DNA of 64,000 nt, taken from positions 247,461-311,460 of the forward strand of contig CAWFBI010000007.1 in assembly GCA_963814015.1 (NCBI GenBank), given 5' to 3'. The position numbers were made by a program, and so were the translations under genes. Shown here piece by piece: positions 1-64,000 of this stretch; within the stretch, counting starts at the first letter, position 1, and each line of letters opens with the position of its first letter. Under the pieces are notes generated by a model. It worked only from the letters and a program-made list of their open reading frames with translations, ran no database searches and had not been told where the DNA came from. The stretch is from an uncultured Acidobacteriaceae bacterium. Lineage in GTDB: Bacteria; Acidobacteriota; Terriglobia; Terriglobales; Acidobacteriaceae.

Positions 1-180
1 ACTGCGTTTGGCCCTCGGGGCGCAGCCAACTTGCTGACCAAGGTGACCACCTGGGCTGCAATTCTGTTTATGTTTACTTCCATCGGACTTACGGTTCTGA
101 TCCAGCGGAGCAGCGGCTCGCGTTCGGTGCTGTCGGGCATCAAAACCACGCAGACCGCCCCAGCCAAACCCGCCAAGTAG
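1..180 (+). CDS. secG: preprotein translocase subunit SecG, C-terminal fragment (gene begins upstream of window)
   Basis: Frame 1 is open from the window edge to TAG at 178-180. The translation ..FGPRGAANLLTKVTTWAAILFMFTSIGLTVL.. looks like the conserved SecG FG-RG..L.K.T segment plus second TM helix (from memory). Confidence 0.5.
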   Translation, partial: TAFGPRGAANLLTKVTTWAAILFMFTSIGLTVLIQRSSGSRSVLSGIKTTQTAPAKPAK

Positions 181-193
181 CATCGCAATTGCG

Positions 194-823
194 CTAGGCG
201 GGCGATCGCCCCCGGGTCCAGCGGGCCACCGCCACTACCAGGAAGCCCATTCCCAGGAATACCAGCAAAAATATCGCGGCCCGGGCCAGTACCCCGCCAT
301 AGCCCAGCACATTCACGTCTACGAATGGGTAGGGATATAGCCCGCTTACTGCGCCCCGCGCTAGTACGTAGACGAGGTATACGCCGGGATACAGCAGCCA
401 CGCTATCGCGTCCTTCCAGCCCAGCCCGTCCCGCGGCCCAAAGAGCAGCCAATAAAGGACGTATCCAACCGGAATAATGCTGTGCAGAAGTACGTCAGCA
501 ACCCATTGCGCGCCTTGGGGGTCCCATAGCCGCCGCAGCAACAGCTGGTAGACGATGCCGACGATGGCAATGTATGTAGCCGTGGCAGCCTGTATTGACG
601 GGCCGCGTACCCACTGCCCCCATCCAGTTTCTGCACGGAGCACAAGAGCGGTAAAGACCAGCGCGACCAGGAGGTTGGTCAGGATGGTAAAGAAGCTGAA
701 GAAGGTGATCACTGTACCCAGCATCGTCCCGCCGGGGGGAGGCGATTGGATGAGAATCAGGTAGAGTTGCAGCACCAGCGCGGACCAGCCGAGCAGCGCT
801 CCTGCGATCGCATAAATGCGCAT
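194..823 (-). CDS. integral membrane protein, Pr6Pr-family-like
   Basis: 209-aa ORF with several hydrophobic helices. The C-terminal GLYPYPFVD motif is typical of Pr6Pr-family proteins (family recalled from memory). Confidence 0.7.
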   Translation of the reverse strand: MRIYAIAGALLGWSALVLQLYLILIQSPPPGGTMLGTVITFFSFFTILTNLLVALVFTALVLRAETGWGQWVRGPSIQAATATYIAIVGIVYQLLLRRLWDPQGAQWVADVLLHSIIPVGYVLYWLLFGPRDGLGWKDAIAWLLYPGVYLVYVLARGAVSGLYPYPFVDVNVLGYGGVLARAAIFLLVFLGMGFLVVAVARWTRGRSPA

Positions 824-879
824 GGCCGCATTTTAACCAGCGTCACCTGGCCTCTAGATGAATCCCCTAGAATGAACCA

Positions 880-1521
880 ATGATCCTTGAGAGCTTTCCC
901 GTCGGTCCACTGCGCTGCAATTGCACCATCCTGGGCGACGAGGTTACCCATGAAGCGATCGTCGTCGATCCCGGAGACAACATTCCGGAGATTCTCTCCC
1001 GCCTGCACAAGCATGGCCTCACCCTGCGCCAGATCGTGGTCACCCACGCTCATATCGACCACGTAGGCGGAGCGGCCTTGCTTAAGAAAATGACCGGGGC
1101 GCCAGTGTTCCTCAATAAGCAGGATCTCGGTTTGCTGGGGGCGATGGAGCTACAGGCCGGCTGGCTCGGTGTTCCCACACCCGAAGTCGCGCCTCCCGAC
1201 GCCAGCGCCGACGACGGAATGACCGTTGGCCTCTCCACACTGCCGGCGGAAGTAATTCATACCCCGGGACACACGCCGGGGAGTATCTGCCTCCTGTTCC
1301 CGAAGCAGCATTTGTTGGTTGCCGGGGATACTCTGTTTGCCGGATCGATCGGGAGAACTGATCTGCCTGGGGGCGACGGACGCCAGATCCTGCGCTCTCT
1401 GCGCGATCGCTTGCTGGTATTACCCGATACAACGCGGGTGCTGCCTGGTCACGGCCCAGAGACGACGATCGGGGAGGAAAGACAATCAAATCCATTCCTT
1501 CAGCCGGAATTCCGAATGTGA
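880..1521 (+). CDS. MBL-fold metallo-hydrolase (glyoxalase II-like)
   Basis: 213-aa ORF with the HxHxDH motif (THAHIDHVGG) and later TPGHTPGS and PGHG motifs. Confidence 0.85.
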   Translation: MILESFPVGPLRCNCTILGDEVTHEAIVVDPGDNIPEILSRLHKHGLTLRQIVVTHAHIDHVGGAALLKKMTGAPVFLNKQDLGLLGAMELQAGWLGVPTPEVAPPDASADDGMTVGLSTLPAEVIHTPGHTPGSICLLFPKQHLLVAGDTLFAGSIGRTDLPGGDGRQILRSLRDRLLVLPDTTRVLPGHGPETTIGEERQSNPFLQPEFRM

Positions 1522-1711
1522 CACATTAACCAGTTGCAGGCGGTCACGACAATACGATCATTAATAGGGCGGCGCGACAGCGAATCAAAACATTGATAGA
1601 TATACAAGAACCATTAAATGAATAACTTGCACAGCTTCTATAAAGCATTAAATGAATGACACGAAAGTATTAGTAGCAAACTTGAGTCCTCCTTTGCACA
1701 AGGCGTTTCTG

Positions 1712-2875
1712 CTAATGGCCATTAAAATGCTTGCAGAGTGCTTCCACGCCTCCACGGAACTCCTCCGCCGCCGCTAACAGGCTTATTACCAGCCATCCCT
1801 GCCCTGAAAAACCAAAGAAACCGCCAGGGTGCACCACTACTCCGCGCTCCAGCAGTAAAACGAGCGCCGTCTCTTCTCCCGGCTGCAGCCCCGGAACCCG
1901 GAGTACGGCATACCAACCCGCTTCGACTTCAAGCCTGGTCAGCAATGTCTGGCGCAACAGGACAGCGTCGAGCGTTGCCAGGTTCCCTTTTAGGCGCGCC
2001 CTGATTTGCCCTTGCAGCGCCGCTCGCTGGCTAAGCCACGCCGGTAAAGCGCACTGAATTGGAGCATTCATGGAGAGAAAGGTGTCGGAGATGACTTCCA
2101 GGCGCTGCAAGGCGTCGGCTGGGGCAAAACACGCGATCCAGGCGGCCTTCATCTGCGGCAGGGCGGCCACTTTGCTCAGGCCGCTGAGCACAAAGGTGGG
2201 TACGGCATGGCTGCCCGTGGCAAAGCTTTCGCCGCTCTGGTGGCCGCCCAGGTCGTAGTCGAGGAACACCTCGTCCACGACCAGCGCCAAGCCATGTTCC
2301 CGGCACAGTTCTTCAATCGCAGCCCGCGCGGTGGGGCGGGTAAAGTGTCCCGTGGGGTTGTTGGGGTGGACTAGCGCGATGGCCCGCGTGCGCGGTGTCA
2401 CCCGGAGGCGCAGTGCCTCCGGGTCCAGATGCCAGCCATGATCGTAGAAAAGCTCATAGGGAACCAGCCGCACGTCGTCCAACTGAGCCAGGAAATCAAA
2501 CAGGGGGTAGCCGGGCTGGCCGATCAGCACCTCGTCGCCGGGGTCGCAGAGCAGCCGGAAGAGGAAGCTGTAAGCCTCGCTGGTACTGGTGGTGAGAAAG
2601 ATCCGGTCTGCATCTACCGCGGCTCCATGCTCGCGGTAATACAGGCTGACAGCGTCGCGCGCCGGGCGAAGGCCCCGCGGATCCGGCTCGTAACGCAGCG
2701 CCGCCGGGGCGTTGAGGGGGGCCAGAATCGAACCTGCATCGTAAACCAAGCCGCAGCTCGTTGGGTTGGAGGCGGTCAGATCCCATAGCTGGGCGCCAGC
2801 CGCGCGCAATCGAGCAAGCTGCCGCGCCCAGGGTGTTTCCGCCAGATCCCACCGGGTTCGTAGAGACCATCTCAC
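1712..2875 (-). CDS. PLP-dependent aminotransferase (class I/II)
   Basis: 387-aa ORF with HPNNPTG and SGLSK (PLP-lysine) motifs. Confidence 0.85.
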   Translation of the reverse strand: MRWSLRTRWDLAETPWARQLARLRAAGAQLWDLTASNPTSCGLVYDAGSILAPLNAPAALRYEPDPRGLRPARDAVSLYYREHGAAVDADRIFLTTSTSEAYSFLFRLLCDPGDEVLIGQPGYPLFDFLAQLDDVRLVPYELFYDHGWHLDPEALRLRVTPRTRAIALVHPNNPTGHFTRPTARAAIEELCREHGLALVVDEVFLDYDLGGHQSGESFATGSHAVPTFVLSGLSKVAALPQMKAAWIACFAPADALQRLEVISDTFLSMNAPIQCALPAWLSQRAALQGQIRARLKGNLATLDAVLLRQTLLTRLEVEAGWYAVLRVPGLQPGEETALVLLLERGVVVHPGGFFGFSGQGWLVISLLAAAEEFRGGVEALCKHFNGH

Positions 2876-2948
2876 CGGGTTCCCTCCCCTCCTGCATGGT
2901 GTAATAGCGGAAGCATCATCTCATTTTTGCTCGCCGGAGCCCGCACGC

Positions 2949-3587
2949 ATGGATCTGCAAGCCGTGATCTTCGACTACGGAGAAGTTCTCAGCGGACCAC
3001 CCGACCCACAGGCGCATCGCAATCTGCTGGCCATCGCCGGAGTGAAGGAGGAGTCTTTCGAAAAGGCCTATTGGGCCCACCGTCTGGATTACGATGCCGA
3101 CATTTTGAATGGCCAGACTTACTGGCAAACCGTTGCCCGCGACACCGGCGTTCACTTCACGGCACAGCAGATCAACCAACTGATGGAACAGGACGCCATC
3201 ATGTGGATGAACCTGAATCCGGCGATGCTGGCCTGGATCCCCAGGATCAAACAGGCCGGCTTTCGGCTCGGCATCCTGTCAAATATGGGCGACGGAGTGC
3301 TGGACTATTTGCGCCCGCGGTTTCCCTGGCTGGCCCAGTTCGACCACCTCACCTGGTCCTGTGAACTTGGAGTGGTCAAGCCCGATCCTGCCATCTACCT
3401 GCACACGGTAAAGAAGTTGAGCGTCGCCCCCGACCAGGCTCTCTTCATCGATAACCTGGAGAAGAACATCGTCGGCGCGGAGGCCGTCGGGCTGCATGCC
3501 GCTCTGTTCGAAAATGTAGAACAGCTGCAAAGCGATCTGGCGCGGCGAGGATTTCCCCTGCCTCCTCTCGAACCGCATGGTGGTTGA
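2949..3587 (+). CDS. HAD-family hydrolase
   Basis: ATG at 2949 (MDLQAVIFDYGEVL..) gives 212 aa with a HAD motif I-like start and a later SNMGD motif. The longer 2766 start would overlap the divergent aminotransferase. Confidence 0.8.
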   Translation: MDLQAVIFDYGEVLSGPPDPQAHRNLLAIAGVKEESFEKAYWAHRLDYDADILNGQTYWQTVARDTGVHFTAQQINQLMEQDAIMWMNLNPAMLAWIPRIKQAGFRLGILSNMGDGVLDYLRPRFPWLAQFDHLTWSCELGVVKPDPAIYLHTVKKLSVAPDQALFIDNLEKNIVGAEAVGLHAALFENVEQLQSDLARRGFPLPPLEPHGG

Positions 3588-3607
3588 AAACCGCAGGCCT
3601 CTTCCCC

Positions 3608-4765
3608 TCAGCGCGTGCCCGGCTTGGCGACGGTAAGGCCGACCTGGTCCACAATCTCCAGGTTAAAGCCCTGTAGTGCCGGCACATGCGTGGGAGTGTT
3701 CGAGAGCAGTCGAATCTTACGGATATTCAGGTCGGAAAGTATCTGCCCGCCAAGCCCCACCTGGCGCAGAATCCGTTGATGCTCACCGCTGCGTTCTTCC
3801 CGGTGCAGAAAGAGCCGGTGCGGGGTTACGCTGCGGTCAATCTCGAAACCTTTGCTGGTGTTGTGCAGGTAAACCAAGGCTCCCCGTCCAGCTTCGGCGA
3901 TCATCTCGAGCGATCGCTGCACCACCTGGTGGCAGTCGCACAGCGTAGTGCCGAACACATCTCCCGCCAGGCAGTGTGAGTGTACTCGTACCAGGACCGG
4001 TTCCTGGTTGTGCTCCCAACTCACATCGCCGCAAACCAGCGCCAGGTGGCTCTCCCCCCCGTCGACCTCGCTCTCATAAGCGATCATCCGGAAGTCGCCA
4101 AAACGGGTGGGCACAACCGATTCCGCCACGCGGAAGATATAGCGCTCGTTCTGCAGCCGGAAGCGTATTAACTCCGCCACCGTCAGCATTTTCAACTGGT
4201 GCTGATTACAAAACTCCACCAGGTCGGGAACCCGGGCCATGGTCCCGTCGTCGTTCATGATCTCGCAGATCACTCCCGCCGGGATCAACCCCGCCATCCG
4301 CGCCAGGTCGACTGAGGCTTCCGTTTGGCCGGCACGGACCAGCACTCCGCCGCGACGGGCGCGCAGGGGAAAAACGTGGCCTGGCCGCGCCAAATCGGCC
4401 GCCGTCATGCCGGGATCGATTGCGACCCGTATGGTGTGCGACCGGTCGTAGGCTGAGATACCCGTGGTCACACCTTCCCGGGCCTCAATGCTTTCCGTAA
4501 AGGCAGTACCGAAGCGAGACGAATTCTGCTGCGTCATCGGTCCCAGGCGAAGGTAGTCGGCCCGTTCCTCGGTGAGACTGAGACAAATCAGCCCACGCCC
4601 ATGCTTGGACATGAAGTTGATCGCTTCCGGAGTTACAAATTCTGCTGCCAGCGTCAGGTCTCCCTCGTTTTCGCGGTCCTCGTCGTCTACCACGACGATC
4701 ATGCGCCCTGCCTTGAACTCGTCGAGGGCCCCGGATACATCTGTGAATGGCAGCCTTGCCTGCAT
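3608..4765 (-). CDS. ribBA: bifunctional 3,4-dihydroxy-2-butanone-4-phosphate synthase / GTP cyclohydrolase II
   Basis: 385-aa ORF. RibB signature [13 protein letters not shown] at the N-terminus; GTP cyclohydrolase II half ([17 protein letters not shown]) at the C-terminus. Confidence 0.95.
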
Positions 4766-4787
4766 GAATGTATTTTAGTGCAGACGC

Positions 4788-4820
4788 AAAAAACGCCGCT
4801 CAAGGCGGCGTTTTCTTCTC
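4788..4820 (-). terminator. rho-independent terminator of the 4840-5067 gene
   Basis: Minus-strand RNA reads AAAACGCCGC-CUUGA-GCGGCGUUUUUU, a GC-rich hairpin followed by a U6 tract, 20 nt after the stop codon. Confidence 0.8.
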
Positions 4821-4839
4821 TGCGGGATACCCTTCTCAT

Positions 4840-5067
4840 TTACAAGGTGGATTCGATCTCAAAACCCCAAGCCTCGAGAAGCGCTTCCGGGATATACTTC
4901 GAATTCTTGTTGCGCCGGGCCCATTCGCGCAACCGGGTGGAACGCACATACTGATCGGGGGTCAGTTTAAACTCTTTAACTACCTGTTCGAAAGAAGTTA
5001 CGGTCGGGACCACCGGGCCTATCGGCTCCGGCTTGCCCCAGTTAGGATTACCACGTCGTTTTGCCAT
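4840..5067 (-). CDS. small conserved hypothetical protein (75 aa)
   Basis: ORF MAKRRGNPNWGKPEP.. with protein-like composition, no overlap with other genes, and a strong terminator after it. Confidence 0.55.
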   Translation of the reverse strand: MAKRRGNPNWGKPEPIGPVVPTVTSFEQVVKEFKLTPDQYVRSTRLREWARRNKNSKYIPEALLEAWGFEIESTL

Positions 5068-5311
5068 TTGATCCGTTATCCTCTAGGGAGATGAGCAACA
5101 AACATTGCCCAGCGGCTTGGTAAATTCCAGACAGTCGGTCCCGCTGGGACATGTCAAAGCTCTTATTTTAAGGATTTTTTCTCCAGAAATCAATAGCAAA
5201 TTCGGGCTATCCGTGAACTCTTCGCGTGGCCGCGAACCCAACTATCTACTGCAACCTATCCGGTCTCAGTGCACTCCAAGTGGATGACTTATTTGTATTC
5301 GTGAAAGGTGG

Positions 5312-5614
5312 ATGGTCATGAACGTAGTTCGTTACTGGGCGGTTTTCTGTCTCGGGGTAGCCGCGGGTGCCGCAGCGGCTCTCATTTATGCACCGCAGAC
5401 CGGGGAGAAAACCCGTAAGCAACTTAAACGTCACTTTGAGGATGCAAGTGACTACATCAAGGACGCCAGCGACGATCTCAGTAAGCACGCCACCCGGGTC
5501 TACAAACAGACCAGGGACGTGGCCGGCGACGTGGCCTCGCGGGTCAGCTCCGTTGCCGGTAACGTCAGCTCCGCAGCCAGCAACATAGCGGACAAAGTAG
5601 GGGATCTCGTCTAG
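5312..5614 (+). CDS. YtxH-domain protein
   Basis: N-terminal TM helix followed by LIYAPQTGEKTRKQLK and a charged helical tail, typical of YtxH. SD AGGTGG at ~5303; the start may be ATG 5318 rather than 5312. Confidence 0.7.
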   Translation: MVMNVVRYWAVFCLGVAAGAAAALIYAPQTGEKTRKQLKRHFEDASDYIKDASDDLSKHATRVYKQTRDVAGDVASRVSSVAGNVSSAASNIADKVGDLV

Positions 5615-5665
5615 AGCGTTCTCACTCCGTCACCGTTTCGTTTGGCTTCTGCCCCACATCCAGAG

Positions 5666-6958
5666 TTACCCATCTGACACTGCGTTGGCGTCAGATGGGG
5701 TAGCAAGCACTTGCTCCGCCGCGCGATAACCGGAGCGCAGGGCCCCGTGGACCGTGCCCCAATGGCCGCTGGTGTCGGTATGCTCCCCGGCGAAGAAGAG
5801 TGTCTTCTCTACCGGAACCGAGAGCTGATCGGAGGCGTGGATCGCCCCGCGCGGGACATAGGTGTAGGCGCCCAAACTGTGGGTATCCGCCTGCCAGTCG
5901 TGGTGGTGCCAGCGCAGCAGGTGCTTGTGCACATTGTGAAATCTACCGCCGAAAAAGCCGGCGAGCGTCGCCAGGCCGGTCTCCGGCAAACCATCCAACT
6001 TCAGCTCGCTTGCTTTGCGTCCAGCCATCCAGCCGGTCAGCATCGCGGTACGCCTTGGGCTCGTCGTCCACCAGGTCGGGGGAGTGGCCACCGGAGCAAA
6101 GAGAAAACTGACTCCCTCTGGCCAAAGGGCACGGTCAAACTCGTACACCACGCGCGCGGCCGTTCCCATGGCCAGCCTGTCCGCGGCATCGAGAATCTCT
6201 ATCGGTTGCGGCACAAAAGCGACACTTCGAGCCTGCAATACACCCAGGGGCAAGGTGATGATGGCAGCGGAGGCACGGAAGTTGCGGCCGGCCAGGGTTT
6301 TCACTTCGACCCGGCCCGGCTTCCAGGCGATGGTTCGCACTGCAGTCGACACTACCCACTCCCCACCTGCGTCCAGGAACCTGCGTAGCAGAAACTCCGG
6401 GACCCGGGCATAACCTTCCACCACGCGAAACAAACGGTCTCCGGAGATCGCATCTTCGGCGGCCTGTTGTTTCGCGAGCGATAGGATACTGATGCGACTC
6501 GCATCGGCCGCATTGAAGCCTTCGACATAGTTCGTCGCCCAGGCAACGGCCTCCGCCTTGAATCCGCGTTGGGCCACGAATTCTGTGAAGCTGAGGTCCA
6601 CCTGAGGCGGCTCCAGGTGGCCAAGCTCGTCAAACAGCTGCTCCACCTCGCGCCGGTCGCCGCAAGGCTCCAGGCGGCCCACCCCGTTATGCTCGCCGAA
6701 GCAGCGAGTAGCGCCTTCCAGCTCGAAACGGGTGAGGCCCGCCTCATCAATCAGCTGGATTAGCTCCGGAGGCAGTCCGTGCACAAACTCCGCGCCAAGC
6801 TCTACTGGTAACCCACCCTCCACGGCGGGGACGGTGTGTACCCGTCCTCCCACGCGGTCCCGCGCTTCGACCAGCGTCACCCGCAGCCCGGCTTCCGCCA
6901 GCGTTCGGGCGGCTGCCAGTCCGGCGATTCCCGCGCCCACCACGATCACGTCATTCAT
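5666..6958 (-). CDS. FAD-dependent amine oxidase family oxidoreductase
   Basis: Dinucleotide-binding motif [25 protein letters not shown] and C-terminal FFAGEHT. Start taken at MNDV (6958), which gives an 8-nt overlap with the upstream gene's stop. Confidence 0.85.
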
Positions 6959-7730
6959 TGCACCTCCAGGTGAGCGTCTCGGCGCGCGGACCATGCGCAG
7001 ACACCGGATGTTTGAGGGCCCGGATCGACAAAGTACAGCCGGCGCAAACTGCCTCCGGGGTGAAGCGAAGATTTTTGCCCTCGACCTGCATTCTGACCCG
7101 CGGCGCGCTTTTTGCCTGGGGCGACGATGGGTGGGCGAGCGGAAACTCCACTGGGCCGCTCAGCCCACACAAGAGGTAGAGAGACACCAGGTCACAGAAG
7201 CCCAGCGCTGCGGTCCACCGATCCAGATCATCCGCGCTTCCTTCGAGCCTTCGCTGGCGCGATTTCTCAGCCTGGAGAAAACCCTGGTGGTGGGCCTGAT
7301 CCTTTTGGGCGAGCAGGGCGAAATGCCGGCTGACGACCATCGCTCCCGGCTTGGAGATGGCTTCGACAGTATTGATCGAAGCCGTCCATGCCTCTTCTGC
7401 CTCCCTGGGCGGGATGTCAATAAAGGAAACCGGGATCGCATGGCCCGCGTGCGGCCCCCCGGAGCGTAGCCGTTGAATCTGCTGCGCGTCGCTCGCGGCC
7501 CAACCGGTATCGTGCATCTGAATGGCCTGCCGAATCTCAGGGGGCAATTCTCCGAAGCAGGTCACGCACGCGGCTAGTTCTCCCGCCAGTACAGCATGGG
7601 CCGGCTGCGGCACCAGCAGGCAGGGCATGCGCACCTTTCGCTGCGCAGCTTCCACCTGCGCCCAGGCTGAGGCAGCAACCTGCGCCCGGTCATCGCCTTG
7701 CTGTTCTGGTTGTAACCACGCAATCACCAT
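6951..7730 (-). CDS. hypothetical protein, DUF3891-like
   Basis: 259-aa ORF with Q..HA.LAGELA near the N-terminus and an HDTGW motif, as recalled for DUF3891. Overlaps the downstream oxidase start (operon). Confidence 0.55.
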
Positions 7731-7786
7731 TGAATCCTCTTGCCGCCACGGGGGAATTATCAGTTAACCTGACCGGGAGACATCTT

Positions 7787-8530
7787 ATGATCCTTCAAGA
7801 ACCAACAACCGTCGATCTCGACACGCCAACCGGCCCCATGCGCACTTACATGTTTCGCCCCGTGGCCAAGGGAAAATATCCCGCAGTCGTGCTGTTTTCT
7901 GAGATCTTTCAGGCCACCGGTCCTATCCGTCGCTTCGCTGCCTTTATCGCCGGCCACGGCTACATTGTCGCTGTTCCTGAGGTGTATCACGAGCTGGAGC
8001 CGCCCGGAACGGTGCTGGCTTACGACCAGGCCGGGTCCGACAAAGGCAACGCCGACAAGTACGGCAAACCGGTTTCGTCCTATGACAGTGATGCGCGTGC
8101 ACTGCTCGACTATCTTCACACCCTCGAAGATTGCACCGGCCGCCTGGGAGCAATTGGCATCTGTATGGGCGGGCATCTGGCCTTTCGTGCGGCCATGAAC
8201 CCCGATGTACTGGCGACTGTTTGCTTTTATGCGACGGACATTCACAGCCACAGCCTGGGTTTGGGCAAACACGATGATTCGCTGGAGCGGGCGGGTGAAA
8301 TCAAGGGCGAGCTGCTGCATATTTGGGGGCGGCAGGATCCGCATGTTCCGCTCGCTGGCCGCAATCTGATTAAGGCCCGGCTGGACGAGGCAGGCGCGGA
8401 TTTCCAGTGGGTGGAAGTGAACGGTGCCCACGCGTTCATGCGCGATGAAGGCTACCGCTATGATCCAGAGTTGGCGGCGCTGTGTCTGAATATGGCGCTG
8501 GCCCTGCTGCACCGGAAATTGGCCCTGTGA
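7787..8530 (+). CDS. dienelactone hydrolase family protein
   Basis: YPAVVLFSEIF.., nucleophile-region GICMGGHLAF, and C-terminal H in the GAHAF motif. ATG 7787 preferred over 7730. Confidence 0.85.
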   Translation: MILQEPTTVDLDTPTGPMRTYMFRPVAKGKYPAVVLFSEIFQATGPIRRFAAFIAGHGYIVAVPEVYHELEPPGTVLAYDQAGSDKGNADKYGKPVSSYDSDARALLDYLHTLEDCTGRLGAIGICMGGHLAFRAAMNPDVLATVCFYATDIHSHSLGLGKHDDSLERAGEIKGELLHIWGRQDPHVPLAGRNLIKARLDEAGADFQWVEVNGAHAFMRDEGYRYDPELAALCLNMALALLHRKLAL

Positions 8531-9504
8531 CCGATCAAGTGCTTAAGGAAATACCCCCAAAGGCCCCCGAAGATCCATCGAGCGATCTGGGATTCGGCCG
8601 GGTCGTCTCCGAGCAGCGGCAGCTGCGCCTGCTCAATCGGGACGGCAGCTTCAATGTGCAACGAAGAGGCCGCGGGCTGCATGCATTTCTGGCCTACTCC
8701 AACCTGGTCAGCACTAGCTGGGACCGGTTCTTCCTCTTTGTCGCCGTCGCGTACCTTACGCTCAATGGCTGTTTCGCTTTGCTTTATGACGCTGTCGGAG
8801 CGGGCGGCCTGGTCAACACCATCGATACCGGCATTAATACTCCTTTCCTGAAGGCCTTCTTCTTCAGCATTCACACCTCGGCAACCATCGGCTACGGAAG
8901 TACTGTGCCCGTGGGACTGGCAACCAACATCCTGGTAGCGATCGAGTCCGTCGTCAGTCTGCTGGGCCTGGCGGTGGTTACGGGGCTGGTGTTCGCGCGT
9001 TTTTCCCGTCCGGTCGCCGACATTCTCTTCAGTCAAAAAGCAGTGATGTCGTGGATCGGCACCCGTCGCGCTTTTGAGTTCCGCATTATCAACACTCGCA
9101 ACAACCAGATCATCGATCTTCATGTGCGGGTCCTGGTGTCGCGCTTTGAACCCAACGCAAGCGGAACCATGGTGCGCCGCTACTACCCGCTTAGCCTGGA
9201 GCGGGAAAGCGTAGTCTTCTTTCCCCTCTCCTGGACGATCGTTCACGTGATCGATAAAGATAGCCCGCTGTTCGGAGTCACGGAAGAAGAGTTGTGCGCC
9301 AGTGGCGCGGAGTTTTTGATTTTGCTTACGGGAATGGACGAGACTTTTTCCCAGGTCGTCAATGCCCGGTCATCGTATCGCGCCAACGAAGTTATCTGGG
9401 ACGCGAAGTTCACCGACATCTTCGTGTACGACCCGGAAGGCAGAATGGCGGGCATTGACATGAAACGCTTCCACGACACGGCGCGTATTTCCAATCAGCC
9501 CTAG
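8482..9504 (+). CDS. inward-rectifier (KirBac-type) potassium channel
   Basis: Two TM helices flank a pore with the selectivity filter TIGYG (SATIGYGS), followed by a Kir-type cytoplasmic beta-rich domain. Alternative GTG start at 8527 overlaps the upstream stop (GTGA). Confidence 0.85.
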   Translation: MSEYGAGPAAPEIGPVTDQVLKEIPPKAPEDPSSDLGFGRVVSEQRQLRLLNRDGSFNVQRRGRGLHAFLAYSNLVSTSWDRFFLFVAVAYLTLNGCFALLYDAVGAGGLVNTIDTGINTPFLKAFFFSIHTSATIGYGSTVPVGLATNILVAIESVVSLLGLAVVTGLVFARFSRPVADILFSQKAVMSWIGTRRAFEFRIINTRNNQIIDLHVRVLVSRFEPNASGTMVRRYYPLSLERESVVFFPLSWTIVHVIDKDSPLFGVTEEELCASGAEFLILLTGMDETFSQVVNARSSYRANEVIWDAKFTDIFVYDPEGRMAGIDMKRFHDTARISNQP

Positions 9505-9679
9505 CAATGGACCGTGGAAAAGAAACAGCAGGTCCACTGCGCTACGCCACTTCCCGCAAAAAGATTCGTCATCCCGTCGGAGTGGTGATGAGCCTGCGGC
9601 CCCCCGAAGGGGATGAGAAACGCCTTCTGTTCAATAACCGCTTTCCATGGATGCGTCGCCCTCTCCTTTGTCATCCCGA

Positions 9680-9787
9680 CCCGGATTTCCTGCCACGCAG
9701 CACTGGACAAAGCCGCGTGTGCACCTTTCCCTTAAGGAAAGGCGCATGAGGTCCACCAGTGCCACCAATCTCAACAGGAAATCCGGG
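9680..9787 (+). repeat. 108-bp palindromic unit with 13-bp terminal inverted repeats (copy A1)
   Basis: CCCGGATTTCCTG at 9680-9692 and CAGGAAATCCGGG at 9775-9787 are perfect reverse complements. The interior is imperfectly self-complementary around CCTTAAGG (9730-9737). Confidence 0.85.
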
Positions 9788-9853
9788 GGACCGAAGCGGA
9801 GGAATCTGCAGTTCAGCCGACCTTTCTTGGAAATGTTTTTTCGACGGAGCGTA

Positions 9854-9960
9854 CCCGGATTTACTGCCACGCAGCACTGGACAAGGCCAGGTGAGCGGCG
9901 CTCCTTAAAGAGAACCGCATGAAGTTCGTCAATGCCGTCAACCTCGACAGGAAATCCGGG
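9854..9960 (+). repeat. 107-bp palindromic unit with terminal inverted repeats (copy A2)
   Basis: CCCGGATTTACTG at 9854-9866 and CAGGAAATCCGGG at 9948-9960 (12/13 complementary). The interior is homologous to A1, B1 and B2. Confidence 0.85.
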
Positions 9961-10021
9961 GTAGCGCAGTGATCCTGCTGTTTCTTTTCCCCTGGTCCCC
10001 TACTCAATCACCGCCTGTTCT

Positions 10022-10702
10022 CTATGCTTCGATCACCCTCGCCCCGTTGGGACCGGCTACAACCGCCACCGAGGCTAAGCCTAGAAACAGCCCGTGTTCG
10101 ACTACGCCCGTGATGCTCTTGATGGTGTGGGCCACAGCGGCGGGATCCGTGATCTCCCCGTAGTGGCAATCGAAGATGAAGTTGCCCTCGTCGGTGATGT
10201 AAGGCGAGCCGTCATGCCCGGCCCGCAGCACCGGGTGCGCCCCTATCTCCTCCAACTGTCTCTTGACCGGCGAGGCCGCGAACGGAATCACCTCGACCGG
10301 TAGCGGGAAGCGGCCAAGCCGCTCGACCAACTTGTGTTCATCAGCCACAATCACCAGCCGGCGCGAAGCGGCGGCCACAATCTTCTCGTGCAGCAGCGCG
10401 CCGCCACCGCCCTTGATCAACGCCAGGCCGGGAGCAACTTCGTCGGCGCCGTCGATGGTCACGTCGGTATACGCCACTTCATCGAAGCTGGTGAGCGGAA
10501 TCTTTAGCGAGCGCGCCAACTCGCCACTCGCTCGCGACGTGGGAATCCCGCGAATCTTCAACCCTTCGCGGACCTGCTGCCCGAGAAACTGGATGGCGAA
10601 GGTTGCAGTCGAGCCAGTGCCCAGTCCGACCACCATTCCATCCTTGACGTATTCCAGGCTCTTGCGCGCAGCGGCTGCCTTCTCGGTATCTGTCAGCGTC
10701 AT
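10022..10702 (-). CDS. rpiA: ribose-5-phosphate isomerase A
   Basis: 226-aa ORF with GLGTGSTA, IDGADE and KGGGGAL motifs. Confidence 0.95.
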   Translation of the reverse strand: MTLTDTEKAAAARKSLEYVKDGMVVGLGTGSTATFAIQFLGQQVREGLKIRGIPTSRASGELARSLKIPLTSFDEVAYTDVTIDGADEVAPGLALIKGGGGALLHEKIVAAASRRLVIVADEHKLVERLGRFPLPVEVIPFAASPVKRQLEEIGAHPVLRAGHDGSPYITDEGNFIFDCHYGEITDPAAVAHTIKSITGVVEHGLFLGLASVAVVAGPNGARVIEA

Positions 10703-10712
10703 GACCGGTTAC

Positions 10713-11258
10713 CTAAAGGTTGGCGCGCAACGCCCGGGAGTACATCAGCCGGGTGAAGCCGCTCATCAAGAGGTTGATGCCTACGATCGTTCCCAGAGCC
10801 CACACCGCGCTGGCCGGCCAGCTTCGCCAGATCATGAGAGCCAGTATCAGGGTCACGATGCCGTCGAAGAGAATCCAACCCGAACCGGGGGCACTCCTGA
10901 GTTGAAAATAAGTCACCAGGTGAAACACGCCTTCCACGAAGAACAGGACGGCCAGAGCCAGGGTGAGCGAGACCAGGCTCAACTTGGGGTTTATCAGCAG
11001 GTAGACGCCGGCAATCAGGTAGGCGCAGCCCACCAGCAAGCGCCAGAAGAACCCTCCGGTGCTGCGCGCCGCGAAGCTACCCGCGAGATGGGCGATGCCG
11101 GCCACAATGACCAGCACGGCCACAACGATGGCGATCGCAATGCCTGCCTCGAAGGGCAACGCCAGCGCAAAGAACCCGACAATGATAAGCAGAATGGCCC
11201 ACCAAGTGGGGAACGAAGCGCCTTTTCCTAACACACTGCCTGGCGACGATGTGACCAT
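10713..11258 (-). CDS. HdeD-family (DUF308) membrane protein
   Basis: 181-aa ORF with six hydrophobic helices and the repeated DUF308-like pattern (WWAILL..G..A...P). Confidence 0.75.
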   Translation of the reverse strand: MVTSSPGSVLGKGASFPTWWAILLIIVGFFALALPFEAGIAIAIVVAVLVIVAGIAHLAGSFAARSTGGFFWRLLVGCAYLIAGVYLLINPKLSLVSLTLALAVLFFVEGVFHLVTYFQLRSAPGSGWILFDGIVTLILALMIWRSWPASAVWALGTIVGINLLMSGFTRLMYSRALRANL

Positions 11259-11331
11259 GGTCTTGGCTCCTTTTGAGATTCGATAACGCCGCCACCAGCA
11301 TAACTGGAATTGCCGGCGGCAGGCAGCGTTT

Positions 11332-11890
11332 CTAACCGTTCACTGAGACTAATTCAGGCGCCAGCAACAAAGTGGTTGATTCCACGCCGGTCGCCAGGCG
11401 GGTTACGGCGAGCACCGTGATGTCGTCTCCTGCCCGAAGAGGACCGCAGACTCACTGGCCTGCCTGCATCTGGCTGGGTGGCAATCAGCTGCCGCATGCG
11501 CTCAAAGCTGCATACCTCGCCGGCAGCATTACAGGCTTCGAGTACGCCGTCGGTGTATAAGGTGAGCCGGCCCCCGACGCCAAGATGGATGGTTGTCTTC
11601 TCAAAGCCCGCAGCAGGCAGCAGGCCGAGCGGTAACGCGCCGGGCAGATCCACCTCCTGCTGCTTCAGGAAAGGTGCAGGATGTCCAGCAGTAGCCAGCA
11701 CGCATCCACCTTCCGGATCCAGGCGGAGAATCAGGCAGGCTACAAACCCGTTCTGCCGGCGGCCATACAAAGAAACGCCTAGCCACGATTGCAAGCATGA
11801 TACAGAGCTTAGACAGCAGCAGCGGAGCAGGGCCGCCGGGGCGGTGAAAAATGCAGCAGGCACGCGATATCCTAATTTCGATCTGCAACT
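11332..11890 (-). pseudogene. decayed SpoIIE/PP2C-type phosphatase fragment
   Basis: PPM/SpoIIE C-terminal motifs are split across three minus-strand frames: ..ATAGHPAPFL..LTLYTDGVLEA.N..GE.. in one frame, ASESAVLFGQ in a second, and GDDITVLAVTRL in a third (stop at 11332-11334). The N-terminal half is absent, and glnA starts at 11919. Confidence 0.65.
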
Positions 11891-11918
11891 ACCGCGAAAT
11901 CCACTCTGAAGGAGATCC

Positions 11919-13349
11919 ATGCCGAACGATTTGCGTAATTTTCTGACGCTCTCGTATGACGAACTCGAAGCGTTGAACCTGAAGGCGAAAGAGCAGCGGC
12001 GGAACCGTGTTCCTCTGGATAAGATCCGGGAAGAACGGCTCAAGTACCTCACCGACGAGAAGGGCATTAAGGCCGTCACCGTTCTCTTCAGCGACCTTGA
12101 AGGCCGTCTGCACATGCTCGACTACGACAAGAAATTCATCATCAAGAGCTGGGACAACCTCACCTTTGACGGCTCCTCGATCCGTGGATTTTCCGCTCAG
12201 CGGGAAAGCGACCTGCGGCTTGGAATCGACTGGAGCGCCTTTTATTGGGCGCCGGCTGATTTCTTCGGCGCCGGCAAAGTGATGGTCTTTGGCGAGGTCA
12301 TCGATAAGAGCGGAGCGGTGTATCCCGCGGATATACGGAGCGTGCTCAAATCTTTCGCGCTCGAACAGCACGAGAAGAACGGTTACACCCTCAACGCAGC
12401 CAACGAAATTGAAGGCTTTCTCTTTGAGGGGATCGACGCCGAGCGGCGCTACCCGGAGACAGGCAAGTTCGATTATGTCAACACCGGCGGGTACTATCAC
12501 TCGCTGCCCGGCGATCCCCTGCGCACCTTCATCGATACCAGTGCCGAAGTGCAGCGCGCGTTGGGGTTCGAGAATGAGAAGGACCACCCCGAGGTCGCGC
12601 CTTCGCAGTTTGAGATCAACTACGGCTACGGTGAAGTAGTCGCGGCCGCCGATCAGATCCAGCTCTACAAACTCATCTGCCGTCAGGTGGCAACCGGCAT
12701 GGGCTGCTCCGCCTCCTTTCTGCCTAAACCGGTGATTGGAGTCAACGGTAACGGCATGCACACCAACGTCTCCATCAGCAAAGACGGCAAGAACCTTTGC
12801 TGGGATCCCGACGGAGAAGAGAAACTCAGTCCGCTGGCCTGGTCGTTCATCGATCGCATTCTGTCCAGTGCCAACGATATTTGCCTGCTGTTGAACGCCA
12901 GTGTGAACGCCTATCGCCGGCTCGATCCGCATTTTGAAGCGCCGAATCAGATAAAGGCATCGCCCATCGATCGCGGATCCATGGTGCGGGTCCCCCTGGG
13001 CAACGAACGCAGCTCGCGGGTTGAAGTTCGCTCCGTTGGACCGGACGCCAATCCGTACCTGGTGATGTATTCCATCTTCCGCACCGGCATCGAGGGCGAG
13101 ATTTCGAAGATCAAGGACCTGCGCCAGGCCAAGCGCTACCTGCCAGACAACGTGTACACCGCGATCGATGATTTTCGCCGGTCCAAGTGGACAACGACCC
13201 TGCTGGGGGCCGATGTGAAAGCCCGTTACGCTGATCTCAAACAGGCCTCGGCGGACCGCTGTCCGCGATTGCTCGGCAACCTGATCAAGATTCCCGAGAT
13301 TCAATTCCATCACGACGTTTACAACCAGTTCCTGTGGAACCAGTTCTGA
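11919..13349 (+). CDS. glnA: glutamine synthetase (GlnA family)
   Basis: 476-aa ORF with a beta-grasp N-domain (FSDLEGRLH), the catalytic-domain motif NGNGMHTNVS, and a strong SD GAAGGAG before the ATG. Confidence 0.9.
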   Translation: MPNDLRNFLTLSYDELEALNLKAKEQRRNRVPLDKIREERLKYLTDEKGIKAVTVLFSDLEGRLHMLDYDKKFIIKSWDNLTFDGSSIRGFSAQRESDLRLGIDWSAFYWAPADFFGAGKVMVFGEVIDKSGAVYPADIRSVLKSFALEQHEKNGYTLNAANEIEGFLFEGIDAERRYPETGKFDYVNTGGYYHSLPGDPLRTFIDTSAEVQRALGFENEKDHPEVAPSQFEINYGYGEVVAAADQIQLYKLICRQVATGMGCSASFLPKPVIGVNGNGMHTNVSISKDGKNLCWDPDGEEKLSPLAWSFIDRILSSANDICLLLNASVNAYRRLDPHFEAPNQIKASPIDRGSMVRVPLGNERSSRVEVRSVGPDANPYLVMYSIFRTGIEGEISKIKDLRQAKRYLPDNVYTAIDDFRRSKWTTTLLGADVKARYADLKQASADRCPRLLGNLIKIPEIQFHHDVYNQFLWNQF

Positions 13350-13573
13350 TCGGACGCCGGTGAACCGGGTCCTGCGTTCTCCGCTACACTGGGCGGCGCA
13401 TCGCATCCGGATTTCCTGCGCAGGGTTGGATCACGCGGCGTGTGCGGTTGTCTTAACAAGGAACAAGACTGCGAAGGGGACGGGCTTTAGCCCGTCCGTT
13501 AGCGGACCAGAATTGAGGGCTAAAGAGTCTGCGTGGGAACCGGAGAAAGGAAACAGCAGGTCCACTACGCTAC

Positions 13574-13680
13574 CCTGGATTTCCTGTCGAGGTTGACGGC
13601 GTTTAGGAACTTCATGCGGCTCTCTTTGCGAAGAGCCGCACACGCGGCCTTGTCAAGTGCTGCGAAGCAGGAAATCCGGG
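13574..13680 (-). repeat. 107-bp palindromic unit with terminal inverted repeats (copy B1, inverted orientation)
   Basis: CCTGGATTTCCTG at 13574-13586 and CAGGAAATCCGGG at 13668-13680. The interior matches the reverse complement of copy A2 almost base for base. Confidence 0.85.
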
Positions 13681-13887
13681 TGCGCTGCGGCCGGGATGAC
13701 AATTCATTTGGAGGATTTAGGGTCTCTCACCCGAAGCTATTGCTTGAGGACCTGGCGAAATCGTCATCCCGACCTGAGGAGTCATGGGTCTTTGGGCCCA
13801 CCCAAGTCGATGAAAAGCGGCTTCCTTTTCGCAACTACTCTCCATGGATGCGCTGCCCTCCCCTTTTGTCATCTCGACCGAAGCGTA

Positions 13888-13994
13888 CCCGGATTTTCTG
13901 CTACGCTGCACCGGACACGACCAAGTATGCGGCTTTCATTGAGGAAAGCCGCAAGTAGCTCGCCAACGCCACCAACCTCAACAGGAAATCCGGG
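13888..13994 (+). repeat. 107-bp palindromic unit with terminal inverted repeats (copy B2)
   Basis: CCCGGATTTTCTG at 13888-13900 and CAGGAAATCCGGG at 13982-13994, followed by the GTAGCGCAGTGGAGAGATC tail module. Confidence 0.8.
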
Positions 13995-14302
13995 GTAGCG
14001 CAGTGGAGAGATCTCTGTGTGGACGCTCTGGCGTGGAAATGTTTTTTGGACAAGAGCGTAGCGTAGTGGAGAGATCTGCGGTTTCCTTTCTCCTGTTCTC
14101 ACGCAGCCTCTTCATAGGAAACAAAGCCCCAGGGCTGAAGCCCAATGACTATGCTGGATGGATGTGCGGGCTAAAACCCCACGCAACAAAGGCACAGCCC
14201 CATTTCATCCCTGTGGGTCGGCAACGCCGGTGCGTGGCTTTATGGAATGGCGCATGGGGTTTATGACGCCGACAGGTTCAACAGGAGATCCGGGGAGAGA
14301 TT

Positions 14303-15796
14303 ATGAGCATTAAGCTGCTAGGCATCGATGTGGGCACGGGAGGGACGCGCGCCCTGCTGATCGACGAATCAGGCGCGGTCATCGCCTCGGCCATCCACGA
14401 ACACCAACCCTTTGCTTCCCCACGCAGCGGGTGGGCGGAGCAGGATCCGCACGACTGGTGGAAGGCCTGTCAGGGCGCCGTCACCAAGCTGCTCAGGGAT
14501 TCGTCGATCGCAGCCTCGGAGATCGCATGTATCGGCCTCAGCGGCCAAATGCACGGCGCGGTGCTGTTGGACAGCAGCAACCAGGTCCTGCGGCCTGCGC
14601 TCATCTGGTGCGATCAGCGCACGGCGGCTGAGTGCCGCTATCTCAACGACACCATTGGCCCGCAACGCCTGGTTGAGCTGACTTCCAATCCCGCGCTCAC
14701 TAACTTCACCCTCACCAAGCTGCTATGGGTGCGGACCCACGAACCCGAGATCTGGAAACGATTTCACAGTTTTTTGTTGCCCAAAGATTACATTCGCCTC
14801 TGCCTCACTGGAGTGCGTGCGATCGACGTTGCCGACGCCTCGGGCACGCTGCTGCTCGACGTAGCGCACCGGCGCTGGTCCGATGCCATGCTGCAGGCGG
14901 TCGGTCTCAGCCCCGACTGCCTCCCTGCTCTCTACGAATCGCAGCAGATCGTAGGCCAGGTGACGGAGTCCGCCGCCGCCACCACGGGGCTCAAGGCCGG
15001 TACTCCGGTGGTTGCGGGTGCTGGCGATCAGGCTGCGGGCGCAACCGGGATGGGCATTGTTCGTCCGGGCGACGTCAGCGCGACCATTGGCACTTCGGGG
15101 GTTGTGTTCGCTGCCTCCGACGCCCCGGTTACCGACCCCCTGGGACGGCTGCACACCTTCTGCCATGCGATACCCAGCCGGTGGCATGTGATGGGGGTGA
15201 CCCAGGCCGCCGGCCTTTCGCTGCGCTGGTTTCGCGACAACTTCGCGGCTTCCGCCGAATCTTACGACCAGCTGAGCTCAGAGGCGGCTCAGGTTCCTCC
15301 CGGTGCCGGCGGAGTGCTCTGGGCGCCGTATCTTATGGGAGAACGCACACCACACCTGGACCCCGACGCCCGCGCCGCATTGGTTGGTTTAGCTGCTGAC
15401 CACACCCGGGCTAACGTAGTTCGGGCGATTCTCGAGGGTGTCGCCTTCAGCCTGAAAGATACGCTGACGATCTTCAAGGAGCTGGGCATCCCGGTGAAGG
15501 CCATTCGCCTGGGCGGAGGCGGTGCACGCTCGCCCCTCTGGCGGCAAATCCAGGCTGATGTCTATGGCCAGGCGGTCGAGACCGTGCAGGCGGAAGAAGG
15601 TGCCGCTTACGGAGCCGCGCTGCTGGCCGGCGTTGGCGCCGGCGTCTGGGCTTCGGTGGATGCCGCCTGCGACGCTGTGGTGCACGTAGACAAACGCATA
15701 GCTGCTGACAAGAACGGGGTAAGCGTGCTGCAGGAGAGCTACGTCAAATACCGCCGGATTTACCCGGCCTTGCGGAGCATCAACGCAAACCAGTAG
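14303..15796 (+). CDS. xylB: xylulokinase (FGGY family)
   Basis: 497-aa ORF with LGIDVGTGGTRALL, the SGQMHG motif and a C-terminal FGGY domain (GGGARSPLWRQI). Confidence 0.9.
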   Translation: MSIKLLGIDVGTGGTRALLIDESGAVIASAIHEHQPFASPRSGWAEQDPHDWWKACQGAVTKLLRDSSIAASEIACIGLSGQMHGAVLLDSSNQVLRPALIWCDQRTAAECRYLNDTIGPQRLVELTSNPALTNFTLTKLLWVRTHEPEIWKRFHSFLLPKDYIRLCLTGVRAIDVADASGTLLLDVAHRRWSDAMLQAVGLSPDCLPALYESQQIVGQVTESAAATTGLKAGTPVVAGAGDQAAGATGMGIVRPGDVSATIGTSGVVFAASDAPVTDPLGRLHTFCHAIPSRWHVMGVTQAAGLSLRWFRDNFAASAESYDQLSSEAAQVPPGAGGVLWAPYLMGERTPHLDPDARAALVGLAADHTRANVVRAILEGVAFSLKDTLTIFKELGIPVKAIRLGGGGARSPLWRQIQADVYGQAVETVQAEEGAAYGAALLAGVGAGVWASVDAACDAVVHVDKRIAADKNGVSVLQESYVKYRRIYPALRSINANQ

Positions 15797-16025
15797 GCTC
15801 GCGGCCGGGGTGGCCCGCTGTTCCCGGGTTAGGGGATGATGCCCTGTTTTGGCCTGTACACCTTCCGTGTCAATTCAGGCCGATTTTGTTGCTTATCAGG
15901 TACCGTCAAATCCACCGGTCAGGGTAAAGGTGGCAGGCTCGCCATTAAACTTGGAAGATGGCCCGGTTTCCGATTTTCGCAGGCGTGTCGAAAGCTCTTC
16001 CGGAGCGCGAGGTGTGTGCGCCTTA

Positions 16026-16928
16026 ATGGAACCCACCCTGGTTGCCGCACCACCTGAAACAACATCCTTCCGCGATACCGTACTCACGCGCAGAAACTTC
16101 TTCTGGCTGGCCGCTGGCTCTGCCGCCGGCCTGGCGTTTTATGCCGGTGAGATCGCGCGCCACGAACTGGAAATCACCTACCACACCATCACGCTCCCCC
16201 GATTACCCGACGCCTTCGCCGGCATGAGGATCGTGCAAATCAGCGATTTTCATTTCCGGGAATACACCGAAGCGACCTTTCTGGAGGCGGTCGTCCGCAG
16301 GGTTAACGCACTGGCTCCTGAGCTGGTCGTGCTGACAGGAGACTTCGTCAGCTCCAAGCCGCTGCCGCGGCATATTGCCATTAAGCTGGGCTACCACTGC
16401 GCCGAACTTCTTGGCCGCATCGAATGCCCGCTGCGCTACGCGGTCATGGGTAACCACGACGCCCTGGTCGGCCCCCTGGCAATCACCGATGCCCTGCACA
16501 CCTACGGCATTCCCGTGCTGGCAAACATTTCTGTGCCCCTCGAACGCAACGGGCAGCGCATTTGGCTCGCGGGCATCAAGGATGCTCTCGAGCAGAGGCC
16601 TAGCCTGGCCACCGCCCTTCCGGCCGGCAGAAGACCCGAACACGAACCTCTCATCCTGCTGGCGCACGAGCCCGATTTCGCGGACTATGCTGTCGGACGC
16701 CAGATCGACCTCGTTCTCTCCGGACATACCCACGGGGGCCAGATCCTTCTCCCGTTCCTGCCGCCGCTCCTCCTCCCGGACATGGGAACCCGGTACGTGC
16801 ATGGGCTTTTCAGGCTCCAGGACGGCATGCAGCTCTACGTCAATCGCGGCATCGGTGCAGTCACTCTGCCTTTTCGCTTCCGCTGCCCCCCTGAAATCAC
16901 CGTCATCACCCTTCAACCGGGCTCTTAA
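16026..16928 (+). CDS. metallophosphoesterase with Tat-type signal
   Basis: RRNFFWLAAGSAAGLAF signal, then calcineurin-like motifs (ISDFH, GDFV, GNHD, GHTHGG). ATG 16026 preferred over the 15849 start. Confidence 0.85.
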   Translation: MEPTLVAAPPETTSFRDTVLTRRNFFWLAAGSAAGLAFYAGEIARHELEITYHTITLPRLPDAFAGMRIVQISDFHFREYTEATFLEAVVRRVNALAPELVVLTGDFVSSKPLPRHIAIKLGYHCAELLGRIECPLRYAVMGNHDALVGPLAITDALHTYGIPVLANISVPLERNGQRIWLAGIKDALEQRPSLATALPAGRRPEHEPLILLAHEPDFADYAVGRQIDLVLSGHTHGGQILLPFLPPLLLPDMGTRYVHGLFRLQDGMQLYVNRGIGAVTLPFRFRCPPEITVITLQPGS

Positions 16929-16986
16929 CCTCTCAAAAAAATATCTAGTAAAGTTCGCTTGACATTGGATGCGCCAATGAGTCATG

Positions 16987-17006
16987 TTTACATTACATTT
17001 TGTAAA
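16987..17006. promoter_or_regulatory. candidate operator palindrome TTTACA-N8-TGTAAA
   Basis: Perfect 6-bp arms, 12 nt upstream of the ATG of the membrane-protein/XRE pair and abutting its SD (AAAGGAG). Confidence 0.3.
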
Positions 17007-17018
17007 GGAGACAAGACT

Positions 17019-17423
17019 ATGGAGTTCCTATCCCGAAACCCAGCCATCCAGCGGTATCGTCGCCGTTTCTTTCCGGCCATGGCACTTTACGTGTTGTGCC
17101 TGACGGCCTCAGTTTGGATCTTCTCCCGGTACCATCCCACTGGTGCGCTTGCTTACCTGCTTGCTCTGCTGCCGGCCATTCCGATCGTTGGCGTCATCGT
17201 GACCATCGGCCTCTATCTTGCAGATGAGAAGGATGCGTTCCAGCGAAATCTCATTGTCCAGTCGATGATCTGGAGCATGGGCGGCGTACTCGCAGCCACG
17301 ACGGTATGGGGTTTTCTGGAGATGTTTGTCAGAGTTCCCCACCTGGCGCCGTACCTTGTCTTTCCCCTCTTCTGGTTTTTCGTTGGCGTCTCTGGCTGCA
17401 TTCTTCGGGTGAGATACAGATGA
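17019..17423 (+). CDS. small integral membrane protein (4 TM)
   Basis: ATG 17019 is preceded by SD AAAGGAGA. The protein is hydrophobic, and its stop overlaps the next start (ATGA at 17420-17423). Confidence 0.7.
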   Translation: MEFLSRNPAIQRYRRRFFPAMALYVLCLTASVWIFSRYHPTGALAYLLALLPAIPIVGVIVTIGLYLADEKDAFQRNLIVQSMIWSMGGVLAATTVWGFLEMFVRVPHLAPYLVFPLFWFFVGVSGCILRVRYR

Positions 17424-17614
17424 AGAATCAGCTCCGCGTTCTGCGTGCACAACGCAATTGGTCCCAGGCGGATCTTGCGGATCGCCTGGGTGTATCGCGA
17501 CAGTCAGTGAACGCCATCGAGACGGGGAAGTTTGATCCGAGTCTTCCCCTCGCTTTCAAGCTCGCGAATCTATTTGAGACTACGATTGAGGCGATTTTTA
17601 TAAATGAGAGATAG
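17420..17614 (+). CDS. XRE-family helix-turn-helix transcriptional regulator (64 aa)
   Basis: MKNQLRVLRAQRNWSQADLADRLGVSRQSVNAIETGKFDPSL.. is a canonical Cro/C1 HTH. Translationally coupled to the upstream membrane protein. Confidence 0.9.
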   Translation: MKNQLRVLRAQRNWSQADLADRLGVSRQSVNAIETGKFDPSLPLAFKLANLFETTIEAIFINER

Positions 17615-17890
17615 ATCGGACATCGTCTGTTGAATGGAATCGGCAAACGAACGCACTCTGTCCACTCTTTCGTGTACTCTACCGCCCTGTTCTGCAGCTT
17701 ACCCGGGTAATCGAGTGGGGCAAAAAAGCCCCAAATTTAGCCCAAATCTGGCCCAAAAGGCTGACCGATTTGACACTATCGTAGTACCGTTGAGGGAATG
17801 TCTCGCATGTTACTCGACGTAAGTTGTACTTAACGGTTGAGACACCTCATGATCTTCCCGCTACACTCAGTATCTGAAAGGGGACACACC

Positions 17891-18127
17891 ATGAGCGTAC
17901 AGACATTTCCAAACTTAGTAGAGCAATCGATGAGACCGGAGTTGCGCATCGTGCGCGGAGCGGAGTCAATCGTCTCCCTGAAGGTCGCCGATGTTTGCGT
18001 GGATAATCCGGAGCAGCTTTACTACGAGGACAAACTGGGATGCGCGCGCGGCATAGTTTTTGCCTTCGCCTTCCAGGGAGCAATGGTAGCCGTCGCCGCT
18101 GCGTGCTGGAAGCTCTTGCTCCACTAG
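17891..18127 (+). CDS. hypothetical small protein with C-terminal TM helix
   Basis: ATG 17891 is preceded by SD GAAAGGGGA. 78 aa with no recognisable family. Confidence 0.35.
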   Translation: MSVQTFPNLVEQSMRPELRIVRGAESIVSLKVADVCVDNPEQLYYEDKLGCARGIVFAFAFQGAMVAVAAACWKLLLH

Positions 18128-18167
18128 AGAGTTTGTGAGCAAAGAATTGCTCTAATGACTGCGCGGA

Positions 18168-18623
18168 TCAAATCACCTTCTCCATAACCTCGGCGTCGAC
18201 CCTCCCCCCATAGTACTTCGAGATCCTTCCCCTGGTGACAAAGCCAAGCCCCCGATAGAACTGGCGTGCGGCAGAATTGTTTTCCGCCACTTCCAGGCTC
18301 ATCACTCCGGCGCCTTCCTGCTTCATCTGCTCTTCAGCAGTTTGCATCAGCAGCGTGCCCAGGCCGCGGCGTCGCTCAGCAGGGTCCACATCCAGAGTTA
18401 CGATGTGGCCGGCCTGGCGACCTTCACGGTTGGCGCGCTCAATGATGACGAAACCGGCCAGCTTGTTCTCGGGTTGCTCAGCAATCCAGCATGAACAATT
18501 GGGATGGGTCAGGAAATAGTGCAGCTCTGCTTTGGAGTAGGCAACCTCCCGCGAAAAACAGACCCGGTCGAGCTGGTGCAGCCCGGCCAGGTCTCGCATT
18601 TGAAAGCTACGCAGCTGAATCAT
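18168..18623 (-). CDS. GNAT-family N-acetyltransferase (RimI-like)
   Basis: 151-aa ORF with the acetyl-CoA binding motif RRRGLGTLLM. Lies 12 nt downstream of the BNR-repeat gene. Confidence 0.85.
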   Translation of the reverse strand: MIQLRSFQMRDLAGLHQLDRVCFSREVAYSKAELHYFLTHPNCSCWIAEQPENKLAGFVIIERANREGRQAGHIVTLDVDPAERRRGLGTLLMQTAEEQMKQEGAGVMSLEVAENNSAARQFYRGLGFVTRGRISKYYGGRVDAEVMEKVI

Positions 18624-18635
18624 ACCCCGGGGAGT

Positions 18636-20630
18636 TTAGGGGGTCCGGGCGACCGTAACCCTGGACGCCGCCTTTTGCGGCTCCATGACCACTCCATTGT
18701 AGGACGTCGCGGCCACCAGCCGTCCGCCCAATGAGCGCACATGCCGCACCTTCCAGACGGGATCCCAAAACTTAAAGGTCCGGTCCGCAGGGTCAATGGC
18801 CAGCACCCAACTGGAGGCCCAGGAGGTAACGACGACCCGCTTCAAATCCGGGTCGTAGGCGAGTCCACTGACATCCGAGAAGGGAAGGCTGGTCATTTCT
18901 GTCCAGTTCTGACCGTGATCTTCGCTGTAGAAGACGCCCTCACGGCCACCCAGCCAAAGACTCCCATTCCCGGCCATCGCGATAGACTGTAACCAGGTCA
19001 GCTTGTGCGGCATGGCTAACGGTTGCCAGTTTTTGCCGCCGTCCTCGGACCATGCGAGCCCAGTCCGCTGCGCCGCCACCACCATCGGTCCTGAACCAGC
19101 CACCGCACGGTACTCCGTCCTGCCCAGCACCGGGCCGCCTACCCACGATGCACCCTGATCCGCACTGGCATAGACTCCGTTCGCCGTTGCCGCATACCAA
19201 ACGCTACCGGAAGCGTCGACATCACTGACCTTGGCTTCGATTTGTCCGCCAGGCACCATGACGGTTGTTTCTACCTTGGAGCGCTTGCCCTTGTGGACTA
19301 CGTAGGAGGTCTTCTTCTCAGGCTTGACGATCTTTCCATCCGGCTGCCAACTGGTCCCATTCCAGCGGAAAATGCCAGCGTTGGTTCCTGCCAGGATGAC
19401 GCCTTCAGCAGACTGGGACAGGTCAAAGACATCGCGGCCCTGAAGCCCGTTGCTTTGCTGGCTCCAGGTGGCCCCATCGTCATGCGAAGCAAATACCCCT
19501 CCATAACTCTTGTCGTTGACTACGCCGGCAAGAATGGTTTGCGGCGTCTTCGCATCCACCAGCAGACTGGCAACCTGGCGCTGGGAGAAGCCGGTGTTGG
19601 AGGCTTTGAAGCTTGCTGCCGCATCGTCGCTTTCCAGCACCCCGCTGCGGTCGGTCGCCAGCAGTACGTGCTGGGGGTTCTTGGGATCAACATAAACGTC
19701 GTTGATGATCACGTCCGGGCCGGTCATCCGTTTCCAGTTCGTCCCCCCGTCAAGAGTCTTGTACAAACCCTCCGTGGTGCCCGCGTAGACGGTATTTCGA
19801 TTGGTCGGATCCAGCATCAGGACCCGGGTCCTGCGCGCGGTCATGGGAATGCCCTGGATCTTGTGATAGAGCTCGCCGCCGCTGTCGCTGCGGTAGATCC
19901 CGGAACAGGCGCTGGTATAGACCACGCTGGGGACGACGGGATCAATGATGATCGAGAACACATCCGAGTCGTCGATCAGACCCTGTTTGATGTTGTGCCA
20001 GTTGGCGCCCCCGTCGGTCGTCTTCCAGGGCAAGTGCCAGGTCCCCGCGTAGATGGTTCGCGGGTCTTTGGGGTCGATAGCGATGGACTCCACTTCATGT
20101 AGATCCATGCTGCCTTCCGGGGTGATCCGGGTCCACTGAACGCCGCCGTCTTCGCTGCGAAAGACACCCTTCAGCGTGCCTGCAACGATGATTTTGGGAT
20201 CGGACGGCGCCTGGGTGAGGGCGCGGATCGATTGCCCCTTCATGCCTTCGACCGCAGTCCAGGTTTTGCCGGCGTCATGGCTGATAAAGAGACCGCCGTC
20301 GGGATGATCCACCACCCAGGTGCCGACCAGCAGCGTCTTGGGGTCGGACTCATCCACCACGATGTTGTCCACCAGCAGATCGTCGGTCTTCGCCAGCTTG
20401 GCCAGCCTTTGCCAGCTCGCGCCGCCATCCTGGGTCTCATAGATCCAGCTGTTGGTGGTGCCCAGATAAACGTGCTTATCGTTGCCAGGGTCAGCGGCGA
20501 AACTGCGCCCATCCCCTCCATCGGGCCCCACGGGTACCCAGGAAGCAGACTGCGACAGCGCCGGTTGGTTAGGAAAAAGAACGACCAGGAGAAAAGCGGA
20601 GGAGAGAGTACGCCCGATAAATGAAGTCAT
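18636..20630 (-). CDS. secreted BNR/Asp-box (Ycf48/sortilin-VPS10-like) beta-propeller repeat protein
   Basis: 664-aa ORF with an N-terminal signal peptide and many S/T-x-D-G-G-x-x-W repeats (DGGASW, DAGKTW, DGGVQW, DGGANW, DGGTNW, DDGATW, DGGKNW, DHGQNW). Confidence 0.85.
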   Translation of the reverse strand: MTSFIGRTLSSAFLLVVLFPNQPALSQSASWVPVGPDGGDGRSFAADPGNDKHVYLGTTNSWIYETQDGGASWQRLAKLAKTDDLLVDNIVVDESDPKTLLVGTWVVDHPDGGLFISHDAGKTWTAVEGMKGQSIRALTQAPSDPKIIVAGTLKGVFRSEDGGVQWTRITPEGSMDLHEVESIAIDPKDPRTIYAGTWHLPWKTTDGGANWHNIKQGLIDDSDVFSIIIDPVVPSVVYTSACSGIYRSDSGGELYHKIQGIPMTARRTRVLMLDPTNRNTVYAGTTEGLYKTLDGGTNWKRMTGPDVIINDVYVDPKNPQHVLLATDRSGVLESDDAAASFKASNTGFSQRQVASLLVDAKTPQTILAGVVNDKSYGGVFASHDDGATWSQQSNGLQGRDVFDLSQSAEGVILAGTNAGIFRWNGTSWQPDGKIVKPEKKTSYVVHKGKRSKVETTVMVPGGQIEAKVSDVDASGSVWYAATANGVYASADQGASWVGGPVLGRTEYRAVAGSGPMVVAAQRTGLAWSEDGGKNWQPLAMPHKLTWLQSIAMAGNGSLWLGGREGVFYSEDHGQNWTEMTSLPFSDVSGLAYDPDLKRVVVTSWASSWVLAIDPADRTFKFWDPVWKVRHVRSLGGRLVAATSYNGVVMEPQKAASRVTVARTP

Positions 20631-20723
20631 GATTTTCTATTTTGCGTGCCTGGAATGCGGAAAACTCGACGAGATGTCCGCATTCAACCGTGCGCCTGAG
20701 AGAGGGGCAGGGTCAAGCACAAT

Positions 20724-20757
20724 GAAAAGGGTGGCCATTACTATTTGGCCACCCTTT
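20724..20757 (-). terminator. probable rho-independent terminator of the OmpA-family gene
   Basis: Minus-strand RNA reads GAAAGGGUGGCC-loop-GGCCACCCUUUUCAUU, ~25 nt after the stop at 20780. Confidence 0.6.
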
Positions 20758-20779
20758 CCCGTTATAGCTGCCTCGGAGC

Positions 20780-22450
20780 CTACTGGGCTGGCGGGGCTGC
20801 TGCCTTCTTGTGCCGACGAGGTGCAGGCGCTGTTCTGGCTTGAGCCTTCACAGAGTTTTCGTCGACCGCTGTGGTGCCTTGCACGTCGCTGTCGAAGGTT
20901 GCGCCGGCAGGTACAAGGTAGTTCTCCACTTCCTTGTTGCCCTGAGTTCCGGTGCGTACCGAGATCCGGGAAGGATCAATGCCCTTCTCCTTAACCAGGT
21001 AGTCCTTCGTGTTGACGGCGCGCTGTGCAGCCAGCGTGTCGGCCTTCTTCTCGTCGGAAGCCGCCTCGCCAACCAGCACCGCGCTGGCATCGGTTTGTTG
21101 TTGCAGGTTCAGAGCGACGTCATCGAGGCAGGCCTTAGCCTCGTTGTCGACCCGAGCCGGGCGACGCTTGTCACGATCGAAGTTGATCGAGCAGAGCGTC
21201 TTCGTCTTCGGTGCGGGCGGCGGCGGCGGTGCTTCAACATTGACCGAGGTCGTCGAAGTAGCCGTTTGACCCTTGTCGTCCTGCACGCTGCAAGTTACGG
21301 TGATGGTGCCAGCCGGCGCACCAGTCGTGCTTAGTGTGGCAGTGTTCCCGCTCCCGCTGACCTGGCCAGCCGAGGCACTGAACGTATAAGTGAGTGGCCG
21401 GTTCTGCGGGCTTACACCCTGCGAAGTGATGGTTGCCGTACCACCAGGCTGAACGGTCGTCGGATTGGCCGAGCAGCTGAGCGTCGGAGGATCGTACTGT
21501 TTGATGGTGAAGTTAGCCGTGCAATCCGCGAATTGGCCAACCTTCTGCCCTTCAGAGACGTGACCAGTAACGGTGTAGTTACCAGGATTCAAACCGCTGG
21601 TATCTACCGCGCCCGTGGTGTTATCGCCAGTCACTTTGACGCCCTCGCCGCCCGTCCAGCTATAGGTCGCTGTCTTCTTCGGGTTTAGATTGGTCGCCGT
21701 GCCGGTGACCGTTATGGGGTCGCCAGGAAACGCCGGGGACGGAGCCGCGGTGCAGCTATAGGTCACAGGAGGCGGCGGAAGAATGCTGCCCATGTGATAA
21801 ACCAGACCGGTGCTCAGGCGGGCAATCTTCAGGTTCGCCCGGCCGCCGGTTGGATATGGCGGTTGGGGACCGAAGTTGGTGTGGAAGTATTCGTAATCTG
21901 CCTGGAACAGGCGCAGCCCAAGGTGGCCCCCCAGGAACGGCAGACCATAATCCAGGCCGCCGCCTACGGTCAATGCAGGGCCAAACGTGTAAGGCTGCTT
22001 ATACGGCCCACCCAGCCTGTTAAATCCGGCGTCTCCATGAACAAATGGCGTAATCTCCGCGGTCGGATAGCGGAAGATCATACCCAGCTGTCCACTAGAC
22101 GCTCCATCATTGTTCCCGTCGGGGTGGTTGGCATACTCAAATTGTCCACCCACGTAGCGGTTGAAGAAGTAGGAAACACTCCCAATGGCGCCATAATTGA
22201 TGGACGAATAGGAGACCGGGCCGTTGATACCGATGTTAGCCCCGGACGGAATCGTAACCGAGCCGTGAGGCGCGAAATACGAGTAGCCTAGGAAAATGTC
22301 GATCCGTGAAGCCGGCGCGTCTGCAGGAGCTGCTGCCGGCTTGGGGGCTGTACTGGTCGAATCCTGCGCTAAGAGACTCACTGAACCGAGTCCCACAGCA
22401 CTTGCCACAAGAAGAATTCGGCCCAGTGAACTAAAGGGGCGAGAGTGCAT
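20780..22450 (-). CDS. OmpA-family outer-membrane protein (beta-barrel + Ig-like repeats + OmpA_C)
   Basis: Signal peptide from MHSRPF (start 22450), a porin-like Y/G-rich N-domain, two T/S-rich Ig-like repeats, a proline linker (PPPPPAP) and a C-terminal OmpA-like domain. Confidence 0.85.
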   Translation of the reverse strand: MHSRPFSSLGRILLVASAVGLGSVSLLAQDSTSTAPKPAAAPADAPASRIDIFLGYSYFAPHGSVTIPSGANIGINGPVSYSSINYGAIGSVSYFFNRYVGGQFEYANHPDGNNDGASSGQLGMIFRYPTAEITPFVHGDAGFNRLGGPYKQPYTFGPALTVGGGLDYGLPFLGGHLGLRLFQADYEYFHTNFGPQPPYPTGGRANLKIARLSTGLVYHMGSILPPPPVTYSCTAAPSPAFPGDPITVTGTATNLNPKKTATYSWTGGEGVKVTGDNTTGAVDTSGLNPGNYTVTGHVSEGQKVGQFADCTANFTIKQYDPPTLSCSANPTTVQPGGTATITSQGVSPQNRPLTYTFSASAGQVSGSGNTATLSTTGAPAGTITVTCSVQDDKGQTATSTTSVNVEAPPPPPAPKTKTLCSINFDRDKRRPARVDNEAKACLDDVALNLQQQTDASAVLVGEAASDEKKADTLAAQRAVNTKDYLVKEKGIDPSRISVRTGTQGNKEVENYLVPAGATFDSDVQGTTAVDENSVKAQARTAPAPRRHKKAAAPPAQ

Positions 22451-22760
22451 GCGTCTATCCTCCGCAACCACTGGAAAGTCAAACAAAACCTGGAAGTCTT
22501 TCAACAAGGCATCGAGCCAAAATGGAACGTGGCTCGACTCACAATCAATTTCGTGTCACGCAAATACCAGACCGTTGGATGCAAAAACATCCACATCCGG
22601 TAATCTACAGCATATTTCTAATCTCGACTAGCCTTAATTCTCAACATCTTAACGGTGGAAGCGCGAAGGCATTGTGTTCTTGGTTACCTTTTCGATCAAT
22701 CAGCGTCTCCCCCTGCGCACAAAAAAAGAACCGCCCTGCAAAGTTATTACAATTGCACAA

Positions 22761-23342
22761 TTATTGGAAGTTTAATGCGCGTTTTAGGCTTCCTCGTTCG
22801 CGCAGAATCTTTTCCTGAAGAAGTGTTATCGCATACATCAACTGTTCCGGACGCGGCGGACACCCGGGCACATATACATCCACCGGGATAATCTGATTCA
22901 CTCCCTGGACCAGCGCGTAGTTATTGAATACGCCGCCGGAAGTGGCGCAGGCGCCCATCGAGATCACCCATTTTGGCTCCGGCATCTGCTCATAAAGCCG
23001 GCGGATTACCGGGGCCATCTTCTGCGATACTCTGCCCGCAATCACCATCAGGTCAGATTGCCGCGGTGAGGGGCGAAAAACCTCTGCGCCAAAACGCGCT
23101 ATATCAAATCGGGCCCCGCCCATCGACATCATTTCGATCGCACAGCAGGCTAAGCCAAAGGTCATAGGCCACACTGAACTCTTGCGAATCCAGTTCACGG
23201 CAAAATCCAAAGAGGTCATGACCACCCCCTCGGGTTGCTCGTAACCGAAATTTACTTCGCGGACTTTCTCCTGATTCTTGCCGCTGGACTCCAAAGACCC
23301 AAATAAATACCGGTCATTGCCTGTTGCGCTCATAGCTACCAC
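22761..23342 (-). CDS. nuoB: NADH-quinone oxidoreductase subunit B (NuoB/20-kDa family)
   Basis: [26 protein letters not shown] and VPGCPP motifs supply the N2 cluster cysteines. No other nuo genes are adjacent. Confidence 0.9.
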
Positions 23343-23424
23343 TATAAGGCATTCATTATGCAGATTCGGGGAATTATGGGCCCTGTCCGGGCCTTGCGCG
23401 GCTATACTCTTTGGAAATCAGATT

Positions 23425-23763
23425 ATGCAAAAAATTGAAGCTGTCATTCAGCCGTCAAAACTAGACGCAGTCAAAGATGCTCTGCTCGCCATCGGCGTAG
23501 AGGGCATGACAATCCTTGAAGCACGCGGCCACGGGCGGCAAAAAGGCCACACCGAGTTCTATCGCGGCCGCGAGTATACGGTCGACCTTTTGCCCAAGAT
23601 CAAGATCGAAACCGTGGTTCCGGACGAACTGCTGGACAAAGCCGTCCAGGCCATCATCACCGCAACCCGAACGGGGAAGATTGGGGACGGCAAGATTTTC
23701 GTCTCCGCAATCGACGAAGCCATCCGCATCCGCAACGGCGAACGCGGCGCGGCTGCGCTCTAA
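23425..23763 (+). CDS. glnB: nitrogen regulatory protein P-II
   Basis: 112-aa protein MQKIEAVIQPSKLDAVKDAL.. with the T-loop GRQKGHTEFYRGREY and C-terminal TGKIGDGKIFV. Confidence 0.95.
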   Translation: MQKIEAVIQPSKLDAVKDALLAIGVEGMTILEARGHGRQKGHTEFYRGREYTVDLLPKIKIETVVPDELLDKAVQAIITATRTGKIGDGKIFVSAIDEAIRIRNGERGAAAL

Positions 23764-23890
23764 AGGTTTGGGTTGTTGTTGAACACGGTAGGAAGCGCCG
23801 CGAAGAGCCGGTTGCCCCATACTTGGAACTCTTTACGGTTTAAGCCTGGGACCATCAATCCCTGCTGTCAAAATCTCATTCGCGGTCGAC

Positions 23891-26497
23891 ATGAAAGCTG
23901 CATTCACGTCTCACCAGCAGTTGCGAGAGCACTATCAGGCCGAGATGGCGGCCATGCGCCAGTCCTTCGAGCGCACCGGCAACGGCGTGCTTTGCATCCG
24001 CCGCCGCGCCCTGGTAGTCGATTGCCTGCTGGAGCCCCTATGGCGTTTTGAGAGCGGCGGGCCGCTTCCCCCGGGGTTGGCGCTAGTGGCCGTAGGTGGC
24101 TTTGGCCGTAAGGAACTCTTCCCTTGCTCCGACGTCGATCTGCTCTACCTTTGTAGCGACGAAAAGGTGGAAGACAAGTTTCGCGAGTCAGTCCGAGGCT
24201 GTAATCAGGCCATGTGGGATCTCGGCCTGCGCGCCAGCCCCATGATCCGCACCCTCAAGGAATGCGATCGCTACGACCCCGATAACATCGAATTCACCCT
24301 GTCCCTGCTTGACCGCCGCTTCATCGCCGGCGACCACGGCTTGTACCAGACCTTGCAGATGCAAACGCTGCCCGAAGTCGCACTGCGCGAATGGGGCGGC
24401 ATCGTTCACAAGCTTGCCGACCTGGCCCGCGCGCGCCACCAGAAATACGGCAACACCATCTTCCATCTCGAACCCAATATCAAAGAGTGTCCGGGCGGTC
24501 TGCGCGATCATCAGCTGGCCCACTGGCTCAGCCTGATGCACCATGTTCGTGAACACAAGGCCTGGCCCACCAGCTTTGGGAACTCCCTTTATGCGGTGCA
24601 CAACGACGCCGCTTCGGCATTCGAATTTCTGAGCGCTACCCGGTGCTTTCTCCATTTGCGCAGCAGCCGCGACGACAACAGCCTCGACTGGCATGCGCAG
24701 GATGAAGCAGCGGCGCAGAGCATCGGCCTGGAGACCAAGGGCACCTCCGACCCTGCGTACTGGATGCGGACCTACTACCGTCATGCCCGCACGGTCTATC
24801 GCCGCGCAATCTTAGCCATGGAGTCGCTGCCGCCGGCGCGGCAGTCTTTCTACCGGCCGCAACGGCGTAAGCGTGTTCCCATTCCGGGCACTGACTTCGT
24901 GGTCCAGGACAACCGTGTCGATGTCTCGGAAGCTGCCCTGCTCACGGGTCCGGAAGGCATTCTTCGTGTCTTTGCTCTGATCGCGGCGCACGGCTACCGG
25001 TTGACACAAAATGCGGAAGATCGCCTGGCCGACGCTCTCCCCGTGCTCGATGTGCACATCCCGGAGGGACCATTCCTGTGGAACGGGCTGCGCGAAATCC
25101 TGCTCGGACCCCACGCCGCTCACGCGCTGCGCACCATGCATGCCCTGGGCATTCTGGAGTTGCTCATCCCCGAGTTCCACGGCATCGACGCACTGGTTAT
25201 TCGCGACTCGTACCATCGTTACACGGTCGATGAGCATACCTTTCTGGTCATCGACAATGTTCATGCCCTGCGTCAGCCGCACCTTGCCTGGGAACGGCGC
25301 TTTTCCACCCTGCTCGCCGAAATCGACCGCCTCGATCTCTTCTTCCTCGCGGTGCTCATGCACGACACCGGCAAGGCCCGGCGTACCGGCGACCACACAG
25401 TGCAGAGCGTAGAACTGGCCGATAGCCTGCTGGCGCGGCTGGAACTGGATGCTGAAGAGCGCGACCTGGTCCGGCGGCTGATTCGCAATCACCTGGAAAT
25501 GTCGATGACTTTGCGGCGCGACATTTTTGACGCAGAAACCATTCGCGCGTTTGCGGAAAAGGCTGCTTCGCAGACCCACCTCAAAATGCTCTGCCTGATG
25601 ACCTATGCCGACATCAAGGCAGTGAATCCGGACGCGCTCACCCCGTGGAAGGCGGATAGTCTGTGGCAACTCTATATCGCCACCTCCAACTTCATGGACC
25701 GTAGTGTCGACCAGGAACGCTATCGCGCCGATGCAGACCCGACTCAGCTCAAGCGCATTCTTACGCTGGCCCCGGAGCGTGCCCAGGAGCTACGCAGCTT
25801 TCTCGAAGGGTTTCCCCAGCGCTACTTGCAGACGCGCATGCCGGAGCAGATCCGCGATCATTTTCAGATGGCTTTGCAGCTCTCCGAGTCACCCGTTCAG
25901 ATCAACCTGCGAAACGTGCGCCAGCTGTGGGAACTTGCCGTCGTCACCCGCGACCGACCCCTGCTGTTTGCCGACATGGCCGGCGCCCTCTCCTCCTGGG
26001 GCATGAACATTGTTAAAGCCGAGGCGTTTTCCGACGACGCAGGAATTATCGTCGACACCTTTCAGTTTTCCGATCCCTTCCGCACGCTAGAGCTCAACCC
26101 TTCAGAGGAAGATCGCTTCCGCAAGAGCCTTCTGGACGTCATCTCGCTCAAGACGCCGATCGAAGTCCTGTTGCGCCGCCGCCAGGCTGTCCGTGCTCCC
26201 ATCATGGTCAAGGTAGCGACTCGACTGGATTTAGATAACACGGCTTCCACCCACAGCACGCTGCTGCAGGTGGTGGCTCAGGACGGGCCCGGTCTGCTGC
26301 GCCAGATTGCCACCACACTGGCCGCTCACAATTGCAATATCGAGGTGGCCCTGATCGATACCGAAGGGGAGATAGCAATCGACGTTTTTTATCTCACTAT
26401 TGACGGCGCCAAACTCGACCAGGCTACTCAGGAGCAGCTCCATGCTGCCCTTCTGCTCGCGGTGGAGGAGCTCCGCCCCGCGCACGCCGGCGATTAG
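23891..26497 (+). CDS. glnD: [protein-PII] uridylyltransferase / uridylyl-removing enzyme
   Basis: 868-aa ORF with a nucleotidyltransferase N-domain (GGFGRKELFPCSDVDL), an HD domain (VLMHDTGK) and two C-terminal ACT-like domains. Lies next to glnB. Confidence 0.9.
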   Translation: MKAAFTSHQQLREHYQAEMAAMRQSFERTGNGVLCIRRRALVVDCLLEPLWRFESGGPLPPGLALVAVGGFGRKELFPCSDVDLLYLCSDEKVEDKFRESVRGCNQAMWDLGLRASPMIRTLKECDRYDPDNIEFTLSLLDRRFIAGDHGLYQTLQMQTLPEVALREWGGIVHKLADLARARHQKYGNTIFHLEPNIKECPGGLRDHQLAHWLSLMHHVREHKAWPTSFGNSLYAVHNDAASAFEFLSATRCFLHLRSSRDDNSLDWHAQDEAAAQSIGLETKGTSDPAYWMRTYYRHARTVYRRAILAMESLPPARQSFYRPQRRKRVPIPGTDFVVQDNRVDVSEAALLTGPEGILRVFALIAAHGYRLTQNAEDRLADALPVLDVHIPEGPFLWNGLREILLGPHAAHALRTMHALGILELLIPEFHGIDALVIRDSYHRYTVDEHTFLVIDNVHALRQPHLAWERRFSTLLAEIDRLDLFFLAVLMHDTGKARRTGDHTVQSVELADSLLARLELDAEERDLVRRLIRNHLEMSMTLRRDIFDAETIRAFAEKAASQTHLKMLCLMTYADIKAVNPDALTPWKADSLWQLYIATSNFMDRSVDQERYRADADPTQLKRILTLAPERAQELRSFLEGFPQRYLQTRMPEQIRDHFQMALQLSESPVQINLRNVRQLWELAVVTRDRPLLFADMAGALSSWGMNIVKAEAFSDDAGIIVDTFQFSDPFRTLELNPSEEDRFRKSLLDVISLKTPIEVLLRRRQAVRAPIMVKVATRLDLDNTASTHSTLLQVVAQDGPGLLRQIATTLAAHNCNIEVALIDTEGEIAIDVFYLTIDGAKLDQATQEQLHAALLLAVEELRPAHAGD

Positions 26498-26530
26498 GGC
26501 AGCAAGGGTCTACCATTAAGTGAGCGCAAG

Positions 26531-28630
26531 GTGAAACTGAGCCGGACCATCCGCAAATACTTTCGTCTGCGCCGGCATTCGCGGCAGCGACCCGCCTTTG
26601 CACGCGCCCAGGATGAGATTCGCGCCCGGACCAAAGCATTTTCCGCCGCGACCACTCTGGATACGCAGACTGCCAGCTTCACTCGGCTTTTCCATTCCAT
26701 TTGGACCGGCTCCAACGAACGCGCCTTCAACGTGCGCCTGCTGTGCTGGATCCGCATGGCGGAGCATGACGATCTGCTGCGGCTCGATTTTCAGGAAGCT
26801 TTTCAATCCATGCTTTCCCAGCTCGATTCCGTGGCTCTGCTGGCCGAGGCCGGCTTGCCCCGGCACCACGCAGTCTTCTCGGAAGGGCTCCGCCGCATCT
26901 TCAATCGCCTGCTCCCTTCAGCGATGGCGGTAACGGATAGCTCCCGCCTGCTGATCTCGCTCTTCGCCCACAGCCGCGATGTGGAGCGCTTCCTGGAGTT
27001 GCCCCAATCCCTCTTTGAGCGTCTCAGCATAATCCTCGCTCCGCCTGCCACGGGCGGTGGACCGCGCTCCTCACCTCGCCTGCAGAGCGATTTGCGCCAG
27101 GCACTGTGCCTGATCGCCACCCGCATCGCCGGCCGCGGCGTGACCGTGGCCATGCGCGACCGCGGCGGCCGGGCCGAGGTACAGAATTCACCCTTTTACC
27201 AGTTGATTTTCGCTACCGAGGAGCTGGTCGGAGCCCCCGACGCCACTGCCGCCGCCCCTCGCTTTGAGGTCTGGAAAGCAGCTATCAGCAACTGCCGCAA
27301 AGAGCTCGGCCTGGTGCGGCTGGGTATGGAGACTACCGGGGTCAGCGCCGACCTGGTGCTCGACCTGCGGAGTATCGAGCTGGCCCTGATGCGCATGCAC
27401 GGGCTGGCCAGAGTTCTTACCTACGGCGCTGCACCGGTGCCTGGTATCGATAGTTCTGCGGCCGCCCGCAACCTGCTGAACCAGCTCATCGAAGGCCGTC
27501 TGGAAGATAAGCGGGTTTCGGCCCTGCTCAAGCAAAACCTGAATCTGCTGGCACGCAAGACAGTGGAGCGAACCGGCCGCAGCGGCGAACACTACATCGC
27601 CCACAGCCGCAAAGAGTATTGGCAAATGTGGCTTGCCGCCGTGGGCGGGGGGCTGTTAACGGTGCTGACCGCTGCCTTCAAGATGCGCATCGTGGAGCAG
27701 CATTTCCCGCTCTTTGTGGAGGGATTTCTTACCGGCACCAACTACGCCATCAGCTTTATTCTGCTGCAGGTCTTCGGCCTGGTGCTGGCCACCAAGCAGC
27801 CTTCGGCCACGGCCGCTACCTTTGCAGGCATTGTGCGCAACAACCCGGGCAGGGCCAGCTGGAGCAAGATTTCTGACTTCACCGCACGCATCAGCCGCAC
27901 CCAGTTGGCTGCGGCCATCGGCAACGTGATCGCCGTCTGCATCGGCTCTGTTGCCCTGGAGCGTCTGTGGCGGGTGATGTTTGCAGAACATTACCTGCCC
28001 GACGAGAGCGCCCGGCATGTGTACGAGGCGCTTCATCCTTTTGCCTCCGGGACCATCATTTTCGCAGCGGGGACAGGCGTCATCTTGTGGCTGGCGGCGC
28101 TCATTGGCGGATGGTGTGAAAATTTTGCGGTGTTTCACCGCTTGACGGAAGCCGTCTCTCAGCATCCCTTTGGCCTGCGTGTCGGGCACAACCGGATGGC
28201 GCGCCTGGCGGCGTGGATAGAACTCAACCTGGCCGGCTGGAGCACCAGCATCGCGCTTGGCTATCTGCTGGGTTTTGTGCCCGTAGTTGCCCGCTTCTTC
28301 GGCATACCGTTCGATGTACGCCACGTGACCCTTTCCACCGGCACCCTGGCGCTGGCGGCTGCCCGGTTCGGCACCAGTTCCTTTGGCAAGGACTGGTTTT
28401 ATTATGCTTTGGCCGGGATCGGAGTCACCTTCGTTCTTAACCTCGGTGTCAGCTTCTCCATCGCGTCGTTTGTGGCCCTGCGCGCTTACGACGTCCGCGG
28501 GCGGGAACAGTTAATGCTGCTCCGTTATCTACTGCGGCAGATCGTTCGCTCCCCACTCAAGTTCCTGTTGCCGGTGGAGCGTGAGACCCCACCGGTCTCC
28601 ATCCTTACCGCTGTGCCGGAGGAAAAATAG
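26531..28630 (+). CDS. large membrane protein resembling the PF10136 family (annotated 'site-specific recombinase'; function uncertain)
   Basis: 699-aa ORF with a GTG start. Soluble helical N-terminal half (LPRHHAVFSEGLRRIFNRLLPS), then about six TM helices. Family assignment is from memory only. Confidence 0.6.
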   Translation: MKLSRTIRKYFRLRRHSRQRPAFARAQDEIRARTKAFSAATTLDTQTASFTRLFHSIWTGSNERAFNVRLLCWIRMAEHDDLLRLDFQEAFQSMLSQLDSVALLAEAGLPRHHAVFSEGLRRIFNRLLPSAMAVTDSSRLLISLFAHSRDVERFLELPQSLFERLSIILAPPATGGGPRSSPRLQSDLRQALCLIATRIAGRGVTVAMRDRGGRAEVQNSPFYQLIFATEELVGAPDATAAAPRFEVWKAAISNCRKELGLVRLGMETTGVSADLVLDLRSIELALMRMHGLARVLTYGAAPVPGIDSSAAARNLLNQLIEGRLEDKRVSALLKQNLNLLARKTVERTGRSGEHYIAHSRKEYWQMWLAAVGGGLLTVLTAAFKMRIVEQHFPLFVEGFLTGTNYAISFILLQVFGLVLATKQPSATAATFAGIVRNNPGRASWSKISDFTARISRTQLAAAIGNVIAVCIGSVALERLWRVMFAEHYLPDESARHVYEALHPFASGTIIFAAGTGVILWLAALIGGWCENFAVFHRLTEAVSQHPFGLRVGHNRMARLAAWIELNLAGWSTSIALGYLLGFVPVVARFFGIPFDVRHVTLSTGTLALAAARFGTSSFGKDWFYYALAGIGVTFVLNLGVSFSIASFVALRAYDVRGREQLMLLRYLLRQIVRSPLKFLLPVERETPPVSILTAVPEEK

Positions 28631-28668
28631 GCCCTGGAGGGATCTGCTGTTTCTTTTTCATTCGGGGA

Positions 28669-29037
28669 TTACTTGGCGGGCTGGTTGGCCTGGGGCTTGT
28701 CGTTCAGCGCGTAGATCACCTCGCCTGGCTTGGCATAGCGCAAAATAACTCTCGCCTCGCGCTCGATCGCATCCGGATCCGACTGCAGATGCTGCACCTG
28801 ATCCTGCAGGCGGCTATTCTGCTGCTGCAATTGCTGAATCTCCTTCTGCAGCATCTGGTGCTGATGGCGCTTCTGCTGATAGGCCGTCAGCCCGTTGGCC
28901 CCAAAGGTCGCGTGGTAGCCCAACAAAACGGCGATGACAATAGCCGTAACGGTTGCCGCGCGACGACCAGAACGAGAAAGATACAACCAGATGCTCTGCC
29001 TCAAACTCTGCCGCTGCGCCTTCTTTTCTGCTGTCAT
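28669..29037 (-). CDS. septum formation initiator family protein (FtsB/DivIC-like)
   Basis: 122 aa from ATG 29037: one TM helix, a Q/L-rich coiled coil (LQKEIQQLQQQNSRLQDQVQHL), then DPDAIEREAR. The longer 29367 start would overlap cutA. Confidence 0.8.
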   Translation of the reverse strand: MTAEKKAQRQSLRQSIWLYLSRSGRRAATVTAIVIAVLLGYHATFGANGLTAYQQKRHQHQMLQKEIQQLQQQNSRLQDQVQHLQSDPDAIEREARVILRYAKPGEVIYALNDKPQANQPAK

Positions 29038-29136
29038 CGTCGCCTCACAAATCTGCTGCTTTATCTTCTCAGTGAACGTCCTCTTCGCCTGCTCGCTCAA
29101 GAGGAAGTTTTGCAAGGAACCATACTTGGTAAACAT

Positions 29137-29454
29137 ATGACCGATTTTCAAATTGTTCTCTCCACCTGCGTCGATCGCGAACAGGCTGAACGCATCGCCC
29201 ATCGCCTGGTCGAGCAGCACCTGGCTGCCTCCGTCAACATCCTGCCCGGCGTGCAATCGATTTACCGCTGGCGGGGCGGCGTCGAATCCGCGGCCGAAGT
29301 CCTGATGGTGATCAAAACCAGCTCTGCCCACAGCAAGCAGGTGCAATCGACCATCGTCAGTTTGCACTCCTATGAAGTTCCAGCGTTCCTGGTACTCCCG
29401 GTCTCCGGCGGTTCAGAGGCTTATCTTGCCTGGCTGGAAGCGAGCCTGGGGTAG
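29137..29454 (+). CDS. cutA: divalent-cation tolerance protein CutA
   Basis: 105 aa: MTDFQIVLSTCVDREQAERIA..LAASVNILPGVQSIYRWRGGVE..YEVPAFLVLPV, typical of CutA1. Confidence 0.9.
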   Translation: MTDFQIVLSTCVDREQAERIAHRLVEQHLAASVNILPGVQSIYRWRGGVESAAEVLMVIKTSSAHSKQVQSTIVSLHSYEVPAFLVLPVSGGSEAYLAWLEASLG

Positions 29455-29695
29455 AAACGCCGGTTTTTTGTTATGCTTCAAGAGGTTCCTGAGCCCGGTC
29501 GTCCTCTATGCGGCTTTTGTTCGTGGCTTTCGCGATCAGCTTCTGCGCATTGTTATGGGTGGCGTTTTCGGTTGCCCGGCACATTCTGCGGCATGACCCC
29601 GCGCAGGGCGCCAGTGGCAGGGAGCAGGATGCCGTCGTGACCTCGCCGGAATCGCGCCGGCCTCGTTGGCCTCGTTCGTAAGGGAGAGATGCAGC

Positions 29696-30307
29696 ATGGA
29701 AGAACTCGGCTTTAAGCAGGACAGCCTTCGCCCCTTGTCCGCGCCGTGCATTGCCCGGAACACCGTGCTGGCCGTGGTACTTGCCACAGCCCTGGTCGCG
29801 ATCTGCGCCCACATCTCCATCCCGCTCGGCTTCACTCCCGTTCCGGTCACCATGCAAACCTTCGCCGTGTTGCTGCTGGGGTTGCTGTTTGGTCCAGGAC
29901 CCGCCTTTGCCTGCCTGGCGCTCTACCTGATGGAAGGCGCTATTGGTCTGCCGGTCTTCAGCCCTCATGGTCCCGGCGGTATGGTTCAGCTGCTTGGCCC
30001 CACCGGCGGCTACCTGCTCTCTTATCCTTTTGCCGCAGCGCTGGCCAGCGCGCTCTATCGCCGCTGGCGTCAGTCATTCCTGGGCTCATTCCCGGCTGCG
30101 GCTGCGGCCGCGGGGCTGGCCAGCCTGCTCATCCTTGCCGCCGGCGCCATCTGGCTCGGCGTCCTCACTCATGCCAGGTTTTCTGTTGTCTTCACCCAGT
30201 CGGTCGCACCGTTCCTCCCCGGCGATGCCATCAAGATCCTCGCCGCGACGGCCTGCGTAAGCCTGCTTGCATCGCTCGGCAATGATCCCGGCAATCGAAC
30301 TCTTTAG
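29696..30307 (+). CDS. bioY: biotin transporter BioY
   Basis: Hydrophobic ~200-aa protein with IPLGFTPVPVTMQTFAVLL and GLPVFS motifs. SD GGGAGAG is 8 nt before ATG 29696. Confidence 0.85.
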   Translation: MEELGFKQDSLRPLSAPCIARNTVLAVVLATALVAICAHISIPLGFTPVPVTMQTFAVLLLGLLFGPGPAFACLALYLMEGAIGLPVFSPHGPGGMVQLLGPTGGYLLSYPFAAALASALYRRWRQSFLGSFPAAAAAAGLASLLILAAGAIWLGVLTHARFSVVFTQSVAPFLPGDAIKILAATACVSLLASLGNDPGNRTL

Positions 30308-30333
30308 GGCCGACGCTGGTTAGAAAGGATTTT

Positions 30334-31236
30334 GTGACCTCTACTCCGATTTCTCTTCCGTCCGATGCCCCAGCCCAGGGTGTGAAGACAGCCTCCGCCG
30401 CGGTCAAAGAAATCGCCATCGCCCACAGCCCGGACTCCGATGACGCCTTTATGTTCTATGGTCTTGCCACCGGCAAGATCCGCGTTCCTGGGTACAAGTT
30501 CACCCATACCCTGTGTGATATCGAGACCCTCAATCACAAAGCCATGAACGAGGCGTTCTACGACGTGACCGCCATCTCGTTTCATGCTTATCCCTACGTA
30601 CAGAAAGACTATGCGCTGATGGCTTGCGGCGGCAGCGTGGGGGAAAACTACGGTCCGATGATTGTCGCCAACCAGCGTTTCACAGCCGGTGAAATCGGCC
30701 GCGTGCGGGTCGCTGTTCCCGGCACGCTGACTACCGCCTACCTGACTCTGAAGTTGTTCGCCCCGGAAATTGAAACCGTCACCGTTCCCTTTGACAAAAT
30801 CATTCCTGAGGTAGTCGCGGGCAATTTCGACGCTGGACTCATTATCCACGAAGGCCAGCTGACCTACGCGGCCAGCGGGTTGCATAAAGTCATCGATTTA
30901 GGCGTGTGGTGGCGGGGACAGACCGGTCTTCCCCTACCGCTGGGCGGCAACGCCATTCGCCGCAACCTGGGCGAGGATGTCATGCTCACCGTTACCCAGG
31001 CGCTGCGAGACAGCATTCAGCACGCGCTCGATCATCGCGATGCTGCTCTGGAGTATTCCATGCAGTTTGCCCGCGATCTTGATCCGCAATTGGCTAACCG
31101 CTTCGTCAGCATGTACGTGAACGAGCGCACGCTTAATTACGGCGAAGATGGCAAAGAAGCCATTCGTACGCTGCTCACCATGGGCCATGAGCGGGGGCTA
31201 ATTCCAATGCCCGTCCAGGTGGACTTCGTCGGCTAA
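30334..31236 (+). CDS. MqnA/MqnD-family (futalosine-pathway menaquinone biosynthesis) protein
   Basis: 300-aa ORF with a GTG start. IAHSPDSDDAFMFYGL and periplasmic-binding-protein-like features of PF02621 members. MqnA and MqnD cannot be distinguished by eye. Confidence 0.7.
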   Translation: MTSTPISLPSDAPAQGVKTASAAVKEIAIAHSPDSDDAFMFYGLATGKIRVPGYKFTHTLCDIETLNHKAMNEAFYDVTAISFHAYPYVQKDYALMACGGSVGENYGPMIVANQRFTAGEIGRVRVAVPGTLTTAYLTLKLFAPEIETVTVPFDKIIPEVVAGNFDAGLIIHEGQLTYAASGLHKVIDLGVWWRGQTGLPLPLGGNAIRRNLGEDVMLTVTQALRDSIQHALDHRDAALEYSMQFARDLDPQLANRFVSMYVNERTLNYGEDGKEAIRTLLTMGHERGLIPMPVQVDFVG

Positions 31237-31285
31237 GAGAAGAAGTCGTCACTTGCGAAGGGACCCTGGGAATTGGAAATTCTCA

Positions 31286-31371
31286 ATCGAGGGTTTTTCA
31301 CAACCTAGCAGCGCATTGGAGGGAGGCGCCGTTTCCCCCTATTCCTCGACGGACCGCTACTTATCATCATC
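31286..31371 (+). repeat. 86-bp dispersed repeat, copy X-L
   Basis: Direct repeat of 32740-32824, with 7 substitutions and 1 indel counted by eye. Confidence 0.85.
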
Positions 31372-31400
31372 ATTATCCGCACCCTGGGAGGGCGGGTACA

Positions 31401-32720
31401 AACTCCAAATGCAACGAAATGGGTTTGAATTGATTTATAGCACTCCAGTAGCCGGGGCGGTTGGAAAGTGGGAAGCGCGGTTTGCTTTCCACTTTTCAAT
31501 GGCCCGCCGAGGGAACGGAAGTTGGAAGGGTACCCTTACCGATGGTTGACCAGTAGTCGGCAAAATCGAAAGTGCCTTCTGGGAGGAACAGTTCCGCGGG
31601 AGCTTTCCAGCCGAGTGTCTTTCTCGGTCGGGTATTGAGTTTCCATGCGATCTGATCGAGCTGTTTTTGGGAAAACAGAGACAGATCAGTCGCCTTAGGG
31701 AGGTATTGGCGGAGTAGGCCGTTGATGTTTTCGCAGATGCCTCTTTCCCAGGGAGCATGGGGATGAGCGAAATAGACAGTGACTCCAGTGTTTTTAGTCA
31801 GGGTTTTGTGTTTGCTCATCTCACTGCCCTGGTCAAAGGTCATGGAAAGGCGCATCTGGCTTTCAAAGCGTTTGAAAATCTTGGTAAAGCACTCCGCGAC
31901 CGTGTCGGCCTTACCGTTGGGCAACTTCACCAGGGCGACAAAGAGGCTCTTTCGCTCCACCAGGGTGCCTACCTGAGAAAGGTTTCCCTTGCCAATCATG
32001 AGGTCTCCTTCCCAGTGGCCGGGAATCAGTCGCTCGTTCACTTCGATAGGCCTTCGGTCGATCAAGGTCATGTCGGGAATGGAGTGACTGCGCCCGTTTT
32101 TGCCACGCGCCGGTCTGCGCGCCTTGTGTCTGCGGCGCAACAGATCCAGCAGGCTGGCGCGGAGCTGTCCTCGTGGCATGGCATACAGTGCGGTGTAGAT
32201 GGCCTCATGGGAAAGACGGACCGGATCAGCCATACGTGCCAGTGTGCTCGCAATCTGCACAGGACTCAAGCCTCGGCGAAGATGCCTCAGCATGGTCATC
32301 CAAAGCTGGTTGCCGGCTTTCAGCTTGCGAGGGCGGCGCGCCTTAACAGATAACACACGGGCTCTTCGATCAGCTGCCACACTGCGGTAGCCTCCAGCAA
32401 TGCTGCCCTTACGCAGCTTCGCTCTCCATCCGTTGCGCCGAATCTCACGGGTTATGGTCGACCGGGCTCGCCTCAGCTCGGCAGCGATCCTTGCCGGTCT
32501 CCTCCCATGGCTTAACTGCGTTTCAAGAAACACCCGCTCCGACAAATCAAGATGACGAAAACTTCTTGGCATATCGCAACTATCTCCTATTCTGGAAATG
32601 TTGCACTTGTAGGCTGAATCCGCCGTGCCCCATATCTCGCTCGTTTTTCGCGAGATGTGGGATACCACGGGCCTCAACCTTTCGCTCTCAACGACGAGTC
32701 GAGTTTAGGAGTTGCAAGGA
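31401..32720 (-). mobile_element. IS30-family insertion sequence (boundaries approximate)
   Basis: Single IS30-type transposase ORF. The segment is bracketed by AGGGCGGGTA (31389-31398) and AGGGCGGGAGTA (32722-32733). Only a weak terminal inverted repeat is visible (AACTCCAAA / TTTAGGAGTT). Confidence 0.55.
31496..32572 (-). CDS. IS30-family DDE transposase
   Basis: MPRSFRHLDLSERVFLE.. HTH N-terminus, plus DDE motifs HWEGDLM, TFDQGSEM and PHAPWERGICENINGLLRQYLPK. A hairpin lies directly after the stop. Confidence 0.9.
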   Translation of the reverse strand: MPRSFRHLDLSERVFLETQLSHGRRPARIAAELRRARSTITREIRRNGWRAKLRKGSIAGGYRSVAADRRARVLSVKARRPRKLKAGNQLWMTMLRHLRRGLSPVQIASTLARMADPVRLSHEAIYTALYAMPRGQLRASLLDLLRRRHKARRPARGKNGRSHSIPDMTLIDRRPIEVNERLIPGHWEGDLMIGKGNLSQVGTLVERKSLFVALVKLPNGKADTVAECFTKIFKRFESQMRLSMTFDQGSEMSKHKTLTKNTGVTVYFAHPHAPWERGICENINGLLRQYLPKATDLSLFSQKQLDQIAWKLNTRPRKTLGWKAPAELFLPEGTFDFADYWSTIGKGTLPTSVPSAGH

Positions 32721-32739
32721 CAGGGCGGGAGTATCGCAC

Positions 32740-32824
32740 ATCGAGGGTTTTTACAACCTGGCAGCGCAGTGGAGGGAGATGCCGTTTCCCCCTATTCCCC
32801 GAAGGACCGCTACTCATCATCATC
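32740..32824 (+). repeat. 85-bp dispersed repeat, copy X-R
   Basis: Direct repeat of 31286-31371. Overlaps the last five codons and the stop of the 32810-35653 gene. Confidence 0.85.
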
Positions 32825-35653
32825 CGGCTCTCGCCGGCCAGGATGGGCCAACTGCAGCGGTAAGGGTCTGTGCCCCATCGCATCGCGCCATAGGATCACA
32901 TTCAGCATCCGAGGATCGGCGCGGTCTTCATGCTCAAAATCCATCCCGCTCGACGCCTGCGCCCCTGGCGCCTTGGGCCCATTCGCCTTATACAACAAAC
33001 CGTTATCGCGATTGCGATAGTCCGCTTCATAGGCCGGCTGATCGCCAGCGCCCATGAATAGCGATGCGATGGGCGGGGCAAAGGCATCGTTGTTGTTCAT
33101 CGGCGGCAAGTCCAACAGCTCCTCCATCGTCCGGACCACACTTACGGTCGTATAAAACGTGCTGTCCACGGTCGGCTGCGCCGCGCGGGGGGAATACCTG
33201 CTCACTACCAGGGCAACGCTGCGATGGGCGTCGACGTGGTCCGCCCCGTTCTGGGCATCGTCCTCCAGGATGAAGAACGCAGTGTCATCCCAGTAAGCAC
33301 TGTGGGCGATGGCCTCGACCGCTCGTCCCACTGCCAGATCGTTATCCGCGACCGAAGCTTTGGGCGTCGGCATCCCTGGAGTGGTTCCTGCGGTGTGGTC
33401 GTTGGGAAGGCGGAGTTGCACCAACTGCGGCATCGTATCGTGACCATTCTGGCGATCAGCAACCCACCGCCGAAAGTGGGTCAGGAACTCTTCCACCCGC
33501 AGCTGATCGGGAAAACTCAGATTGAAGTCCGGGTATTGCGGATCGAAGTGACCAACCAGCTCCGGCTTGGTGGCCACGTTTTTGCTAATCAGCGGAATCG
33601 GCCACGGGTACGGACTCGTGCCGCCGCCATAGTTCTGTGGAATCGCTTCGCCGTGACGAATCGAGCCATGCGCTCCGCACTGCTCGGGCGCCGGTTCGGG
33701 CGTTCCCGCGGTTGGGGATCCCTGATGCAACGGGCTTTCGGGATCGAAGCAAAACTTGGTCGAAATGAACTCGCCGAAGTGATACAGAGTCTTGCCGTTG
33801 CGCGCTAAATCGGTCCAGAGATATCCGCTGCCGGGCTCATTGACGTCAGAAATGCCTTCGAGCAAGGGATAGCCGTTCGCCACCACGCCCTCAAAATCGT
33901 AGACTCGCTCCCGCCCGCGGTAGCTCTGCTGCCAGGTCTTCTCCGTGTAGTCGCTGGAAATGGCGGCGTTCGACCACACGTGCCCGTCGCCCGAGACCTC
34001 GCCCGAATCGTAGAAGTTGTCGAGCACGCCAAACTGCTTTGCCAGCTCGTGTTCGTTGGGCGTTATTTCCTCGCCGTACATGGTAAGTCCGGGAGATCCG
34101 TTCCCTACCCCCAGATCACCAAGGATCTGATCGTAAGTGCGGTTTTCTTTGATGATGTAGATCACATGCCGGATTGGGTTGGTGCCACCGCGGAAGGCAA
34201 TCTTCGCTTGCGCGGCCTTCATCATATTCGTCTCTATCACGGTGCGCGTCAGCTGCTCGCGCTGGCTATCGATCTTCGAGAGGTCGATGGCGGCGAGAGA
34301 TCCGTGCAGCAGGGTGGCGATATAGGTGGAGCTGCCACTCAGCCGGGATACGCCGGCGACGTGCGGTTGCGGCATGTTGTTTGGTCCCGTTCCCTGGCCT
34401 TTGGCGGTCGCCACGTAAAGCATATTGCCATTGACCGCCAGCGCGGTTGGATACCACTCGGTCGGCACCCAACCCACCGCGGTTATTTCCTTGTCCGCTG
34501 CTTGCCTCCGCCGGAGATCAAACACCGCGATGGCGTCGGAGCCGGTGTTCGCGGCAAAGAGCCGCTTGCCGTCCTCAGACACCGCGACCGCATCCGGCAT
34601 GGAGCCGAAATAGGTCTGCCCGGGCAGCCGCGTGTCGTAAATGGCATCGAGCTTGAGCTCTGCCCCACCGACGCGCACGGCGGCCACCGCATCCCGGTTG
34701 GCCAGGGCCACATAAAGAATCTTCTCGTCCGGGCTCCATGCGAAGGCTGCGGGATGGGAACTGGACGCGGTCGCCTCTCGCGGAGCAAGCAGAGTCAGTT
34801 TCTTCATTACCTTGCCGCTGTCCAGGTCCAGCTCCGCCACCGCCGAGCCGTTCCACAACGCCACATAGGCGCGGCTCCCGGCACGGTTGACTGCGATGGA
34901 AACGGGATAGGTAGAGGGCACCACATTGCCCTGCGACAGGTCAAAGCGGCGCAGCACCTTGCCGGTGACTCCATCCATCAGCAGGACGTCGTCAGAGAGA
35001 TTGTTCGCCACCAGCAATTCATCGCTCCCGGCCGGTCCCTTGCGTACTGCGATTCCGGCCGGCGAAGGGATCGCCGTGCCTGCGGGTAGAGCCACGCCAA
35101 GCGGATTTTGCCGCTTCCCCGCCGCCAGTTGCTGTAAAGGGACGGGGAGCAACTGCTCGGCCTTCACGTTGCCATCGCTAAAGTCGTATACGGCGATGGC
35201 ATTGCCGGTCTCGACGCGATTGGCCCCCCGGGGGGCGCCTTTGCCCCCTTGCGGCGCGGTCAGAGAATCGAAGACCGCATACAAATGGGTGCCGTCCTTG
35301 CCGAAGGCCAGCCCCGAATAGAGAGTCTGCGGCAGACCCAGCGCTGTTCTCGGATCGGGATAATCCGTCACCTTACCGCTCCGGATATCGAGCACCGCAA
35401 TCGATTGCTGATAGCGCGACTCGAAGGTGCCGTAACCGGCATTCACCACCGCCAGATAATGCCCATCGGGCGAGATGGCGGCGGTCATGGGCAGGCTATT
35501 CAGTCTTTGTGGTCCGCCGGGAACCGGCTCAGCCAGCTGCTTGCTGGTGGGCAGGGCGATTTGTCCCTGCGCCGGCAGCGGCGCAACCATCAGAACCAGC
35601 CAAAGTACATGACTCGAAAGTCGACACCAACGCGCGAAAGTTTTTCCCACCAT
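32810..35653 (-). CDS. secreted beta-propeller (YncE/YVTN-like) fused to phosphoesterase-family (PLC/AcpA-type) domain
   Basis: Signal peptide from MVGKTF, N-terminal repeats typical of YVTN/lactonase propellers, and a C-terminal half with IKENRTYDQILGDL and DDAQNGADHVDAHRS motifs of the PF04185 phosphoesterase family. Confidence 0.85.
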   Translation of the reverse strand: MVGKTFARWCRLSSHVLWLVLMVAPLPAQGQIALPTSKQLAEPVPGGPQRLNSLPMTAAISPDGHYLAVVNAGYGTFESRYQQSIAVLDIRSGKVTDYPDPRTALGLPQTLYSGLAFGKDGTHLYAVFDSLTAPQGGKGAPRGANRVETGNAIAVYDFSDGNVKAEQLLPVPLQQLAAGKRQNPLGVALPAGTAIPSPAGIAVRKGPAGSDELLVANNLSDDVLLMDGVTGKVLRRFDLSQGNVVPSTYPVSIAVNRAGSRAYVALWNGSAVAELDLDSGKVMKKLTLLAPREATASSSHPAAFAWSPDEKILYVALANRDAVAAVRVGGAELKLDAIYDTRLPGQTYFGSMPDAVAVSEDGKRLFAANTGSDAIAVFDLRRRQAADKEITAVGWVPTEWYPTALAVNGNMLYVATAKGQGTGPNNMPQPHVAGVSRLSGSSTYIATLLHGSLAAIDLSKIDSQREQLTRTVIETNMMKAAQAKIAFRGGTNPIRHVIYIIKENRTYDQILGDLGVGNGSPGLTMYGEEITPNEHELAKQFGVLDNFYDSGEVSGDGHVWSNAAISSDYTEKTWQQSYRGRERVYDFEGVVANGYPLLEGISDVNEPGSGYLWTDLARNGKTLYHFGEFISTKFCFDPESPLHQGSPTAGTPEPAPEQCGAHGSIRHGEAIPQNYGGGTSPYPWPIPLISKNVATKPELVGHFDPQYPDFNLSFPDQLRVEEFLTHFRRWVADRQNGHDTMPQLVQLRLPNDHTAGTTPGMPTPKASVADNDLAVGRAVEAIAHSAYWDDTAFFILEDDAQNGADHVDAHRSVALVVSRYSPRAAQPTVDSTFYTTVSVVRTMEELLDLPPMNNNDAFAPPIASLFMGAGDQPAYEADYRNRDNGLLYKANGPKAPGAQASSGMDFEHEDRADPRMLNVILWRDAMGHRPLPLQLAHPGRREPDDDE

Positions 35654-35860
35654 CAACACCCCGCGAAAGCACAAATTCAGATGCAACCCGTCCCGGCTGA
35701 CCTACTTGCGAGCGATTCGGGCAGTGCAGGTTTTTCCACTACCAGTATCGCCAAGTGTCATTACAAAACTCTTACGAACGAACCACCAGGCCCCCTGTTA
35801 GGGTCGAGTTAACCGATCCCATTGTTTTTTTGAAGTTCGAAAGGGACTCTCCGCCAGATC

Positions 35861-36823
35861 ATGCTGACAGAAATCGTAGAACCCATCTCCACTCCATCCA
35901 TTGTTTCTCCGGCCGAAGCCGGCGAGCGAAAGGCCGACCAGGCGCGGCGAGCACAAAAGCACAGCGATGTGCCGGTGCTTGGCCGCGGCACCCAGGCGCA
36001 ACGTACCAACTGGGTGACCACCAGCTTCATGGTGGCTTTTCACGTGCTCGCCGTAGTTGCTCTCTTTATGTTTACCTGGAAGGCCTTTTTCTGCTTCGTC
36101 GTGCTCTGGTTCGTGGCCATCAACATGGGCATCGGCATGGGCTACCATCGTCTGCTAACCCATCGCGGCTACCGCACCCCCAAGTGGCTGGAGTACTTTC
36201 TTTCGATTTGCGGCACGCTGGCGCTCGAAGGCGGACCCATTTTCTGGGTGGCCACCCACCGCGTTCATCACCAGCTTACGGATCGCGAAGGTGACCCGCA
36301 CACCCCCCACGATGGCGGGTGGTGGTCTCACGCCGGCTGGATTCTCTCCGGAGACGCCCTGCACCACGAGACCGCGCTCATGGCCCGCTACGCTCCCGAT
36401 CTTGCTAAGGATCGCTTCCAGATCTGGCTGAGCAAGTATCACTACGTCCCCATGATCGTGGTTGGGTTGGCGCTCCTGGCGTTCGGCGGATGGCCTTGCG
36501 TGATGTGGGGCATCTTCCTCCGCGTGACGCTTGGTTTGCATGCCACCTGGCTGGTCAACTCCGCCACCCACATGTGGGGCTCCAGGCGGTTTTCGACCCG
36601 TGACGAATCGCGCAACAACTGGTGGGTGGCGCTGATCACCGGCGGCGAAGGCTGGCACAACAACCATCATGCTCATCCCGTCTCAGTCAGGCACGGTCTT
36701 ACGTGGTGGGAGTTCGATCTTAACTACTATGGCATCTGGCTGCTCAAGAAAATCGGTCTCGCCAACAACGTCAAAGTGGCTCAGTTCGACCCCCACGATC
36801 CACGCCCTGCAGGCGTCTCCTAA
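35861..36823 (+). CDS. acyl-CoA (delta-9) fatty-acid desaturase
   Basis: Three histidine boxes (HRLLTHRGY, HRVHHQLTD, GEGWHNNHHAHP) and four TM helices. Confidence 0.9.
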   Translation: MLTEIVEPISTPSIVSPAEAGERKADQARRAQKHSDVPVLGRGTQAQRTNWVTTSFMVAFHVLAVVALFMFTWKAFFCFVVLWFVAINMGIGMGYHRLLTHRGYRTPKWLEYFLSICGTLALEGGPIFWVATHRVHHQLTDREGDPHTPHDGGWWSHAGWILSGDALHHETALMARYAPDLAKDRFQIWLSKYHYVPMIVVGLALLAFGGWPCVMWGIFLRVTLGLHATWLVNSATHMWGSRRFSTRDESRNNWWVALITGGEGWHNNHHAHPVSVRHGLTWWEFDLNYYGIWLLKKIGLANNVKVAQFDPHDPRPAGVS

Positions 36824-36847
36824 TCCCCCGGTGCGGTTGCCAACCCT

Positions 36848-36880
36848 GGGCGCGACTTCGGTCGCGCCCTTCCCTTTTCC
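36848..36880 (+). terminator. rho-independent terminator after the desaturase gene
   Basis: GGGCGCGAC-UUCG-GUCGCGCCC followed by UUCCCUUUUCC. Confidence 0.75.
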
Positions 36881-36910
36881 CGCCGCTATACTTTGGCTAG
36901 GGCTTCGGGC

Positions 36911-37837
36911 ATGCGCATCACCAGACGCAGAAATGCGATTGTTCTTTCCATTACCCTGGGCGCTTGCCTGGTGGCTGTGGCGATCGCCTTCAACGTCGCC
37001 TGGATCATCATCAACTGGCGCAGCGTAATCCTGCTGGTCATTGGCATTCCCCTCTTCCTGCTCCTAATCGCCGGTTTGATTCTGAACACCATATTTCTGG
37101 TGCGCGAGGTAAAGCGGAACGAACGCCACGACAGTTTTCTCAATGCCGTCACCCACGAACTCAAGACCCCCATCACCTCCATCCGTCTGTATTTGGAAAC
37201 CCTCCAGCGCCACGAGCTGCCGGAGTCGCAGCGGAAAGAGTTCTACGACATCATGCTCTCCGATAGTGAGCGACTGCTCGCCACCGTGGAGCAGGTGCTC
37301 AAGGCGGGAGAAGTGGGCCAGCGAGCGCGTAACCAGGTCCGCCTGCAGCTCCAGTTCGACGACGTGGTCCGCGACTGCATACGCACCACGCTCCAGCGTT
37401 ACCACCTGCAGGAGTCCACAATCCAGTTCACGGTAGACTCCGACGCCGAGCAGCTCGCCGTGGTCGGCAACCCGGAGGACCTGCGCACTGCCGTCCTCAA
37501 CATTCTCGATAACGCGGTTAAGTATTCCCCGGAAGGGCCGCAACTCGAGGTGCATCTCGCGCTCGATGGCGAGGCCTGGATGATGCTCACCGTTTCCGAT
37601 CGCGGCCTGGGCATTGCGCCTCTGCACCTGAAGCGAATTTTCAAGCGCTTTTACCGCGTACCGGCCCGCAACGTCTTCCGCATCAAAGGTACCGGGCTGG
37701 GCCTGTTCCTGGTCCGCTCCATCGCCCGCCAACACGGTGGCGATGTGGTCGCCGAATCGGAGGGAGAAGGGCGAGGCACCACCATCCGGCTGCAGCTTCC
37801 GCGTGCCCTCTCGACCGCCGCCAAAGGGGCCCGCTGA
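36911..37837 (+). CDS. sensor histidine kinase with minimal extracytoplasmic loop (intramembrane-sensing type)
   Basis: Two TM helices separated by only about INWRS. HisKA H-box FLNAVTHELKTPITSI, plus HATPase_c N, G1 and G2 boxes (DNAVKYSP, SDRGLGI, GTGLGL). ATG 36911 preferred over TTG 36893. Confidence 0.85.
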   Translation: MRITRRRNAIVLSITLGACLVAVAIAFNVAWIIINWRSVILLVIGIPLFLLLIAGLILNTIFLVREVKRNERHDSFLNAVTHELKTPITSIRLYLETLQRHELPESQRKEFYDIMLSDSERLLATVEQVLKAGEVGQRARNQVRLQLQFDDVVRDCIRTTLQRYHLQESTIQFTVDSDAEQLAVVGNPEDLRTAVLNILDNAVKYSPEGPQLEVHLALDGEAWMMLTVSDRGLGIAPLHLKRIFKRFYRVPARNVFRIKGTGLGLFLVRSIARQHGGDVVAESEGEGRGTTIRLQLPRALSTAAKGAR

Positions 37838-38590
37838 ATGGCCTCAAACATCCTGGTAGTTGAAGATGAGGCGCACCTGGCGCAGGGTCTGCTCTTCAAT
37901 CTACGCGCTGAGGGCTACACCGCGCAGGTCGCGGTGGACGGCGAAACCGCCCTGGAGATGATCGCAGCCGACTCCTTCGATGCCATCATCCTCGACGTGA
38001 TGCTCCCCGGACGAGATGGGTTTTCGGTCGCCGCGGAACTGCGGGCACAACAGAATTTCGTGCCCATCCTCATGCTCACCGCCCGCGGCCGCCCGGAGGA
38101 TGTACTCAACGGATTCACTGCCGGAGCCGACGACTATCTCCCTAAGCCCTTTGATCTTGCCATCCTGCTGGCGCGTCTCAACGGCCTGCTGCGACGCATG
38201 GCGTGGCTTCGTCCCGGGGTTGCCGCTGCCCCTGCCCAGCCGCCGCGCGGCATCGTCGTGCCTTCTACGTTTTCGTTCGCCGGGCGCACCATCCACTTCC
38301 CTTCGCTCGAGCTCTCAACCCCTGAAAAGACCATCCGCCTTACCCTGATGGAGTGCGACCTGCTTCGCTACCTGGTCCTCAACCAGGGGCGGATTATCTC
38401 CCGCAAGGAGTTGCTGGAACAAGTCTGGCGGGTACGTGAGGACACGGACACGCGGGCTATCGACAACTTCATGGTCCGCCTGCGCCGTTACATTGAAGAC
38501 AATCCCGCCGAACCTGTCTTTCTAGAGACCGTGCGCGGGGTCGGCTATCGTTTCCTTCCCGGCGTGGCGAGCCCTGCCTCGTCCGAGTAG
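37838..38590 (+). CDS. OmpR/PhoB-family response regulator
   Basis: Receiver domain (ILVVEDE..DAIILDVMLPGRDG) plus a winged-helix C-terminus (ETVRGVGYRF). Its ATG abuts the kinase stop (TGAATG). Confidence 0.9.
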   Translation: MASNILVVEDEAHLAQGLLFNLRAEGYTAQVAVDGETALEMIAADSFDAIILDVMLPGRDGFSVAAELRAQQNFVPILMLTARGRPEDVLNGFTAGADDYLPKPFDLAILLARLNGLLRRMAWLRPGVAAAPAQPPRGIVVPSTFSFAGRTIHFPSLELSTPEKTIRLTLMECDLLRYLVLNQGRIISRKELLEQVWRVREDTDTRAIDNFMVRLRRYIEDNPAEPVFLETVRGVGYRFLPGVASPASSE

Positions 38591-38910
38591 AAAGAAACGG
38601 AAGTAACACCTTTTCGCCATTGCCGGCTCTGGGCGCCAAAGGCAGACTCCCAAATAGCAGCATGCTCTCCCTCCTTTGGGTGCGCCGGCCAAGTCGATAC
38701 ATCTTTCCACGTCGAAAGATATCGCTCGGATGTCACGCGCGGCGGCTTTTCTATGCGCACCCCTTCTATCCTTAAAATTGGCGGTTTCCGGCAGGGAAAT
38801 CTTATGCGCGTATTTATGACCTGCGGATAGATCATCGAGTCCCGGCATATGCCGGGACCCCTGAAATTAGCCCAGCACGCAGTGCTGGTTATCGGATCAA
38901 CCGTCCCTTC

Positions 38911-40213
38911 GGAGTGTGTGTCATAGCAGGTACTTGATTTGGGTAAAGATGTGAGCGAGAAGGGAGTATGTCTCGTTTTCATCATTACGATCCCGAGCAG
39001 ATGTATTTACTGCCGCCGAGTGTGGCGGAGGTGCTGAGCGAAAAGCACTTGTGTTTTCACGTGCATCGGGTAGTGGAAGCACTGGATGTGAGGGAGTTCG
39101 AGCAAGCTTATGGTCGGGAGGGACGTCTGGCGTATCCGCCGCGGATGATGCTGAAGGTGTGGCTGTATGCCTTTTGTTTGCAGGTGCATTCGACGCGCCG
39201 GCTGGAGCAGCGGATAGGAGAAGATCTGGCGCTGCGTTATCTAGCCGGAGCACTGAGGCCCGACCATAAGACGCTCAGTGAGTTTTTACGACGGCATCGG
39301 CGGGCGATCAACGACGTGTTCACGCAAGTATTAGGGATGGCACGTAAGGCAGGGTTGGCGCAGCTGGGTCATGTGGCCATCGATTCCAGCCGGATCGGAG
39401 CCAACGCCGCGCGCAGCAGTGTGGTGGAGCAACGTAATCAGCGGGCGCAGGACCGTCTTCAGGTGCGGCGGTATCAGCAAAAGGCAACCCAGCCGGAGGG
39501 AGACGAAAACGGAGGTGTGGTGCTGCAAGCCCAACAGCAGGAGGCGCTTTCGGCGCAACTGCAGGCGGGTACAGGGCTGACTCCACTGCCCCGGTCAAGA
39601 CGTGCTCAGAGTTCCACCACCGACCCAGACAGCCGTTTTCTGCGTGCCCGGGATGGCTGGGTGCTTGGCTACACCGCCGATCTGGCTGTCAGCCAGGACC
39701 ATTTCATCGTAGCTACGCGGGTGACGCAACAGGCCACCGACAACGCCTCGCTGGTGCCCATGATCGAGGAAGTGAAGCGACAATGTCGCTCTCATCCGGA
39801 GAAAGTGAGCGCTGATTCTGGCTTTTTTAGTGGTCAGGCATTGGAATTTCTCGACCAACATGGTATCGACGGCTATCTGCCGGACAACAACCTAAAGCAC
39901 GAGTTCACCACCGGCGAAGTGGCCCAGGGGTTAGGTCGAAGCCCTATCCGAAACCCCAAACACCAGCGCATGCGGGAGAAGCTCCGAAGCCCGGCTGGGC
40001 GGCAGATTTACCAAAAACGCCAAGCCATCGTAGAACCTTTATTCGCAATCCTCAAACAACAACGTGGTCTCAGACGGTTCTACAGACGGGGCCTGGTAAA
40101 CGTTCAAACCGAATGGATGTTGCTAGCCATTGCCCACAACATCGCCCGCATGAGAACCGTTTGAACCCTCAACTGCAATTTTGTCTGCCCCACTCTGCTA
40201 TGACACACACTCC
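38911..40213 (+). mobile_element. IS5/IS1182-type insertion sequence, 1303 bp
   Basis: Perfect 19-bp terminal inverted repeats: GGAGTGTGTGTCATAGCAG at 38911-38929 and its reverse complement at 40195-40213. They enclose one transposase ORF. No clear target-site duplication is visible. Confidence 0.85.
38968..40164 (+). CDS. IS5/IS1182-superfamily DDE transposase
   Basis: 398 aa with a DUF772-like N-terminus (PPRMMLKVWLYAFCLQVHSTRRLE) and DDE regions (AIDSSRIGANA, SADSGFFSG, IVEPLFAILKQQRGLRRF). Confidence 0.9.
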   Translation: MSRFHHYDPEQMYLLPPSVAEVLSEKHLCFHVHRVVEALDVREFEQAYGREGRLAYPPRMMLKVWLYAFCLQVHSTRRLEQRIGEDLALRYLAGALRPDHKTLSEFLRRHRRAINDVFTQVLGMARKAGLAQLGHVAIDSSRIGANAARSSVVEQRNQRAQDRLQVRRYQQKATQPEGDENGGVVLQAQQQEALSAQLQAGTGLTPLPRSRRAQSSTTDPDSRFLRARDGWVLGYTADLAVSQDHFIVATRVTQQATDNASLVPMIEEVKRQCRSHPEKVSADSGFFSGQALEFLDQHGIDGYLPDNNLKHEFTTGEVAQGLGRSPIRNPKHQRMREKLRSPAGRQIYQKRQAIVEPLFAILKQQRGLRRFYRRGLVNVQTEWMLLAIAHNIARMRTV

Positions 40214-40380
40214 ATGCGGGACTATCCTTCCGAGTGGTTGTCACGGCAGACCTACCCAGTACTATTTCGAGGCCTCTTTCCGCGCCGTCCCCAAGGCAGG
40301 GCTCCACGGCAGGTGTTGAGTTGCTATCGTCACTCCTCTATCCGCGCCCCCGGCAGCGGCAGAATGCTCTAGACTAGGCT

Positions 40381-42696
40381 GTGCGCATTTTCACCCGCTA
40401 CATCTGGCATGAAGTGCTCTCGCACGCCCTCCTTGGCGGTGCGCTCTTCACCTTCATCCTGTTCATGAAGTATCTCGGGCAACTGTTGGAGATGGCAGCG
40501 CGCAACAGCGCGTCGCTGGGCAGCGTGGCCAAGATTTTTCTGTTCATGCTGCCTAATATTCTGAGCTTCACGATTCCCATGGCGGTGCTGGTCGGGGTCC
40601 TGCTCGGCCTCAGCCGGCTGGCTGCCGACAGTGAAATTACCGCCATGCGGGCGGTGGGAATTGGCGTCTGGTTCTTTGTCCGCGTAGTCTCAGCAATCGC
40701 CATCGTTGGCTGGGGAATATCGCTGGCCGATTCGCTCTACGTCGCTCCCAGGGCAACCGCCGCGTTATTGAATATCGAGAGCTCGCTTAAAGATCAGCAG
40801 GCCTCATTTCAAGTGGAGCCGCGCGTCTTCTATGAAGACTTCAAGAACTACGTGCTGTACGTGCAGGATATCCGCGCCGGCACAGGAGCCTCGCGATGGC
40901 AGCGCATCTTCCTCGCCGACCTGAGCGACCCGGTCGCGCCCAAGATCACCACGGCCGAGGAAGCGGTCGTTGCCGACAGCGGTGCTCACACCATCCTGAT
41001 GCGTCTGCGCAATGGAACCGAGCACGACATGGTAAGCACCAACGGGGCTCCCCAATACCAGGTTTCCACCTTCGTGGAGTCGGAACTCCCCCTGACCATT
41101 GGCACCCAGGAAGATGCGCACATCGGCCACAATGACACCCCTATTCTTGCCATGGGCAACCGGGTGCTCTATGAGCGCACCAAGGGGCCGGGGGGCAAAC
41201 CTTACCTGATCGAACTCAATAAGCGGTTCGCCTACCCATCGGCCTGCCTGGTCCTGATGCTGATCGGTATTCCCCTCGGCCTCTCCTCGCGGCGCGGCGG
41301 CAAAAGCGCCGGCTTTGTGGTGACCATCGCACTGGTCTTCATTTACTACTTCCTCTCCATGACTGGCACTTCGCTCGCTCGCGAGGGTAAAGTCCCTGTT
41401 TTTGCCGGCGTATGGGCGGCAAATATCCTATTTGCCTTTTTCGGCCTGCTGCTGCTGCGGCAAATGGCGGTCGGGGGATCGGTGGGCACCCAGCTCGCCG
41501 CTATGGTCAGCAAATTCAAAAGCACGCAGCTGCTGAGCCCCAGGCTTGAGCGCAGCACGGGAGAGCGCACCGCCCACGAACGCGGGCGTTTTCCACTCAT
41601 TCTCGACGACTATGTGCTGCGCGAGTTTCTCACCACCTTTTGTCTGGTCCTGGTCAGTTTCGTTCTGCTAATGCTGGTATTTACCTTCTTTGAGCTGCTC
41701 GGCGACATCATCCGCAACCGTACTCCGCTGGTTACAGTCGGCGAATATCTCATCAACCTCACACCCAGCATGCTTTACAACATCACCCCTTTGGGGGTGC
41801 TGGTTGCGGTGCTGGTCACGTTTGGCGTGCTCACCCGAACCAACGAATTTACCGCCATGAAGGCTACCGGCATCAGCTTGTACCGGGTGATGGTTCCCAT
41901 CCTGGTGATATCGGCATTGATCGCCGTCGCCCTTTTCCTTTTCGATGAGTCCTATCTTCCCGGCGCCAACCGGAGGCAGGAGGCTCTGCGCAGCGTCATC
42001 AAAAACAGACCGGCGCAAACCTTTCTACGGCCCGACCAGAAGTGGATCTTCGGGCGGCAGGAGCCTGGGAAGCCCGGCCGCATTTTCTATTACCAGTTCT
42101 TCGATCCGGACCAGGACCGCTTCGCCAATCTAACCGTCTTCGAATTCAACCCGGAGAATTTTTCTCTTTCCCGCCGCATCTTCGCCACCAGCGTCCACTG
42201 GGAGCCACAATTGCAGCAATGGGTCTTTGAACACGGGTGGGAACGCCGCTTCGATGGCGAAGCCGTTAGCAGTTATAGCCAGTTCAGTGTCGAAGGCTAT
42301 CCGGAAATAGGCGAGGGGCCGCAATACTTCAAGAAGGAAGACCTGCAATCGAAAGAGATGACCTTCGGTGAGCTGGAGCGCTACATCCGCGACTTAAGGC
42401 AGAGCGGCTTCGACACAAAAAAACTCAGCGTTCAGCTGAATCTGAAGCTTGCCTATCCGCTCGTAACCCTGGTGATGGCGGTGCTGGCGATTCCTTTTGC
42501 CTTGTCCATGGGCAAACGCGGCTCCCTGACCGGCATAGCCACCGCCATAGGAGTGGCAATCGCTTACTGGTTCGTGGAGCTTACCTTTCAAGCCCTGGGA
42601 GACGTTAATTTTCTGCCCACGCTGCTGGCGGCCTGGTCGCCTGACCTGCTCTTCGGCCTCGCCGGAGCTTACCTGCTGCTGCGCACGCCTACCTAG
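40381..42696 (+). CDS. lptFG: fused LptF-LptG LPS export permease (two YjgP/YjgQ domains)
   Basis: 771 aa with a GTG start. The first permease module starts MRIFTRYIWHEVL.. and the second starts at about aa 400 (LILDDYVLREFLTTF..). Each has three TM helices, a periplasmic domain, then three TM helices. Confidence 0.8.
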   Translation: MRIFTRYIWHEVLSHALLGGALFTFILFMKYLGQLLEMAARNSASLGSVAKIFLFMLPNILSFTIPMAVLVGVLLGLSRLAADSEITAMRAVGIGVWFFVRVVSAIAIVGWGISLADSLYVAPRATAALLNIESSLKDQQASFQVEPRVFYEDFKNYVLYVQDIRAGTGASRWQRIFLADLSDPVAPKITTAEEAVVADSGAHTILMRLRNGTEHDMVSTNGAPQYQVSTFVESELPLTIGTQEDAHIGHNDTPILAMGNRVLYERTKGPGGKPYLIELNKRFAYPSACLVLMLIGIPLGLSSRRGGKSAGFVVTIALVFIYYFLSMTGTSLAREGKVPVFAGVWAANILFAFFGLLLLRQMAVGGSVGTQLAAMVSKFKSTQLLSPRLERSTGERTAHERGRFPLILDDYVLREFLTTFCLVLVSFVLLMLVFTFFELLGDIIRNRTPLVTVGEYLINLTPSMLYNITPLGVLVAVLVTFGVLTRTNEFTAMKATGISLYRVMVPILVISALIAVALFLFDESYLPGANRRQEALRSVIKNRPAQTFLRPDQKWIFGRQEPGKPGRIFYYQFFDPDQDRFANLTVFEFNPENFSLSRRIFATSVHWEPQLQQWVFEHGWERRFDGEAVSSYSQFSVEGYPEIGEGPQYFKKEDLQSKEMTFGELERYIRDLRQSGFDTKKLSVQLNLKLAYPLVTLVMAVLAIPFALSMGKRGSLTGIATAIGVAIAYWFVELTFQALGDVNFLPTLLAAWSPDLLFGLAGAYLLLRTPT

Positions 42697-42717
42697 GCAT
42701 TTAGAATAAAACTCAGC

Positions 42718-44484
42718 ATGCTTGCCACGCTCCGGCCGCTTTTCCCATATCTGCGCCGCTATCGCCGTGACTTTGTCTGGGGCGGATTGTCCGTCGTGAT
42801 CTCGAATGTGATCTGGATCTTTTTCCCCCAGGTCATTCGCATCGCCATCGACGACCTGAACCACGGCGTCACCCGGCAAAAGATTTTCCTCTACGCCGCG
42901 CTGCTGGTAGCCATTTCCTTCGCCAAGGGTGTCTTCCTCTTCCTCACCCGCTGGATCATCATCGGCATTTCTCGCGAAATTGAGTTTGACCTGCGCAACG
43001 ACCTCTTCCGCCACCTGGAGCGGCAGCCCGCAGCTTACTTCCAGCAACATCGAACCGGCGACATCATGGCCCGCATGACCAACGACCTGAATGCAGTGCG
43101 CATGCTGCTGGGTCCGGCCATTATGTACAGCGCCAACACCGTCCTGTTTTCCATCGGCGCTTTGTATTTCCTGCTCCGCATCAGCCCCTGGCTGACCCTG
43201 GTAGCCCTGGTCCCGTTGCCCCTGGTCAGCGTCCTCGTACAGGTTCTGGGGCGCAAGATTCATGAACGCTTCGAGCGCATTCAGGCGATGTACTCCGAGA
43301 TCTCGGCGCAAGCCCAGGAGAACTTTTCCGGCGCCCGCCTGGTCCGCGCCTTTGCCCAGGAAGAAGCCCAGATTGCCGCCTTTGAACGATCCAATAAAGA
43401 GAATATCCGCCGCGGCCTCCGCCTGGTTCAGCTCATGGGAATGCTGTGGCCGACGCTCGAATTCGTGCTCGGACTTGCCCTGGCCATTACCCTGCTGGTG
43501 GGCGGCCATGAGGTGCTTTCCCACCGCATCAGCATCGGTGATTTTGTTGCCTTCAATACCTATATGGTGATGCTCACCTGGCCGGTCATCGCCCTGGGCT
43601 GGGTAGTAAACCTGTGGCAACGGGGCACCGCTTCGGTAGTGCGCATCGATGAGTTGCTGTCCGACAAGCCAGCCATCGACGATGCCGAGGCTGACCCCAC
43701 CCTTTCAGCCGATCTGAAACTGCGTGGCGACATCGAGTTTCGCAACCTCGACTTTTCCTACTCCGGCTCGGACTCCGGCCGCGCAGAGGTGCTGCATTCG
43801 CTGTCGCTCAAGATTCCGGCCGGCAGCAGTCTTGCCATCGTGGGCCCGACCGGCTCTGGAAAATCGACCCTGGTCAGCCTGATCCCTCGGCTGTATGACG
43901 CCGCCCCGGGAGCCGTTCTGATCGACGATCACCCCATCCGCGATTATCCTCTCGCCCTCTTGCGCTCGAACATTGGCTTCGTTCCCCAGGAGACCTTTTT
44001 ATTCAGTCAGACCATCCGTGGAAATATCGCTTTTGGCGCTCCCTGGGCTACCGATAGCCAGGTTCTTGAGGCCGCCGAAGCCGCGCACATTCGCCGCGAA
44101 TTTGAAGAATTTCCCGCCGGCCTGGCCACCCCCGTCGGTGAGCGCGGCGTCACCCTTTCCGGCGGCCAAAAACAGCGCACCGCGATTGCCCGCGCCGTCA
44201 TCCGCAACCCCCGCATCCTGATCCTCGACGACGCTTTGTCCAGCGTCGACACCTATACCGAGGAGCAGATCCTGGGCGAACTGCAGCGCGTGATGCAGGG
44301 CCGCACTACCTTGTTCATCTCCCACCGCATATCCACCGTCCGCCATGCGGACCAGATTGCCGTGCTGGTGGCCGGCCGCATCGTGGAGCTGGGCACGCAC
44401 GATGAGTTGCTCGCCAGGAACGGCTATTACGCGGATCTGTTCCAGAAGCAGCTGCTCGAAGAAGAGCTGGCAATCACCCACTGA
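42718..44484 (+). CDS. ABC exporter, fused TMD-NBD (MsbA-like lipid flippase)
   Basis: 588 aa with six TM helices, then Walker A GPTGSGKST, signature LSGGQKQR and Walker B ILILDDA. Lies 22 nt downstream of lptFG. Confidence 0.85.
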   Translation: MLATLRPLFPYLRRYRRDFVWGGLSVVISNVIWIFFPQVIRIAIDDLNHGVTRQKIFLYAALLVAISFAKGVFLFLTRWIIIGISREIEFDLRNDLFRHLERQPAAYFQQHRTGDIMARMTNDLNAVRMLLGPAIMYSANTVLFSIGALYFLLRISPWLTLVALVPLPLVSVLVQVLGRKIHERFERIQAMYSEISAQAQENFSGARLVRAFAQEEAQIAAFERSNKENIRRGLRLVQLMGMLWPTLEFVLGLALAITLLVGGHEVLSHRISIGDFVAFNTYMVMLTWPVIALGWVVNLWQRGTASVVRIDELLSDKPAIDDAEADPTLSADLKLRGDIEFRNLDFSYSGSDSGRAEVLHSLSLKIPAGSSLAIVGPTGSGKSTLVSLIPRLYDAAPGAVLIDDHPIRDYPLALLRSNIGFVPQETFLFSQTIRGNIAFGAPWATDSQVLEAAEAAHIRREFEEFPAGLATPVGERGVTLSGGQKQRTAIARAVIRNPRILILDDALSSVDTYTEEQILGELQRVMQGRTTLFISHRISTVRHADQIAVLVAGRIVELGTHDELLARNGYYADLFQKQLLEEELAITH

Positions 44485-44525
44485 TCACCTTGACACCTGG
44501 CGAAATTCAGGTTCAGGATTGTGGG

Positions 44526-44603
44526 CGTGGTGAAGGAGTTCACCGTTAACCGCTGTGCGGCTTTCTCCGCACAGATGATGACTCCTGACAGGGTTTCTGT
44601 CGG
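44526..44603 (+). promoter_or_regulatory. candidate fluoride riboswitch (crcB-motif-like aptamer plus downstream hairpin)
   Basis: P1 GGUG/CACC encloses the loop AAGGAGUU. Then junction GUUAACCGC, 8-bp hairpin 44553-44574, and tail AUGAUGACUCCUGAC whose ACUCC pairs with the loop GGAGU. Three deviations from the recalled consensus. DUF190 gene downstream. Confidence 0.5.
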
Positions 44604-44637
44604 TTGAGTCACTCACGCAGCGACGGAATCCCGAAAA

Positions 44638-46794
44638 GTGAAAAATGGCAAGGGTACGACTACCTTTTGCGCCGTGATGCGGACGAGGATAGAGATGAAT
44701 GCGCCCGGCGGAAACCGCGAATCACAACCCGAGACCGCCTTGAACGACGCGCAGCGCCTTCGGCTAAGCGTGAGTTGCCGATACATCGATCGACTGCTTG
44801 GCGAGATGGATAAGATCCTGCACGCGGCAGGGTCTCAGTCACCCTTCGACAAGTACATCGTGGATATTACCCCGGCGCAGACCAGGGTGCTCGAGGATTA
44901 CATCCATCGTCTTCGCGGCCAGCTACTTCGTTCCCTCGCATGGCAGCAGCTGGAGCCCGACGCCCCTACGATTCCTGTTACCCATGCCATTCTCACTCAC
45001 CTGTCTTTCATCGATATTGCGGTCGAAGAACTTCGCCCTCGTCATATGCGCGGATCCGGCGCCGTCAATGACCATGTCGCCGGCGAACTGAACGGCGTGG
45101 TCCATGAACTACGCTCACTGCTCGAGGCCATGAACCGTTACCTGCGCCAGGAGATGGGAACCAGTCTGGAGGCACGCCTCGAACGCCTCCAGCAAGTGGG
45201 CACGGATATTACGCTGCTGCAAACAACCTCCCAAATCATCACCCGCCACGGAATGGTTGAATTTCGCGGACGTCTCGAAGCATTAGCCTCACGTCTGGAA
45301 GACCGCAGTTTCGAGATTGCTTTCTTTGGTCGAGTGAGTTCAGGCAAGTCATCGCTGCTGAATGCTTTGCTCGGCAGGGAAATTCTGCCCGTCGGGGTCA
45401 ACCCGATAACGGCCGTGCCGACCAGGCTGCGATCTGGTCTCAACTCCCGGGCAATTATGACCTTCGCCAATGGGCACAGCGAGGAAATCCCCCTGAACGA
45501 ACTCGCTCGCTTTGTAACCGAGGAAGGCAATCCGGGAAACACGCGCAATGTGATCCGAGCCGTAGTCGAAATTCCATCACCCAGGCTTGAACAAGGAATC
45601 GTGTTGGTAGACACCCCCGGCCTTGGTTCCCTGGCAAAACGGGGCGCAGGCGAGACCCTGGCCTATCTGCCATCGGCTGATCTGGGTGTCTTGCTAGTGG
45701 ACGCGGGCACAACGCTCAGCGAGGAAGATATCGGTACTCTGCGCCTGCTCTACGAGGCAGGAATTCCGTCGCTTGTCTTGCTCAGTAAGGCCGACCTGCT
45801 GCAAGCGAAGGATCTCGAGAGCGCTCTCGCCTACATCAGCGGCAATCTTCAACAGCAGCTTGGTATCAATCCGACAGTCCATCCGGTAAGTGCGTTGCCC
45901 AGTCATTGGGCGTTGCTCGATAGTTTTTACCAGACCGACTTGCTGCCGCGATTCGGTCGCTCAACCAGCCTACGGAATGAATCGGCCGGTCGGAAAATCG
46001 TAGCTTTGCGCGAGGCGGTGATTGCGGCCATAGAAACCGTGCTGGATCGCAGTGGGCGGCGGGATAACCTGAACCGCACCAGGCTTGACGAACTGGAAGC
46101 AAAACTCAGGCGTTCGATTGGTGTAATCGGCGAGCAGCCGCGCGTCTTTGAGCACGACCTGCTGCTGGTTGAAGAGGGCTGTGATCGAGCCCTGTCCCAT
46201 CTGGCTGAATTAAGCTTGCGATGGACACGGAGCACGGGCGAAACGGACATTGCTCCACTGCAAATTTCTGAGTGGGTAGACGCGTTCGTTCAGGATCAGC
46301 TTAAGGAGCCGATTCGGCGTCTGCGGGAAACATCGGAAGAGGCGATCCACGTAATGCAACAGATTGCCACCACCCTGGATGCTCCTGATGCGCCGGCAGT
46401 GACTGAGATCGAGCTGCTCTTACGAGACCTGCCGCGTTTCGAACTTGCTGCATTAACGAATTCCGTAAGCGTCGGTCACTGGACTCTGCTTGGGGAGAGG
46501 ATGGCGGTCTCACGAATGCGCTCGCAGCTCAAAGAGCAACTCGAGACCATCCTGAGAGATCAATTTCGTGCGTACGGTCGCGTTCTTAATCGATGGATTG
46601 ACCGCACGACGCGTAGCCTGGAGCGGCTTGTAAGCTCCTACGCAGACGGCTACCGGGTGCAGATTCAGCGCCTCGCGGGACACACGGACGAGTCTCTCGA
46701 CATGGAGCAGCTTCGGCTGGATTTGGCTCTCTTGTTACGGCCATCGAAAATCGGCCACTCGCCCGGCGCCGTTAATATTGCCCGGTGCTGCTAA
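44638..46794 (+). CDS. bacterial dynamin-like GTPase
   Basis: G1 GRVSSGKSS, G3 DTPGLGS, G4 SKAD, with long helical regions on both sides. The likely real start is ATG 44695 (SD GAGGA five nt upstream) rather than GTG 44638. Confidence 0.85.
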   Translation: MKNGKGTTTFCAVMRTRIEMNAPGGNRESQPETALNDAQRLRLSVSCRYIDRLLGEMDKILHAAGSQSPFDKYIVDITPAQTRVLEDYIHRLRGQLLRSLAWQQLEPDAPTIPVTHAILTHLSFIDIAVEELRPRHMRGSGAVNDHVAGELNGVVHELRSLLEAMNRYLRQEMGTSLEARLERLQQVGTDITLLQTTSQIITRHGMVEFRGRLEALASRLEDRSFEIAFFGRVSSGKSSLLNALLGREILPVGVNPITAVPTRLRSGLNSRAIMTFANGHSEEIPLNELARFVTEEGNPGNTRNVIRAVVEIPSPRLEQGIVLVDTPGLGSLAKRGAGETLAYLPSADLGVLLVDAGTTLSEEDIGTLRLLYEAGIPSLVLLSKADLLQAKDLESALAYISGNLQQQLGINPTVHPVSALPSHWALLDSFYQTDLLPRFGRSTSLRNESAGRKIVALREAVIAAIETVLDRSGRRDNLNRTRLDELEAKLRRSIGVIGEQPRVFEHDLLLVEEGCDRALSHLAELSLRWTRSTGETDIAPLQISEWVDAFVQDQLKEPIRRLRETSEEAIHVMQQIATTLDAPDAPAVTEIELLLRDLPRFELAALTNSVSVGHWTLLGERMAVSRMRSQLKEQLETILRDQFRAYGRVLNRWIDRTTRSLERLVSSYADGYRVQIQRLAGHTDESLDMEQLRLDLALLLRPSKIGHSPGAVNIARCC

Positions 46795-46803
46795 GGAGGT
46801 TTT

Positions 46804-47562
46804 ATGCTGAAGCCCGGAAAAGCCCTCAAGGTCTCGATCTACTTGAGCGAAGGTGACACCCACCATGGCGTGCCTATTTATGCCAGCATCCTCGATTACC
46901 TCTTTTTTCGAGGCGTCTCCGGCGCGACCGTGTTGAAAGGTGTTGCCGGCTTTGGCGCCGATCATCGCCTGCACAGCTCCAGCTACGTCGAGATCTCGGA
47001 TAAACTGCCTCTCAAGATCGAGTTCATTGAGGCCGAGCAAAAGGTCGAAGAGCTGCTCGGCAGATTAGAAGAGATGGCTGGAAACGGTTTGATCGAAGTC
47101 CAGGAAACTAAAATCGTGAAGCCATCACTCCCCACCAGGCACAAGGCTGGTAAGGCTCAAGCGGCGGTCAGGATTGAAGGCAAGGCCAAACTGATGCGCA
47201 TTTACATTGGAGAAGACGATCGATGGAATGACAAACCGCTTTACAAGATGCTGGTCGAAGCAATGAGGGCAAATGATCTTGCCGGGGCGACGGTTTATCG
47301 CGGCATCCTCGGATACGGGGCGCATCGCAGGGTCCACCGCGACAAGCCTTTTCATATGTCCCATGACGCATCGATAATGCTCTCGGTGGTGGACACAGAA
47401 GAGAAGATTCGGAGCTTTCTGCCCGTACTGGAGCGAATGGTTCAGGAGGGATTGATTGTGCTTTCGGACGTAGATGTGGTGAAGTATTCGCACCGCCCTA
47501 TCCATGCGGACGAAAGCGATGGGGGCACTGCACCTGAATCCTTACCGCACAATCAATTTTGA
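46804..47562 (+). CDS. tandem DUF190 (COG1993, PII-like fold) protein
   Basis: Two ~105-aa repeats, each with the (I/V)Y.GE.D...GKPLY..L......G..GATV.RG..G(F/Y)G pattern recalled from single-domain DUF190 proteins. SD AAGGAGG overlaps the dynamin stop codon. Confidence 0.85.
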   Translation: MLKPGKALKVSIYLSEGDTHHGVPIYASILDYLFFRGVSGATVLKGVAGFGADHRLHSSSYVEISDKLPLKIEFIEAEQKVEELLGRLEEMAGNGLIEVQETKIVKPSLPTRHKAGKAQAAVRIEGKAKLMRIYIGEDDRWNDKPLYKMLVEAMRANDLAGATVYRGILGYGAHRRVHRDKPFHMSHDASIMLSVVDTEEKIRSFLPVLERMVQEGLIVLSDVDVVKYSHRPIHADESDGGTAPESLPHNQF

Positions 47563-47840
47563 GAGCAGGTTTGCGCGTCTCTCCGGGCAATGGTCTCCTC
47601 GATCGCGGAGATCAACGACCATCAATTTAGTCGGCTGGAGGGCGACTTCGTCTGGCGCCATCACCCGAACACGGACAAGACGTTTCATTGTTCTCGACGG
47701 TCGTCTGAGGATCGACTTCAGAGATGGCGCGGTTGACTTGTTCTCAAGTGCTGGGCTGATGAGGACTTTAGAGCGTGCCTGATAAGCGGAGCAGCCCGTG
47801 AAGGCCGTAGCGATGAATGTGCTGCAATTAGACTTCGGGT
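47519..47840 (+). pseudogene. decayed small cupin-domain gene
   Basis: Motifs of the ~110-aa cupin family are spread over several frames: TINFESRFARLSGQWSP in frame a, IAEINDHQFSRLEGDFVWRHHPNTDKTF in frame b, IVLDGRLRIDFRDGAVDL in frame a, then weak VPDKR..QPVKAVA..VLQLDFG remnants. Confidence 0.5.
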
Positions 47841-48506
47841 ATGAGCGACTACCATCACTTCCGCGACGATTTGCCGAATGAACCACCCGTTCGTGGATTC
47901 CTGCATCGCCCGGCCGATGCGATCGGCGATTGGCTTGTCTTGACCCATGGTGCGGGCGCAAACTGTAATGCCCCGCTCCTCGTAGCGCTGGCAGATGCGT
48001 TCTCCGCGTCGGGGTTGAATGTCCTTCGCTGCGATCTCCCCTTTCGCCAATTGCGACCCCACGGGCCGCCACCACGCGGCAGTGCAGAACGCGACCAGCA
48101 GGGGCTCTCTGCGGCCGTTGCCTCCGTAAGGCGACAGAGTTCGGGCCGTACGTTCCTGGGGGGTCATTCCTACGGAGGAAGGCAGGCGTCGATGCTGGCC
48201 GCTGATGAACCAGGTCTGGTTGATTGTCTACTGCTGCTCTCCTACCCGCTCCATCCGCCCCAACGGCCGGGTGAGCTACGCACCGCGCACTTCCCGCGAC
48301 TGCAAACCCCAGCGCTATTCGTGCACGGTGCACGCGATGGCTTCGGTTCCACCGATGAGTTGGGAGCGGCGCTAAAGCTTATCCCTGCACGAACGGAGCT
48401 GCTAACAGTTACTGGTGCCGGCCACGAACTCCTCACCAGGAAAAATCGTGATGAGTTACCGGGGACGGTGGTGGAGACGTTTCGGTCATTTGCCGCTGTG
48501 GTTTGA
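47841..48506 (+). CDS. alpha/beta-fold hydrolase (COG3571-like)
   Basis: 221 aa with LVLTHGAGAN, GGHSYGGRQAS and FVHGARDGFG motifs. Confidence 0.8.
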   Translation: MSDYHHFRDDLPNEPPVRGFLHRPADAIGDWLVLTHGAGANCNAPLLVALADAFSASGLNVLRCDLPFRQLRPHGPPPRGSAERDQQGLSAAVASVRRQSSGRTFLGGHSYGGRQASMLAADEPGLVDCLLLLSYPLHPPQRPGELRTAHFPRLQTPALFVHGARDGFGSTDELGAALKLIPARTELLTVTGAGHELLTRKNRDELPGTVVETFRSFAAVV

Positions 48507-48518
48507 TCAGCTTTGGCT

Positions 48519-49187
48519 CTATGCATTCTCCGGCTTCGCTCCCGGTAGCCTTTTTCGCAGCATCGCAATCTGTCCGGAGTGGTGCGCTTCGTGCTCGCAA
48601 ACGTGAAACCACTTGCAATAGTTGTTGGTTGGACCCCAGGGCCAATCTTTGTCAACTGCCATTAGCCAGGCGTCATCCTGCTTGCGAAACTCTGCCAGAG
48701 ACTTCTCCCGAACCTCCTGAAGGATATTGACGTAGTACTCCCGGTCATGTCCCTTGATCGTCTTTCGTCCTTCCTCGCCCAGATTCATTGCCGGATCCCA
48801 CTTCTGCTTCACCGAGTCGGGCCACCAGCCCCACTTCTTCCCCTCGAAGGTGTTGATCTGGTAATAGGTCTCGGCGGCAGCCAGGTGCAGCATGAGAGCA
48901 CCGATGGTGTTGGCATTCTTATCGAACAGAACATCCAGGTCGGCCTGCGTAAGTCCCTTGGTTGCAGCCAGAACTCCGTTGCCCTCACGCATCCAGGTGA
49001 GCATGGAAACGAAGATACCAACCTGCGGAGCGTATCCAGGTCTTGGTCCAAGGATATTAAGTTGCGGACCGTCGGCCTGGGCAGCTTGGGGAAGCAAAAG
49101 TGAACCACAAAGGCCGGCAGTAAGAGTGGCTGCGGTTCCGCTAAGAAAGCTTCTCCGGTTTGGAAGGCGATGGATTGGTTGGTTCAT
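48519..49187 (-). CDS. DinB-family protein with Tat signal
   Basis: The RRSFLSGTAATLTAGL twin-arginine signal is followed by a four-helix DinB-like domain that ends in HEAHHSGQI. Confidence 0.8.
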   Translation of the reverse strand: MNQPIHRLPNRRSFLSGTAATLTAGLCGSLLLPQAAQADGPQLNILGPRPGYAPQVGIFVSMLTWMREGNGVLAATKGLTQADLDVLFDKNANTIGALMLHLAAAETYYQINTFEGKKWGWWPDSVKQKWDPAMNLGEEGRKTIKGHDREYYVNILQEVREKSLAEFRKQDDAWLMAVDKDWPWGPTNNYCKWFHVCEHEAHHSGQIAMLRKRLPGAKPENA

Positions 49188-49200
49188 TGATTCTCATCCT

Positions 49201-50640
49201 TTAAGGCCTGGGCACGGCCACAACGGGAATATTGAAGGGCGCAAACTGCTCGTGAACAACTTTGTCTTCGCCGACCGCAACCACGGTCATCTTTTCCGGT
49301 GCGAGATAGCGCTTGGACGTTTGCTGCACCTGCGCGGTGGTAGAGCTCACAATGCCGTCCGCATCCTTACGGATGAACTGCGCATCGAGTCCGTAGACCC
49401 ACAGGCTGGCAAGACGCAGCGCCAGCGAGGCCCGTGATTGCAGGCGAAAGCCAAGGGTCCCCAGCAGGTAGCGCTTTGCGGATGTCAGCTCCTGCTCGCT
49501 GACCGGCGAGGTAGCGATGCGGTTTAGTTCGAAGAGCGTCTCCTTGTAGCTGGGCCCGGTGACCGCGTTGCGCACATCTTCGCGGGTTAGGACGACCCCG
49601 GATTTCTGGTGAATATCCAGGTAGGAATAGGGCGAGTAGGTATACCCCTTGTCTTCGCGGATATTCTTGGTCAGCCTGGACCCAAACATACCGCCGTAAA
49701 TGGCGTTGGCCACCTCAAAGGACGCGTAATCCGGATCAATGCGCGTGGGAGCGGGCGCGCCGATTAGCAGGGAAGTCTGCACCGAACCAGCACGGGGAAC
49801 GAAGAAGATCTTCTTCTCCGCCGCGGAGATCGTCTCAGACGGGGCGGGCGATTTGCTTCCCGCGTCAGCATGAGCGCCATTCCAACGATCGAAGGACGAA
49901 TGAATCGCGGCGAGCACAGTCGTGGGGTCGATCGCACCTACAACGACGACGATAGCCTGGCTCGGCTGAAACGTGGCCGAGTAAAGCTTGCGCAGGGACT
50001 CTGGGGTCGCATGTTCGACCATCGCCGAAGTAGGCGAGACCACCCCGTAAGGGTGATCGCCGTAATGGATGCTGCCAAAAGCGCGCTGAGCCAGAAAGCC
50101 CGGGTCACTCTCGCTCTGCTGAATACTGGCAAGAAGATTTGTCTTGGCCAGCGTTACTTCGCTGTCGGGAAAAGAGGCGAGAGTTGCCAGATCGGCGAGC
50201 AGCGCAACGGCGTCAGAGACGTGCTCGGAAAGTGGTTCGATCGAAAGTGTGAGGTCTTCTGTGCTGGCGACGGCCTTCAGGTCACCGCCGGCAGCCTGGG
50301 AGCGCTCGGCAATCTGGCGTGCGTTCATACTGCTTGTGCCCAGCTTGACGGTCGCTGCCAGCAGGTCGGAAATCCCTCGTGCGTCTGCCGGATCGGCGCA
50401 GTAGCCGCCGCGCAACGACAGCGTAACCGCAGCCTTGGGCAGGTTGTTCTGCTGCACCAGCCACACAGTCAACCCATTAGTCAGCTTCTCGCTCTGCACT
50501 TTGGGGGCTTCCGGCACTCGCAGCGGACCGTAAGGGGGTAGCTCCGCCGGCATCTTGATGTCGGCGCCCTGGGCGGCGAGCGCACAGCCGGCGAGAAGCA
50601 TGGCGGAAGCACAACGGATATTGCGGAGGAAGGGGTGCAT
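49201..50640 (-). CDS. M16-family peptidase, non-catalytic subunit
   Basis: 479 aa with a signal peptide and M16 fold, but no HxxEH (the equivalent region reads GISDLLAATVKLGT). Confidence 0.85.
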   Translation of the reverse strand: MHPFLRNIRCASAMLLAGCALAAQGADIKMPAELPPYGPLRVPEAPKVQSEKLTNGLTVWLVQQNNLPKAAVTLSLRGGYCADPADARGISDLLAATVKLGTSSMNARQIAERSQAAGGDLKAVASTEDLTLSIEPLSEHVSDAVALLADLATLASFPDSEVTLAKTNLLASIQQSESDPGFLAQRAFGSIHYGDHPYGVVSPTSAMVEHATPESLRKLYSATFQPSQAIVVVVGAIDPTTVLAAIHSSFDRWNGAHADAGSKSPAPSETISAAEKKIFFVPRAGSVQTSLLIGAPAPTRIDPDYASFEVANAIYGGMFGSRLTKNIREDKGYTYSPYSYLDIHQKSGVVLTREDVRNAVTGPSYKETLFELNRIATSPVSEQELTSAKRYLLGTLGFRLQSRASLALRLASLWVYGLDAQFIRKDADGIVSSTTAQVQQTSKRYLAPEKMTVVAVGEDKVVHEQFAPFNIPVVAVPRP

Positions 50641-50642
50641 GG

Positions 50643-52067
50643 CTATTCTCCAGCCTTTTGCGCGGGCGGCTTGGGAGCCGGGTTGCGTTCGACAACGGTG
50701 CGGTTGCGGGCCACCAGATACTTTTGTGCGAATGCCTGAACATCGCTGGGGGTAACTTTGTCGATGTCGGCGGGAATGGTATTGACTCGCGCGGCGTTGC
50801 CGTCGAAGAGAGCGGCGTGGGCGATCAGCGACGCACGATCGATCGGCTGCTCCATCTGGTCGTACCAGTCGGAGCGCATCTTGGTCTGGACGCGGGCCAG
50901 TTGCTCCGCCGTTGGACCTTTGGCGGCAAGTTCCTGGATGGTTTCGTCGTACGCCGCCAGCACCTTGGCCGCCAGTGTCCCAGCAGGCTCAACCAGGAAT
51001 GTGGTCATCAGCGTGGGCCCGTTGTATTCAAAGGGATTGCCCAGTGGCCAGTTCGCTCCTCCATCCACAGAAACAGCAACCTGCTTTTCTTTCACCAGGT
51101 GCTGGTAGAGCAGCGACGCCTCGCCGTTGTGCAACAATTCGCCGGTTACGGCGCCGACCACGGCGTCGCTCGAGTTGCGGTCAGGCAGGCGATAGCCGAT
51201 GGCCAGAGCTGGCAGGTTGGCGAGTTTGTCTTCCTCGACTGCGTGGCGCTCAGCGGTCTGCTCTTTCTCCACCACGTTGGGCAGCGGAGGCACGTCACGG
51301 CGTGGAACCGAGGCAAAGTATTTTTCCACTTTGGCAAACACTTCGGCGGCGTTGACATCGCCGGCAATGGCCATCACAGCATTGTTGGGTGCGTAATATT
51401 TCTCGTAGAAGGCACGCACATCCTCGATACGGGCTGCGTCCAGATCGTGAAAATCGCCGTAAAAATTGTGGCTGTCGGGGTAGGTGTCGTAGGCCTTCAT
51501 GGGAAGGTCGATGGCGAAAAAGAGTCCATACGGCCGGTTCAGGACGTTGACGCGGACTTCCTCCTCAACCACCTGGCGCTGGTTATCCAGATTCTTAGTG
51601 GAGAAATCCAACGTCTTGAGCCGGTCGGCCTCTAGCCAGAGTACGGGATCGAGAGCCGAGACCGGGGCCGTCTCGATGTATTCGGTGTAGTCCCAACGGG
51701 TATCTCCATTGAGGTTGCCACCGCCGCCTTCAACCACTTGCGTCAGTGTTCCCTTGGGAGCAACCGGAGTGCCTTCGAACATCATGTGTTCAAAGAGATG
51801 GGCGAACCCGGTCCTGCCCTCCGGCTCCAGACGGAAACCAATTCGATAGGCGATACACAAGCCAAAGGTGGGCGCTGAATGGTCCTCCGAGACGACCACA
51901 GTGAGTCCGTTTGCCAGCGTCTTCTGCTGCAGGGGGATGGAAAAATTGGTTGCTGCGCTGGCCCGCGTCAAGCCAGGCACAAGCAGTGCTGCGGAGGCGA
52001 GAGCGATCACAATGTGGCGGGGAAAAGGAATCAATGGCGTCCTCACTGGCAACGGATGAGTGACCAC
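50643..52067 (-). CDS. M16-family zinc metallopeptidase, catalytic subunit
   Basis: 474 aa with the inverted zinc motif HLFEH (GFAHLFEHMMFEGT). Lies 2 nt upstream of its partner gene. Confidence 0.9.
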   Translation of the reverse strand: MVTHPLPVRTPLIPFPRHIVIALASAALLVPGLTRASAATNFSIPLQQKTLANGLTVVVSEDHSAPTFGLCIAYRIGFRLEPEGRTGFAHLFEHMMFEGTPVAPKGTLTQVVEGGGGNLNGDTRWDYTEYIETAPVSALDPVLWLEADRLKTLDFSTKNLDNQRQVVEEEVRVNVLNRPYGLFFAIDLPMKAYDTYPDSHNFYGDFHDLDAARIEDVRAFYEKYYAPNNAVMAIAGDVNAAEVFAKVEKYFASVPRRDVPPLPNVVEKEQTAERHAVEEDKLANLPALAIGYRLPDRNSSDAVVGAVTGELLHNGEASLLYQHLVKEKQVAVSVDGGANWPLGNPFEYNGPTLMTTFLVEPAGTLAAKVLAAYDETIQELAAKGPTAEQLARVQTKMRSDWYDQMEQPIDRASLIAHAALFDGNAARVNTIPADIDKVTPSDVQAFAQKYLVARNRTVVERNPAPKPPAQKAGE

Positions 52068-52093
52068 CGCAGTATAGCCGTAACCTGTCGGGG

Positions 52094-52756
52094 TTATCGC
52101 TTTTCAAAGATCAGGAAGTAATCCTGACCGTCGGCCTTGGTGAAATCGTAGCGTGCAACCTGGCGAAAGCCCGCGCCCTCCACCTCGGCGCGGACAATGG
52201 GCTCGTTAAGACCATGGTCCGCGCCGTTGCCGTTTTTGTCGATGATGCCGAAGCGAGCGCCCGGCTTGAGAGCAGCGCGCAGGTTCGCCAGGAGGAGCGG
52301 GGGATGGGCGATCTCGTGGTACACCTTCAGCATCAGAGCGGCGTCAATCGAGTCGGGCGCAAGCTTGGGGTCGTCCGGTGTCCCCAGGAGCGTTTCTATG
52401 TTGGAGAGATGCTCACGCTTGGCGCGCTGCTGGATGTAGGCAATAGCCTTAGGGTTGATTTCCTCAGCGATAACGCGCCCACTGGGAGCGACGCGGCGGG
52501 CCGCGCGGACGCTGAACCAGCCGCCACCGGCGCCGATATCGGCAACCGTGCTGCCCGCTTTGATGTTCAGCAGATCCATCACGCGATCGATCTGGAGACG
52601 CTTATCGCGGCCAGGCTCCTCGAAAATGCTGAGGTCGCCGGCATAAGGCGTGCTGGTGGGGTGCGATGGCGCAGCGACGCTTTGCGCCCGAAGGTTTGGC
52701 ACGGAGACAAAGGCGAAGGCGAGCAGAGCGGCTAGCAGTTTGCAGCGAAGGGTCAT
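52094..52756 (-). CDS. class I SAM-dependent methyltransferase with N-terminal signal peptide
   Basis: Signal-like MTLRCKLLAALLAFAFVSVPNLRAQS, then SAM motif I VADIGAGGGWF. Confidence 0.8.
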   Translation of the reverse strand: MTLRCKLLAALLAFAFVSVPNLRAQSVAAPSHPTSTPYAGDLSIFEEPGRDKRLQIDRVMDLLNIKAGSTVADIGAGGGWFSVRAARRVAPSGRVIAEEINPKAIAYIQQRAKREHLSNIETLLGTPDDPKLAPDSIDAALMLKVYHEIAHPPLLLANLRAALKPGARFGIIDKNGNGADHGLNEPIVRAEVEGAGFRQVARYDFTKADGQDYFLIFEKR

Positions 52757-52943
52757 GTCATTAGAGTGTCATACCAAGACCAGATTGGAACAGGATGGGT
52801 CCCCGGGTTCACCATCCCAACTTCGCGCATGATCGCATTCCAGGGACGGATCGAATTCTGAAGTCTAGACTCCAGAGAAAAACCAAAACCGCGTAGTATT
52901 CGTAACTTCTTAGGCCCTTCAGTAGTCTTATCTGGGTCCAGAA

Positions 52944-54689
52944 GTGGTAAGCAAGATGCTTCTTTTGTTCTTAGCGTATTTCGGTGGAGTGCTCACCATT
53001 CTCAGCCCCTGCATCCTGCCGGTTTTGCCATTCGTCTTCGCGCGCTCCGATCAGCCTTTCCGCAAGAGCGGTTTGCCCTTGCTCGCCGGTATGTCTCTCA
53101 CCTTTGCCCTGGTTGCCAGCCTCGCGACTGTGGGCGGTGGCTGGGCGGTACGAGCCAATCAGTTCGGGCGTATTGCCGCTCTGATTCTCTTTGCGATTTT
53201 CGGTCTCACTTTGCTCTTCTCGTCGCTGGCGGATCGTCTGTCGCGTCCATTGGTCCAACTGGGCAATCGACTCTCAAGAAATACCGATTCCGGTGCCAGT
53301 GTCCTGAACTCGTTCTTGCTCGGCATTGGTACCGGATTACTCTGGGCGCCCTGTGCTGGGCCAATTCTAGGACTCATTCTTACCGGAGCGGCGCTGGGAG
53401 GCGCGAGTACCCATACCCTCATACTCCTTCTCAGTTACGCCGCTGGAGCAGCGACCTCGCTGGCGGTTGCCTTGCTCGCCGGTGGCCGCTTGTTCGCTGC
53501 CATGAAGCGTGGGCTGGGAGTGGAGGAGTGGATTCGCCGTGCTCTCGGTGTAGCCGTACTGGCTGCGGTAGCCGCCGTGGCCTTCGGACTGGATCGTGGC
53601 GTGCTCACCCGTCTTTCTCTCGCCAGCACGGGCGGTCTGGAACAGCGGCTGCTCGACCGGTTCCACCCCGCGAACCAACCAAAGAGAATCGTACTCAATC
53701 AAACCATCGACATCACCGACAGCGCTACGCCCGCGGTCCTTCCCGACCTTTCCGGAGCCACCGCGTGGATCAATTCACCACCGCTCACGCCTGCGTCGTT
53801 GCAGGGAAAAGTGGTTCTGGTGGATTTCTGGACTTATTCCTGCATCAACTGCCTGCGCACGCTGCCCTATATCAAGGCCTGGAACGAGAAATACAAAGAC
53901 AGCGGCCTGGTTATCATTGGCGTGCATACGCCGGAGTTTCCGTTCGAAAAGGATGAATCCAACGTGCGCAAAGCGGTCCAGGATCTCGGCGTCCCTTATC
54001 CGGTGGCGATGGACAACGACTACCGCATCTGGCGCAACTTCAACAATGAGTATTGGCCCGCTGATTACTTTATCGATGCCACCGGACGAATCCGCTTTCA
54101 CCATTTTGGCGAGGGCGCGTATGACGAATCTGAACAGTGGATTCGGACCCTGCTCAAAGAAGCCAACCATGCGCCTATTCCCGATACCGTGACCAAAATA
54201 GCGGCCAGCGGCGCCGAAGCTCCCCCGGATGCGGACGATGTCCTATCCCCTGAAACCTACGTCGGATATGCAAGAGCGCAGAACTTCGCCTCTCCTGGTG
54301 GATTGAATCAGGATGATCCCCAGCTGTATCAAACTCCAACCGAACTAAAGCTCAACCAGTGGGCGCTCGCCGGCAATTGGAAAGATGAGGACCAGGTTGC
54401 AACCTCGCTTGCCCCGGACGCGAATATCTCGTTTCGCTTTCACGCTCGCGACCTTCATCTGGTCTTAGGGCCGCCGACGGACGGTAAGCCGGCCCGTTTC
54501 CGCGTCACCATCGATGGCCACGCGCCGGGCGCTGACCATGGCTTGGATACCGACGCAGAAGGATACGGTGTCGTGACCGGCGATCGCCTGTATCAACTGA
54601 TTCGTCAGCAAGGCAGTATTCATGACCGTACTTTCACAATAGAATTTTTGGCGACCGGGGTACGGGCGTATTCATTCACCTTCGGGTAA
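52944..54689 (+). CDS. dipZ: cytochrome c biogenesis / thiol-disulfide transfer protein DipZ (CcdA-TlpA-like fusion)
   Basis: CcdA/DsbD-type membrane domain (LSPCILPVLP, WAPCAGP), then a thioredoxin-like domain with a CxxC (FWTYSCINC) and an extra C-terminal domain. The start may be ATG 52956. Confidence 0.85.
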   Translation: MVSKMLLLFLAYFGGVLTILSPCILPVLPFVFARSDQPFRKSGLPLLAGMSLTFALVASLATVGGGWAVRANQFGRIAALILFAIFGLTLLFSSLADRLSRPLVQLGNRLSRNTDSGASVLNSFLLGIGTGLLWAPCAGPILGLILTGAALGGASTHTLILLLSYAAGAATSLAVALLAGGRLFAAMKRGLGVEEWIRRALGVAVLAAVAAVAFGLDRGVLTRLSLASTGGLEQRLLDRFHPANQPKRIVLNQTIDITDSATPAVLPDLSGATAWINSPPLTPASLQGKVVLVDFWTYSCINCLRTLPYIKAWNEKYKDSGLVIIGVHTPEFPFEKDESNVRKAVQDLGVPYPVAMDNDYRIWRNFNNEYWPADYFIDATGRIRFHHFGEGAYDESEQWIRTLLKEANHAPIPDTVTKIAASGAEAPPDADDVLSPETYVGYARAQNFASPGGLNQDDPQLYQTPTELKLNQWALAGNWKDEDQVATSLAPDANISFRFHARDLHLVLGPPTDGKPARFRVTIDGHAPGADHGLDTDAEGYGVVTGDRLYQLIRQQGSIHDRTFTIEFLATGVRAYSFTFG

Positions 54690-54700
54690 AAGGAGGCGTT

Positions 54701-54911
54701 ATGAACGACTCGGTAGTGAATCGCCAGCGCCCTGACCGGCGCGCGTTTCTGGCCACCTCGGCCGGCGCTTGCGGGGGCGCCGCACTTTGTAATTGTGTCC
54801 TCGGGGTGTTGCCAACTCCATCTCGGACATGTCTTCGATGATGGCCCTCCTCCAACCGGTCAGCGCTACTGCATGAACTCAGCCGCTATGCACTTCGTTA
54901 AGCTGGCTTGA
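54701..54911 (+). pseudogene. msrB: internally deleted/frameshifted msrB remnant
   Basis: A strong SD (AAAGGAGG) and ATG 54701 encode a Tat-like signal ([17 protein letters not shown]) that stops at 54839-54841. In the +1 frame, 54819-54911 encodes [30 protein letters not shown], the conserved MsrB C-terminus. The central ~100 codons are missing. Confidence 0.65.
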
Positions 54912-54934
54912 CGGTTCGGCCGTTACAATGGGCC

Positions 54935-55684
54935 ATGTCTTCGGTCAACGAACACTACGAACGGCTGCTGTCAAAGCACTACACGTGGATGTTCGGCGCG
55001 TCCTTCGACGAACGAGTGGCCGAACAAAAATCTTTCCTCTCTCGCGCGCTTGAGCCTCTAAAAGACAAGCTGGAGGGCGCGCTCGCCATAGACCTCGGTT
55101 GTGGACCCGGTTTCCAGACCGTTGCCCTGGCGCAGCTTGGCTTTTCTCCGGTACTCGCCATCGACACCAGTGCACAGCTTCTCGATGAACTGCGCTCTCA
55201 TGCAAGTAGCCTCCCGGTGCAGATAAAGAAAGCAGATCTCCGTGATTTGACGGCAATCGTTCCAGCTGGACAAGCCACTGTAATTGTCTGCATGGGCGAT
55301 ACGCTGACTCACCTGCCGGGTAAAGCTGACGTGGGTGCCCTGTTCCGCGCAGCGTTCGACGCACTTTGTCCTGGCGGGATGTTCATAATCACATACCGCG
55401 ACTTGACCATGGAACTCCACGAGACAGACCGCTTCATTCCTGTTCGAAGCGATGGCGATAAAATCATGACCTGCTTCCTCGAATTCGAGAACCCGGAGTC
55501 AGTGGTCGTTTACGATCTGGTGCACGTACGTGACGGGGCGAGCTGGTCCCTGAGCAAGAGCAGCTATCGGAAGTTGCGTTTGGGGATCGACTGGATAGGT
55601 CAGGAACTAAGCAAAGCCGGTTTCACCGTCGTATCTCAAGACTCTTCCGGAAGACTTATTGCGGTCTCAGCTGCTAAACCGTAA
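54935..55684 (+). CDS. class I SAM-dependent methyltransferase
   Basis: SAM motif I AIDLGCGPGFQT and motif post-I/II. ATG 54935 preferred over TTG 54908. Confidence 0.8.
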   Translation: MSSVNEHYERLLSKHYTWMFGASFDERVAEQKSFLSRALEPLKDKLEGALAIDLGCGPGFQTVALAQLGFSPVLAIDTSAQLLDELRSHASSLPVQIKKADLRDLTAIVPAGQATVIVCMGDTLTHLPGKADVGALFRAAFDALCPGGMFIITYRDLTMELHETDRFIPVRSDGDKIMTCFLEFENPESVVVYDLVHVRDGASWSLSKSSYRKLRLGIDWIGQELSKAGFTVVSQDSSGRLIAVSAAKP

Positions 55685-55698
55685 TGAAGGAGTAAAGA

Positions 55699-55830
55699 AT
55701 GTTCCAGGTGGTGTTTGTAGTGCTCGCATTGCTGGCGGCATCGATCCACTTGGCATTCTCGAAACACAGGCGGAGCAGTAGATATGTACGGGCTAACGCC
55801 CGTACCCGCCGCCCTCATTTTCTGAAGTAA
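55699..55830 (+). CDS. possible 43-aa membrane peptide (speculative)
   Basis: SD AAGGAG lies 7 nt before ATG 55699. Hydrophobic MFQVVFVVLALLAASIHLAF is followed by a basic tail, but the 3' half is encoded by a REP-like hairpin. Confidence 0.25.
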   Translation: MFQVVFVVLALLAASIHLAFSKHRRSSRYVRANARTRRPHFLK

Positions 55831-55889
55831 AGGAAGGGTACGGGCTTTAGCCCGTACATTAACCTGCAACCCCCAGCGGGCTTTAGCCC
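55786..55889. repeat. cluster of REP-like GC-rich hairpins
   Basis: GTACGGGC-TAAC-GCCCGTAC (55786-55805), GTACGGGC-TTTA-GCCCGTAC (55838-55857) and GGGC-TTTA-GCCC (55878-55889). The same GACGGGC-TTTA-GCCCGTC hairpin occurs at 13479-13496. Confidence 0.8.
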
Positions 55890-57652
55890 CTGAGGGAGCC
55901 TGCTTCGATTCTCCAGCAATCCTCGTCGATCACCCGCAGCAGTCTGGCCCGGCCATCCACAATCGTCAGGAACTGCACCGTATCCGGAGACCACGAATCA
56001 TCCCCTACGCGAAACAGCGACGAGCCGATTTCGGTGAGCGGCGAGTCTCCCATCCACAGCCGGCCCTTACGCACAAAAACGGAAACGTCATCGCCGCCTT
56101 CGCTTCGGTAACGGCCGGTGAAAGCGCTATATGCGGCAGGCGCCCGGAACTCGCGATCTCCTCGGTACGCCGTGTTGGTGTACCAGTGCGGCCCATAAGC
56201 CACCTCGACGACGGGCGATGGAGGATCCGGCGGAGTGCTGCCCGTCTTTTCCGTCTTGCTGTTTGCCTGTTCTCTGCCGAAGGTCAAGCTATAGTCCGAA
56301 AATTCATCCTGCACTGTAGAGACAAACGAATCTCCCACCCCGCGTTGCAGAATAATCTCTCTCCCTCCATCCATAAGCAGGAGCCTCTTGCCCTCCGCCT
56401 TGAACAGCAGCTCCTTGTCATCGCCGTTACGAAAGACGCCCGCATACTCGCCGGCATTGTCCACCTCCACTGCATCCGCAAGCGTTTCTGCTGCGGGCAG
56501 CGGCTTCCCTTCGCGCTGTGCCCGCAGCAACTGCACCGCGTACTGGGTGACCGGCGTCGGCCGGTAGCCTTGCATCGCATTGATCGAGGCAAAGGCGGCG
56601 ACGCCTCCGTCCAGGTCCACGTGGATCGAGGACGCAAAGCAGTTCATTCCTCCCGTGTGCCGCAAAATCTTATGACCGTCGAGAACATCGACGGCAATGC
56701 CGTAGCCGTACGATGCCGTCGGGCTAAATTCCGCAGCCTGGAGGTACGGCGTCGTCATCAACCTGAACCCGTCCGCGGAGACAATGCCTCGGCCGCCATT
56801 GAGCAACATTCGCAAATAGATCGCCATATCCCCAGCCGGCGATGCAATGCTGCCTGCCGTACTGGTGAATACCTCTGGCGGACTTGGCACTAATCGACCC
56901 TGGCGAGGGTACACCTGGTCGTCGAAAAACGGCTGATAGCCGGTGGCGCTACGAGCGCTGGATTCTATGGTGATCACCGGCGCGGTCTGCATCATGGAGA
57001 GCGGCGTGAGAATACGGGCCTGGAGGCATTGGTACCAGGGCCTTCCATCCAGCTTCTCGATGATCTGGCCGAGAATGGCGAAGCCCAGATTGCAGTAGTG
57101 GAAGTGAGAGCCGGGCGCGAAACCTTGTACATGCCGGGCGGCAGGATCGCTTTGAAAAATAGCAGAAGCATCGGGAAGACCGGAGCTGTGCGTCAGCAGA
57201 TGATGCACGGTGATTGGCCCGTACGGCATGTTCACTGGAAGCCAGGGCAAATACTCGAGCACCGGCCGATGAAGATCCACTTTGCCCTCTTCATGCAACT
57301 GCAGCATGATCAGCGCCGCAAAAGACTTGGTAATTGACCCGATCTGGAAGAGGTGCTCCGCGGTCACCGGAGCTTTCAGATCGACGTTGGCAAAGCCGTA
57401 GCCCGCGGTACGGATGGTTGCTGTCGTATCGGTGAGCGCCTGCGTCATTCCCGGGGCGTTCATAGCCCGCATGTAATCTGCGGTGAACGCGTCCAGCTTG
57501 CCCTGAACCGCATCCCTGGCGGCCGGGCTGGGAATCGGCCCAAGGCCCCATAGCCTGGCGGAGGCGGCCACCGAGACGGCCGTGCCTCCACCAAGCGAGA
57601 GAAAGGTGCGCCTATCGAGCAGATGCCCCATGAATTCGCGTAAGTCTAGCAC
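55883..57652 (-). CDS. serine hydrolase, beta-lactamase/transpeptidase-like (class C family) with Tat signal
   Basis: RRTFLSLGGG signal, active-site SxxK (GSITKSF), and a ~200-aa extra C-terminal domain. Confidence 0.85.
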   Translation of the reverse strand: MLDLREFMGHLLDRRTFLSLGGGTAVSVAASARLWGLGPIPSPAARDAVQGKLDAFTADYMRAMNAPGMTQALTDTTATIRTAGYGFANVDLKAPVTAEHLFQIGSITKSFAALIMLQLHEEGKVDLHRPVLEYLPWLPVNMPYGPITVHHLLTHSSGLPDASAIFQSDPAARHVQGFAPGSHFHYCNLGFAILGQIIEKLDGRPWYQCLQARILTPLSMMQTAPVITIESSARSATGYQPFFDDQVYPRQGRLVPSPPEVFTSTAGSIASPAGDMAIYLRMLLNGGRGIVSADGFRLMTTPYLQAAEFSPTASYGYGIAVDVLDGHKILRHTGGMNCFASSIHVDLDGGVAAFASINAMQGYRPTPVTQYAVQLLRAQREGKPLPAAETLADAVEVDNAGEYAGVFRNGDDKELLFKAEGKRLLLMDGGREIILQRGVGDSFVSTVQDEFSDYSLTFGREQANSKTEKTGSTPPDPPSPVVEVAYGPHWYTNTAYRGDREFRAPAAYSAFTGRYRSEGGDDVSVFVRKGRLWMGDSPLTEIGSSLFRVGDDSWSPDTVQFLTIVDGRARLLRVIDEDCWRIEAGSLRG

Positions 57653-57681
57653 GACGGAGCATGGTGAACCGGGTAACTTTG

Positions 57682-58194
57682 CTAGGAAGGCATCTCATCC
57701 GCGGACGGGCCATAAACGCCCGGGATCGCGATTCCGTTGAGCCGCAGAAACACTCCCAGCTGCGCCCGGTGATGGATGAGATGGTTCAACACCCACTTGC
57801 GAAGTACCTGCGACCGGGGCATGTCTATGATGGTCTCGCCTCCCCAGGTCATCTTCCACTGATGAGCTAAAGCGGCATCGTCTGCCGCAGCCAGCTGCTT
57901 TCGCGCCTCGGTCACATACTTATCGAATCCAGCCAGGATTTCTTTCTTCCCTTTGCCTTCCCGCTCCGCGACCTTCTTCTGGTAGTCGTCATTGGACAGC
58001 GTCATCGAATCCTGCCTCAGCGTGTCCGCACACCATGAGGGTAGGTCCGATACATGCCAGGCGAGCTGCCCCATGGTCATCGACTTTTCATGGGGCTTCC
58101 ATCCCAGTTTGCCATCCGGCACAAGCTCTAAAAACTTGCGCGTACTTGCCATTTCTTCATCGAATTCCGGTAACAAAGACTCGATCATTTTCAT
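57682..58194 (-). CDS. DinB-family protein
   Basis: ~170 aa from MKMIESLLPEF.., with the HVSDLPSW and HLIHHRAQL histidine motifs of the DinB fold. Confidence 0.8.
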   Translation of the reverse strand: MKMIESLLPEFDEEMASTRKFLELVPDGKLGWKPHEKSMTMGQLAWHVSDLPSWCADTLRQDSMTLSNDDYQKKVAEREGKGKKEILAGFDKYVTEARKQLAAADDAALAHQWKMTWGGETIIDMPRSQVLRKWVLNHLIHHRAQLGVFLRLNGIAIPGVYGPSADEMPS

Positions 58195-58305
58195 TGACCT
58201 TTCCTCTAGGGCCAGTTGCCCCATGGACAGAAAGGTAGCGCCGTAAATATGACACCTGCTGTCATATATCCGCAGCTTTCTTCTTTGAAATTGAGATCAA
58301 TGCGC

Positions 58306-59211
58306 CTAAAGATCCCGCCGTGAAAAGAGAAACTGGGCCAGCAGGAGCGCCGCCAGCGCGTAGAGAATGGCCCAAATCACCATGGCATTGCTCGGTACCA
58401 GCGAACTGCCGAAGGGAGAAACGCCTGCGGTCCCGAGCAAAGGGGGCTGGAATTTGAAGGCCGCGCGGCGCCACAGAGCGTCGCTGGGCATGATGAGACT
58501 GGAGAGAATCCCCAGGTTGATCAAAGCTTGCATGTGCCGTAACGCCCCGAACTGTTCGATCCATCCACCCACGAAAGCCAGGCCATAGAGCCCCAGCGAG
58601 ACGGCGCCGCTGGTCAGCGAAGAAAAGCAGGTGCTCGCGGCCATGGTGACGCCGAGCAGCACTACAGCCTGCAACCAGATCAGGCTGAGCACTGCGGGGC
58701 CGTGCGGAGCAAGATAGCCACTCTCGAGCCAGCTGAGCACGATCGAGCCCCCCTCGATCAGCAATACATAGAGGGTGAGCATTCCGACAAAGCCAACCCA
58801 CTTGCCCAGCACCAGGCACCAGCGTTCGACGGGCTTGGTAGCAATGGCATGAACCGTGCCCGAGGCGATCTCCCCAGACAGGGTGTCGCAGGAAGTCAGC
58901 ACCGCCATCAGGGAGGTCATCATGCTTCCGGCATAGAGCACCATCATGGTCATCATGACAACGCCTTCGCGAACGTTGACGGTAGGGCCTTGCGGCGGCG
59001 AATGCTTGAGAGCGAAATGAAGAGCAGTCCAGAAAAAAGCCAGGAACACGATGCCGGCCAGGGTTGCAATCCACAGAATCTTGCGCCGCGCAGCTTCCCG
59101 GAAAGTAACCCGCGCCATCAACAACGTCGTGCGCATAGCGCCCGGTCCTTGCGCGAGGCCGATGGCCGGCGCCTCCACGGCTGACGTGGCCGCGCGCACA
59201 TCGAAGTGCAT
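58306..59211 (-). CDS. ABC-2-type transporter permease
   Basis: Six hydrophobic segments. Lies 7 nt downstream of the ATPase gene. An alternative start at 59136 (MRTTLLMARVTF) is equally plausible. Confidence 0.8.
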   Translation of the reverse strand: MHFDVRAATSAVEAPAIGLAQGPGAMRTTLLMARVTFREAARRKILWIATLAGIVFLAFFWTALHFALKHSPPQGPTVNVREGVVMMTMMVLYAGSMMTSLMAVLTSCDTLSGEIASGTVHAIATKPVERWCLVLGKWVGFVGMLTLYVLLIEGGSIVLSWLESGYLAPHGPAVLSLIWLQAVVLLGVTMAASTCFSSLTSGAVSLGLYGLAFVGGWIEQFGALRHMQALINLGILSSLIMPSDALWRRAAFKFQPPLLGTAGVSPFGSSLVPSNAMVIWAILYALAALLLAQFLFSRRDL

Positions 59212-59217
59212 TCTCGC

Positions 59218-60135
59218 TCATAGTCCGGTGTCCGGTCCCATCATGTGCAAAAACAAATCTTCCAGGCTCACGCGCTGCGGGATGACCGAGAAGACTTCTA
59301 CACCGTTTTCAACCAGGCAACGAACGACCTCTGGAAGGTGGTCCGCTTCGATCACGCGCAGCCACAGCCGTTGTCCCTCCAGGCGAAGATCCTGCGTGAA
59401 TTCCCTGAGCCGTTCCATGGCGGAAGAGCTAACCCGTGCAACCTTGATTTCGACCTCCGTCTGATTGGACTGCCACCCGCCCATCTCGTACATACCGGCG
59501 ATGCGGCCATCCCGTATGAAGGCCACTCGATCGCAGCTCTGCTCAACTTCGCCCAGCAGGTGCGAGTTGAGAAAGACAGTCGCACCGCGGTTGCATTGCT
59601 CGCTGATAACCTCGCGTACCAGCTTGCGTCCGGCAGGATCGAGCCCGGAGGTGGGTTCGTCAAGAAAAAGGATTTCCGGGTCATTGACGATCGCCTGCGC
59701 CAGGCCGACGCGTTGCATCATTCCCTTGGAGAAGCTTCGGATCGGCTTGTTGCTTTGCGCGCCCAAGCCAACACGCTCGAGCAGCTGCGGAATTTTGCGA
59801 CGAAGCGTATCCTCCGCCAGACCACAGAGCCGGCCGTGAAACAAAATCAGTTCTGAAGCGGAGAGCCAATCGTAGAAGCGAAAGTGTTCGGGGAGAAACC
59901 CAATGCGGGCGCGCACCTCGCGCGTCCCCACCGGTTGCCCCAGCACTAGAGCGCTGCCGCCAGTCGGTTTTACCAGGCCAAGCAACATCTTGATCGAAGT
60001 GCTCTTACCCGCCCCGTTAGGACCGAGAAACCCGAAAGCCTCTCCGCGCCCGACCTGTAGGGTCAGGTCGCGGACGGCGGGACGGGTACCGTAGGTCTTT
60101 CGCAGCTGAATGGCGTCGATAGTAAGAGTTGCCAT
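59218..60135 (-). CDS. ABC transporter ATP-binding protein
   Basis: Walker A GPNGAGKST, signature-like SKGMMQR and Walker B ILFLDEPTSGLD. Start at MATLTIDAIQL (60135). Confidence 0.9.
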   Translation of the reverse strand: MATLTIDAIQLRKTYGTRPAVRDLTLQVGRGEAFGFLGPNGAGKSTSIKMLLGLVKPTGGSALVLGQPVGTREVRARIGFLPEHFRFYDWLSASELILFHGRLCGLAEDTLRRKIPQLLERVGLGAQSNKPIRSFSKGMMQRVGLAQAIVNDPEILFLDEPTSGLDPAGRKLVREVISEQCNRGATVFLNSHLLGEVEQSCDRVAFIRDGRIAGMYEMGGWQSNQTEVEIKVARVSSSAMERLREFTQDLRLEGQRLWLRVIEADHLPEVVRCLVENGVEVFSVIPQRVSLEDLFLHMMGPDTGL

Positions 60136-60145
60136 GTATGGTCCG

Positions 60146-61333
60146 CTACTGCAGCTGCGAGGCCAGGTTGATTGCGGTGGTGTCATCCCCGGTGCCGTTC
60201 AGACCGAAGACTATACCATTGTCCACCCACATCAGCGTGTAGTGACCGGATTTTTGCTGATTTGCCGGCCGCACCAGCGCTGCTTCATTGCCGTTCACGT
60301 GTACCTGCTCGTACTTCGACTGACCGCGGACGATGGGAAGTACGAGTGTCGATGTCCAGTCGACGGTCTGGGTAAAGCTGGCAGCATCGTTGGCGTTCAT
60401 ACCCAGAAACTGAAGGGCTACCTGGGCAATTTGCGCCGGGTCGATCTCCTTAGGCACGGATACGACGGGGCTGGGTAGCTCGACCAGTGAAATGCAAGTG
60501 GCATCGGGCTCCTCTTCGGACTTCCCGCCGCGGTTCCCCACCATTCGAGACGCTACATCGCCGCAATTGCCATAGAGCGCCATCACGCCGGCAGGCACGC
60601 GTACACCAACGGTGGCGCCATCTACCGATTCGGGGATCTGCAGGTCGTTGCGTCCTGCCTCGTCAAGGATGGATTGAATGCGGTCGCGATTGAGTTTCAT
60701 CTGCATGCCGGCACCACTCTCCAACAGAATGCTGGACGGTGTTTCATCAGGCAGAAGCTGCACCGGGAATCCGGCTTCTTCCGACGCTGTCGCCGCATCC
60801 GCTACAAGCTGCGGCTTCTGCGGTTTCTGCGTCACCGTGACCTCATCAGAGAGAACGCGGCCAATCGCTTGATTGAGCAGCTGATTGTTTTGTAGTCCAT
60901 TGTTCTTAAAGCTCGAAGGGTCGATCTCGAGCACGGTGAAACGTTCGACCCGGAAGATAGCCAGCAGGCTCTCCGCCCACGCCCGAATCGGCCCTACCGT
61001 TAAGACCAGGATAACCGCAGCGACACCTAGTCCCGCACCCACGAAGGATAACCTCCGTCCCAGGGACCACCGGTTTTGCTCCTTATCCATCCACTCCTCC
61101 TGCTTCTTTTGGAATGCGGCCCACGCCGTCGCTGAGTTACCTCCCTCGGGCAACTGCGGCAGTCGATCAAGGCCGTCCCGAACACATGCCGCATGGTCAA
61201 CCAGGGTGGCCATCTCTTGCTGACACTCAGTGCAGCTCTCCAGGTGCTGATCGACGGCGGTGGCTTGTCCAGAATCGAGTTGTCCATCGAGGTAAGCCCG
61301 TAACATCCCTGTTCCCAGCTCTCTGTGCTTCAT
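60146..61333 (-). CDS. anti-sigma factor (zf-HC2) with large extracytoplasmic domain
   Basis: N-terminal H-x3-C-x2-C motif (HLESCTECQ), one TM helix (SFVGAGLGVAAVILVL) and a ~270-aa external domain. ATGA overlap with the sigma factor gene. Confidence 0.8.
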   Translation of the reverse strand: MKHRELGTGMLRAYLDGQLDSGQATAVDQHLESCTECQQEMATLVDHAACVRDGLDRLPQLPEGGNSATAWAAFQKKQEEWMDKEQNRWSLGRRLSFVGAGLGVAAVILVLTVGPIRAWAESLLAIFRVERFTVLEIDPSSFKNNGLQNNQLLNQAIGRVLSDEVTVTQKPQKPQLVADAATASEEAGFPVQLLPDETPSSILLESGAGMQMKLNRDRIQSILDEAGRNDLQIPESVDGATVGVRVPAGVMALYGNCGDVASRMVGNRGGKSEEEPDATCISLVELPSPVVSVPKEIDPAQIAQVALQFLGMNANDAASFTQTVDWTSTLVLPIVRGQSKYEQVHVNGNEAALVRPANQQKSGHYTLMWVDNGIVFGLNGTGDDTTAINLASQLQ

Positions 61334-61893
61334 TGCCCCTCCTTCGCAGTCTGTAACTGATGCGTCTTTCGCTGGCGCCTCTGGTGCCGTTCGTAGAGTG
61401 TGGAGAACTCCGCCTCTGCCCGCGCCAGTCTTTTGCCCACCGAGTGAACGTCCACCTGCATAGCCCGGGCAATCTCCTGGTAGGTCAGGCCGCTGTGGCG
61501 CAACAGCAACAGTTGTGCTTTCTCGACCTTCAGCTTCGCCAGCACGCCGCGCACCTGGTCAATGCGTTCCTGCCTTAACAGCAGGGTGAGCGGCCCCGCG
61601 GCTGGGTCTTCGCTTTGCCCGCCGCTATCGTCTTCGACTTCTTCAACGCCACGCCGCCGGTTCGCGCGCAGGGCATCGATGGATGCGCGCGTCGCGGTCC
61701 GATAGAGCCACCCACCGACCAGGCCGCCGGCTGCTACGCCCGGACCGCTGCGATAGAGCCGAAGGAACACTTCGGCGCAAACCTCTTCGGCTTCGGAGTC
61801 CCGTTGCAGCACTCGGCGGGTGACGCGGACGACGCGCCCGTAATGCTCGCGAAAGATCGCTTCGAACTCCGCCTCTACCCAGCGACCGCCCAT
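61330..61893 (-). CDS. ECF-subfamily RNA polymerase sigma-70 factor
   Basis: Region 2 (FEAIFREHYGRVVRVTRRVL..AEEVCAEVFLRLY) and region 4 HTH (LLLRHSGLTYQEIARAMQV). Start at MGGRW (61893). Confidence 0.85.
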   Translation of the reverse strand: MGGRWVEAEFEAIFREHYGRVVRVTRRVLQRDSEAEEVCAEVFLRLYRSGPGVAAGGLVGGWLYRTATRASIDALRANRRRGVEEVEDDSGGQSEDPAAGPLTLLLRQERIDQVRGVLAKLKVEKAQLLLLRHSGLTYQEIARAMQVDVHSVGKRLARAEAEFSTLYERHQRRQRKTHQLQTAKEGQ

Positions 61894-62069
61894 GCTCACC
61901 ACTTCTACACCTCTATTAACGATAGGCGGAGTGAGTTTGTGACATGAAAATGTCGCCTCACTCGGCGCTCGACGAAATTCACCGGAAAGGATCGACCCCA
62001 TTCGTTGACGAGACAATCCCGGGTACTCTATAAGTCTCCAGGGTTGCCCTGCGGCGCCCCACAGGAGAA

Positions 62070-63569
62070 ATGATGGCCTATATCCTCTCGCTCGATCAGG
62101 GAACCACCAGCTCTCGTTCCATCCTTTTCGGCAAGGATGGCAACATCGTCGCCCATGGGCAGCGGGAATTTCAGCAGATCTATCCCCAGGGCGGCTGGGT
62201 CGAGCATGATCCGTTCGACATCCTCACCTCGCAGATGAGCTCGGTGGTGGAAGTTCTTGGCAAGGCAGGCATACGTGCTCGAGATCTGGCGGCGGTGGGT
62301 ATCACCAATCAGCGGGAGACCACGATTGTGTGGGACCGCGAAACCGGGAAGCCGGTCTACAACGCGATTGTTTGGCAGGATCGCCGAACCGCAGAACGAT
62401 GCTACCAGATGAAGAACGACGGCACGGAAGAGACGGTCCGCCAGAAAACCGGGCTGTTGATCGATCCCTACTTCTCCAGCAGCAAGATCGCATGGATCCT
62501 GGAAAACGTCGACGGAGCGAGGCAGAAGGCGAAGGCAGGCAAACTGGCCTTCGGGACAGTGGATAGTTGGTTGATCTGGAACCTGACCAGCGGAAAAAAA
62601 CATATCACCGATCGAACCAATGCTTCGCGCACCATGCTTTACAACATCGTCGAAGACCGATGGGACGCGGATCTGCTGAAATTATTCGGAATTCCCGAGA
62701 GCATGATGCCCGAGGTTGTCTGGTCGAGCGAGAAGATCGGCCAGGTAACCACTTCTCTCGGCCTCGAAGCCACCGAGATCGCCGGCGTTGCGGGCGATCA
62801 GCAATCCGCCCTCTTTGGGCAACTGTGCATCCGGCCCGGCGATGCCAAGAACACCTACGGCACCGGCTGCTTTCTGCTGCAGAACATCGGGCAGAAGTTC
62901 GTTCTTTCGGAGAAGCGACTGATCACAACCCTCATCTGCAGCCTGGACAAGAAACTGGAATACGCCCTCGAAGGCAGTATCTTCATCGGCGGTGCCGTGG
63001 TGCAGTGGCTGCGCGACAGCCTGCAGTTGATTCACCACTCTTCCGAGGTGAATGCATTGGCGGCCACTGTCGAAGATTCCGATGGAGTCGTCCTGGTGCC
63101 CGCATTTGTCGGCCTGGGAGCGCCCTATTGGGATCCCTATGCAACCGGCCTTTTGATTGGCCTGCGCCGCGGCACCAAGCCAGGCCACATCGCTCGCGCA
63201 GCCGAAGAGAGCATAGCTTTCCAGGTGGCCGACGTTATCGAGGCCATGGATGCGGACACGAGGGTTCCCTTCACAGAATTGCGCGTCGATGGCGGCGCGT
63301 CCGTGGATGATCTGCTGATGCAATTCCAGGCCGACCTGCTGGGCGTGCCCGTGATACGCCCGGCCGTCAACGAGACCACCGCGCTCGGAGCCGCCTATCT
63401 CGCAGGGCTCGCCGTGGGCTTCTGGGAAAGTCCGGAAGAAATTCGCAAGCTGCGTACGCCGGACACTCGTTTCGAGCCCCATCCCGGTCAAAAAAGTATC
63501 ATCGCTGCGCGGGGACGCTGGAAGCGGGCGGTCGAGCGCTCCATGCACTGGCATGAAGGAGATGAATAA
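62070..63569 (+). CDS. glpK: glycerol kinase
   Basis: 499 aa with ILSLDQGTTSSR, GITNQRETTIVWD and the FGGY C-terminal domain. Confidence 0.95.
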   Translation: MMAYILSLDQGTTSSRSILFGKDGNIVAHGQREFQQIYPQGGWVEHDPFDILTSQMSSVVEVLGKAGIRARDLAAVGITNQRETTIVWDRETGKPVYNAIVWQDRRTAERCYQMKNDGTEETVRQKTGLLIDPYFSSSKIAWILENVDGARQKAKAGKLAFGTVDSWLIWNLTSGKKHITDRTNASRTMLYNIVEDRWDADLLKLFGIPESMMPEVVWSSEKIGQVTTSLGLEATEIAGVAGDQQSALFGQLCIRPGDAKNTYGTGCFLLQNIGQKFVLSEKRLITTLICSLDKKLEYALEGSIFIGGAVVQWLRDSLQLIHHSSEVNALAATVEDSDGVVLVPAFVGLGAPYWDPYATGLLIGLRRGTKPGHIARAAEESIAFQVADVIEAMDADTRVPFTELRVDGGASVDDLLMQFQADLLGVPVIRPAVNETTALGAAYLAGLAVGFWESPEEIRKLRTPDTRFEPHPGQKSIIAARGRWKRAVERSMHWHEGDE

Positions 63570-64000
63570 ATGAATCGCCGGTCAATGCTGGCTCGCGTGA
63601 ACGCGCGTACCACGCCCTGGGACATTGTTGTCATTGGAGGCGGAGCCACCGGCGTAGGCGTCGCCGTCGATGCCGCCAACCGTGGCTTCGACGTGCTGCT
63701 GCTGGAGCGGATGGATTTTGGCTCGGCAACTTCAAGCCGTAGCACCAAGCTGGTTCACGGCGGGGTGCGCTACCTGGAGCAAGGCAACGTATCACTCGTC
63801 ATGGAAGCGCTCAAGGAACGCGGACTGCTGCGCCAGAACGCTCCCCACCTGGTCCATGACCTGGGCTTCGTGGTCCCCAACTATTCCTGGTGGGAAGCTC
63901 CCTTCTACGGAATCGGCATGAAAGTCTACGACCTGCTCGCCGGCAAGTACGGGTTTGGCAAGTCCCGCCTGCTCTCGCGGGAAGAAACGTTGGAGCGCCT
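63570..64000 (+). CDS. glpD: FAD-dependent glycerol-3-phosphate dehydrogenase, N-terminal part (continues past window)
   Basis: The ATG directly follows the glpK TAA. DIVVIGGGATGVGVAVDAANRG..SSRSTKLVHGGVRYLE is typical of GlpD. The frame is open to the window end. Confidence 0.85.
   Translation, partial: MNRRSMLARVNARTTPWDIVVIGGGATGVGVAVDAANRGFDVLLLERMDFGSATSSRSTKLVHGGVRYLEQGNVSLVMEALKERGLLRQNAPHLVHDLGFVVPNYSWWEAPFYGIGMKVYDLLAGKYGFGKSRLLSREETLER

Follow-up and report, generated by a model that had tools for sequence, protein, structure and literature searches.

A crcB-motif fluoride riboswitch in the leader of a dynamin-like GTPase/tandem DUF190 operon of an uncultured Acidobacteriaceae bacterium

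The segment at positions 44529-44585 (+ strand) of the DNA analysed in this study, a stretch of 64,000 nucleotides from an uncultured Acidobacteriaceae bacterium that is referred to as the "window", is, judging from its sequence, a real fluoride riboswitch of a known family, presumably with fluoride as its ligand. Our preferred reading, with a probability of roughly 0.88, is that it represents a functional fluoride (Mg-F) aptamer, acting as an ON switch, at the 5' end of a transcript that encodes a dynamin-like GTPase and a tandem DUF190 protein. The placement of these genes under a fluoride riboswitch is conserved and, it appears, previously unreported. What goes beyond an ordinary member of the family is this dynamin/DUF190 link, an expression platform with two alternative helices and no U-tract, and the use of aptamer variants that score near or below the threshold of the family model.

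The preliminary description of this DNA had proposed that the region be checked against the covariance model of the fluoride riboswitch (crcB motif), RF01734. The model aligned over its full length (positions 1-64 of 64) with 44520-44594 on the + strand, giving 37.7 bits, above the gathering score of 34 bits, and an E value of 7.3e-7 for the whole 64-kb window searched with 4227 Rfam families. This element is the sole Rfam match above gathering in the window, and a more permissive Rfam scan of the window returned no further relevant match. The margin over gathering is just 3.7 bits. The predicted fold of the aptamer alone has a free energy of -24.7 kcal/mol (z -3.1).

The helices of the aptamer can be read directly in the sequence. 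P1 is formed by GGUG (44529-32) and CACC (44541-44) and encloses the 8-nt loop AAGGAGUU (44533-40); the junction GUUAACCG (44545-52) then leads to P3, in which CUGUGCGG (44553-60) and CCGCACAG (44567-74) form 8 bp around the loop CUUUCU; and the tail AUGAUGACUCCUGAC (44575-89) begins with the linker from P3 to the pseudoknot strand (44575-80). This strand, ACUCC (44581-85), can form five Watson-Crick pairs with GGAGU (44535-39) in the P1 loop. Upon direct inspection, the coordinates previously given for P1, its loop, P3, the tail, the pseudoknot and the two promoter hexamers TTGACA and CAGGAT were all correct. The junction, read before as GUUAACCGC, holds as far as GUUAACCG; its final C is 44553, the first base of the hairpin. 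No extra nucleotide before the pseudoknot strand, as had been described, is needed in the Rfam alignment, where G44552 and A44575 form a non-canonical pair at the base of P3.

At the sequence level, the window aptamer has every testable defining feature of RF01734 except for the base at 44534: the conserved nucleotides GAUGG, AACCGC and UGAUGA are all present, with A in place of U at that position. It resembles the family in its 8-nt P1 loop with GGAGU, its AACCGC junction, variable P3 and GAUGA linker, in the pseudoknot between ACUCC and the P1 loop, in its location within a 5'-UTR, in the competing hairpin over the pseudoknot strand, and in the occurrence of crcB, enolase, Na+/H+ antiporter and Usp genes at orthologous loci. 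It differs from the family in the A within GAUGG, in a P3 of 8 bp that has a G-A mismatch at its base, in a competing hairpin without a U-tract that precedes a conserved alternative helix, in a first gene encoding a dynamin-like GTPase, and in an operon without an exporter.

Homologous leaders were collected by way of the GTPase gene, yielding 5 loci from GTDB genomes (Acidobacteriaceae MAGs and the isolate TAA 166, locus L004) and 80 metagenome loci, mostly from peat or soil, all from close relatives. In the three closest genomes (L001, L002 and L005), an RF01734 match above gathering lies directly upstream of the orthologous GTPase; in two distant GTDB genomes, the aptamer at this location scores below gathering, with 31 and 19 bits. 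A local covariance model, built from six aptamers and searched over 770 kb of these loci, gave 164 matches, with two or three aptamers in most loci. Of the 84 assessable loci, 81 have an aptamer no more than 260 nt upstream of the GTPase, a fraction that overstates the number of independent events because many loci are near-duplicates from related peat samples. Across 112 distinct aptamers, 98.3% of the paired cells are complementary, compared to 33-57% when the partners are slid, and changes on both sides of a pair occur in 2 of the 4 pairs of P1 and 5 of the 6 pairs of P3. The pseudoknot is paired in 97.5% of cases across homologues, and its five pairs, being almost invariant, carry no covariation signal, as is usual in the fluoride riboswitch family. 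Compensatory changes in orthologous leaders, named beforehand as a check for P1, the hairpin and the pseudoknot alike, were therefore seen in the two helices only.

The Rfam score, the orthologous leaders, the compensatory changes in P1 and P3 and the fluoride-regulon genes in orthologous operons together bear out the earlier reading of the element as a crcB/fluoride riboswitch. A chance resemblance, in which GC-rich intergenic hairpins unrelated to the family fit RF01734 by accident, as a short model of 64 positions and a modest score would allow, is effectively refuted by the E value of 7e-7 for the whole window, by orthologous conservation together with covariation, and by the fluoride-regulon context.

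The aptamers of these loci fall into classes. Class I, which includes the window aptamer, has a long P3 and the tail AGAUGAUGACUCCUGACAGG. Class II, exemplified by L003 3920-3998 and L012 3876-3955, shares with the window aptamer the family, the regulated gene and the pseudoknot strand; it differs in having a 4-bp P3 with the loop GUUGG, an A replacing the U before GAUGA, and a pseudoknot strand that directly sequesters the Shine-Dalgarno (SD) sequence and the start codon. With RF01734, class II members score 19-31 bits, below gathering, or are missed altogether. In the window, A44533 and U44576 are complementary, while the sister classes have U and A at these positions. Comparing the base after the P1 5' strand with the U-position before GAUGA, we counted AU 60 times, UA 51 times and UG once, so that all 112 aptamers (100%) are complementary here; these positions presumably correspond to the reversed Watson-Crick tertiary pair A6-U38 of the crystal structure.

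The base following GA in the P1 loop is A in 18, C in 12, G in 15 and U in 1 of 46 distinct class I sequences, and GAAGG is therefore a lineage trait rather than damage. In the T. petrophila crystal structure of Ren et al. 2012, the U-position of GAUGG reportedly contacts the Mg-F cluster via its phosphate and not its base. In the 2010 crcB alignment, GAUGG accounts for 294 of approximately 320 occurrences (about 90%), with 5 for GAAGG, 11 for GACGG and 6 for GAGGG (Weinberg et al. 2010, PMC2864571). The replacement of GAUGG by GAAGG, listed as a deviation in the preliminary description, is a departure from the consensus that falls on a position variable throughout the lineage and is probably harmless. 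A further deviation listed there, CCUGAC in place of CCUAC, is harmless, as the family model has no conservation in the tail past the pseudoknot. This lineage uses aptamer variants, with a swapped tertiary pair and a non-U base in GAUGG, that lie at or below the Rfam threshold.

The same features might be taken as signs of a decayed or re-purposed aptamer, which would not bind fluoride and would persist as a constitutive leader structure or respond to another ligand. The score only 3.7 bits over gathering, the A where about 90% of the 2010 alignment has U, the operon without an exporter gene and the rearranged locus, with its cupin pseudogene and its lost single DUF190 gene, would all fit such a history. 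However, the aptamer, the downstream hairpin A (described below) and a GAAUCCC motif are virtually invariant in four distinct close genomes while their flanks diverge, which indicates purifying selection. Moreover, the non-U class I variants (among the 46 distinct sequences) head Na+/H+ exchanger-Usp-enolase operons, which ties this variant class to the classic fluoride regulon. We therefore regard loss of fluoride binding as very improbable.

A putative promoter directly precedes the aptamer. Its -35 box, TTGACA (44490-44495, + strand), is invariant in six close leaders, and an 18-nt spacer separates it from the -10-like hexamer CAGGAT (44514-44519, + strand), so that the start of transcription is predicted a few bases 5' of P1. 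The block GGTTCAGGATTG, covering the -10 region, is invariant in the window clade, i.e., the window, L001, L002 and L005-L007. CAGGAT was not detected by a generic promoter-consensus scan. The promoter suggested in the preliminary description gains support from the finding that TTGAC[A/T] occurs at an equal distance upstream of P1 in nearly all of the approximately 55 distinct related leaders; in the other related leaders, TAnnnT-type hexamers occupy the -10 position, 17-18 nt after the -35 box. Given the conserved TTGAC[A/T] and the -10-like hexamer, the mRNA would begin practically at the aptamer.

Downstream, the tail of the aptamer is shared with a terminator-like, anti-pseudoknot hairpin (hairpin A, 44579-44611, + strand), in which 44579-91 pairs with 44597-611. 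It has 13 pairs and one 2-nt bulge (44604-05), a predicted free energy of -16.6 kcal/mol (z -3.4), and it engulfs the whole 3' strand of the pseudoknot. The second hairpin noted earlier at 44585-91/44597-603 is correctly placed, and it is merely the inner part of this 13-bp helix; the overlap with the 3' tail of the aptamer, suggested earlier as typical of an expression platform, extends in hairpin A to the entire pseudoknot strand, the layout of a classic ON switch. In 50 distinct leaders, the homologue of hairpin A is 95% paired, compared to 37-48% with slid partners. One pair covaries (G-C/G-U/A-U), and because it is the only one, much of the support for hairpin A amounts to sequence conservation among related genomes. 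The absence of a U-tract, already remarked upon in the preliminary description, is real: hairpin A is followed by ACUCACGCAG, and a scan with the terminator consensus detected none at the leader. A platform consisting of a canonical intrinsic terminator was therefore rejected, the hairpin being present without its U-tract. This genome region shows no general enrichment of canonical terminators (19 found versus 17.5 expected).

A second helix, hairpin B (44591-44632, + strand), pairs GGG-UUCUGUCG (44591-602) with CGACGGAA-CCC (44621-32). With -19.4 kcal/mol (z -2.6), it is mutually exclusive with hairpin A, and it contains the GAAUCCC motif; AUCCC(UG) is kept in all class I leaders. The minimum free energy fold of 110 nt chooses hairpin B over hairpin A, and because the equilibrium fold prefers hairpin B, hairpin A can matter only kinetically. 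The remainder of the leader (44633-44694, + strand), with the SD sequence GAGGA at 44685-89, is poorly conserved in an alignment of the six close leaders, in which conservation within the window clade ends at about 44633, approximately 50 nt before the SD sequence.

These features suggest the following mechanism. The transcript starting from the TTGACA/CAGGAT promoter would carry the GTPase and tandem DUF190 genes, and possibly the downstream hydrolase gene as well. When fluoride is absent, GACUCC, which contains the pseudoknot 3' strand, would be captured by GAGUC within hairpin A (44579-44611). When fluoride is present, the pseudoknot with the P1 loop would lock this strand, leaving hairpin A incomplete and allowing hairpin B (44591-44632) to form. 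Hairpin A might take effect before RNA polymerase has moved far beyond it, serving as a terminator of a non-canonical kind that has no U-tract; or it might leave the C-rich segment 44611-44633 free for Rho, with hairpin B hiding this segment in the bound state. Such an arrangement has precedents. Terminators that share sequence with the motif are described for crcB RNAs, where binding of the ligand thereby increases expression, and hairpin A overlaps the pseudoknot strand in this way (PMC2864571). The crcB riboswitch of B. cereus shares the same logic, as the 3' strand of its pseudoknot is also part of a downstream hairpin that the ligand blocks during transcription; however, its hairpin is a canonical intrinsic terminator with a U-tract, which the window lacks (PMC11077080, PMC8004769). 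Termination, if it is the output, must hence be non-canonical or factor-dependent.

Several observations bear on the step that is controlled. The SD sequence lies 50-100 nt past the conserved block in the window clade, within unconserved sequence. When access to the SD sequence was modelled with RNAfold partition functions, blocking the pseudoknot strands to mimic the bound as opposed to the free state, it was flat in the window (0.48 versus 0.51); access to the SD sequence and start codon showed no difference between states in L001 and L005 and changed in the wrong direction in L002. Direct sequestration of the SD sequence in the window was therefore rejected, as no complementary partner was found in the switch region and access was unchanged. 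In class II, on the other hand, the pseudoknot strand AUGACUCCUC is perfectly complementary to GAGGAGUCAU(G), comprising the SD sequence and the start codon, and access to the SD sequence rises from 0.17 to 0.45-0.68 in the same modelling.

A translational ON switch, in which fluoride would gate ribosome access to the GTPase start (SD 44685-89, ATG 44695) through a relay of helices, thus draws on the class II aptamers that precede the same GTPase in most other loci, on the lack of a U-tract after hairpin A, and on the fact that a relay via hairpin B is sterically possible. We nevertheless consider it unlikely for the window, given the distance and poor conservation of the SD sequence in the window clade, the modelled access in the four leaders, and the missing SD-complementary partner. 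Hairpin A, the end of conservation near 44633 and the unchanged SD access lead us to infer a co-transcriptional ON switch, and we lean slightly towards non-canonical or Rho-dependent termination as its output. An output through RNA stability or some other route seems doubtful, if somewhat less so than the translational one. A leader peptide (MSRxxP*) starting from GGAGUCAUG, which ends hairpin A in relatives, was also considered and discarded: neither its reading frame nor its length is conserved, the indels in the spacing do not come in steps of three, and no start codon exists in the window clade.

The first gene of the operon (44695-46794, + strand), here called GTP1, encodes a protein of 699 aa that is a bacterial dynamin-like protein of the IniA/BDLP type, as judged by its sequence and predicted fold. 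Its likeliest start is the ATG at 44695, behind GAGGA at 44685-89, and public gene calls give an identical 699-aa product. Pfam Dynamin_N matches with an E value of 1.2e-24 (87.7 bits versus a cutoff of 27), and sequence matches in the PDB include IniA (7e-18), Campylobacter DLP1/2, Nostoc BDLP and mitofusins. The AlphaFold (AF2) model, with a pLDDT of 72.9, matches IniA (E 1.7e-16 over ~590 columns, 591 exactly) and BDLP. The protein has the motifs G1 GRVSSGKS, G3 DTPG and G4 SKAD, a helical stalk, and a conserved helical N-terminal extension of about 170 residues; a Kyte-Doolittle scan found no hydrophobic segment. IniA (6j72), Nostoc BDLP (2j68) and Campylobacter DLP1/DLP2 (5owv) share with it the Dynamin_N domain and the helical stalk, and GTP1 differs from them in the N-terminal extension of ~170 residues, the riboswitch control and the fluoride-response neighbours. 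IniA is induced by cell-wall antibiotics, not by fluoride. BDLP genes are usually paired and, similarly, most related loci pair the GTPase gene with a second dynamin gene. An anti-phage dynamin system (LeoA/LeoBC) is unsupported because PADLOC gave only short, weak matches of 32-41 bits over the GTPase domain; furthermore, the neighbours in related loci are fluoride-response genes.

Ten nucleotides after GTP1 lies the tandem DUF190 gene (46804-47562, + strand), encoding a 252-aa protein with two P-II-like domains (Pfam PF02641, 4.8e-64; 213 bits versus a gathering score of 23.4; PDB matches 2dcl and 1o51). Both gene assignments of the preliminary description, dynamin-like GTPase and DUF190, are thereby upheld. 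The P-II-like fold is common to the window protein and the DUF190/UPF0166 structures (2dcl, 1o51), and the window protein differs from them by fusing two such domains. To our knowledge, no function has been demonstrated for any member of DUF190. DUF190 genes follow CrcB in the related islands described below, and a literature search yielded one fluorine link for this family, the DUF190 gene flJ in the fluorometabolite cluster of Streptomyces cattleya (bioRxiv 10.1101/2022.03.08.483453). After a gap of 278 nt, an Abhydrolase_11 alpha/beta hydrolase is encoded at 47841-48506 (+ strand; Pfam 2.9e-32); it is the last gene of the operon in close relatives and overlaps the end of the single DUF190 gene in L001 and L005. 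No fluoride exporter was found in the window operon or in the 64-kb window, and tblastn searches of the window with the CrcB proteins of L004 and E. coli found no CrcB.

The window itself thus provides a GTPase, a DUF190 protein and a hydrolase only, while orthologous operons and islands hold CrcB, enolase, Na+/H+ exchanger and Usp genes. In the common island, a class I aptamer is followed by the genes for a Na+/H+ exchanger, Usp and enolase; a class II aptamer comes next, followed by dynamin 1, CrcB, a Cys-rich 200-aa protein, tandem DUF190, single DUF190 and dynamin 2; and often one further aptamer is located past dynamin 2. The window clade has a reduced form comprising a class I aptamer, dynamin 1, tandem DUF190, single DUF190 and the hydrolase. 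For comparison, the genes listed as riboswitch-associated in a 2024 review encode exporters, Na+/H+ antiporters, pyrophosphatase, HAD phosphatases, enolase and formate hydrogen lyase (PMC11139923). Full-text searches located no paper linking the fluoride riboswitch with dynamin or DUF190, though the gene lists of Baker et al. 2012 may mention them; fluoride-riboswitch papers that also mention "GTPase" were judged unrelated by their titles and abstracts, and those on bacterial dynamin-like proteins and fluoride appear unrelated by the same parts.

It is an evenly balanced possibility, in our judgement, that the dynamin pair, the DUF190 proteins and the Cys-rich protein of the Acidobacteriaceae constitute a fluoride-riboswitch module around CrcB, of which the window would have a pared-down form, with one dynamin and the tandem DUF190 under the direct control of the riboswitch. 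If this were true, then: the dynamins and DUF190 proteins would act in fluoride/HF stress, for example in membrane repair or control of the Fluc channel, or, alternatively, in buffering metal-fluoride poisoning of GTPases; and they would form a new class of effectors in the fluoride regulon, offering a first physiological handle on both protein families. The physiological roles of bacterial dynamin-like GTPases are poorly defined, and riboswitch regulons have repeatedly exposed unknown gene functions, such as those of the crcB and CLC-F exporters. The RNA as such contributes little; what makes it valuable is that it points to gene function, and the conservation of the linkage over dozens of soil and peat Acidobacteriaceae loci, beside CrcB, enolase and Na+/H+ exchangers, makes for a testable hypothesis. 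The islands with multiple aptamers, in addition, offer natural variants of the fluoride pocket and two expression platforms for one gene, which should be useful for studying riboswitch mechanism.

Lastly, the window locus has been rearranged. Where its relatives have the single DUF190 gene, it carries a frameshifted and truncated cupin pseudogene (47534-47740, + strand), which shows 82% nucleotide identity to L001 3373-3590 and a tblastn match of 7e-15 with a break in the frame; a search for a remnant of single DUF190 in the gap at 47563-47840 found none, only this fragment. The corresponding cupin gene lies immediately 5' of the riboswitch in L001, L002 and L007. In the window, the riboswitch is instead preceded by genes for a fused LptF/LptG permease and an MsbA-like ABC exporter, which extend to 44484. 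The flanks accordingly differ, with Lpt/MsbA in the window versus amine oxidase/cupin in the relatives, and the riboswitch and operon stay linked.

Loci L008 to L085, which carry an orthologous GTPase, contain multi-riboswitch "fluoride islands", typically located between positions 600 and 10000 (locus coordinates), with up to four aptamers per 10 kb. In these islands, the aptamers drive Na+/H+ exchanger-Usp-enolase and dynamin 1-CrcB-Cys-rich protein-DUF190-DUF190-dynamin 2, along with divergent minus-strand genes encoding DUF211, a metallophosphoesterase and unknown proteins. The Cys-rich protein (L051, 6399-6995; L026, 6345-7028) is conserved, soluble and about 200 aa long, with the motifs CPFCRF...CNFH.W...CDxC, and its gene is always flanked by CrcB and tandem DUF190. 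No Pfam match was obtained for this protein from L051 and L026, and its gene is absent from the window.

Immediately 5' of the GTPase in L003 (3920-3998), L012 (3876-3955) and about 60 further loci lies a compact variant of the fluoride aptamer, GGUGUUGGAGUCCACC...GGGCAGAUGACUCCUCG, which scored 19 to 31 bits with RF01734 (gathering threshold, 34) or was not matched at all. In this variant, the tertiary pair is swapped from A..U to U..A, and the pseudoknot strand is exactly complementary to the Shine-Dalgarno sequence plus the start codon, GGAGGAGUCAUG.

In the window, a frameshifted and truncated cupin pseudogene (47534-47740, + strand) overlaps the tandem-DUF190 ORF at its 3' end; the pseudogene shares 82% DNA identity with the cupin gene located immediately 5' of the riboswitch in L001, L002 and L007. 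As the fragment occupies the place of the relatives' single-DUF190 gene and overlaps the tandem-DUF190 ORF, it marks a local rearrangement. Antisense to it, in the gap between DUF190 and the hydrolase gene, is a possible 48-aa ORF (47542-47690, - strand; MKRLVRVRVMAPDEVALQPTKLMVVDLRDRGDHCPERRANLLSKLIVR), which is probably spurious.

The riboswitch operon of L002 is flanked by three strong Acido-Lenti-1 RNAs (RF01687) at 3463-3508 (-), 3620-3664 (+) and 7475-7522 (-), scoring 53, 51 and 42 bits, respectively; the sole match in the window, about 5.6 kb upstream (38838-38889, -), is sub-threshold (25 bits; gathering threshold, 37). Also upstream in the window, the lipopolysaccharide-export permeases LptF and LptG appear to be fused into a single 771-aa ORF (40381-42696, +), followed by an MsbA-like ABC exporter gene (42718-44484).

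Follow-up and report, generated by a model that had tools for sequence, protein, structure and literature searches.

In a 64,000-nt stretch of DNA from an uncultured Acidobacteriaceae bacterium (the window), we identified what is probably a fluoride-inducible operon of a dynamin-like GTPase, which we designate DLP-A, and a protein of two tandem DUF190 domains, DUF190x2. We put at about 0.7 the probability of this reading, in which the operon is the reduced form of a larger island and its products would serve membrane remodelling or repair with PII-like regulation. Comparison of the sequences strongly supports a locus that responds to fluoride. The first-pass annotation of this DNA had suggested a fluoride-responsive membrane-remodelling or sensing system without an exporter; the fluoride part was upheld by the riboswitch and its conserved linkage to these genes, the exporter-less part was not, and the membrane-remodelling role may apply. 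The features of the locus are given in Table 1.

Table 1. Features of the DLP-A locus, in coordinates of the window
Feature	Position	Strand	Remarks
Candidate -35 element TTGACA	44490..44495	+	Just past ABC transporter stop codon (44482-44484)
Fluoride riboswitch aptamer (crcB motif)	44520..44594	+	Rfam RF01734
Conserved post-aptamer segment	44595..44640	+	Probable expression platform
Dynamin-like GTPase DLP-A, 699 aa	44695..46794	+	Pfam Dynamin_N
DLP-A/DUF190 junction	46792..46806	+	TAAGGAGGttttATG; read from sequence
Tandem DUF190 (PII-like) protein, 252 aa	46804..47562	+	Two ferredoxin-like domains
Cupin_2 pseudogene remnant	47534..47740	+	Residues 1-72, two frameshifts, truncated
Alpha/beta hydrolase Abhydrolase_11	47841..48506	+, co-directional	Pfam 2.9e-32

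Fluoride riboswitch and leader

What had been described as a riboswitch-like leader upstream of the GTPase gene matched RF01734 over its full length (model 1-64) at 37.7 bits, above the gathering score of 34 (E = 7e-7 for the whole window), and scored 81 bits with a covariance model built in this analysis; a regular-expression scan was far less sensitive and was discarded in favor of covariance models. Using the helix and tertiary pair definitions of PMC11586693, we saw that the window aptamer retains P1, P3, the pseudoknot GGAGU/ACUCC and the reversed A6-U38 and A40-U48 tertiary pairs. When 175 distinct aptamers from related loci were compared, 94% of cells were paired, there was covariation in P1, P3 and the pseudoknot, and the A6-U38 pair was A-U in 110 and U-A in 65, with no mismatches. 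Judged as sequence, by Rfam score and covariation, the element is confirmed as a genuine fluoride riboswitch.

An aptamer of the same type lies immediately 5' of the GTPase orthologue in all members of the window clade. About 30 nt 5' of the aptamer is a TTGACA hexamer, unchanged in 7/7 window-clade members, which is a candidate promoter -35 element; a consensus scan found no -10 element to partner it. The segment that follows the aptamer, unchanged throughout the window-clade alignment, is probably the expression platform. In it GAGUCA (44606-44611) complements the aptamer 3' strand UGACUC (44579-44584), and an alternative hairpin of GGGUUUCUGUCGG (44591-44603) with CGACGGAAUCCC (44621-44632) was seen in the minimum-free-energy fold. 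The folding signal of the leader was weak (z-score -1.86) and the fold contained no clear ON/OFF platform; terminator scan and fold gave no recognisable terminator or SD-sequestering helix in this segment. By analogy with known fluoride riboswitches, fluoride bound to the aptamer would act as an ON signal for DLP-A and DUF190x2. Separately, we observed a fluoride aptamer variant with a swapped tertiary pair (U6-A38) that is overlooked by Rfam annotation.

The dynamin-like GTPase

The DLP-A open reading frame spans 44638-46794, and its true start is likely the ATG at 44695, which is preceded by GAGGA at 44685-44689 and gives a protein of exactly the length of database protein P0001. DLP-A matched Dynamin_N at 1.2e-24 (87.7 bits, cutoff 27), and G1 GRVSSGKSS, the G2 threonine T239, G3 DTPG and G4 SKAD were invariant in 40 homologues, in keeping with the first-pass annotation, which had described a ~700-aa dynamin-family GTPase with GRVSSGKSS, DTPGLGS and SKAD motifs. 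It had also seen no obvious transmembrane segment, and we found neither a transmembrane segment nor a clearly hydrophobic paddle in DLP-A; the C-terminal ..ARCC that it listed as an oddity is not conserved.

The protein is composed of an N-terminal domain (~1-200), the GTPase (~205-400) and a helical neck/trunk (~402-680). PDB profile matches were to C. jejuni DLP2, IniA and BDLP. An AlphaFold2 model (pLDDT 71.5) had low confidence in the N-terminal domain and long helices at 402-661 with pLDDT 75-92, and with this model Foldseek matched IniA (4e-18 over 569 columns) and BDLP (2.5e-14 over 680 columns), with TM-scores of only 0.25-0.33, such as are expected between different conformations. The predicted helical neck/trunk following the GTPase fits a BDLP/mitofusin-like architecture, and a conserved loop at 577-600 (RDLPRFE...HW..G) between the trunk helices is a candidate membrane-binding paddle or loop. 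DLP-A thus shares Dynamin_N, G1-G4 and a neck/trunk with IniA (6j72, M. smegmatis), BDLP (2j68, Nostoc), DLP1/DLP2 (5owv, C. jejuni) and DynA (B. subtilis), but differs from known bacterial DLPs in its fluoride riboswitch control and its ~200-residue N-terminal domain, which is confined to the DLP-A family (899 clusters, always N-terminal, in proteins of ~690 aa). PADLOC and NCBIfam assigned no family to DLP-A or DUF190x2.

The tandem DUF190 protein and downstream genes

At the junction, tgctgcTAAGGAGGttttATG, the DLP-A stop codon (46792-46794) is followed by a 9-nt spacer and the DUF190x2 ATG at 46804; the stop codon could be seen directly to fall within the Shine-Dalgarno sequence of DUF190x2, as had been claimed, and the two genes would be co-transcribed. 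The claim of a tandem DUF190 protein, for which an HMM search had been proposed as a check, was borne out by a match to PF02641 in two stretches (4.8e-64, 213 bits, gathering score 23.4); there was also a match to Pfam P-II (7.7e-10, 39.5 bits, cutoff 25). The PDB entries matched by sequence, 2dcl (5e-22) and 1o51 (2.5e-21), were also the best Foldseek matches (target-normalised TM-scores of 0.76-0.86) of an AlphaFold2 model in which beta-alpha-beta-beta-alpha-beta occurs twice. The 2dcl entry holds 3 chains.

DUF190x2 belongs to the same family as TM0021 (1o51) and PH1503 (2dcl), i.e., DUF190/COG1993/UPF0166, with the same PII-like ferredoxin fold and genomic link to crcB and fluoride; unlike the single DUF190 proteins it has two domains per chain, is paired with a DLP, and has lost the accompanying single-domain gene. 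Its P-II match, fold and long flexible loop at the T-loop position are also those of GlnB/GlnK, but it has no nitrogen-regulation context and its loops, which are conserved in each domain (GFGADHxxH and GYGAHRRVH), differ in their GFGADH and GYGAHRRVH sequences. Another DUF190 member, flJ, is found in the fluorination cluster of Streptomyces cattleya (PMC9173684).

The 3' end of the DUF190x2 gene reads into a cupin remnant, which accounts for its final ~10 codons and for its length of 252 aa in the window compared with ~240 in relatives. This remnant, noted earlier as a decayed cupin gene followed by an alpha/beta hydrolase (both of which we recovered), has 82% nucleotide identity to positions 6373-6590 of related locus L006, where an intact 122-aa cupin is encoded upstream of the riboswitch, and it marks a rearrangement junction. 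A terminator scan found no terminator-like site in 47562-47841, and in loci L001 and L005 the hydrolase begins 2-30 nt past the single-DUF190 gene; the transcription unit may end with the hydrolase gene, which is not in the conserved fluoride gene set.

The fluoride island in related genomes

Our first comparison set consisted of 81 Acidobacteriaceae loci, with denominators that vary by gene. A fluoride-type aptamer was within 260 nt upstream of the GTPase orthologue in 75/80 loci, and a full-length riboswitch was reached by a co-directional gene chain in 59/60. The tandem DUF190 gene lay downstream of DLP-A in 67/72, showing that the DLP-DUF190 pairing, whose conservation had been raised as a question, is a recurrent one (it takes other orders in other lineages). 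A single-domain DUF190 gene was present in 64/69 loci, a second DLP in 45/65, and enolase upstream in 44/74, and tblastn placed crcB directly after DLP-A and before the DUF190 genes in 66/79. The usual order was riboswitch-(Na+/H+ antiporter-USP)-enolase-second, variant aptamer-DLP-A-CrcB-Cys-rich protein-DUF190x2-DUF190x1-DLP-C, with crcB starting a few to ~20 nt past the DLP-A stop (e.g., 8097 to 8101 in L004, the CrcB of which is a true member of TIGR00494). The company of the two genes had been considered unusual for an unpaired DLP and a DUF190 protein away from crcB; this holds for the window, where we found no partner DLP within the 64 kb, but not for its relatives, which have a second DLP in the operon, as in typical BDLP pairs, and a gene for a third DUF190 domain.

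The islands of the relatives also hold genes for enolase, CrcB, USP, a Na/H exchanger, pyrophosphatase, and MutS-like and hydrogenlyase-like proteins, which are the classic fluoride-riboswitch genes (PMC2864571, PMC5533749). One such resistance operon under fluoride-riboswitch control is ppaC-uspA-eno-gpmA-crcB of Enterobacter cloacae FRM (PMC5533749). The window is like these RF01734-controlled operons in the aptamer class of its 5' leader, and its relatives are like them in gene content (the Na+/H+ antiporter included), but the window itself has a DLP and a tandem DUF190 protein with neither an exporter nor a fluoride-inhibited enzyme.

A second set of 77 divergent loci came from Bryobacteraceae, Binatia, Eisenbacteria, Vicinamibacterales, Methanosarcina and Methanoregula. 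The aptamer was within 400 nt upstream in 54/77, in a further 15 it was more distant, upstream and on the same strand (69/77 in total), and ten loci were verified at the Rfam gathering score. Gene orders included RS-CrcB-DUF190-DLP (L153 and L154) and RS-DUF190x3-DLP (L125). In 23/59 divergent loci DLP-A had no DUF190 or CrcB gene within 5 kb, so the role of the DLP is not strictly dependent on a co-encoded DUF190 protein. Over both sets, which span several phyla and the two domains, ~90% of the 157 loci had the riboswitch association, so that besides the window some 150 species genomes of bacteria and archaea have a DLP-A family gene downstream of a fluoride switch. Cultured carriers include Acidicapsa dinghuensis 4GSKX (L080), Acidobacteriaceae bacterium TAA166 (L004) and Methanosarcina hadiensis TD41E1-1 (L122).

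A reduced operon in the window clade

Searching the 64-kb window by tblastn found no CrcB, and the multi-TM ORFs that we examined were neither CLC nor CrcB, in agreement with the earlier statement that no CrcB or EriC-F gene is present there. The further proposal of a module without a canonical exporter was contradicted by the related loci with crcB between the DLP and DUF190 genes. By comparison with these, the window clade has a reduced operon from which crcB, enolase, the Cys-rich gene and DLP-C were lost, the single-domain DUF190 gene being additionally missing from the window itself, and the missing exporter is a lineage-specific loss and not a design of the module; the fluoride exporter of the source genome is presumably encoded elsewhere. 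The nearest locus among species representatives has 81% identity to the window. With dN/dS of 0.14-0.24 for DLP-A and 0.07-0.09 for DUF190x2, both remaining genes are under purifying selection in this CrcB-less clade (0.07-0.24). Decay of the operon in the window was ruled out, as both ORFs are intact at these ratios.

The proximity of crcB to DLP-A raises an alternative, which we consider unlikely but worth stating, that DLP-A and DUF190 serve the Fluc/CrcB fluoride channel as accessory factors, acting in its insertion, clustering or gating and not in general membrane repair, with the CrcB of the window organism encoded elsewhere. The close spacing of the two genes in 66/79 loci, the TIGR00494 membership of the L004 protein, and the position of DUF190 genes after crcB in the islands and in L153, L154 and L122 all favor such a role. 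Set against it are the window clade, where DLP-A and DUF190 have stayed under purifying selection with no crcB in the operon, and the 23/59 divergent loci in which riboswitch and DLP-A stand alone; in addition, we know of no need of Fluc for accessory proteins, the channels having been reconstituted.

Proposed function and significance

In the fluoride-inducible operon that we favor, DLP-A would be made when the cell is loaded with HF/F-, a condition that would be acute for acidophiles, and would be a GTP-driven protein of the BDLP/IniA type that binds membranes and remodels or repairs them. DUF190 proteins would form PII-like trimeric assemblies; in the relatives, the third, single-domain gene suggests a 2+1 pseudo-trimer of tandem and single products, going by gene organisation in the 64/69 loci. 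With their conserved T-loop-like loops they may detect a nucleotide or an ion and control the DLP, through physical interaction, and/or the Fluc (CrcB) channel. Direct damage to membranes is not a known effect of fluoride, which counts against a membrane-remodelling role.

Fluoride could instead act on the protein. That DLP-A is a dedicated fluoride-stress dynamin directly modulated by fluoride (e.g., by a GDP-MgF3-/AlF4- dimer lock), with DUF190 proteins as sensors, seems to us improbable; if true, it would be a system new to science that senses fluoride or metal fluorides at the protein level and remodels membranes, present in Acidobacteriota, in other phyla of the soil and in methanogenic archaea. 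Still more doubtful is the related idea of DLP-A as a fluoride-responsive or trapping NTPase, whose G-domain dimer is locked by MgF3- or AlF4- with GDP as a transition-state mimic, fluoride being either the ligand that triggers membrane tethering or, in Al-rich acid soils, taken up by abundant DLP as a metal-fluoride sink. GDP-AlF4- stabilises G-domain dimers in the dynamin superfamily, the islands hold several P-loop NTPases (three DLP types, an AAA ATPase and a MutS-like ATPase), and their carriers are mainly acid-soil and peat Acidobacteriota and methanogens; however, we saw no sequence feature specific to metal-fluoride binding, the catalytic motifs of DLP-A appear standard, stoichiometric trapping would be an inefficient detoxification, and the idea is one of pure inference. 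Links of bacterial DLPs to phage and to stress of the membrane are known, and PADLOC gave weak matches to LeoBC and LeoA (32-34 bits, GTPase region only), but an anti-phage (Eleos/'Dynamins', LeoABC-like) or generic envelope-stress system beside a riboswitch by chance is scarcely credible given the riboswitch association across phyla and domains, the lack of a LeoA/B/C trio and of an NCBIfam LeoA-family match above cutoff (15.4 bits vs 325), and neighbours that are fluoride-regulon and not defence genes.

The fluoride-inducible operon would make DLP-A a contributor to fluoride defence that has apparently not been described before. The first-pass annotation knew of no described DLP-DUF190 pairing. 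Searchable full text gave nothing that ties dynamin-like proteins to either fluoride riboswitches or crcB (Baker et al. 2012 lying outside this scope), and dynamin-like GTPases were absent from the fluoride-riboswitch genes in Weinberg 2010 and 200 of its 438 supplementary files.

Bacterial DLPs are widespread, and to our knowledge the physiological trigger and function of most are not known. Here a whole DLP subfamily, spanning hundreds of 50%-identity clusters and sampled in ~150 species genomes, is tied through its riboswitch to one chemically defined inducer, making its function directly testable. It would be a new class of effector for the fluoride regulon, hitherto composed of exporters, replacements of fluoride-inhibited enzymes and ion-homeostasis proteins. 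The long-orphan DUF190 family in turn gains a conserved set of partners in CrcB, the DLP and the Cys-rich protein; the Cys-rich neighbour c4 has a slight resemblance to DUF6062 (E = 0.002, below cutoff).

A fluoride riboswitch precedes a dynamin-like GTPase gene and a tandem DUF190 gene

The first-pass annotation, made from sequence alone, had proposed that a dynamin-like GTPase gene and a tandem-DUF190 gene behind a riboswitch-like leader might form a fluoride module that lacks a canonical exporter. We found both open reading frames where it had placed them, and the leader proved to be a fluoride riboswitch (RF01734; 37.7 bits, above the gathering score of 34), the sole Rfam match in the window. 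From its likely start the GTPase, designated DLP-A, has 699 residues, the same length as the matching database protein P0001; it matched Pfam Dynamin_N (1.2e-24), motifs G1 (GRVSSGKSS), G3 (DTPG) and G4 (SKAD) were invariant across 40 homologues, and, as had been claimed, no TM segment was predicted. Profile searches matched DLP-A to C. jejuni DLP2, IniA, BDLP and mitofusins, and the best Foldseek matches of its AlphaFold2 model (mean pLDDT 71.5, good in the GTPase domain and C-terminal helices and poor in the N-terminal domain) were IniA (4e-18) and BDLP (2.5e-14). The DLP-A stop codon (TAA) does lie inside the Shine-Dalgarno sequence (AAGGAGG) of the downstream gene, whose ATG follows 9 nt later. 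That gene encodes the expected 252-residue protein with two DUF190 domains (PF02641, 4.8e-64), which also passed the P-II model threshold; neither protein of the operon could be assigned to a curated NCBIfam or PADLOC family. The aptamer is a bona fide fluoride aptamer, and the two genes form a compact two-gene unit.

Features of the window and of related loci in other genomes
Feature	Position	Strand	Remark
SpecificRecomb ORF	26531-28630	+	699 aa
Putative fused LptF/LptG-type permease	40381-42696	+	single 771-aa ORF, ~11 TM segments
MsbA-type ABC exporter	end 44484		upstream of operon
TTGACA	44490-44495		kept in all close relatives
Fluoride riboswitch	44520-44594
GAGUCA	44606-44611		conserved, downstream of aptamer
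DLP-A ORF	44638-46794		likely start ATG 44695, GAGGA before it
Tandem DUF190 gene	ATG 46804
Cupin_2 remnant	47534-47740		frameshifted, truncated
DinB/MST gene			after Abhydrolase_11 gene, convergent
Intact cupin gene	L006 6375-6743
Variant aptamers	L080 6878-6930; L034 6919-6971; L015 6876-6926
Acido-Lenti-1 RNAs (close relative)	L002 5463-5508; 5620-5664; 9475-9522	-; +; -
c4	L062 5396-6085		229 aa
DLP with Cys-rich C-terminal domain	L004 1971-3683 (DLP-B); L042 12264-13571

A tblastn search of the 64 kb with proteins of the island, the conserved Acidobacteriaceae fluoride gene set around DLP-A, found no enolase, pyrophosphatase, third DUF190 domain or second DLP, and no CrcB (Fluc fluoride channel), as the first-pass annotation had noted; the multi-TM ORFs that we examined were neither CLC nor CrcB. 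Both halves of the LptF/LptG-like ORF, which lies directly upstream of the MsbA-like gene, align to the related locus L001 (tblastn). The SpecificRecomb ORF (PF10136, 1.7e-159) has ~5 predicted TM-like segments, odd for a "site-specific recombinase" family. Downstream of the operon, the reported decayed cupin gene and alpha/beta hydrolase gene (Abhydrolase_11) were both recognized. In the closest relatives the cupin gene is intact and lies upstream of the riboswitch, with an amine oxidase gene there too, so the riboswitch-DLP-DUF190 block has either moved with respect to the adjacent genes or been inserted independently; in the window, the rearrangement junction falls within the last ~10 codons of the tandem DUF190 gene. 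In the close relative L002, three Acido-Lenti-1 RNA matches (RF01687, 42-53 bits) flank this block.

Conservation of the linkage

A profile of nine DLP-A orthologues gave a first set of 80 loci among GTDB species representatives, nearly all Acidobacteriaceae, in which our own covariance model, built from eight Rfam-confirmed aptamers, found 187 aptamer matches; the stronger ones, in 14 loci, pass the Rfam gathering score. An aptamer lies ≤260 nt upstream of DLP-A in 75 of 80 loci, and a co-directional gene chain connects DLP-A to a full-length riboswitch in 59/60. The DLP-DUF190 pairing recurs, with tandem DUF190 genes in 67 of 72 loci and single ones in 64 of 69; CrcB is immediately downstream of DLP-A in 66/79, an enolase upstream in 44/74, and a second, shorter DLP is present in 45/65. 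Other recurrent neighbours (Pfam) were Na+/H+ exchanger, USP, inorganic pyrophosphatase, MutS-like ATPase and AAA ATPase, along with divergently transcribed clusters resembling hydrogenlyase/Nuo-type subunits, labelled by inspection alone. Except for the AAA ATPase, links of the recurrent neighbour classes to the crcB motif and fluoride resistance are already known (PMC5533749, PMC2864571). The linkage of the DLP-A operon to fluoride-regulon genes is strong and evolutionarily conserved. A defence system that lies near a riboswitch by coincidence is a rival reading.

Seven members (the window, L006-L009, L013 and L046) make up a clade with the riboswitch immediately before DLP-A. This clade lacks crcB, the Cys-rich neighbour gene c4, enolase and DLP-C (the second DLP); the window alone has additionally lost the single-domain DUF190. 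Purifying selection acts on both genes in this clade (dN/dS 0.14-0.24 for DLP-A and 0.07-0.09 for tandem DUF190).

The N-terminal 200 residues of DLP-A matched 899 clusters at 50% identity, the best 150 of which matched at the N-terminus of ~670-710-residue proteins or of shorter, probably partial, products; DLP-A belongs to a DLP subfamily of its own. From members sharing 32-36% identity over the N-terminal domain we built a profile that gave a second set of 80 further loci. They belong to Bryobacteraceae, other Terriglobia, Ca. Sulfotelmatobacter, Ca. Acidiferrales, Vicinamibacterales, Binatia, Eisenbacteria and methanogens, one of them in the complete Methanosarcina hadiensis genome. In 54 of 77 loci a plus-strand aptamer precedes the DLP by at most 400 nt, and in 15 more a same-strand aptamer lies farther upstream; ten loci pass the Rfam gathering score. 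Within 5 kb of the DLP we found DUF190 in 36/59 and CrcB in 29/59, with gene orders such as riboswitch-CrcB-DUF190-DLP (L153, L154) and riboswitch-DUF190x3-DLP (L125). The DLP-DUF190 link is strong, not universal; many Bryobacteraceae and Binatia loci have DLP-A alone under the riboswitch, which makes the link between riboswitch and DLP the broadest of all.

In methanogenic archaea, the subfamily adjoins Rfam-confirmed fluoride riboswitches in M. hadiensis TD41E1-1 (L122), Methanoregula sp. (L145) and Methanolinea sp. (L165), which implies inter-domain transfer of the module. L122 has the order riboswitch-Na/H antiporter-pyrophosphatase-enolase-DLP plus a divergent riboswitch-CrcB-DUF190.

A full-text search for a link between the fluoride riboswitch or crcB and dynamin or dynamin-like proteins returned nothing relevant, with an earlier mention in Baker et al. 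2012 possible; dynamin is absent from the crcB-motif paper (PMC2864571) and a 2020 Breaker-lab review, and from 200 of the paper's 438 supplementary files. We rate the window operon as one of the fluoride-riboswitch kind whose effector class is new.

Proposed mechanism

From what is known of fluoride riboswitches, F- would stabilize the aptamer pseudoknot and turn expression on. The conserved GAGUCA can pair with UGACUC of the aptamer, and folding together with the clade alignment indicates that a mutually exclusive alternative hairpin is possible; no canonical terminator was found in the leader. Going by family membership, DLP-A may bind and remodel or repair membranes in a GTP-dependent manner, and DUF190, as a PII-like regulator, would sense a ligand and act on the DLP, the Fluc channel or both. 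Two rivals to this membrane role are that DLP-A and DUF190 act as Fluc accessories, and that the GTPase itself responds directly to metal fluorides.

The tandem DUF190 protein is very conserved (mean column identity 73%), its closest structures are PH1503 and TM0021, and its conserved motifs GFGADHxxH and GYGAHRRVH lie in loops modelled with low confidence, where a PII-like fold has its T-loop. Because the tandem-plus-single gene pair is near-constant, we infer that the two products may form a three-domain pseudo-trimer. One metagenome protein (P0127, 384 residues), the only such sequence seen, is an apparent three-domain fusion of tandem and single DUF190; since unrelated residues stand in place of the start of its third domain, a frameshift or read-through probably explains it.

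Aptamer variants and other features of the islands

In ~60 related loci, all outside the window, the enolase-DLP-A intergenic region carries a 50-55-nt fluoride-aptamer variant (consensus GGUGUUGGAGUCCACC..AAnCGCUC-loop-GGGCAGAUGACUCCU), missed by standard annotation because it scores only 13.5 bits against the Rfam gathering score of 34. It keeps P1, the covarying P3 helix and the pseudoknot, and exchanges the reversed Watson-Crick tertiary pair A6-U38 for U6-A38, a compensatory swap; over all collected aptamers, pair 6-38 was A-U in 110 distinct sequences, U-A in 65 and mismatched in none.

Single loci of 14-16 kb (L004, L064, L068, L071, L145 and others) hold between three and five fluoride aptamers, which are spread over both strands and head separate hydrogenlyase-like, enolase/DLP, pyrophosphatase/AAA ATPase and MutS-like units, and are unusually dense "fluoride islands". 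The c4 protein, which follows crcB in 53/76 first-set loci, has many CxxC motifs and a weak resemblance to DUF6062. These islands also encode a third DLP type, which has a DUF6062-like Cys-rich C-terminal domain, a domain-fusion hint that may tie c4 to dynamin GTPases.
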